Source: Caldimicrobium thiodismutans
Lineage (GTDB): Bacteria; Desulfobacterota; Thermodesulfobacteria; Thermodesulfobacteriales; Thermodesulfobacteriaceae
Assembly: GCF_001548275.1 (NCBI RefSeq)
Contig: NZ_AP014945.1
Span: forward strand, 930,001-962,000
Length of the DNA stretch: 32,000 nucleotides
Direction of reading: 5' to 3'
Below the pieces are notes generated by a model that saw nothing but the letters and a program-made list of their open reading frames with translations, made no database searches and was not told the origin of the DNA. This document shows positions 1-32,000 of the stretch, one piece after another (positions within the stretch are counted from its first letter, which is position 1; every line of letters begins with the position of its first letter). The translations under genes were made by a program, and so were the position numbers.

Positions 1-446
1 TGGTGCGCACAGATTATATTCTTTTTATCGCCAGTGGAGCCTTTCACATTGCCAAACCCTCAGACTTAATTCCTGAACTTCAGGGAAGGTTTCCTATTCG
101 GGTTGAGCTTGATCCCCTAACCAAAGAGGATTTCATTCGTATTTTGACTATTCCTGAAAATGCCATACTTAAGCAATATCAAGCCTTGCTGGCAACAGAA
201 GGGGTTGAGCTTGAATTTTCTCAAGAGGCTATAGAGGAGATGGCAGGTATTGCCTTTGAGATCAATCAGAAAATGGAAAATATAGGTGCCAGAAGGCTTT
301 ACACAGTTATTGAAAAAGTTCTTGAGGATATCTCCTTTGAAGCCCCTGATATTGCTCCAGCTAAAATTGTTATCACTCCAGAGTTTGTGAGAGAAAAATT
401 AGGGGAGATCATGGAAAAAGAGGAACTAATGAAGTTCGTCCTCTAA
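1..446 (+). CDS. hslU: ATP-dependent protease ATPase subunit HslU, C-terminal fragment (gene starts upstream of the window)
   Basis: The ORF runs off the 5' edge. The translation ([25 protein letters not shown] ... [24 protein letters not shown]) matches the conserved C-terminal AAA+ region of HslU. TAA stop at 444-446. Confidence 0.9.
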
Positions 447-449
447 AAA

Positions 450-1730
450 ATGTCTTCTACCCGAGTCCTTTTCTTTACAGGCATTATTGGAAATGTCCTT
501 GAGTGGTATGATTTTATTATTTATGGTTATTTTGCCTCGCAATTTGCTAAGCTTTTTTTCCCGGTTTCAGATCCTGCAGTCTCCTTAATCTTAAGTTTTT
601 CAGCCTTTGCCATAGGTTTTTTTGCCAGACCTCTTGGGGCGCTTTTTATTGGATATCTTGGGGATAGATGGGGTAGAAAGCCTGCCCTTTTAATGTCCAT
701 AGTTCTTATGGCCATTCCATCCTTTCTTATGATCTTCCTCCCCACCTATGAGACTCTGGGGATACTGGCTCCCCTTTTTTTAACTCTTTTAAGGATACTG
801 CAAGGATTTTCAGCTGGTGGGGAATATACTACCTCCATAACCTTTCTGCTTGAACACAGCTCACCCACTAAAAGGGCTCTTTGGAGCAGTGTGAATCTTT
901 TTGGGGCTATCCTTGGGATTCTTCTTGGTTCTCTTGTGGCAACCTTACTACATCACTTTTTATCTCAAGAAATCCTTGAGGCTTATGGCTGGAGATTGGC
1001 CTATTTACCCACTCTTTTTCTGGCTTACATTGGCTATATTATCAGAAGACACACCTATGAAACCCCTGCCTTTGTAAAAGAGACCTTCTCTCCCTTAAAG
1101 GGATTTCCATTATTTTATGCTTTGAAGAGGTATCCCCGTTCCTTTTTTCTAACCCTGTTTCTCTCCATGGTGCAGGGAGTTGCCTTCTATATCCTCTTTG
1201 TTTATTTTCCCACCTACTTTGCCCGTTATTTTGGAATTGCTCAGGATAGGGCCCTTTTTTCAAACACCTTAGCTATGATCTTACTAAATATTCTAATTTT
1301 GCCCTGTGCTTATCTTTCAGACCTTTATGGCCGAAGGCCCTTTTTTCTCCTTTCCCTTTTTCTTTATGCTGCAATCAGTGCTTTGCTTAATTATTATTTA
1401 ATTCCCAAGGGATATACCTTTATGCTTCTTTCTCACCTTGCCCTTGCTTTTATCTCTGGATTTTTCATGAGTATTCTTCCCGTTACACTTGCTGAGCTCT
1501 TTCCTGTAAAAATTAGAAGCACTTCCTTTGCCTTCCTCTATAATTTTTCCTTAGCTCTTTTTGGAGGAACAGCCCCTATGGTTTGCACCTATTTTATTGA
1601 AAAGACGGGATTTTTGACCTTTCCGGGATTTTATCTTTCTGGAATTACTGCTCTTGTCTTTTTGATTACCTTCTTTTTTCTACCAGAGACTCATCCCCTT
1701 AAATCCAAGGGTTCAGCCCAGAGGTCATAG
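450..1730 (+). CDS. MFS transporter, metabolite:H+ symporter (ProP/KgtP-like) subfamily
   Basis: 426-aa ORF that is hydrophobic throughout, with about 12 helices. It has the N-terminal GNVLEWYDFIIYGYF motif and the GDRWGRK loop motif typical of this MFS subfamily. Substrate not inferable. Confidence 0.8.
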   Translation: MSSTRVLFFTGIIGNVLEWYDFIIYGYFASQFAKLFFPVSDPAVSLILSFSAFAIGFFARPLGALFIGYLGDRWGRKPALLMSIVLMAIPSFLMIFLPTYETLGILAPLFLTLLRILQGFSAGGEYTTSITFLLEHSSPTKRALWSSVNLFGAILGILLGSLVATLLHHFLSQEILEAYGWRLAYLPTLFLAYIGYIIRRHTYETPAFVKETFSPLKGFPLFYALKRYPRSFFLTLFLSMVQGVAFYILFVYFPTYFARYFGIAQDRALFSNTLAMILLNILILPCAYLSDLYGRRPFFLLSLFLYAAISALLNYYLIPKGYTFMLLSHLALAFISGFFMSILPVTLAELFPVKIRSTSFAFLYNFSLALFGGTAPMVCTYFIEKTGFLTFPGFYLSGITALVFLITFFFLPETHPLKSKGSAQRS

Positions 1731-2995
1731 GCCCCACTTTTTAGAATTTTTACCTTTACCAAATTTCCAGGTAAAAGATTATTGATGCCCCTTTTAAGAA
1801 AGGTAAGGCCGTCAATTTCTGGGGCCTGTAGTGTAGAAAGGCCAAAAAGCCGACCTTTAATATCCTCTCCAAGAATTAAAACCTCATCTCTTTGACCAAC
1901 CCTTAAGTTTAAACGCTTTTTTGTTATTTCTTTCTGAACCTTTAAGACCTCTTTTACCCGTCTTTTTTTCTCTTTTGAAGGAACCTGTTCAGGAAGAGCC
2001 TCAGCAGGTGTCCCTTCTTCAGGATAAAAGGGAAAAACCCCTAAGTAATCAAATTGGGCCTCTTTAAGAAAGGTGATAAGATTGAGGAAGTGCTTTTCTT
2101 TCTCTCCCGGGAAGCCAACTATAATGCTTGTCCGAAGGGTTGCCATAGAATTGAAAGAGCGCACCTTTTCTATTATTTTCAAGATTCTTTCAGGGGTATA
2201 CCCCCGATGCATCTTTTTCAAAATCTCGGAATCAGCATGCTGAATAGGAATCTCAAAATAGGGCACAACCTTTGGGATTTCAAAAATAGCCTCAATAAGC
2301 TCATCACTCAGATGAAGAAGATGAAGATAGAGAAGTCTTATTCGAAAATGAAAAGGAAGAGAAGAGATTTTTTTAAGGAGCTTGATAAGAAGATTAGATT
2401 CCTTAAGATCCCTACCATATAAGGTTATATCCTGACCCACAATGATAAGCTCCCTTACCCCTTTTTTCAGGAGATTTTCTGCCTCTTTGAGAACCAACTC
2501 CAAGGGTTTACTTCTAAAGGGGCCTCTTATTTTGGGAATAGTGCAATAACTACAACGATGACTACATCCCTCTGAGATCTTTAAGTAGCTATAAAAGGGG
2601 CTTTCTGAAAGCACTTTATCAGAAGGCTCTTCTTTAGCAAAATAGCGAAAGGGCTCGATACCATAGAATTCATCAACCTCAGGTAAAAGTTTTTTCAGGT
2701 CCTCAATAGCATATCTGGCAGGAAGGCATCCTGAAACAATGAGTTTTTGGTGGGGGGTTTTAAGCTCTCCCAATTCAAAGATATGTTCAAGGGCTTCATT
2801 TACAGCTGGCTGGATAAAGGCACAGGTATTCACCCAGAAAAGATCTGCCTCCCCGGGATCAAGGGTAAACTCATAACCCTTCTGGTTTAAAAGAAAAAGC
2901 AGTTTTTCAAAATCACTCTTATTTTTCGGGCAACCAAGACTTACAGGATAAACCTTTTTAGAGGTTTTTGATCTGACTAACTTCATTCTTTTCAT
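1691..2995 (-). CDS. rimO: Radical-SAM methylthiotransferase, most likely ribosomal protein S12 methylthiotransferase RimO
   Basis: N-terminal MTTase domain (VSLGCPKN ... VNTCAF), radical-SAM CSHRCSYC, and a C-terminal TRAM-like segment. The 434-aa size and the N-terminus fit RimO better than MiaB. The 5' end overlaps the panD stop by 38 nt. Confidence 0.72.
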   Translation of the reverse strand: MKRMKLVRSKTSKKVYPVSLGCPKNKSDFEKLLFLLNQKGYEFTLDPGEADLFWVNTCAFIQPAVNEALEHIFELGELKTPHQKLIVSGCLPARYAIEDLKKLLPEVDEFYGIEPFRYFAKEEPSDKVLSESPFYSYLKISEGCSHRCSYCTIPKIRGPFRSKPLELVLKEAENLLKKGVRELIIVGQDITLYGRDLKESNLLIKLLKKISSLPFHFRIRLLYLHLLHLSDELIEAIFEIPKVVPYFEIPIQHADSEILKKMHRGYTPERILKIIEKVRSFNSMATLRTSIIVGFPGEKEKHFLNLITFLKEAQFDYLGVFPFYPEEGTPAEALPEQVPSKEKKRRVKEVLKVQKEITKKRLNLRVGQRDEVLILGEDIKGRLFGLSTLQAPEIDGLTFLKRGINNLLPGNLVKVKILKSGAYDLWAEPLDLRG

Positions 2996-3314
2996 TTAGA
3001 TAAAGGAGTCTTGTTTTGAAATAGGGAAGCTCATTATCTGCCACCCAGGCATAGGCAACAATGATGATGCGGTCTCCAGTTTCACCAAGTCTTGCAGCTG
3101 CCCCATTTAGTATAACCTCTCCCTTTTCACCCTCAAGGAGATAGGTCTCAAAGCGCGCTCCATTATTGAGATTATAAATCCAGACTGCTTCAAAAGGCAA
3201 AAGCCCCGCCTTTTCCATAATCTCCCTATCTAAGGTGAGACTTCCCTCATAATAGAGATTTTTATCCGTAATTACAGCCTGATGAATTTTAGCTTTCAAA
3301 AGTTTTCTATACAT
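2958..3314 (-). CDS. panD: Aspartate 1-decarboxylase
   Basis: 118 aa. MYRKLLKAKIH...YYEGSLTLD contains the Gly-Ser self-processing site context, and the whole length resembles PanD. A GAGGAGG RBS lies upstream of the ATG. Confidence 0.92.
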   Translation of the reverse strand: MYRKLLKAKIHQAVITDKNLYYEGSLTLDREIMEKAGLLPFEAVWIYNLNNGARFETYLLEGEKGEVILNGAAARLGETGDRIIIVAYAWVADNELPYFKTRLLYLNEKNEVSQIKNL

Positions 3315-3337
3315 AAAGCCTCCTCATGCAATTTTTG

Positions 3338-3366
3338 TTTATAATATAAGCATGTCCCCTTTGCAA
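3338..3366 (-). promoter_or_regulatory. Candidate sigma70-type promoter for panD (TTGCAA-N17-TATAAA)
   Basis: Read on the minus strand, TTGCAA is at 3366-3361 and TATAAA at 3343-3338 after a 17-nt spacer. It is about 25 nt upstream of the panD ATG, with the RBS in between. Confidence 0.45.
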
Positions 3367-3604
3367 AAAAATCTCTTCTATCCACATCCAAAGACTCTTT
3401 TTTTTGAAATCCAGTTTTAGATTTATAGCTGAAATAGGGGATATTAAAAAGTTTGGAGAGCCTGCTAAAAAGATTATCAAATATGCATGGCTTGATCCTG
3501 TGATTAAAAGTTCTGGCAAATAGAAAAATAAAAGAATTAATAATTCCAGGGTGATTTGCCACGGCTAACCTTTTTACCTTATCCTATTTTCTAATAGTTG
3601 CCTT

Positions 3605-4450
3605 CTAAATTTTAATAACTCTATTATCAATAAGCCTTGTCTTTCCAACAAAGACAGCAATAGCTATTAGCACCGATCTCTCAATCACTGAAACAGGCTT
3701 TAAAGTCTCTGGATCCGCTATCTCCACATACTGAACCCTGTTGTGAGGAAACTTCTCTATATAATCCTTTACAAGCTCTCTTACTTTTTCAGGGTTTTTC
3801 TCTCCTCCCAGTATGAGTCTTTCTGCAAGCTTTAAGGAATGATAGAGAGAAAGGGCTGACCTTCTCTCCTCTTCAGAAAGATAGGTGTTTCTTGAACTCA
3901 TCGCTAAACCATCTTCTTCTCTGACTGTAGGGTGAGAGAGAATTTCTATCTCCAGGTTAAGGTCTCTAACCATTTGCTGGATCACCTTTAACTGCTGATA
4001 GTCCTTTTCACCAAAGACTGCCAGATGGGGTTTTACAATATTAAAAAGTTTTAGCACAATGGTTGTGACTCCTTTAAAATGTCCTGGCCTAAAGGCCCCA
4101 CACAGTCTATCAGTTAAATCTGTGACCTCAACATAGGTTTTAAAATCAGAAGGATACATATCTTCTGCTGAAGGGACAAAGACTATATCCACACCTTCCT
4201 TTTCAAGAAGGGTTAAATCTCTTTCAAGATCCCGAGGATAGACTTTAAAATCTTCAGAGGGGCCAAATTGAAGGGGATTTACAAAGATACTTACTACTAC
4301 CTTATCTGCTCTACTGCGTGCCAATCTTACCAAACTTAAATGACCCTCGTGAAGATAGCCCATAGTGGGGACAAAACCAATAATTTTATCCTCTTTACGA
4401 AGGTTTGTGCTTATCCTCTGCATCTCTTCAATTTTTTTTATTATTTCCAT
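3605..4450 (-). CDS. panC: Pantoate--beta-alanine ligase
   Basis: 281 aa with [14 protein letters not shown] (HxGH nucleotidyltransferase motif) and a full-length PanC-like sequence. The start overlaps the upstream gene's stop by 10 nt. Confidence 0.93.
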
Positions 4451-5304
4451 TGGGAAAGAGGCTCTCCTTGAAAGGGTTCTAAAAGAGAATTTATATTTCC
4501 TATAAAAATATCCTTCAAGGTCTTTTCCAATTGAGGATTTAAGGCTCCATCGGGTTCGGAATAGGCTTTAGCATTAAGTCTTCCCTTAATCCATTCTTCC
4601 CAGAGTAAAAGTTTTTTCCCTCTATAGGTTTCAATAATCTTAAAATACCAGAAGGTAGAGGGATTTACTTTCAAATATAATGCACCTTCCCAAAAATCCA
4701 AAGGTCTAACTCTAAGGGGATAGGCTAATTTTTTAAGAATTTCAAAGAGTGCTTTCTGAGAATGAATTATATAGACAGAATCTCCGGTCTTTATATACCT
4801 TAGGATGTAATCCAGATCAGCATTATTGAGGGCTATACAACCTTGTGTCCAGTGGTAATTCAGTTCCCCCTTTTCTTTTTTAAAGGCCCCGCCTCCGTGA
4901 ATACCAATATTGTTTCCGAGAAGGTTTTCCCTTTGGGGATAATTTTTTTGTAAATATCTTTCAATAAATTCAAGTTTGACCTCTCCACGAAAATAAGCCA
5001 AGGACAAATCATTAAAATTAGGATAGTTGAGTTCTAAAAAGTAATAATATTGAGTTGAGGGTCTAATGGTTGTGACTTTATATGCCCCTTCAGGAGTCAA
5101 AAAATCCCCTTTTTTGCTCTTAAAAAGAGGACTCTTTAAGCCATAGCCAATTTTGGCTTCAAAAATAATATTTCCCTGATTAAAGAGATAAAGGGTATAG
5201 GTAGCTTTATCCACAAGGATGTATCTTTCCTGGGCATAAAGAAAAGAGATGAAAATAAAACCTGAGAAAATTACCAGGAAAAATCCAGAAAACCAGGACT
5301 TCAC
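4441..5304 (-). CDS. L,D-transpeptidase (YkuD domain) family protein, secreted
   Basis: N-terminal hydrophobic signal-like segment plus the catalytic His/Cys motif IGIHGGG...WTQGCIAL. The start codon is GTG at 5304-5302, and there is no alternative in-frame start. Confidence 0.75.
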
Positions 5305-5310
5305 ACTATA

Positions 5311-5338
5311 ATTTTATTCAAAGTTCTCTTTTATTCAA
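5311..5338 (-). promoter_or_regulatory. Candidate promoter TTGAAT-N16-TAAAAT for the L,D-transpeptidase/panC transcription unit
   Basis: On the minus strand, TTGAAT is at 5338-5333 and TAAAAT at 5316-5311. The -10 element ends only 6 nt before the GTG start. Confidence 0.45.
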
Positions 5339-5343
5339 GAGAA

Positions 5344-5530
5344 ATGTATGCGTCCATACCTTTTGAGACTCTATAGAATTTCTATGTGTTTGCCTGTTAT
5401 GTGTGTTTTAAACCCCTACACAGGGCATACACGCAAGGGCCTCCGCACTTATTACTTCTCACCTCTTACTTCTTTCCTCTTTTTTCTTTCCACTCTTCTT
5501 TTTTCTTGGAAGAATCAGAACCTATGCAAA
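5344..5530 (+). repeat. Intergenic mosaic repeat, copy C (L module, half palindrome, pyrimidine tract, R module)
   Basis: 5344-5381 matches 25141-25178 at 35 of 38 positions. TTTTAAACCCCT at 5406-5417 equals the right arm of the 25268-25291 palindrome. 5499-5530 (TTTTTTCTTGGAAGAATCAGAACCTATGCAAA) is homologous to 25455-25485 and 19788-19820. Confidence 0.7.
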
Positions 5531-5547
5531 AAAAATATTTCCCTCTT

Positions 5548-5586
5548 TTAACATTACTTTAACATTACTTTAAAACTCTTTTAATC
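5548..5586 (+). promoter_or_regulatory. Four phased Pho-box-like hexamers upstream of pstS
   Basis: TTAACA, TTAACA, TTAAAA and TTAATC start at 5548, 5559, 5570 and 5581, an exact 11-bp phasing. This matches the TT(A/T/C)ACA-N5 direct-repeat architecture of PhoP/PhoB boxes. They are followed by TAAAAT (5602-5607), a GAGGAGG RBS (5617-5623) and ATG 5631. Confidence 0.55.
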
Positions 5587-5630
5587 TTTAGGGGCTATCT
5601 TTAAAATAAATTAAAAGAGGAGGTGGCGAT

Positions 5631-6641
5631 ATGAGGAAGGTTTTAGTTAGTAAGAAAGTGTTGGCCTTAGTTGCTGGGTTATCTCTTTTTGGAGGTGTTT
5701 CCAAGGGATTTTCCTCTCAGGTTATCAAAATTGATGGGTCCTCTACGGTTTATCCCATTACAGAGGGTGTGGCTGAAGAATTTCAGAAGGCTAAAAAGGG
5801 TGCTGTAAAGGTAACAGTGGGAATTTCCGGAACCGGAGGTGGCTTTAAAAAATTCTGCAGAGGGGAAACAGATATTAGTGATGCCTCAAGGCCCATCCTT
5901 AAAAAGGAAATGGAAGAATGCAAAAAGAATGGAATCAGTTACATTGAGCTTCCTGTCGCCTATGATGGGCTTTCTGTTGTGGTCAATCCAAAAAATAACT
6001 GGGCAACCTGTATGACTGTGGAGCAATTAAAGGAGGTCTGGAAGCCCGAGTCTCAGGGTAAGACTTTTTATTGGTCTGATTTAGATTCCAATTGGCCAAA
6101 GGAGCCTATAAAGCTTTGTGGTCCTGGTTCTGACTCTGGAACCTTTGATTATTTTACCGAGGCTATTGTTGGAAAGGCTAAGTCTCAAAGAGGGGACTAT
6201 CTTGCTTCAGAAGATGACAATGTCCTTGTTCAATTTGCCCAGAGGGAAAAGGGGGCTCTCTGCTATTTTGGGCTTGCCTATGTTGAGGAAAATAAGGGTA
6301 AGATAAAGGCAATAGCTATCAAAAATCCCAAAACTGGAAAGTGCGTTTTACCAAGTCTTTCAACAGTGAAATCTGGCGAATATCAACCCCTTTCAAGGCC
6401 CCTTTTTATCTATGTCAATGCCAAATCCCTTGAAAGACCTGAGGTTAAAGAATTTGTAGAGTTTTATCTTAATAATGCAGCCAAAATTTCTAAGCAAGTA
6501 GGATATATCCCCCTTCCTGACAAGGCTTATGAACTTGCTAAAAAACGTTTCCAGAAAAGGGAGCTTGGAACAGTCTTTGGAGGTGAGCCTGAAGTAGGTT
6601 TAACAGTTGAAGAACTCTTAAAGAGAGAAGCCAAGCATTAA
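5631..6641 (+). CDS. pstS: Phosphate ABC transporter substrate-binding protein PstS
   Basis: 336 aa with a signal peptide. It has the PstS-family motifs ([25 protein letters not shown]) and is the first gene of a pstSCAB operon. Confidence 0.9.
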
Positions 6642-6652
6642 TATAAGAACCT

Positions 6653-7585
6653 ATGAGGTGGGGATCCGTGAAAATAGAGCATAAAAAGAAACTTGATTAT
6701 CTCTTCAAAGGCTTCTTAATCTTTACAAGTCTTGTCTCTATCTTTGTTACTCTTGCTATAGTGATAGCCCTAATTGAGGATACTATAAAATTTTTTACCC
6801 ATCAAGAGGCAGGCGGATTCCCCACCTCTTTAATCAGATTCTTTACTGAAAGGGAATGGACACCTACCTTTGAGATCAAGAAGATTGGAATCTGGCCCCT
6901 TCTTTGTGGCACCTTTCTCATTGCCTTCATTGCTATGATAATTTCTGTGCCCCTTGGCTTAGTTATTGCTGTTTATCTCAGTGAATTTGCCTCCTATCGG
7001 ATTAAAGAATCTGTCAAACCCTGGCTTGATTTTCTTGAGGCAGTGCCAACAGTAGTTTATGGATACTTTGCTCTTCTTGGGGTTACCCCTCTTCTTCAGT
7101 GGATTCTGGGAAAATTTGGTCTTGTGGTTGAAGGAATGAATGCCCTCTCCCCAGGTATTGTGCTTGGAATTATGATTCTTCCCTTTACAGCCTCCTTAGT
7201 TGAAGATTCTCTAAGAGGAGTTCCCCAGTATCTTAGGGAGGCCTCCTATAGTCTTGGGGCCTCAAAACTTGAAACAGCCTTTAAAGTGGTTGTTCCTGCA
7301 GCCAGATCAGGAATACTTTCAGCCTATCTTCTTGGAGCTTCCCGTGCCATTGGAGAAACCATGGTAGTTGCAGTAGCTGCAGGTATGTTTCCCAATCTCA
7401 CCCTTAATCCCCTTGAACCCGTTCAGACTATCACTGGCTATATAGTGCAGGTTGCCTTAGGAGATCTTCCCTTTAACTCCTTTGAGTATCTTTCTATTTT
7501 TGCTGCAGGTTTTCTTCTTTTTATTGTGAGCTTATTTTTCAACCTCCTTGCTATTTACTTTAAATCAAAAATTGAGAGGTATTAA
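6653..7585 (+). CDS. pstC: Phosphate ABC transporter permease PstC
   Basis: 310 aa and multi-TM, with the permease loop LREASYSLGASKLETAFKVVVPAARSGI. Position in the operon supports the call. Confidence 0.9.
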   Translation: MRWGSVKIEHKKKLDYLFKGFLIFTSLVSIFVTLAIVIALIEDTIKFFTHQEAGGFPTSLIRFFTEREWTPTFEIKKIGIWPLLCGTFLIAFIAMIISVPLGLVIAVYLSEFASYRIKESVKPWLDFLEAVPTVVYGYFALLGVTPLLQWILGKFGLVVEGMNALSPGIVLGIMILPFTASLVEDSLRGVPQYLREASYSLGASKLETAFKVVVPAARSGILSAYLLGASRAIGETMVVAVAAGMFPNLTLNPLEPVQTITGYIVQVALGDLPFNSFEYLSIFAAGFLLFIVSLFFNLLAIYFKSKIERY

Positions 7586-7587
7586 AA

Positions 7588-8460
7588 ATGCATTACAAGA
7601 CCTTAGAACGAATATTTAGTTTTTTGGGTATCCTTTTTATCCTCTTTGCAATGCTTTTTTTATTTGCCATTGCTATTAAGCTTTTTGTTGATGGGATGCA
7701 TAGAATTTTTGATTTAAAATTTTATACCAGTTATCCTTCCCGATTTCCTGATCAAGCAGGGATCCTTTCTTCCCTTGTTGGCACTATATATGTTATGGCT
7801 GGGGCTATTTTTTGGTCCATTTTTTTGGGTGTTCCTGCAGGGATTTATTTAGAGGAATTTGGTGGAAAGGGTAGGATTGCCCGTATTATTGAAGCAAATA
7901 TAACTAATCTTTCCGCAGTGCCCTCCATTATTTATGGTCTTTTAGCTCTGGGAATTTTTGTTTATCGCTTTAATTTTGGAGAAAGCATACTTACTGCAGG
8001 GCTAACTCTTGGCCTTCTTATGCTTCCAGTAATTGTGGTAACTACGAGGGAGTCTTTAAGGCGGATCCCAAGAGCGATAAGAGAGGGAGCCTATGCCCTC
8101 GGGGCTACAAATTATGAACTTGTTTTTCATCATCTTTTGCCTTATTCCTTTGGAGGAATCCTAACAGGAGTTATTATTGCTACTTCCCGAGCTATTGGTG
8201 AGACCGCTCCTCTTTTAACTATCGGGGCCTTAACCTTTATTGCCTTTTTACCGCCTCCACCCTGGGAAGATTTTATCGGGATGCTCAAAAGTCCTTTTAC
8301 TGTCCTTCCTATCCAGATGTTCAACTGGGTCTCAAGACCTCAAGAGGAGTTTCACTATAATGCTGCAGCAGCTGGTTTTATTCTTCTTGTGGTCTGTTTA
8401 CTTTTAAACTCTGTAAGTTTTTATCTACGCTATAAACTGAGGAAAAAATACACCTGGTAA
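7588..8460 (+). CDS. pstA: Phosphate ABC transporter permease PstA
   Basis: 290 aa and multi-TM, with the loop [22 protein letters not shown]. Position in the operon supports the call. Confidence 0.9.
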
Positions 8461-8488
8461 AAACTTCTCTCAAAGGAGATGCGAGCAA

Positions 8489-9256
8489 ATGGATGGAAAT
8501 CTAAAAATCAAAGTTGAAAATTTTAATTTTTATTATGGGAATTTTTTAGCCCTTAAAAATATTAATTTTCCGATTTATGAGAACAAGGTTACAGCCATTA
8601 TTGGTCCCTCTGGTTGTGGTAAAAGCACCTTACTTAGGTCCTTTAATCGTATGCATGATCTTTATGCAGGAACCCGTTATGAGGGCTCAATTATCCTTTA
8701 TCCCGATGGGCTTAACATAGTTTCTCCTGGGGTTGAACCCCTTTATATTCGCATGCGCATTGGCATGGTCTTTCAAAAGCCAAATCCCTTTCCCAAAAGC
8801 ATATTTGAAAATGTGGCTTATGGATTGAGAATCAAGGGGATTAAAAATAAAAGTGAACTTGCAGACCGTGTGGAAAAGGCTTTAAGGGATGCAGCATTAT
8901 GGGATGAAGTTAAAGATAGACTTAATGAAAATGCCTATTCTTTATCAGGAGGGCAACAGCAGAGACTTTGCATTGCAAGGGCTATAGCTCCTGAACCCGA
9001 AGTTTTGCTTTTTGATGAGCCAACTTCAGCCCTTGATCCTATCTCCACAGCTAAAATTGAAGACCTAATTGTAGAGTTAAAAAGCAAAATAACTATTGTT
9101 ATTGTAACCCATAATATGCAACAGGCAGCCCGTATTTCAGACTTTACTGCCTTTATGTATCTGGGAGAACTTATTGAATATGACCGAACTGAAAAAATCT
9201 TTACCAATCCTGCTAAAAAGCTCACCGAGGATTATATCACTGGAAGGTTTGGATAA
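8489..9256 (+). CDS. pstB: Phosphate ABC transporter ATP-binding protein PstB
   Basis: Walker [13 protein letters not shown] signature LSGGQQQRL, Walker [12 protein letters not shown], and a PstB-type N-terminus. Confidence 0.95.
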
Positions 9257-9269
9257 AAATGGAGGGCTT

Positions 9270-10610
9270 ATGGTTAGAATTGCTTTAAATAGAGAACTTC
9301 AGATTCTTCATTCCCTTCTTTATGAGATGGCTAAGGTGGTAGATGAAATGGTAAGGGGAGTTATTTTCTCTTATCAAAAAAGGGATCGTCTGAGAGCTGA
9401 AGAGATTATAAAGCTTGATGATCAGGTGGATCACTATGAACATCTCATTAATATTACCGCCCTTGAAATTTTTGCCCTGCAACAACCCGTTGCCAGGGAT
9501 TTAAGAAGGGTGATTAGTGTTCTTGAGATAGCAAAAAACTTAGAAAGAACTGCGGACCAGGCAGTAAATATCGCTGAAATGATTCTTGAGTTTGAAGAAG
9601 AGGGAGAACTTATTGAGAAAAAATGTGGAGTGGAAATTTCTCCTATGGCAAGGGAGTCTTTATCCATGCTTGAAGATGCAATGAAAGCATACCTTGAGGA
9701 AAATAAAGACTCTGCAATGAGAGTTCTTGCAAGAGATGATCTCGTTGATGCCATGAAGGAGGAATTAAGACAAAAACTGGAAGCATGTCTTAATAATGGG
9801 TTAATCGGGGGAAGATGTCTTTTAAACTATTTCGTAATAGTTGAGAATCTTGAGCGTATTGCAGATCTTGCCTGTAATATTGCTGAGGCAGTAATTTTTG
9901 TAATAGAGGGTCAATTTATGAGAGGTCTTAAAGAGAAAAAGCCCACTCTTGAGGTAGCCCCTGCTCTTGAGGAAAGCTTAACCTTTCAACTCATGAAGAG
10001 ACATCTTCGCTTAATAAAGGAATGCCTTGATAGACTTCATCCTGCGCTTTCAGCTTATTTTGAGGAGGATATGGAAAAAGTTGAGGAAATTGACTTACAC
10101 ATAAGAGATATTGAGAGAGAGGCAGACAAGATTAAAACCAGTATACGCAGTCATCTTCCCAAGGGATTGATTCTTCCTGTTGAAAAGTTTGAGCTCTTTC
10201 TCTATCTTAAGGAACAAGATTCTTTGGCTGATCTTGCAGAAGAGCTTTTAAATCTCTTTATGTATCATCAGATTAAAATTTCAGAGGCTTTAAAAGAAGA
10301 ATTTTTAAAGCTTCTTGAGCAAAGCCTTGAAGCTGTCTCACCCCTTGAGGAGATCGTAGTAAAAACTCTGGGCTATTTAACAAACTGGAGAGAGGAAGAC
10401 AGAGAACGAGCAAAGGAACTAATAAGAAAGGTAAGAGAAACTCAATTTATAACCGAGGAAAGAACCCATAAGCTTAAGCTAAGACTTTATAGGGAAATTG
10501 ACAATCTTAAAGATCTCCTTCATGGAGAAAGGATTCTTGATGTTATTGCTAAAATATCTTCGCGTGCTGAAAATACTGTTGATCTCCTTAGAGCTATGTT
10601 AGCAAGATAG
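9270..10610 (+). CDS. phoU: PhoU-family phosphate signalling protein fused to a C-terminal DUF47/PhoU_div-like domain
   Basis: The N-terminal half has two PhoU repeats (LERTADQAVNIAE and LERIADLACNIAEAV). The C-terminal half (IRDIEREADKIKTSIRSHLPKGLILPVEKFELFLYLKEQDSLADLAEE ...) resembles the DUF47 (YkaA/Pit-accessory) family. I chose ATG 9270, preceded by GGAGGG, over the track start at 9174, which would overlap pstB by 83 nt. Confidence 0.75.
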   Translation: MVRIALNRELQILHSLLYEMAKVVDEMVRGVIFSYQKRDRLRAEEIIKLDDQVDHYEHLINITALEIFALQQPVARDLRRVISVLEIAKNLERTADQAVNIAEMILEFEEEGELIEKKCGVEISPMARESLSMLEDAMKAYLEENKDSAMRVLARDDLVDAMKEELRQKLEACLNNGLIGGRCLLNYFVIVENLERIADLACNIAEAVIFVIEGQFMRGLKEKKPTLEVAPALEESLTFQLMKRHLRLIKECLDRLHPALSAYFEEDMEKVEEIDLHIRDIEREADKIKTSIRSHLPKGLILPVEKFELFLYLKEQDSLADLAEELLNLFMYHQIKISEALKEEFLKLLEQSLEAVSPLEEIVVKTLGYLTNWREEDRERAKELIRKVRETQFITEERTHKLKLRLYREIDNLKDLLHGERILDVIAKISSRAENTVDLLRAMLAR

Positions 10611-10794
10611 GGGATAAGATATCTTTGATTCTAAAAAACATTAAAAAATAAGAGGATGTCCTTTAACATATAAACTTAGATAAAAAAAAACGCACAGAAG
10701 CAAGATTTTTGGGATTTCTTGGAAGCTTTTGGATGGCTATTTAAGAGCCTTTAAGGGATTGCCTTAGTATAGAAAATGAAATATATTAAAAAAG

Positions 10795-11478
10795 ATGAAA
10801 GCAAAAATTCTCATAATTGAGGATAATAAAGAGATAGCTAAGCTTCTTGGGGAGGCCCTTGAGGAAGAGGGTTATCAAATAGAACTCAGGGAAAATCTTG
10901 CTAAAGCTTATGCATCTCTCTCAACCATGCCTTCCCTTGATCTTATAGTGCTTGATCTTATTCTTCCTGATGGCGATGGATTATCTATTTTAAAATATGT
11001 GCGTGAGTCTCAGAAATATAAAAATATTCCTGTGGTAATAATATCTGCCAAGGGGCAGGAACTTGATCGGATCCTTGGTTTTGAGCTTGGAGCAGATGAC
11101 TATGTGGTGAAACCCTTCAGCTTGAGGGAAGTTCTTTTACGCATTCGGCGCCTCCTAAAAAAAGGAAAGGAACTCCCTTCTTCTTATATAAGTTGTGGTC
11201 CCTTTATACTTGATACCAATAAAAAAGCGATTTTTCTTGAAGGAAAACTTCTTGAGCTTACAGCAACAGAATATAAAATTTTAAGTTTTTTTATTCAGAA
11301 TCCCCAGAGGGTCTTTTCAAGGGAAGAGCTCCTTGAGCTTATCTGGGCTAATGAGAAGGAATATTATTCCCGGGTCCTTGATGCCTACATATGCAGAATT
11401 AGAGCTAAGTTAAGTGAAGCGGGGAAATGTCTTCAAACGGTTAGAGGCCTTGGATACCGTTTTGTCCCAGATCTCTGA
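10795..11478 (+). CDS. OmpR/PhoB-family response regulator
   Basis: A receiver domain (LDLILPDGDG, SAKG, KPF) plus a winged-helix C-terminus (LTATEYKIL ... VRGLGYRF). It is adjacent to the pst-phoU genes, so it is probably the Pho regulator. Confidence 0.85.
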   Translation: MKAKILIIEDNKEIAKLLGEALEEEGYQIELRENLAKAYASLSTMPSLDLIVLDLILPDGDGLSILKYVRESQKYKNIPVVIISAKGQELDRILGFELGADDYVVKPFSLREVLLRIRRLLKKGKELPSSYISCGPFILDTNKKAIFLEGKLLELTATEYKILSFFIQNPQRVFSREELLELIWANEKEYYSRVLDAYICRIRAKLSEAGKCLQTVRGLGYRFVPDL

Positions 11479-11485
11479 AAAATAA

Positions 11486-12511
11486 ATGTCAGATCTAACC
11501 TTACTTCTTTTTTTCCTACTTCTTTTCCTATTCATACTTGGGATCACTCTATATAAAAAAAACCTCAAACTTCGTCAAGAACTTTCCCGTATTTCTCAAC
11601 TAAGGGAAGTCTTTTCAAAAGCCCTGCATGAGATTCCAACAGAAATTATACTTTTGCACAGAGAGGAAATCTTTTTTATTAACAAAAAAGCTCTTGAAAA
11701 TTTTGGGGCAAATCCCAGACTTTCAGATCTCATTAAAGGAATCAACAAGGGGGGAAGAAGATTTAAGAGCCTTGAAATACCCCTGGGTAAAGATTACAAA
11801 ATGTTAGTCTTTATGGATATTACAGAAATTGAAAGTTATAAAGAGGCCTATCAAATGGCCTTAAGTTATCTTTCCCATGAGTTAAAAACACCCTTGGCTG
11901 TGGCCAAGGGATATCTGGAAAGGTTAGAAGATAAAATAGCCCTATCCCTTGAGGAAAGGGATAGAGAAAGCTTTGAAAAAGCCAAAGAGGCCTTTGAAAA
12001 ACTGGAAAAACTCTTAAAGAAACTCTTTTCAAGTATTGAATATCTTGCCAAAGAGATAAGATTTAAGAGAGAAGCTGTGAATTTAAGGGAGTGTCTTGAA
12101 GAGGCGATTTTCTGGGTAAGCCCCCTTGCTGAAGATAAGGGAATAAACATAGAAAGAAAAATACCTGAAGATATTTTTCTTAAGGGCTCTTCTGAACTTT
12201 TAACCCAGGCTTTCTTTAATGTCATAGAGAATGCCGTGAAAGTGACACCAGATGGGGGAAAGGTAGAAATAAAGGTTTATGAGGTATCCTCTGAGATTGT
12301 TTCTGTGGCAATAAGAGATTATGGGCCTGGGGTTCCACCAGAAAAGCTCCCTTTACTTGCTATGCCTTTTTTTAAGCTTAGAGAGGGTGAAGGGATGGGG
12401 CTTGGGCTCTTCATTACCCGTAGAATCATTGAAGCCCATGGAGGAGCAATCAAATTCAGTCTTCCTGAAGGCGGAGGCCTTATAGTGGAGATTGATTTAA
12501 AAAGAATTTAA
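11486..12511 (+). CDS. Sensor histidine kinase (PhoR-like)
   Basis: One N-terminal TM helix, H-box SHELKTPL, N-box NVIENAVK, and G-boxes DYGPGV and GMGLGL. Confidence 0.85.
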   Translation: MSDLTLLLFFLLLFLFILGITLYKKNLKLRQELSRISQLREVFSKALHEIPTEIILLHREEIFFINKKALENFGANPRLSDLIKGINKGGRRFKSLEIPLGKDYKMLVFMDITEIESYKEAYQMALSYLSHELKTPLAVAKGYLERLEDKIALSLEERDRESFEKAKEAFEKLEKLLKKLFSSIEYLAKEIRFKREAVNLRECLEEAIFWVSPLAEDKGINIERKIPEDIFLKGSSELLTQAFFNVIENAVKVTPDGGKVEIKVYEVSSEIVSVAIRDYGPGVPPEKLPLLAMPFFKLREGEGMGLGLFITRRIIEAHGGAIKFSLPEGGGLIVEIDLKRI

Positions 12512-13300
12512 ATTTTTAAGGCGCTCAATAAATTCATCGGAAAGTCTTTTAAAGGCCTCACTTACCTTATGATGGGGTTCATAATCAAGAATGGGCTGAC
12601 CAAAGCTCTGGGCCTCACTGACCCTTACGCTTCTTGGAATAGGAGTCTCAAAAAGAATCCATTTGAAATTTTTTCTTACCTCTTCAGCAATCTCCTGAGT
12701 AAGTTTATTTCTCGGATCATACATCATGAGAACCATACCAAAGAGTCTTAGCTCAGGATTAAAGGCTTCCTTAATCCCCCGCACAGTCTTTACAAGAAGA
12801 GAAAGGCCTTCCAGAGCATAATATTCACATTGCAGAGGGATCATAACCCCCTGGGAAGCACAAAGAATATTAACAGTTAAAAGACTCAAAGAGGGTGGAG
12901 AGTCAATAAAGATAAGATCAAAGTGTTTTAAGAGGGGCACTTCTTCTAAAGAGGTTTCATAGAGAAAATCTCTGAGGACATATTCTCTCCTCTCAAGATC
13001 TGTAAGCTCAAGCTCTAAGCCCACAAGATCTATAGAGGAGGGAAGGAGATAAAGCCCGGGAAAGGGTTCTTTTAAAAGGGCATCCACCCTTTCTTCCACT
13101 ATGGCTTGATATACGCTCTCCTTTCGGCTAACCTTTACCCCAAGACCTGAGCTTGCATTGGCCTGAGGATCAAAGTCAAGAAGAAGAACTCTTTTTCCCT
13201 TCAAGGTCAAAGCCCGGGCAAGATTAACTGCCAGAGTGCTTTTCCCCACTCCCCCTTTTTGATTTATAAAGGCAAAAATTTTGAATTTTTTTTCTGTCAT
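12497..13300 (-). CDS. ParA/Soj-family ATPase
   Basis: Deviant Walker A NQKGGVGKST, DFDPQANAS, and a full-length Soj-like sequence. No parB gene is adjacent. Confidence 0.85.
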   Translation of the reverse strand: MTEKKFKIFAFINQKGGVGKSTLAVNLARALTLKGKRVLLLDFDPQANASSGLGVKVSRKESVYQAIVEERVDALLKEPFPGLYLLPSSIDLVGLELELTDLERREYVLRDFLYETSLEEVPLLKHFDLIFIDSPPSLSLLTVNILCASQGVMIPLQCEYYALEGLSLLVKTVRGIKEAFNPELRLFGMVLMMYDPRNKLTQEIAEEVRKNFKWILFETPIPRSVRVSEAQSFGQPILDYEPHHKVSEAFKRLSDEFIERLKNLNSF

Positions 13301-14157
13301 AAAGGTAAGATCCTATCCAGTAAAACCACAATAAAAAAAAGGATACTGATAAAGCCATTTATGGTAAAAAAGGCCTTATTGATTTTGGAGAGATCCCTTT
13401 CCGAGATGAGGCGATGTTCATAAATGAGAAAAAGGGTGATACCTGAGAGCCCAAGGAAATAGATAATTCCAGCCTTAGTATAACTCAGACCTACTCCCAA
13501 AAGGGCAAAAAAGGTTATTAAATGAAAGAATCTGGCAAGTCTTAAGGCCCCTTTAATACCAAAGCGAACGGGGATAGACTTAAGTCCCATTCTCAGGTCA
13601 AATTCGTAATCCTGAAGACTATAAAGGATATCAAAGCCTGAGACCCAGAAGGCCATGGCTATTCCAAGCAGGAGTGAGGTCTTTGAAATTGCTTCATTTA
13701 AAGCCACATCCACAGCAATAGGAATCAAAAAATAGACTAATCCAAGCACAAGATGAGGATAATAGGTAAACCTTTTGGCTAAGGGATAAATAAAGAGAAG
13801 AAGCACTACAAAGGGGCTTAAAAGTAGAGCAAGAGTATTAATAAACATTGAAATAAGAATAAAAGCTGAAACAGAAAGGGCAATCAGGAGCTTTATTTCC
13901 CAGTCTTTAACCAGGCCTCTGGCATGGGGCCAACTCATGGTGCGTGGATTTTTAGCATCAAAATTTTTATCAAGGAATCGATTAAAGAGCATCCCTGCGG
14001 ATCTTGCTAAAACTAAAGCAAGAAGAATAAGAAAAATTTTAGTTAAACCTGGAGGTTTCTCCATAAGAATGACAATACTTGCCAGGGCAAAGGGTAGAGC
14101 AAAAATAGTGTGCTCAAGTTTTATAAGTTCAGAGTAATACCTAAGTCTCTGAAGCAT
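13297..14157 (-). CDS. UbiA-family aromatic prenyltransferase (UbiA/MqnP-like)
   Basis: 286 aa with about 8-9 TM helices. It has the Asp-rich motif NRFLDKNFDAKNPRT (NxxxDxxxD) and a second Asp-rich region, DILYSLQDYEFD. Confidence 0.75.
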   Translation of the reverse strand: MLQRLRYYSELIKLEHTIFALPFALASIVILMEKPPGLTKIFLILLALVLARSAGMLFNRFLDKNFDAKNPRTMSWPHARGLVKDWEIKLLIALSVSAFILISMFINTLALLLSPFVVLLLFIYPLAKRFTYYPHLVLGLVYFLIPIAVDVALNEAISKTSLLLGIAMAFWVSGFDILYSLQDYEFDLRMGLKSIPVRFGIKGALRLARFFHLITFFALLGVGLSYTKAGIIYFLGLSGITLFLIYEHRLISERDLSKINKAFFTINGFISILFFIVVLLDRILPL

Positions 14158-14165
14158 ATCCTCTC

Positions 14166-15044
14166 CTATACCACATTCTGCACCTGTTCCCTGATTTTTT
14201 CAATGAGGTCTTTAGCGATAACTGCAAGCTGTGATATCTCAGCAGATTGAGCCTTGTTGGAAAGGGTATTTATCTCCCGATAGAGCTCTTGACAGAGGAA
14301 GTCAAGCCTTTTGCCAGAGGCCTTCTCATCAAGGAGATTTTGCATCTCTTGAAGATGAACCTTAAAGCGGTCAAGCTCTTCAGTAAAGTCTAAGCGATCA
14401 AGAAAAAGGGCTACCTCCTGATAGAATCTCCCCTCATCAAGCTGACTGGAGAGTTCACTAAGATTCCTTTCAATTCTTTCCTTCATTTTTTTAAGATTTT
14501 CCTCACGCACCTTTTCTTTCAAAGCCTCAATTTTTTTGGCAACCCCGCTAAGTTCCTCTAAAAACTTTTCAATATACCCTCTTAAGAGAGCTCCCTCTCT
14601 TAACCTTGAATTTTTTAATTCTGCAAGGGCCTCTTCTAAGGAGGGCTCAAGCTCAATCCATAAACTCTCAAGGTCCTCTTCTTTTTCCTCCAATAATACA
14701 ATTTCTCTGAAAGATAAAATCTCAGCCAGGGTTATCTCTCCCCCTAAATTAAGGGTGGCTTTAAGGGTCTCAAGATTAAATTTTATCTTTCTTGCTAATT
14801 CCAGATCAAAGGCGATGTCTTTAACCTCTTTTGGAAATCCATAAATTTTGATCTGGATCTCAATCTTTCCCCTCTCAAAAAGCTCAAGCACCCTTTTACG
14901 AATTCTCTCTTCCAGAGAAGAATATCTTCTGGGAATCCGCAAAGTTACCTCAAGGTAACGGTGATTGATAGATTTTGCCTGACAGTGTATCTGAAAATTT
15001 TCTCCCTGAAAAATGGAGCTTCCAAAACCCGTCATACTCTCCAT
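14166..15044 (-). CDS. YicC/YloC-family protein
   Basis: SMTGFG N-terminus, a long helical middle region, and the C-terminal YREINTLSNKAQ motif typical of YicC. Confidence 0.8.
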   Translation of the reverse strand: MESMTGFGSSIFQGENFQIHCQAKSINHRYLEVTLRIPRRYSSLEERIRKRVLELFERGKIEIQIKIYGFPKEVKDIAFDLELARKIKFNLETLKATLNLGGEITLAEILSFREIVLLEEKEEDLESLWIELEPSLEEALAELKNSRLREGALLRGYIEKFLEELSGVAKKIEALKEKVREENLKKMKERIERNLSELSSQLDEGRFYQEVALFLDRLDFTEELDRFKVHLQEMQNLLDEKASGKRLDFLCQELYREINTLSNKAQSAEISQLAVIAKDLIEKIREQVQNVV

Positions 15045-15050
15045 AAAAAC

Positions 15051-15974
15051 TTAAGCCTCCTTTAAAAATGCCTCTATTCTCTGGAGGATGGTTAAGATCT
15101 CAGAGGGTTTGAACCACTCAAGGTCCTTTTCCTTTTTAAACCAGGTGAGCTGTCTTTTGGCATAGTGCCTTGTATCCCTTTTGATTTTTTCAAGAGCAGT
15201 GCTAAGGGTAAGCTCTCCACATAGCACCTGATAAAGTTCTTTATACCCTATAGCTTTAATTCTGTCAAAGACAGATGCTCCATATTTTTGATAAAGGGAC
15301 TCAACTTCTTTTAACCAGCCTGCTTCAATCATTCTCTCCACTCTGGCATTGATTTTAGCATAAAGTTCCTCTCTGGGAAGGTAAAGCCCTATTTTTAAAA
15401 GGGGATAGCGCTTCTGGGTAAAAAAAAGGCTTTGCCTGTGGAATTCAGAAAAGGGTTTACCTGTGCTTAAGATTACCTCAAGGGCCCTTACAATCCTAAC
15501 CCTGTCCTTAGGATGGATCTTTTGGGCATATTCCGGGTCAAGGTTCTTTAATTCTTCAAACAGGGAAGAAAGCTCAGTTTCCGCTTTAATTTTAAGTTTT
15601 TTCCTTATTTCTGGATCAACTTTTACCTCAAAAAGGCCGTATTCAAAAACCCTTAGATATAGTCCTGTTCCACCTACTAAGATGGGGAGTCTTCCCCGAA
15701 GATTAATTTCTTTAACCTTTTTATCCGCAAGTTCAAGAAACCTTGCAGCATTCATCTCCTCAAAAAGGCTCAACTCTTCAAAGAGATGATGAGGAATTCC
15801 CTTTCTTTCTTCAGCAGTGGGTTTAGCTGTGCCTATACAAAGCTCTTGATAAAACTGTTGAGAGTCAAAATTTATTATTTCTCCTGAGAATTTTGTGGCA
15901 ATTTCTATGGAGACCTCCGTCTTTCCTACTCCAGTTGGGCCACAGATGGCTACTACCTTGATATTTTCCTTCAC
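15051..15974 (-). CDS. miaA: tRNA dimethylallyltransferase
   Basis: P-loop GPTGVGKT, DSQQFY, VGGTGLY and a C-terminal RQLTWF motif. Confidence 0.9.
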   Translation of the reverse strand: MKENIKVVAICGPTGVGKTEVSIEIATKFSGEIINFDSQQFYQELCIGTAKPTAEERKGIPHHLFEELSLFEEMNAARFLELADKKVKEINLRGRLPILVGGTGLYLRVFEYGLFEVKVDPEIRKKLKIKAETELSSLFEELKNLDPEYAQKIHPKDRVRIVRALEVILSTGKPFSEFHRQSLFFTQKRYPLLKIGLYLPREELYAKINARVERMIEAGWLKEVESLYQKYGASVFDRIKAIGYKELYQVLCGELTLSTALEKIKRDTRHYAKRQLTWFKKEKDLEWFKPSEILTILQRIEAFLKEA

Positions 15975-17638
15975 AGTCTTCTTTTAAGCCTCTTTTCAAT
16001 ATCAGAAAGATTTATCTTAAAAAAGAGAGGCCTTCCATGAGGGCAGGTCTCAAGGTTCTTTCTAAACATCTCTTCAACGAGATAGGTCCTTTCCTCTACA
16101 GAGAGAAAATCCCCCTTTTTCCTGGCAAGCTTGCAGGCAAACTCTTTTAAGAGATAGTCTCTTGCCTCTTGCAGACTATTCCAGGGAGAGAGTAAAAAGT
16201 TTTCAAGAACCTCCTTTGCAAATTCTGTAAATTCCGAAGGGGCTCCCTTTACAAGAAGGGTGTCCTCTCTGATAGGATCTATCTCAAAACCAAGACTTGA
16301 TAAATACAAAAGCTTTTCCTCAAGCTTTTCTCTCATCTCTGAAGTAAGTGAAATCAGAAAGGGCAGAAGCAATCTCTGGGAAGTAAAATAGTTTGCCTTC
16401 TTTTTGAGGCCTTCATATTGAATCCGTTCTGAGAGGGCATGCTGATCAACAATAAAGAGCTCATCCCCCTTTTCAACTAGCAAATAGGTATGTTTAAAGA
16501 CTCCAAGGACTTTGAATGAAAAAAGGGAAGCTTCTTTAAACAAGAACTGGCTCTCTACATTAGTCAAGGGTTGGGCTTTACTTGAATATTCCAAAGGTAT
16601 ATCTTCCCGAATAATTTGGGAATAGGAAATTGCAGACTCTCTAAAGGTATAGATTCTTTTAGCCTGGAAGTGTCTTTCTAAGGCTCTTTCAAGGACCTGA
16701 TAGACATCCCCTTCCCTTTTAAATCTTACCTCCCATTTAGCGGGATGGACATTAAAATCCACAAGATGAGGAGGAAGACTGAGCTGTAAAATACCAGCAG
16801 GAAAACCAAGGTTCCCATAGACTTTTTTTAGGAGTGAGTAAAAAACCTTTGTAAGTTTATTATCCTGTAAAAGCCGATTATTTACAATAAAATAGAGAAA
16901 TCTACCATGGGAAAAGGTCTTACGCGTATCTGTTAAAAGAAGGGTTACCTGATAAGGGGGCTCAATAAATTCGGAAAGGTGCATAAATTCCTGGGGAATC
17001 TCAAGGAGGTTTTCAAGCAGTGTTTTAAGATCACCTCCTTGCCAGCTTAAGGTCTCTTTGTCATCAACGAAGACTTGAAACTCAATTTCAGGATGGGTAA
17101 GCATAAGGGCCTTTATGATCTCCAGATTTTTGGCAGTTTCCCTTGTGGGAGTCTTTAAAAAGGCCCTTCTGGCTGGAAGATTTTTAAAGAGGTCAGAAAC
17201 CTCAACGAGAGTTCCCTCTTTGATCCTGCTTGGTTTAAAGTCAAGCTCCTTTCCAAATTCAACTATCACTTCATAGGAAAGGCTTGCCCCTTTTTGCAGA
17301 CTCACGATCCTTAAACGAGAAACCTGAGCAATGCTTGAAAGGGCCTCTCCCCTAAAACCATAGGTTGTGAGGGAAAAAAGATCCGAAAGGTCCTTGATTT
17401 TGCTTGTAGCAAAGGGCAGGAAACAAAGCCTTAAATCTTCTGGGGATAATCCCTCTCCATTATCATAAACAGCAATTCTTTCAAGACCTCCTTTATGCAA
17501 TTCAATGCGGATTTTTTTTGCCCCGGCATCAAGAGAATTTTCAAGGAGCTCTTTAATAACAGAGGCAGGTCTTTCTATGACCTCACCAGCTGCGATTTTT
17601 CCCCGAATTTCCTCTGGTAAAACCTGAATCTTAGGCAT
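15971..17638 (-). CDS. mutL: DNA mismatch repair protein MutL (endonuclease-type)
   Basis: N-terminal GHKL ATPase (KELLENSLDAG, DNGEG, GFRGEAL). The C-terminal motif DQHALSERIQYE fits the DQHA(X)2E(X)4E endonuclease signature. Confidence 0.9.
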   Translation of the reverse strand: MPKIQVLPEEIRGKIAAGEVIERPASVIKELLENSLDAGAKKIRIELHKGGLERIAVYDNGEGLSPEDLRLCFLPFATSKIKDLSDLFSLTTYGFRGEALSSIAQVSRLRIVSLQKGASLSYEVIVEFGKELDFKPSRIKEGTLVEVSDLFKNLPARRAFLKTPTRETAKNLEIIKALMLTHPEIEFQVFVDDKETLSWQGGDLKTLLENLLEIPQEFMHLSEFIEPPYQVTLLLTDTRKTFSHGRFLYFIVNNRLLQDNKLTKVFYSLLKKVYGNLGFPAGILQLSLPPHLVDFNVHPAKWEVRFKREGDVYQVLERALERHFQAKRIYTFRESAISYSQIIREDIPLEYSSKAQPLTNVESQFLFKEASLFSFKVLGVFKHTYLLVEKGDELFIVDQHALSERIQYEGLKKKANYFTSQRLLLPFLISLTSEMREKLEEKLLYLSSLGFEIDPIREDTLLVKGAPSEFTEFAKEVLENFLLSPWNSLQEARDYLLKEFACKLARKKGDFLSVEERTYLVEEMFRKNLETCPHGRPLFFKINLSDIEKRLKRRL

Positions 17639-18692
17639 TAAAGGTCTTTACTTCCCTCAGCTGAGCAAAGACAATCCTTCCTGTTGGAGAGTGAAGCAAG
17701 TGACTTACCACTACATCTAAGTGTTTTCCAATGAGGTGTTTGGCATTTTCAACAACTACCATGGTTCCATCTTCTAAATAACCCACTCCTTGTTCTCTCT
17801 CCTTACCCTCTTTTATGATCTGAATAGTTATAAGGTCTCCTGGTCTAACCGAAGGTCTAAGCGCTAAAAAAAGTTCATTTATATTTAAGACTTCAACTCC
17901 GTAAAGCTGGCTCATTTTGTTTAGGTTATAATCAGTGGTTACAAGTTTGGCTGAGAATTCACTGCAAAGCTTGATGAGTTTTTCATCGGTGGGGAGATTT
18001 TTATAATTTTGATCTATGATCCTCAGTTCACCTTTGAAGGTCTCTTTAAGTTCCTTTAAGAGATCAAGGGCCCTTCTACCTTTGGCCCTTTTGGCAGGAT
18101 CAGTGCTATCTGCAAGCATCTGGATTTCTTCAAGGATAATTCTGGGCAGAAGAAGAGGTCCCTCTAACCAGCCAGTTTTAGCTAATTCCAGAATCCTTCC
18201 ATCAATAATGGCACTTGTGTCAAGGATCTTGGGCGTTCCTTTACGGGCAAATTTTTTGGATATGGAGCTGACAGGGGTTGAGATTTTGCTGGCTAATTTT
18301 TCTCCCAACCTTTCAAAGAATTCGGATATGACTATCTCCTCAATTTTTTTTCCGCCAAGCATAATTCCTAAGTATCCAAGACCAAGGGCACTCATGGCAT
18401 AAAGAAAGACCTGCCAAACTCCTGCTGTAAAGATCTCAAAAAAGGAGGAGATAAGTTTGGCTAAAGCAAGCCCGAGAATAAGCCCTAAGGATCCTCCCAC
18501 TATCTTTAAAAGGGGGAGCTTGCGAATCTTTTCTTCTAAATAGAGGGTAATAATTCCAAGGGCAACCCCAAGAAGACCACCAGCTATAACCCAGGGAAGC
18601 CCTCTTTCAGCATAATAGAAATAGTAAAAGATACCTGCACCAAGAAAAAAACTGATTCCTAATAAAAGGCTCTGAAAAAAATATTTTCTCAA
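17631..18692 (-). CDS. Membrane-anchored PIN/TRAM domain protein (YacL-like)
   Basis: Four N-terminal hydrophobic helices, a PIN-like core (KILDTSAIIDGRI ... TTDYNL), and a C-terminal TRAM-like beta segment (GDLITIQIIKEGKEREQGVGYLEDGTMVVVE). Confidence 0.7.
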   Translation of the reverse strand: MRKYFFQSLLLGISFFLGAGIFYYFYYAERGLPWVIAGGLLGVALGIITLYLEEKIRKLPLLKIVGGSLGLILGLALAKLISSFFEIFTAGVWQVFLYAMSALGLGYLGIMLGGKKIEEIVISEFFERLGEKLASKISTPVSSISKKFARKGTPKILDTSAIIDGRILELAKTGWLEGPLLLPRIILEEIQMLADSTDPAKRAKGRRALDLLKELKETFKGELRIIDQNYKNLPTDEKLIKLCSEFSAKLVTTDYNLNKMSQLYGVEVLNINELFLALRPSVRPGDLITIQIIKEGKEREQGVGYLEDGTMVVVENAKHLIGKHLDVVVSHLLHSPTGRIVFAQLREVKTFNA

Positions 18693-18706
18693 GGTGAACT
18701 ACCCTT

Positions 18707-19189
18707 TTAGAGGTTGAGGAGTTCCTTAACCTTTATTTCAATCTCCTCAGAGGTGCAATCTTCACAAAAAGAGAGCTCTTTAACTAAGAGCTCTTTAGCC
18801 CTTTCAAAAATTTTTTTCTCTCCAAAGGAAAGGGGTTTAGTTTTAGCAATCTCCGAAAGCTCTCTCAAGAGAGTTGCCAGAACAAAGATATCTCCACTCT
18901 TTAATTTTTCGGTATACTCTTTATATCTTTTATTCCAGTTTCCATTGGGGAGATGGACCTCATCTTGAGCAAGGATTTGATATACCCGTTCTACCTCTTC
19001 CCTGGAAATAATAGGTCTAAGTCCTACGCGGTGAATTGAATCAAGGGGAATGAAGAATTCAGTTTCACTATCAAGAAGTTTAAAGATGTAAGTTTTAAAG
19101 GTCTTCCCCTCTATGACCTTTTCTTCAATAGAAAGTATCCTGCCAATCCCACACCCTGGATAAACGACAACATCGCCAATCTTAAACAT
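18707..19189 (-). CDS. carD: CarD/CdnL-family RNA polymerase-binding transcription factor
   Basis: 160 aa with the N-terminal FKIGDVVVYPGCGIG Tudor-like module and a helical C-terminal domain. A TATAAT (19215-19210) and a GAGAGAGG RBS lie upstream. Confidence 0.85.
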   Translation of the reverse strand: MFKIGDVVVYPGCGIGRILSIEEKVIEGKTFKTYIFKLLDSETEFFIPLDSIHRVGLRPIISREEVERVYQILAQDEVHLPNGNWNKRYKEYTEKLKSGDIFVLATLLRELSEIAKTKPLSFGEKKIFERAKELLVKELSFCEDCTSEEIEIKVKELLNL

Positions 19190-19242
19190 CCTCTCTCACC
19201 TAATTTTAAATTATAGCAGATTTTTTCAAATTTTAAAGAGAG

Positions 19243-19284
19243 CCCATTGCCTCATTAAAAATCTATTCAAAAATTTATCGTTGC
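19243..19284. repeat. Left arm of an imperfect inverted repeat of about 42-46 nt (partner at 19554-19599)
   Basis: CCCATTGCCTCATTAAAAATCTATTCAAAAATTTATCGTTGC aligns with the reverse complement of 19554-19599 (CCCGTAATGCCTCATTTAAAAATCTACTTGAAATAGGTTTCGTTGC). The core TGCCTCATT(T)AAAAATCTA is near-identical, and a third direct copy lies at 19281-19302. Confidence 0.65.
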
Positions 19285-19553
19285 CTCATATAAAAAATCT
19301 TAGCACCTCTCTTGAACCTTCACGAAAAAACTATCTATTTCGCCCCTCTTAAATTTTACAAGCTTAGTTCTTTCGTAAAACTTATTTCAAAGGAAAGAGC
19401 GGGTGAAAAGGTAAAGGAGCTTCACAGAGAGATAAGGAGATATCAGAGAAGACTTGAAAGAGCATATTTAAAGAAAAAGGGGATTATTCCCAGGATAAAA
19501 TTGACAATAAATAAGGGGAAGTTAAAATGATTTTATTTAGAAAATTAAATTCC

Positions 19554-19599
19554 GCAACGAAACCTATTTCAAGTAGATTTTTAAATGAGGCATTACGGG
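19554..19599. repeat. Right arm of the inverted repeat (partner at 19243-19284)
   Basis: See the left arm. The core TAGATTTTTAAATGAGGCA at 19574-19592 is the reverse complement of 19248-19265 with one 1-nt indel. Confidence 0.65.
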
Positions 19600-19602
19600 A
19601 AT

Positions 19603-19826
19603 TTGTAAGGAGCTAAAATTTTAAAACCCTTGATTTTTTTTGTGTCTGTTGTACCACAGACATTCCTGTCTATGTTTCTTTCATACCTTGGAGTGTAATT
19701 TACCTCCACAGGCAAGATTGCCTGTGTTACTTTTACAGACTTGTAAAGGCCTCACCTGTATAGATATCTAATTCCCCTTTTACCCCACTTTTTCTTGTAA
19801 GGATCTGAACTTATACAGAAGTAAGG
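19603..19826 (+). repeat. Intergenic mosaic repeat, copy A (hairpin, M module, R module)
   Basis: It aligns along its length with 25268-25485, most positions being identical by eye with a few short indels. Both copies share ACAGGCAAGATTGCCTGT (19708-19725), TAGATATCTA (19761-19770) and the TTTTTCTTGTAAGGATCTGAACTTATACAGAA end. Confidence 0.8.
19607..19641 (+). terminator. Terminator-like hairpin plus T8 run (plus strand)
   Basis: AAGG-AGCTAAAATTTTAAAAC-CCTT is an imperfect hairpin (19607-19631) followed by GA and eight T (19634-19641). It is homologous to the perfect palindrome plus T-run at 25268-25302. Confidence 0.35.
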
Positions 19827-19834
19827 ACCATCCT

Positions 19835-20758
19835 TTAAAAAAAGAGGGACCCAGTAAGATTTTTACAGGACTCTTCGCATTTTTTAAGTTGTTCCGCTTC
19901 CTCAGGGGTTAATTTTATTTCAAGGATCCTTTCAACTCCCCTTTTTCCAAGAATTACCGGGACACCCAGAAAAACCCCTGAGATACCATATTCTCCCTCT
20001 AAAAGGACTGAACAGGTAAGGACTCTTTTTTCATCTCTAAGGATGCTTTCTGCCATCTCAATGGTTGCAAGCCCGGGAGTGGTAAAGGCACTTCCACTTT
20101 TTAAAAGACTTACTATTTCACCTCCCCCAAATTTAGTGCGATACACTATTTCATTTATCTTTTCTTGAGGAAGAAGCTCTGTAATGGGGATTCCGGAAAC
20201 ATTAGCTAATCTAACCAGAGGTATCATCAAATCTCCATGGACTCCCATGACAAGGGCCTGCACATCCTTAGGGGAGACATTCAGGGCTTCAGCAATAAAA
20301 TAGCGATATCTTGCAGAATCAAGGACCCCTGCCATTCCCAATATCCTTTCCTTGGGAAAACCTGTCACTTTATAAGCCACATACACCATGGCATCAAGGG
20401 GATTAGAGACCACAATGACAATACTTTCTGGTGCATAGAGTTTGATCTTTTCTGCACAGGACCTTACAATTTCCGCATTAATCTTAAGGAGGTCTTCCCT
20501 GCTCATGCCAGGGGTTCTTGGTTTGCCTGCGGTAATAATCACCACATGGCTCTTTTTTAAAAGAGAGAAGTCCTCAGTGCCATAAATTTTCCCTGAAAAG
20601 CCATAAAGGGGGGCACTCTGGGCAAGATCAAGGGCTTTGCCTTGAGCAAGACCTGGCACAACATCAAAAAGAAAAATTTCTTCAGCTACTTTTTTAACCA
20701 CAGCCCAATGAGCACAGCTTGTTCCAACAGCTCCTGCTCCAATAATTGAAAGCTTCAT
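19835..20758 (-). CDS. mdh: Malate dehydrogenase (LDH-like family)
   Basis: MKLSIIGAGAVGTS Rossmann N-terminus. AGKPRTPGMSREDL has the Arg expected for oxaloacetate/malate specificity, and the catalytic region has GVHGD. I chose ATG 20758, preceded by AAGGAGG, over the upstream track start at 20797. Confidence 0.9.
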   Translation of the reverse strand: MKLSIIGAGAVGTSCAHWAVVKKVAEEIFLFDVVPGLAQGKALDLAQSAPLYGFSGKIYGTEDFSLLKKSHVVIITAGKPRTPGMSREDLLKINAEIVRSCAEKIKLYAPESIVIVVSNPLDAMVYVAYKVTGFPKERILGMAGVLDSARYRYFIAEALNVSPKDVQALVMGVHGDLMIPLVRLANVSGIPITELLPQEKINEIVYRTKFGGGEIVSLLKSGSAFTTPGLATIEMAESILRDEKRVLTCSVLLEGEYGISGVFLGVPVILGKRGVERILEIKLTPEEAEQLKKCEESCKNLTGSLFF

Positions 20759-20768
20759 GAAGTCCTCC

Positions 20769-21665
20769 TTATAATCCTGCTTCTCTATCAGGGACATCAG
20801 TGTAAAAGGTTATCCCAAGACTTTTGCAAAAGTTCTTTGCCTCACGGTCAATCATTGGAGAGATAATTATTTTTCTTGTGACCCTTCTACCTTCTTTTTT
20901 CTCAAAAAACTTTACCTTTCTCTCAAAAAGCAGGACATCTGCAGGACTAACGGAAGACTTAATCTCAGCTACAATAAGCTCACCATCTCTAATAATAAGG
21001 TCAATTTCAACAGTTTTACCAGGAAAACCCTCAAAGACCTCACCTTCTAAATCAGTTGTTTCATAATGTTCTACCTTGACCCCAAAGGTTTCCTCAAGGA
21101 GACCTTTTACTGCATTGCGAAAGGTTTTTTCTGATTTAATTCCCCATCTTGCCCCGAGGGCACCAATCTGCACATCCTGTCTCTTTCTTAAGGCAAGGAT
21201 TTCTTCCATCAGGATTTTATTGCCTTGAGAGAGTTCTTCAAGCTTCTGAGAATGTTCCTCAAGCCTCTTTGAATGCTCTTTCAGTATCTGAGAATGTTCC
21301 TCAAGTCTCTTTGAATGCTCTTTCAGTATCTGAGATTGCTCCTCAAGTCTCTTTGAATGCTCTTTCAGTATCTGAGATTGCTCCTCAAACCTCTTTGAAT
21401 GCTCCTCAAACCTCTTTGAATGCTCCTTCAGAATCTGAGAATGTTCTTCCCATCTTTTTTCACTCTCAATTCTTAAGTTCTTGATCTCTTCTAAAAGGGC
21501 TTTGATCTCTTCTTCAGTGGTTCTTTTGTCAGCAAAATTTTCTTTGAAAAGACTTGCTACATAATCCTTAAGAAGGGGATCTTCCTTTAAAAGCTCAGGG
21601 AGATCCCGAATTAACATTTCCTTTAAGGCTACTTTGGATCTAATACTTTTTTTAGCCCTTTGCAT
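20769..21665 (-). CDS. Uncharacterized protein with an N-terminal tandem-repeat coiled coil and a C-terminal PD-(D/E)xK-like (restriction-endonuclease-fold) domain
   Basis: 298-aa ORF with an AAGGAGGG RBS. The middle region has about 5.5 copies of a 14-aa unit (EEHSQILKEHSKRL). The C-terminus has VEIDLIIRDGELIVAEIKSS, which fits D...E-x-K. It resembles the coiled-coil plus small nuclease-fold proteins I recall being labelled DUF3782 in thermophiles; this is unverified. Confidence 0.6.
   Translation of the reverse strand: MQRAKKSIRSKVALKEMLIRDLPELLKEDPLLKDYVASLFKENFADKRTTEEEIKALLEEIKNLRIESEKRWEEHSQILKEHSKRFEEHSKRFEEQSQILKEHSKRLEEQSQILKEHSKRLEEHSQILKEHSKRLEEHSQKLEELSQGNKILMEEILALRKRQDVQIGALGARWGIKSEKTFRNAVKGLLEETFGVKVEHYETTDLEGEVFEGFPGKTVEIDLIIRDGELIVAEIKSSVSPADVLLFERKVKFFEKKEGRRVTRKIIISPMIDREAKNFCKSLGITFYTDVPDREAGL
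21246..21445 (-). repeat. In-frame 42-bp tandem repeat (about 4.7 units plus a 21-bp half-unit duplication) inside the 20769-21665 CDS
   Basis: Units start at 21246, 21288, 21330 and 21372. Unit 1 differs from unit 2 at 1 of 42 positions, and unit 2 from unit 3 at 2 of 42. Unit 4 contains a tandem 21-nt duplication (CTCAAACCTCTTTGAATGCTC twice). Confidence 0.9.
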
Positions 21666-21806
21666 AAAAGTCCCTCCTTAATTTTTAAACTTAAAAGAAA
21701 AATGAAAAAAAACAAGATATTAAGTCCTTAGACAAAATCTTAAAAGTGTTTTGAGAAATAAAAAAGATTTGATAAAATACGAAAAATCAACTAAAGGGAG
21801 GAGACC

Positions 21807-23129
21807 ATGATTCCCCGTTATACAAGACCGGTTATGGCAAAGCTTTGGAGTGAGGAGGAAAAGTTAAGGGTCTGGCTACTTGTTGAATTCTATGCCATGG
21901 AGGCCTGGTATAAACTGGGAAAGGTGCCAGAAAAAGATTACCAGATACTTAAAGAAAAATTAACTCCCTACATGGAAAAGGGTTTTACTGAAGAAAATGT
22001 AAAAAGGGTTGAAGAGATTGAAAAAGAGACCCGTCATGATGTCATAGCCTTTCTCACTCACCTTGCTGAAATTGCTGGACCCTCTGCAAGATATCTTCAT
22101 CTGGGAATGACCTCATCGGATATGCTTGATACTGCCATGGCTTATAGAATGAAAAGGGCCATGGAGATTATCCTTGAAGATCTGGATAATCTCCTTGAAA
22201 GCTTAAAGCAAAAGGCTTTTCAATATAAAGATACACCCATGATTGGAAGAACTCATGGAATTCATGCTGAACCTATCACCTTTGGATTGAAAATGGCCCT
22301 TTTTTATGAAGAGATGAAAAGAAATAAAGAGAGACTTCTTCGGGCAAAGGAGAATATCTCCTATGGAAAAATTTCTGGTGCTGTTGGGACCTTTGCTCAT
22401 CTTCCTCCTGAAATTGAGGCCTACACTTGTGAAAAACTGGGATTAAAACCAGAGCCCATTTCCAACCAGATTGTTCAAAGGGATCGTTATGCAGAATACA
22501 TGTGTGCCCTTGGAATTCTTGCAAGCTCTATAGAGAAAATGGCAACGGAAATCAGACACCTGCAAAGAACAGAAGTCCTTGAGGCAGAAGAACCCTTTCA
22601 TGCCGGGCAAAAGGGCTCATCCGCCATGCCCCATAAGAGAAATCCTATTTTAACAGAGAATCTCTGCGGGCTTGCAAGAACAATTAGGGCTTATGTGATC
22701 CCAGCCCTTGAGAATGTAGTCCTTTGGCATGAAAGAGATATTAGCCACTCCTCCTCTGAAAGAATGATTATCCCCTCTGCAACTGCCCTCTCTGATTTTG
22801 CCTTGGTAAGACTTAATTATGTAATTAAAAATCTTCAGGTCTATCCTGAAAGGATGCTTAAAAATCTCCATCTCCTTAGAGGACTTATTTTTTCTCAGCA
22901 GGTGCTTCTCTCCCTTGTTGAGAAGGGTTTAACCAGGGAGGAAGCCTATATGATTGTTCAGGAAAATGCCATGAAGGTCTGGAAAGAGGAAAATCTTCAT
23001 TTTAAAGAGGCTTTATTAAGGGATGAAAGGGTTAGAAATTATTTAAGTCCAGAAGAACTTGAGAGTCTCTTTGACTTAAAAAATTATCTCTCCCGGGTGG
23101 ATACCATCTTTGCAAGGGTCTTTGCTTAA
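21807..23129 (+). CDS. purB: Adenylosuccinate lyase
   Basis: 440 aa with GMTSSD and the fumarate-lyase signature SSAMPHKRNP. A GGGAGGAG RBS precedes the ATG. Confidence 0.93.
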   Translation: MIPRYTRPVMAKLWSEEEKLRVWLLVEFYAMEAWYKLGKVPEKDYQILKEKLTPYMEKGFTEENVKRVEEIEKETRHDVIAFLTHLAEIAGPSARYLHLGMTSSDMLDTAMAYRMKRAMEIILEDLDNLLESLKQKAFQYKDTPMIGRTHGIHAEPITFGLKMALFYEEMKRNKERLLRAKENISYGKISGAVGTFAHLPPEIEAYTCEKLGLKPEPISNQIVQRDRYAEYMCALGILASSIEKMATEIRHLQRTEVLEAEEPFHAGQKGSSAMPHKRNPILTENLCGLARTIRAYVIPALENVVLWHERDISHSSSERMIIPSATALSDFALVRLNYVIKNLQVYPERMLKNLHLLRGLIFSQQVLLSLVEKGLTREEAYMIVQENAMKVWKEENLHFKEALLRDERVRNYLSPEELESLFDLKNYLSRVDTIFARVFA

Positions 23130-23150
23130 GCTAAGGAATACTCAGGGTTT

Positions 23151-23549
23151 ATGAAGCCCCTTTTAAAGGTAGTTGCAGGTTTAATTTGTAAAGAGGGAAA
23201 GGTCTTTCTTGTTAAAAGGCCTAAGGAGAAAAGGGATGGAGGGCTTTTTGAGTTTCCAGGGGGAAAAGTTGAAAAGGGGGAGGAATTGAAGGAGGCCTTA
23301 AAAAGAGAGCTCTTTGAAGAGCTTGGAATAAAGGTAAAGGAAGTAGAATTTATAGCGAGCGAAAGGGAAGAAAAAGGGGAATTTACTATAGAAATAAATC
23401 TCTTTTTGGTAAAGGAATATGAGGGAGAACTCTTACTGAAAGAGGCTGAAGAGGGAGGTTTTTATACCATAGAAGAGGCTTTAAACTTAGCGCTTTGCCC
23501 CCCGGATAGAAGGTTAATAGAAAACCTCAAGACTTTAAGAGGAAATTAA
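23151..23549 (+). CDS. NUDIX hydrolase (MutT-like)
   Basis: NUDIX box GGKVEKGEELKEALKRELFEELGI (GX5EX7REUXEEXGU); 132 aa. Confidence 0.85.
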   Translation: MKPLLKVVAGLICKEGKVFLVKRPKEKRDGGLFEFPGGKVEKGEELKEALKRELFEELGIKVKEVEFIASEREEKGEFTIEINLFLVKEYEGELLLKEAEEGGFYTIEEALNLALCPPDRRLIENLKTLRGN

Positions 23550-24866
23550 AGCTTTTCTTATAGTTCTTGCCAGATTTTTGATGCGGTGAATCTCTTCCCA
23601 GTCTGGATTTTTTAGAGCAGGAAAGACACTTTTGTTGGTAAAAAGAGGATCCTCTGAAAGGGGATAGCGGGAGGTCTTTTTAGCCTCCTCAAAAAGCGAA
23701 GTTCCTGGAATAGGTGAAAATTCAGAAAGATAAGGAGAAACTTGAAGCTTTTCAAGATGTTTTAAAGCCCTTTCAACAGCCTTAAAATCTTCCTCTGGAA
23801 GTCCATAAAGAAGATAGGCCCCAAGTTCCTTTGCAGTAAAACCTGCCTCTTTAAGATTCCTTACTGCCTCTTCAAACTCCTCTAAGGTAACCTTCTCATC
23901 AATACGATTCTCAATCCTCTCAAGCCCAAGCCTTATAGTTACAAAACCTCCCTCTTTTAAAAGCTTTGCGGCCTCTTTGGTGATAAACCTTGCATGAAGG
24001 GCATTGGGAGTATGAAAACGAACTTTAATGTTTCTTTTTAAAAGTTCTTCAAGAATAACCCCAAGATGTTTCTCAAAATTCACAAGCAGGGCATCATCAT
24101 AAAAGGCAAAGTCTATAATATTAAAATTTTTGTTCCAGTAGAGAATTTCTTCTACCACTAAATGAGGATCCCTTTGGATAAATTTTGAAAAAATTTTTTT
24201 GGAGGCACAATAAGGGCAATTAAATGGGCATCCAAGCGAGGTTAATAAAACCACATAGGGAATTTTTTTATAAAGATCAAAGGAAGGATAGTCATGGGGA
24301 TGAGTTTCTCCGGTGAGTGGAAACTCCTTTTTTAGCCTTTCAATAAAATTTTCAATGGGGTAAGATGCTATTTCTATTCTTGAGTCTGGATAAAGAGAGA
24401 GAAAATTCTCAAGATGGGCTCTGCAGAGTTTGGCATAAATCCCACCAACGAAGATGGGAATATCTGGATAATTCTTAGCAAAAAAATCTATCAGCACGAA
24501 AAGTCCAGGATACCAATAGGTCATAGTGGTTGAAAGCATAACTGCCTTGAATTTAAGGTTTGAGATTTCCTTTAAAAAGAGCTCAAAGGGAAGGCCATAG
24601 CGAAAATATCTTCTTGGAACATCAAGGAAAAAATAGGGTTTAAGGCTTACCTCCTTGTAAAAATGCCCTGTTCCATAGGCCTTTCTTTTGGGAGTTTTAG
24701 GGAGCTCTGGGTGAAAGGGATCAAGAAGATCAAGAAAATAAATTTTATAGCCTTCCTTTCTCAAAAGCCCTGCCAGTTTCAAAAGCCCATAGGGCTTTAG
24801 CCAGAAATCATGGGCAGAAAAGTCATAGATCCAGGGATTTATGAGAAGAAAATCAACCTTATGCAT
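23535..24866 (-). CDS. B12-binding-domain radical SAM protein, function unknown
   Basis: N-terminal LLINPW...GLLKLAGLL B12-binding-like domain plus radical-SAM CPFNCPYC. The start is ambiguous: ATG at 24866 (MHKVDFLLINPW) or TTG at 24887. Neither has a clear RBS. Confidence 0.8.
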   Translation of the reverse strand: MHKVDFLLINPWIYDFSAHDFWLKPYGLLKLAGLLRKEGYKIYFLDLLDPFHPELPKTPKRKAYGTGHFYKEVSLKPYFFLDVPRRYFRYGLPFELFLKEISNLKFKAVMLSTTMTYWYPGLFVLIDFFAKNYPDIPIFVGGIYAKLCRAHLENFLSLYPDSRIEIASYPIENFIERLKKEFPLTGETHPHDYPSFDLYKKIPYVVLLTSLGCPFNCPYCASKKIFSKFIQRDPHLVVEEILYWNKNFNIIDFAFYDDALLVNFEKHLGVILEELLKRNIKVRFHTPNALHARFITKEAAKLLKEGGFVTIRLGLERIENRIDEKVTLEEFEEAVRNLKEAGFTAKELGAYLLYGLPEEDFKAVERALKHLEKLQVSPYLSEFSPIPGTSLFEEAKKTSRYPLSEDPLFTNKSVFPALKNPDWEEIHRIKNLARTIRKALISS

Positions 24867-25015
24867 AATTTCAAATTTAATGTCCAAGCCTGAAATTTGC
24901 TATCTCAATTTTTATAGGGGTTCTGAAAAATTTTTCCTTTTAGGGATTTTATTTTTTTAGGAATAGTTGAAAAAATGGGAAGATTTATTAAAAGAGCGTT
25001 ATTTTTATTTAAAAG

Positions 25016-25088
25016 CGCCCCCAACGGGATTCGAACCCGTGTCTCTGGCGTGAGAGGCCAGTATCCTTGGCCACTAGACGATGGGGGC
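25016..25088 (-). tRNA. tRNA-Glu (anticodon CUC), CCA not encoded
   Basis: I folded the cloverleaf by hand. The acceptor stem GCCCCCA/TGGGGGC has 7 bp, and the D arm is GTC/GAT with one G-U pair. The anticodon stem is CTGGC/GCCAG with loop CTCTCAC, giving anticodon CTC. The T arm is ACGGG-TTCGAAT-CCCGT and the discriminator is G. Confidence 0.93.
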
Positions 25089-25108
25089 AAAATTTACAAA
25101 TCTATTTA

Positions 25109-25136
25109 ATAATAATCTCTATCCTTGAATTGTCAA
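25109..25136 (-). promoter_or_regulatory. Candidate promoter TTGACA-N16-TATTAT for tRNA-Glu
   Basis: On the minus strand, TTGACA is at 25136-25131 and TATTAT at 25114-25109. The -10 element ends about 20 nt upstream of the tRNA 5' end. Confidence 0.55.
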
Positions 25137-25140
25137 GCAA

Positions 25141-25490
25141 ATGTTTGCGTCCATATCTTTTGAGACTCTATAGGATTTTTTCTTAGGGCGTAACACAAAT
25201 TAAATCTCTCCACATACCCGTTCCCCTTTGGAAAGAAAGGATAAATAATCTGCAAAATCAAAATAGTAGGGGTTTAAAATTTTAAACCCCTTGAATTTTT
25301 TTGTGGGTCTCTTGTAGCACAGACATTCTTGTCTGTGTTTCTTTTACAGATTGGAGTGTAATTTACTTTTACAGGCAAGATTGCCTGTGTTACATTCACA
25401 GATTTGTAAAGCTTCCCTTGTATAGATATCTAATTCCCCTTTTATCCCCCTTCCATTTTCTTGTAATGATCTGAACTTATGCAAATTTGA
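25141..25490 (+). repeat. Intergenic mosaic repeat, copy B (most complete: L module, unique segment, perfect palindrome, M module, R module)
   Basis: L is at 25141-25178. The 24-bp perfect palindrome AGGGGTTTAAAATTTTAAACCCCT is at 25268-25291. CACAGACA-TTCT-TGTCTGTG is at 25318-25337, ACAGGCAA-GA-TTGCCTGT at 25371-25388, TAGATATCTA at 25423-25432, and R at 25455-25485. Homologous to copies A, C and D. Confidence 0.8.
25268..25302 (+). terminator. Perfect 24-bp palindrome followed by a T7 run (terminator-like; T-rich on the other strand too)
   Basis: AGGGGTTTAAAA/TTTTAAACCCCT is followed by TGAA and seven T (25296-25302). On the minus strand the hairpin is followed by ACTATTTTGATTTTG. No annotated gene ends here. 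Confidence 0.4.
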
Positions 25491-25553
25491 CTTTCCCCCC
25501 TTTGTAGGTATCCTTAGGTCAAGAAGTAAAAAAAATTAAAGGGGATGTTAAGC

Positions 25554-26045
25554 ATGGCCAAAGTTTTAATCCTTGGACTTGGAAATATTCTTTTAAGAGA
25601 TGAGGGGCTCGGGGTAAAGCTCCTTCAGGAACTTGAAAAGGAATTTCTCTTCCCTGAAGAAGTTATCCTCCACGATGGGGGAACAGGGGCTTTTTTTCTA
25701 CTTCCTTATCTTTTTTCCGCAGAAAAGGTGATCATCATTGATGCGGTAAAATCAGGAAATTCCCCAGGAACTATCCTTTTTGAACCTCTTTCAGCTCTAC
25801 CCAGGGATACCTTAGAAAAAATTTCCCTTCACGAAATAGGTCTTCCTGATCTCTTAAGAATTCTTGAATTTGCAGGAAAAAATTTTGAAGAAATTTTTCT
25901 TGCAGGAATTGAACCCAAAAATCTTGAGGTTGGGCTTGAGTTATCCGAGGAAGTAAAACGGGCAATACCTGAACTAAAGGAAAAAATCCTTTCTCTCTTA
26001 AAGGAATGGGGTATTTCCTTTCAGAGAGTAAGTAAAGCTCCATAA
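25554..26045 (+). CDS. Hydrogenase maturation endopeptidase (HyaD/HybD/HoxM family)
   Basis: VLILGLGNILLRDEGLG, IIIDAV and the HEIGLPDLL motifs. I prefer ATG 25554 (AAAGGGG about 9 nt upstream) over 25545. Confidence 0.85.
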   Translation: MAKVLILGLGNILLRDEGLGVKLLQELEKEFLFPEEVILHDGGTGAFFLLPYLFSAEKVIIIDAVKSGNSPGTILFEPLSALPRDTLEKISLHEIGLPDLLRILEFAGKNFEEIFLAGIEPKNLEVGLELSEEVKRAIPELKEKILSLLKEWGISFQRVSKAP

Positions 26046-28276
26046 AAGGCCTGACCAAGAGAGATGCCTCCATCATTGGGCGGATAAGCCTCATTTCTCA
26101 GAACCTTAAACCCACCCTCACTTAAAAGTCTTATGGTCTCAGAAAGAAGGGGCCCATTCATAAAAACTCCCCCTGAGAGAGCAACCTTTTCTAATTCCAC
26201 CAATTGGGCTACCCTTAAAATAGCCTTAGCCACTCCCTTTATAAAAGCTGTTGCAACCACTTCTGGCGAATCTCTTAACTCAAGGGTTCTTCTAATTACC
26301 TCTTCCCAGTCAAGGTAAAAGGGCTTTTTAATTGAAATTTCAAAGACCTCATTTAAATGGGGCTTATAAAGGCTTTCAAGTCTCATAGGTGCTTCCCCAC
26401 TATAGGTGTTATAATAGCAGATTCCCAGAAGAGCTGAAATCCCATCAAAAAGCCTTCCCATGGAACTACATAAGGGTGAATTAATACCCCTTTTCCAGGC
26501 AGTATAAAGAAGGAAAAGCTCTCTTTCTTCAAAGTTCTTAAAAAGGGGAAGAGGAAGCTTTAAGGCTTCATCTCCAAAGATTTCAAAAAGAAGGGAGAGG
26601 GCTATTCTTCTTGTGTCTTTAACAGCAACTTCACCCCCAATTAAGCGAAAGGGTCTTAAAGAAAAAATTCTTTCAAAATCAGTCCCCTTTATTTTAAAGA
26701 ATTCTCCTCCCCAGATAGTTTTATCTAAACCATAGCCTGTCCCATCAAAGGAGATCCCCAAAACTTCTTCATGGGGCATCTTGCCTTTTTCTGCAAAGAC
26801 AGAATAAAGATGAGCCACATGGTGCTGAAGCTGGAGAAAAGTTATACCCTCCTTTTTAGCATATTGGTAAGCCCATCTTGTTGTCTCATACCTTGGATGA
26901 AGATCTGAAACTATTATTTCAGGCCTTACCCTGTAAAGATTGAGAAAATCATAGATACTTCTTTCAAAGTGGGAAAGACTCTTTAAATTTTTTATATCTC
27001 CAAGGTGCTGACTTGAAATAATTTTATTTTTAAAGGCAAGAGAAAAGGTATTCCTTTCCTGAGCCCCAACTGCCAAAATAACCCTTTTGATTCTGAAATC
27101 AAGCAAAAGTGGAAGAGGCACATACCCCCTTGCCCTTCTTATAAAAATATATAAATCACCTGCTCTTTTTCTAACGGAATCATCAAGACCCCGCCTAATG
27201 GGGCGATCATGAAGCAAAAAATAATCGGCAATGTTTGAAAGTTTTGATAGGGCCTCCTCATTCTCAAAAACAATGGGCTCGTCAGAAATGTTTCCAGAGG
27301 TGGCAATAACAGGAAAAGAAAGCTCTTTAATAAGTAGTTGATGAAGGGGTGTATAAGGAAGAAAAACCCCTAAGGTGTTTAAACCTTCATTGAGATTTTT
27401 AGGAAGAAGCCCTTTATCAGGAAGTAAAAGAATGGGAGCTTGAGGGGAAAGAAGAAGTTCTTTATCACTTTCTGAGAGTTCTACAAAATTTTCAAGTTGA
27501 GGGATATTACCAAACATTACTGCAAAGGGTTTTTTACTTCTTCTTTTATGAGTTCTTAAGGTTTCAATTATCTGGGGATCATCCGCTCGTGCCATGAGAT
27601 GAAAACCTGTAAGTCCTTTAATAGCAAGAATTTTTCCCTCTTTTAAATATTTACAGGCAAGTTTTAAGGCTTCCTCACCAGAGGCAATTTTTTGACCCGC
27701 TCCACTGTATAATTCAATACCTGGTCCACAAACCGGGCAGGCAATGGGCTCTGCATGAAATCTTCTATCCAAGGGATCCTCATATTCCCTTTTACAATCC
27801 CCACAGAGAGGAAAGCCCTTCATAGTGGTGTTTTCCCTTTCATAGGGAAGGTTCTCAATAATACTAAATCTTGGACCACAATTCACACAGCTTATAAAGG
27901 GATATCTATAACGCCTATCCTTTTTATCAAAAAGTTCAAAAAGACACTCATTACATATTCCCAGATCAGGAAGAATATCAAGCTCAATTTCGCCTCCCTT
28001 TTTAGCTTTAATCACTTCAAAATCTTTGAATCCCTCAATAGGCACTTCCTTAATTTCCAATCTATAAATTTTCGCATGGGGAGGCGCTTGCGCTTTAAGT
28101 CTTTTTATAAATTTTTGAAGATTTTCCTCTGAGCCCTCAATCTGTATCCTTACACCCTCTGAAGAATTTAAAACCCATCCTGTAAGCTTGCACTCCTTAG
28201 CAAGCCTGTAAACAAAGGGTCTAAAACCCACTCCCTGAACCACTCCGATGATTTTAATTTGAAAAGCCTTCTTCAT
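26021..28276 (-). CDS. hypF: Carbamoyltransferase HypF
   Basis: 751 aa. It has an acylphosphatase-like N-terminus (GVVQGVGFRPFVYRLA) and two CxxC-X18-CxxC zinc fingers (CNEC...CVNC; CGDC...CPVC), followed by YrdC-like and Kae1-like domains. Confidence 0.95.
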   Translation of the reverse strand: MKKAFQIKIIGVVQGVGFRPFVYRLAKECKLTGWVLNSSEGVRIQIEGSEENLQKFIKRLKAQAPPHAKIYRLEIKEVPIEGFKDFEVIKAKKGGEIELDILPDLGICNECLFELFDKKDRRYRYPFISCVNCGPRFSIIENLPYERENTTMKGFPLCGDCKREYEDPLDRRFHAEPIACPVCGPGIELYSGAGQKIASGEEALKLACKYLKEGKILAIKGLTGFHLMARADDPQIIETLRTHKRRSKKPFAVMFGNIPQLENFVELSESDKELLLSPQAPILLLPDKGLLPKNLNEGLNTLGVFLPYTPLHQLLIKELSFPVIATSGNISDEPIVFENEEALSKLSNIADYFLLHDRPIRRGLDDSVRKRAGDLYIFIRRARGYVPLPLLLDFRIKRVILAVGAQERNTFSLAFKNKIISSQHLGDIKNLKSLSHFERSIYDFLNLYRVRPEIIVSDLHPRYETTRWAYQYAKKEGITFLQLQHHVAHLYSVFAEKGKMPHEEVLGISFDGTGYGLDKTIWGGEFFKIKGTDFERIFSLRPFRLIGGEVAVKDTRRIALSLLFEIFGDEALKLPLPLFKNFEERELFLLYTAWKRGINSPLCSSMGRLFDGISALLGICYYNTYSGEAPMRLESLYKPHLNEVFEISIKKPFYLDWEEVIRRTLELRDSPEVVATAFIKGVAKAILRVAQLVELEKVALSGGVFMNGPLLSETIRLLSEGGFKVLRNEAYPPNDGGISLGQAFYGALLTL

Positions 28277-28616
28277 CTTCTATTTCAAGGGTTTTAAGAA
28301 TAAGATCCAGGCCACCTATAATTTTTACCTCAAAGGATCCACAAAAAGGACAAAGGGCCTTATTTTCTTGAGGTTCTCCCTCTCTTCCACAGGAAAAACA
28401 TCTAACTTTCAAAGGCTCCTCTTCAAAGATAATTTCTGCCCTATCAAGAGGAGTCCCCCTTTTAAAATTTTTGATTACCTCTTTTAAATACTCAAGATCA
28501 ATTCCTGAGAATTCTCCTATTAAAAGAACTGCCTTTGAAACTCTTGGATTTTTGAAGGGCTTAAGCTGGTCTTCAATGATTTTAAGTAAACTTAAAAAGA
28601 GGGAATATTCGTGCAT
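28254..28616 (-). CDS. hypA: Hydrogenase nickel incorporation protein HypA
   Basis: MHEYS N-terminus (Ni site) and zinc site CFSCG...CPFCG. The ATG overlaps the hypE stop (TGATG). Confidence 0.9.
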   Translation of the reverse strand: MHEYSLFLSLLKIIEDQLKPFKNPRVSKAVLLIGEFSGIDLEYLKEVIKNFKRGTPLDRAEIIFEEEPLKVRCFSCGREGEPQENKALCPFCGSFEVKIIGGLDLILKTLEIEDEEGFSN

Positions 28617-29623
28617 CAGCAAATACGAGGCAAAAATTCGCCCTCCATAAGTTCAAGGATTCTTCTTGTTCCATAAGGGGTTTCAAGATAAACCCGTGGG
28701 TATTCCCTTTTTTCAAGGACCTTTCCAATAATTTTTGATTTCCTCCCAAGGGGATGACTCCTTAGAATTTCAAGAGCTACATTTGCCTCTTTTTCAGGAA
28801 GAGAAATGAGAGCCCGACCCTCTGAAGGAAAATGATAGGGTTCAAATCCAAGGATCTCACAAAAGGCTCTAACCTGTGGCTTAACTGGTATTTCCTCTTC
28901 ATAGATTAAGATATCCACCTTGGAAGCCCTTGCCCATTCATAAAGAACCCCTGCAAGCCCACCTCGTGTTGGATCCCTTAAAGCATGAAGCTCAAGAGAA
29001 CTTGTGAAAAGAGGCTCAAGCATGGGAAAAAGGGAGGCACAATCACTCTCAAGATCCACTTCAAATTTAAAGCCCTCCCTTTCAGCAAGAATGCAAACCC
29101 CATGATCCCCAATAGAACCAGTGAGAATAATAACATCTCCAGGCTTTAGATTTCTTGCAGAAAGCCCTGGATAAATTATCTCGCCAAGTCCTGAAGTATT
29201 AATATAGATCCCATCTAAAGCACCCCTGGGAACCACTTTAGTATCCCCAGTAACAACAAGAACTTTATTTTCTGAAAGGGTTTCTTGCATGCTTTTAAGA
29301 ATTCTTTCAAGATCTCGCAAAGGAAAACCCTCTTCAATAATTAAACTTAAAGATAAAAACCTTGGCCTTGCTCCCATAACCGCAAGGTCATTTAGGGTTC
29401 CTATAATGGAAAGTTTCCCAATATCTCCCCCTTTGAAAAAAAGGGGTTTTACCGTAAAAGAATCTGTGGTAAAGGCAAGTTTAGAAGTAGAAACCTCAAG
29501 AAGAGTTGAATCTTCAAGGGAATTTAAAAGGTGATTCCCGAGATATTTTAAAATTATCTTTTCAAGGAACTTCTGGGTCTCCTCTCCACCTCCTGAAATA
29601 CTAAGAAGAACCTCTTCAGCCAT
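28616..29623 (-). CDS. hypE: Hydrogenase expression/formation protein HypE
   Basis: 335 aa with a PurM-like fold sequence and the diagnostic C-terminal PRIC motif. Confidence 0.93.
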   Translation of the reverse strand: MAEEVLLSISGGGEETQKFLEKIILKYLGNHLLNSLEDSTLLEVSTSKLAFTTDSFTVKPLFFKGGDIGKLSIIGTLNDLAVMGARPRFLSLSLIIEEGFPLRDLERILKSMQETLSENKVLVVTGDTKVVPRGALDGIYINTSGLGEIIYPGLSARNLKPGDVIILTGSIGDHGVCILAEREGFKFEVDLESDCASLFPMLEPLFTSSLELHALRDPTRGGLAGVLYEWARASKVDILIYEEEIPVKPQVRAFCEILGFEPYHFPSEGRALISLPEKEANVALEILRSHPLGRKSKIIGKVLEKREYPRVYLETPYGTRRILELMEGEFLPRIC

Positions 29624-29626
29624 GAA

Positions 29627-30037
29627 TTATAAAGTTTTTATTAGGTCTTCAACTTTTTGCTTAATAAGATCCCGAATTTTTCTTACCTCGGATAAAACCT
29701 CCTTACCTTCAAGTTTTGCGGGATCAGGAAAGGGCATATGAATTTTTTTCACCCCTGGTATGAAGGGACAAGTTTCTTCCGCCTGATCACAGAGGGTAAT
29801 AATTAAATCAAGTTCCTTTAAGGGAATCTCTTCAAGCCCCTTTGGGCGATTTTCTGAAAGGTCAAAGCCCTCCTCTTTCATAACCTCAAGTACAAAAGGG
29901 TTTATCTCCTTTTCTGGATCTGCTCCTGCGGAAAAGACTTCAACCTCTTTCTTGTAAAGCCTTGCAAAGTGCTTAGCATAGACTTCAGCCATCTGACTTC
30001 TTGCAGAATTTCCCTTGCAGATAAAGGCAATCTTCAT
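29627..30037 (-). CDS. arsC: Arsenate reductase, thioredoxin-coupled LMW-PTP type (ArsC)
   Basis: P-loop CKGNSARS (Cys7) plus Cys83 and Cys90 (TLCDQAEETCP). This reproduces the Cys10/82/89-type triad spacing of pI258-family ArsC. Confidence 0.8.
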   Translation of the reverse strand: MKIAFICKGNSARSQMAEVYAKHFARLYKKEVEVFSAGADPEKEINPFVLEVMKEEGFDLSENRPKGLEEIPLKELDLIITLCDQAEETCPFIPGVKKIHMPFPDPAKLEGKEVLSEVRKIRDLIKQKVEDLIKTL

Positions 30038-30044
30038 ATCCCCA

Positions 30045-30073
30045 ATTATAACAAACCTTTATCTTATCCGCAA
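30045..30073 (-). promoter_or_regulatory. Candidate promoter TTGCGG-N17-TATAAT immediately upstream of arsC
   Basis: On the minus strand, TTGCGG is at 30073-30068 and TATAAT at 30050-30045. Only 7 nt (TGGGGAT) separate the -10 element from the arsC ATG. Confidence 0.45.
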
Positions 30074-30124
30074 TCTTCGGTATAAAGCTATATCTTTTAA
30101 AACCTAACTGAGATTTTTTCTGCC

Positions 30125-30185
30125 ATCTATTTTCTAAAATTTTTCCACCCTGCCTTTTTCTTCTAAGGATCTAAAAACTTAGGCA
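30125..30185 (+). repeat. Intergenic mosaic repeat, copy D (R module only)
   Basis: CCACCCTGCCTTTTTCTTCTAAGGATCTAAAAACTTAGGCA aligns with copy A (CCCCACTTTTTCTTGTAAGGATCTGAACTTATACA) and with copies B and C. Confidence 0.6.
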
Positions 30186-30203
30186 CTAAAACACAGGATA
30201 AGC

Positions 30204-31550
30204 TTAAAATTTCTTTCTCTCCTCAAGAATCTTTTTTACTTCTTCTCTTACCTTTTTGGGAAAGTGGGGATACCTGTCATTAAAGGATTTTAGCTGCACC
30301 TTTGGGGAATCCTCTGGTTTGAGACCAAGCCTCTTCTTTAAAACATCAACAGGAATATCAAACATGACTGAGACATCTTCAAGGGTCATCCATCCTGCAA
30401 TATCCTCAGGACTTGGTGCCTTCTTTCGAGCCTCTACAGTTTGTATTTGAAGCTCCTTCACTTTATGCCTTACATCCTCCTCTTTAATACCATATTTATC
30501 AAGCTTTCTAATCTGCATGTCAAGCGCCTCTTCAGGAATTGAAAACTTAACAGTAAGCTGTTTTTCAGGGATATGAAATATCCTTGCCACATCCCTTAAA
30601 GTCATCCATCCCCTGATCTCATCAGGAGATGCAATTTTAAAGGCAACCTCTGCTGGTGCCTTGCTTTTCCAGAAACCTGATGCCATTGATATACCTATGG
30701 TTCCAAGGAATAAAATCAGGATTACAACAGGCAGGACATAGCGGGTAGATGGTAAAAACTTGGGTGTTTGAAGGATTAAGGATTCATATTTACAAACTTC
30801 TACACATTCAAGACATTTTATGCAGTGTGTCTCTGGCACTCTTTCAACTTTTTCTATCTGTATGGCCATCTGACATACTCTCTTGCATGCTCCGCATTCA
30901 ACGCATGTGTCTGCTTTTCTAATAATTTTAAACCGGCTCATCCAGTTGAAGAAGGAAAGGAATGCACCCAGCGGGCAAAAATACCTGCACCAGGCCCTGC
31001 GAAGAAAAAGTGATATCGGAATGAGCAACAGTAAAATCACTAACCCAACTGTAAGCTCTTCAAATTTGAAGTGAAACAAAGCAAAAAATGGATCATAATC
31101 CTCAAAAACAAGCTTACCGGTTTTATAGGTAAAGAGTAATATCACAGCAAGAACAAGGTATTTCATATACCTAAGGGCTCTATCAAGACCCTTAGGTAAT
31201 TCATAGGTCTTTTTGAAAACTTTTTTACCCAGGCGATTAAGCCATTCCTGAAATGCGCCAAAAGGACATATCCAGCCACAAAAGCCAGCACCTGTAACCC
31301 CAGCAAGCAAGACCACAGCTCCAAGCAGGATAAAGTTTGAGTAATAGAGTTTTCTCAAAAACTCGCCAGATGTAAAATATAAGTATGCTGTTTCAAGCCC
31401 TCCAAAGGGGCAGTAGGCATGAATACTGGGAGAGCCTGCTGGGCCTCCTCCCACTACTTGATGGCGGATACCGTAGAAAACAAGAAGTATAAAAAATATA
31501 AAAAGGATTGTATACCGCAATCTCCTGAGCGTGCCTTTTTTCTTTCTCAT
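30204..31550 (-). CDS. Membrane polyferredoxin (NapH/MauN-like 4Fe-4S protein) with a duplicated C-terminal domain
   Basis: Multiple TM helices with CPFG/CxxxCP motifs (AYCPFGGLE, CGWICPFGAF, CRYFCPLGAF). Two ferredoxin motifs are present (CVECGACKRVC, CIKCLECVEVC). After a further TM helix come two homologous segments of about 65-70 aa. Confidence 0.75.
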   Translation of the reverse strand: MRKKKGTLRRLRYTILFIFFILLVFYGIRHQVVGGGPAGSPSIHAYCPFGGLETAYLYFTSGEFLRKLYYSNFILLGAVVLLAGVTGAGFCGWICPFGAFQEWLNRLGKKVFKKTYELPKGLDRALRYMKYLVLAVILLFTYKTGKLVFEDYDPFFALFHFKFEELTVGLVILLLLIPISLFLRRAWCRYFCPLGAFLSFFNWMSRFKIIRKADTCVECGACKRVCQMAIQIEKVERVPETHCIKCLECVEVCKYESLILQTPKFLPSTRYVLPVVILILFLGTIGISMASGFWKSKAPAEVAFKIASPDEIRGWMTLRDVARIFHIPEKQLTVKFSIPEEALDMQIRKLDKYGIKEEDVRHKVKELQIQTVEARKKAPSPEDIAGWMTLEDVSVMFDIPVDVLKKRLGLKPEDSPKVQLKSFNDRYPHFPKKVREEVKKILEERKKF

Positions 31551-31882
31551 CCCCGGTCCTCCCCCTATTTCATTTGCATGGATAAAGGCATCTTGAACCC
31601 TTAATTAAAGGACCTTATTGGCCCGCTAAATCTAATCTCTTTCTTCACTTTTTAATCTCCCTGGATTTTTTTACATTTATCAAATTATATGCCTGAACTA
31701 ATACCCTGGTAGATCAAGTCTTTTCTGAGCTTTAAAAGAAGACTAAGCCTAAATTTTGCAATTTTTACAAAATAAAAAACAAGTCCTTTGCAAATTTTGC
31801 AAAGAGATAAAGGTGAATTGGAAGATTTATACTCCTTGCTGGGAAAAGAAGGAAAAGGGGAAAGTCAAAGAGGTTTTGATTT

Positions 31883-31999
31883 TTAAGGCCTTATATACAT
31901 GAAGCCTTCCTTTTGCCAGTCCACAAGGGCACGGATACCGGAGGCAATAACCTCTGCAGGAGGAGGAACTAAGTCCGTTGAGAGCCCAAAGGTTTTAAA
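31883..31999 (-). CDS. Possible 3' end of an unidentified gene running off the window edge
   Basis: This is an open frame on the minus strand from the window edge to TAA (31885-31883), translating to FKTFGLSTDLVPPPAEVIASGIRALVDWQKEGFMYIRP. It is protein-like in composition but too short to identify. Confidence 0.3.
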   Translation of the reverse strand, partial: FKTFGLSTDLVPPPAEVIASGIRALVDWQKEGFMYIRP

Positions 32000-32000
32000 G

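Follow-up and report, generated by a model that had tools for sequence, protein, structure and literature searches.

Mosaic intergenic repeats of Caldimicrobium thiodismutans as very probable remnants of an IS481-like insertion sequence

Modular repeats in the intergenic gaps

The window analysed here, 32,000 nucleotides of the Caldimicrobium thiodismutans genome, encodes the proteins with accessions BAU23312-BAU23341. A 657-bp gap (24888-25544) holds a tRNA-Glu(CTC) gene on the minus strand (25015-25088), which flanks a repeat that we designate element A (25142-25483, minus strand). The tRNA gene has a promoter-like site, TTGACA-16-TATTAT (25136-25109), whose start lies 6 nt beyond the right inverted repeat (IRR) of element A. 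An earlier reading made from the letters alone (the sequence-only reading) had described this gap with its tRNA, and had taken 25141-25490 for the fullest member of a mosaic noncoding repeat family; element A does retain the most of all copies found.

Along the plus strand, element A begins with the L module (25142-25198, minus strand), which comprises the IRR, reading TGTTTGCGTCCATATC... from 25142, and the predicted last transposase codons (LCYALRKNPIESQKIWTQT). It is followed by a putative transposase catalytic-core fragment, YPFFPKGNGYVERFN (25199-25243, minus strand), which includes the region of the DDE glutamate. A perfect 24-bp palindrome, AGGGGTTTAAAATTTTAAACCCCT (25268-25291), extends with its T-run to 25302, and the whole looks like a terminator on both strands. 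The M module (25303-25432) consists of two direct sub-repeats of about 52 nt, each with a perfect 8-bp hairpin (CACAGACA/TGTCTGTG at 25318-25337 and ACAGGCAA/TTGCCTGT at 25371-25388), and closes with TAGATATCTA (25423-25432). The pyrimidine (Y) tract (25433-25454) is purine-rich and Shine-Dalgarno-like on the sense strand of the proposed insertion sequence (IS), and the R module (25455-25483, minus strand) is the left inverted repeat (IRL), whose minus strand reads TGCATAAGTTCAGATCATTACAAGAAAA from 25483. Palindrome, T-run, hairpins, TAGATATCTA and R, all listed before, were confirmed to be present. The IS sense strand of element A is the minus strand of the window, on which the order of parts is IRL (R), purine tract, M hairpins, palindrome, transposase fragment, and tail with IRR (L).

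Parts of element A recur, as had been noted. The stretch 25261-25483 aligned with 19600-19817 of element B at 84% identity over 224 nt (E 2e-58), and L at 25139-25178 matched 5342-5381 with 92.5% identity. The R pattern occurs four times in the window, always on the plus strand (5501, 19790, 25456 and 30156), against a chance expectation of 0.09, in agreement with the common orientation claimed for the copies. The survey was extended to 88 kb of the species, made up of the window, a same-species JGI contig (99.3% identical to the window) and a 413-kb contig of a metagenome-assembled genome (MAG; 98% identical), which were reached by walking outwards from the window with exact-protein matches. 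An nhmmer profile of the Y-R region found exactly five copies in these 88 kb, 97-342 bp long and on the plus strand in five of five; the transposase sense strand is the minus strand in all IS copies of the window.

The copies differ in content. Element B (19597-19817, minus strand) consists of a degenerate palindrome followed by M, Y and R (IRL); the transposase fragment and the IRR are missing, and its left edge adjoins a second repeat, Family 2. In element C (5345-5528, minus strand) the IRR with a transposase tail (5345-5395) is followed by hairpin module N (5396-5445), then by a Y tract that contains 14-nt repeats (5446-5499) and finally by the IRL (5500-5528). Element D (30089-30185, minus strand) is a remnant of about 97 bp, with a decayed, L-like tail (30089-30121, z 4.7), a Y tract and the IRL (30156-30185). 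The fifth copy, F, lies about 15.5 kb past the right end of the window, shares module N with C at 66%, and has an R that overlaps with the stop codon belonging to a ygiQ-like gene. A collapsed copy had also been suspected at 10693-10725; this stretch showed no similarity to the repeats by blastn, Smith-Waterman alignment or nhmmer.

Beyond the 88 kb, searches of genome, metagenome and viral collections with the R patterns gave isolated chance matches only, the source genome not being among those collections, and a literature search on Caldimicrobium repeats returned a generic count of extragenic palindromes only. The carD-mdh gap, which carries copy B, measures 645 bp here and 140-180 bp in two other Caldimicrobium species; in both of these it is free of the element, with flanks too diverged for the junctions to be fixed. 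Among three same-species sequences, no insertion polymorphism was seen.

Family 2 (19246-19596, plus strand) is a separate MITE-like repeat of about 350 bp, bounded by terminal inverted repeats (G)AATTGCCTCATT... and ...AATGAGGCATTAC; the left one, paired with ...AATGAGGCATTAC, reads GAATTGCCTCATT..., and there is an internal direct repeat, TTGCCTCAT. An outward-facing promoter-like site, TTGACA-16-TAAAAT (19501-19528), is well conserved and followed by a conserved start region. Elsewhere in the 88 kb, Family 2 is represented by two more full copies (L043 7771-8100, minus strand; L056 20992-21325) and one fragment (L052 ~2679-2728). It differs between strains at 2 of 351 sites, and its small ORF is decaying (72, 42 and about 28 aa) and not conserved as a protein. 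Throughout the 88 kb, all gaps of 290 bp or more that are truly noncoding contain one or both repeat families, so the earlier statement that a single family fills most of the large gaps holds, and becomes fully true only with Family 2 included.

Transposase homology and the ends of the element

The small ORFs of the gaps gave one weak match against Pfam, to rve_3 (E 0.043), from a minus-strand ORF over the segment between L and the palindrome that had been called unique. This ORF includes ...PKGNGYVERFN..., which in rve-type DDE transposases is the signature surrounding the catalytic glutamate. Translated on the minus strand, 25133-25267 reads TILILQIIYPFFPKGNGYVERFNLCYALRKNPIESQKIWTQTFA up to a stop codon, and a peptide search with this translation turned up two more copies in this genome and a third in a metagenome, so that the segment is not unique. 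Segment and L together encode ...YPFFPKGNGYVERFN joined to LCYALRKNPIESQKIWTQT, which, judged by homology, is the end of the catalytic core and the C-terminal tail of an IS481-like DDE transposase.

Of the related proteins, P0164 (78 aa) and P0166 (62 aa) are encoded on the same chromosome and P0165 is on a metagenome contig; additional fragments are P0167, P0168 and P0169. The window peptide shares 91% identity with P0164, and tblastn against P0164 gave an E-value of 1e-18. The best match was NCBIfam NF033577, 'IS481 family transposase' (P0164, E 1.7e-13; P0167, 3.5e-20; P0169, 3e-11). P0169, whose C-terminal region is undeleted, aligns to residues 253-331, the C-terminus of a 331-aa IS481-like transposase (E 4e-19), and the tail encoded by L, IESQKIWTxT, matches the C-termini IESKMWWTDT and SESNMLWTNT of full-length IS481-like transposases. 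The earlier statement that no transposase is present was thus overturned by a minus-strand remnant in L and the adjoining segment. The related claim that no reading frame is conserved stands for M, where a minus-strand coding ORF was considered and rejected: its peptides from A and B are 53% identical at a DNA identity of about 85%, and it is therefore not under coding selection.

The R module was tied to the same gene by P0165 and P0169, whose N-termini, MHKFRSLQEKG, equal the minus-strand translation of R and run straight into ...FPKGNGYVERFN. Because both proteins fuse R-encoded residues to the transposase remnant, R is linked to the same transposase gene; taken with the transposase homology, this linkage places R, the segment called unique and L in one insertion sequence. 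The transposase fragments score 43-73 bits and their closest full-length relatives 135-190 bits, below the NCBIfam curated IS481 equivalog cut-off of 224 bits, and for this reason we name the element 'IS481-like'. Protein searches for an autonomous copy returned fragments only. No intact transposase of this lineage turned up in a set of 1.84 billion cluster representatives, where the closest matches of full length reach 44-52% identity.

The ends of the element were set by the points at which its copies diverge. On the right, six independent copies diverge just after ...WTxT, and the plus-strand terminus is TGT, at 25142 in A and 5345 in C; on the left, five DNA copies diverge at a minus-strand TG(C/T)ATAAG.... 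The two ends, TGTTTGCGTCCATATC... and TGCATAAGTTCAGATC... (the second also TG(C/T)ATAAGTTCAGATC), both start with TG. Free local alignment of the reverse complement of L with R was not significant, and its place was taken by an anchored comparison of the termini defined from the protein copies. Anchored at the TG termini and without gaps, the IRR (TGTTTGCGTCCATATCTTTTGAGAC) and the IRL (TGCATAAGTTCAGATCATTACAAGAAAA) agree at 12-13 of 19 positions, a match reached by a background of 9e-4 (at least 12 of 19) to 2e-4 of the positions in the 88 kb. Terminal inverted repeats, whose absence had been reported, are thus present, though weak and imperfect. Eukaryotic IS481EU relatives are reported to have TGT termini and terminal inverted repeats mostly below 50 bp, and target duplications are 6 bp in most prokaryotic IS481 members (PMC10045372), with a range of 2-15 bp. 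Here, as the sequence-only reading had it, no target-site duplication is visible at any copy, and the flanks of A (AGCAAA/AATTTG) and C (GAGAAA/AAAAAA) hold no convincing direct repeat.

Internal deletions and competing explanations

The core fragment YPFFPKGNGYVERFN of element A is joined to the tail LCYALRKNPIESQKIWTQT by a 50-codon deletion, and the junction, ERFN/LCYALRK, is identical in A, P0164 and P0166. Since the same junction occurs at at least three loci, a defective copy has multiplied, through transposition in trans or through recombination. P0165 carries another deletion, of 32 codons, and P0169 none. Element A also lacks all sequence upstream of YPFFPKGNG; in C the tail is joined to module N, D keeps about 97 bp, and B keeps the left half and adjoins Family 2. 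The mosaic look of the family arises because each copy has lost a different internal part. Searches of M, N and Family 2 for N-terminal transposase remnants, by tblastn with eight full-length relatives, by hmmscan on translated frames and by Smith-Waterman alignment scored against shuffles, gave no significant match, and M, N and the palindrome are not traceable to the IS. The palindrome with the M hairpins (25268-25432) may belong to the IS as its natural 5' leader or may be an insert of foreign origin.

Taken together, the repeat family very probably represents fossil, internally deleted copies of one IS481-like insertion sequence of C. thiodismutans. R would be its left terminal inverted repeat, leading into a purine-rich leader (the Y tract), the segment called unique a surviving piece of the DDE catalytic core, and L the last ~19 transposase codons with the right terminal inverted repeat; A would have retained most and D about 100 bp, some copies having also become joined to the MITE-like Family 2. 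The elements would once have been mobile by DDE transposition, and defective derivatives would have been mobilised in trans by a transposase recognising the TG-terminated repeats. They are presumably inert now, because no intact transposase nearer than about 52% identity was found. On this reading the mosaic repeats are ordinary genomic debris, not a new RNA or regulatory system, and the M hairpins with T-runs and the IS ends beside -35-like hexamers would be side effects rather than selected functions. The missing target-site duplication, the weak inverted repeat, the lack of an intact transposase and the untraced origin of M, N and the palindrome count against it, as does the diverged L-like sequence that two other species have beside tRNA-Glu (described below).

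Of the three candidates raised by the sequence-only reading, the decaying nonautonomous mobile element is thus borne out, whereas the structured small RNA and the regulatory DNA element gained no positive support. A family of structured sRNAs, in which M and the palindrome are transcribed on the plus strand to end at the hairpin/T-run sites and the C-rich Y tract pairs with Shine-Dalgarno sequences, appears highly improbable. The plus strand of M does fold beyond shuffled sequence (z -3.7; minus strand, z -1.6), three terminator-like hairpins lie on the plus strand, and the promoter-like site at 19501-19528, with 11 of 12 consensus matches, is directed into the module in copy B. Against this, consensus folding of M from A, B and their orthologues gave compensatory changes in 0 of 30 predicted pairs. 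The extended stem of A is not retained in B, where hairpin 1 has a C-A mismatch in this strain, M diverges neutrally between strains (10/258 sites), only two M copies exist in 88 kb, and M lies within an element whose ends and interior derive from a transposase. There is also no Rfam match: at the gathering threshold and at permissive E-values the search returned the tRNA only, with nothing in the gaps at E<0.1 or near a family threshold, in line with the earlier remark that no known RNA family is recognisable. As for the mismatch itself, hairpin 1 of copy B (19663-19670) reads TGTCTATG here and TGTCTGTG, with the stem intact, in the MAG (L055 ~2480), whose copy also has GTAG where the window has GTAC, just upstream of hairpin 1.

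REP/BIME-like units moved by a RAYT (IS200/IS605-type) transposase, with the IS481-like pieces as mere neighbours, would account for the GTAG directly before two palindromes (25265-25268 and 25313-25316), the single orientation in five of five copies and the enrichment of YTTGTAR in the gap. The GTAG motif was spotted after the fact, however, the palindromes are unlike each other in sequence and each was seen just two times in the 88 kb, and at other loci R and L are directly tied to the IS481-like gene, which makes this explanation extremely improbable.

A protein-binding, regulatory or architectural role, with R and the palindromes as predicted binding sites selected beside promoters, is very unlikely by our assessment. 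It draws on the invariance of R (0/88) and of the palindrome (0/77) between two strains, on the ends of element A, which lie 3-6 nt from the -35-like hexamers of the tRNA-Glu and hycI promoter-like sites, and on the left neighbour, which is the 5' end of a minus-strand gene at five of five copies. The zero substitutions in R are nonetheless not significant against the local neutral rate (P ~0.08), because only about 2.6 were expected. At three of the five copies R lies directly against the stop codon of a convergent gene and not against a promoter, the neighbours (tRNA-Glu, carD, ykuD, arsC-like, AAA-ATPase, hycI and pstS) form no coherent regulon, and the gaps hold no sigma-54 consensus and R no conserved sigma-70 promoter pattern. 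The possibility that R is an IHF, DnaA-box or dif-like site was weighed by eye and dropped for poor fit. Between strain and MAG, element A is 4.2% divergent, compared with 3.4% at four-fold sites of the flanking genes (3.4% near A and D, 1.9% near B), and L with the transposase fragment differs at 7/102 sites. Divergence of the elements is thus about neutral, as measured by a constraint test that is underpowered and not significant.

Within the reading as a dead IS, it is unlikely that parts were exapted, be it the invariant left inverted repeat with the C-rich tract or the palindrome/hairpin block. Such parts may act as an orientation-dependent insulator or terminator that halts antisense transcription into convergent genes, as a C-rich anti-Shine-Dalgarno sRNA, or as a protein-binding site just upstream of -35 boxes.

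Known repeat families and the genomic setting

The proposed element resembles IS481 members in its single DDE transposase with the core ...TDNGSEF...NGxVERFN..., in an ORF that runs into the right inverted repeat, in short imperfect terminal inverted repeats from TG(T), and in several defective copies with a common deletion junction. It differs from them in that no intact transposase was found, no target-site duplication is visible and its relatives fall under the curated cut-off, and in that palindrome and hairpin sequence, about 165 bp in all, is present in some copies. The copies are short, non-coding, bounded by terminal inverted repeats, present several times and derived from an IS by internal deletion, as MITEs are. 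The Correia (NEMIS) elements of Neisseria are MITEs that lie near promoter-like and terminator-like signals, and the present repeats are likewise short, non-coding and intergenic, between inverted repeats and near such signals. Unlike Correia elements, they are few (five in 88 kb) and heterogeneous in length, and because their transposase codons are still recognisable they resemble products of decay more than a single uniform MITE that was amplified. With the BIMEs of E. coli and the pneumococcal BOX elements (boxA-boxB-boxC) they share the form of intergenic mosaics with conserved end modules and a variable palindromic interior. BIME and BOX modules are not known to be transposase-derived, whereas the end modules here are the two IS ends and the variable interior results from deletions.

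The few large intergenic gaps of this tightly packed thermophile genome would accordingly be filled by IS and MITE debris rather than hidden RNA genes, and an IS481-like lineage, apparently extinct or unsampled, would have existed in the Thermodesulfobacteria. Finding IS481-like remnants as such will not surprise a specialist. Annotation is affected as well: P0164 is annotated as 'hypothetical protein' and the 62-aa P0166 as 'tRNA pseudouridine synthase B', and since both are IS481-like transposase fragments, such labels on small proteins of this kind are wrong.

Conservation of the tRNA-Glu(CTC) gene and of its promoter-like site extends to two other Caldimicrobium species (L040 13173-13420 and L041 13057-13376, compared with 25015-25544 of the window). 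In both, the spacing between the tRNA-Glu -35 hexamer and a diverged L-like sequence is the same as here, and this conserved position suggests an old insertion. An old insertion fits poorly with the 93% identity of L between A and C, unless gene conversion or re-insertion took place. The genes past the IS right-end sequence differ across the three genomes (TusA, TonB receptor and HycI), so there is a synteny breakpoint at this place. Remnant ends adjoining promoter-like -35 hexamers, together with this breakpoint at tRNA-Glu, may be of some use for studies of rearrangement and promoter evolution.

Several features of the neighbouring genes were recorded alongside the repeats. About 50 bp upstream of pstS, 5548-5580 holds two copies of TTAACATTACT followed by one of TTAAAACTCTT, direct repeats of 11-bp period that by their sequence look like candidate Pho boxes; downstream lie the pst operon, a PhoU-PhoU_div fusion and an OmpR-type regulator. 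The coding gene of ORF 20769-21665 (minus strand) contains at least ten tandem 21-nt (7-codon) repeats at 21184-21477, and its MAG orthologue, of 312 aa and with DUF3782 and PDDEXK_10 matches, differs in length and can be aligned in several repeat registers. Between its NUDIX and radical-SAM genes, the MAG (GCA_017880035.1, L055 6398-12177) has a 5.8-kb block missing from the window, with curli-type genes (for CsgE, CsgF, CsgG and a curlin-repeat protein) and with genes for two regulators of sigma70_r4/GerE type. Upstream of the arsC/LMW-PTP gene, 30038-30075 reads TTGCGG-17-TATAAT-7 nt-ATG, and upstream of ykuD, 5305-5340 has TAAAAT-6 nt-GTG; because these promoter-like hexamers lie so near the start codons, the mRNAs of both genes may be leaderless.
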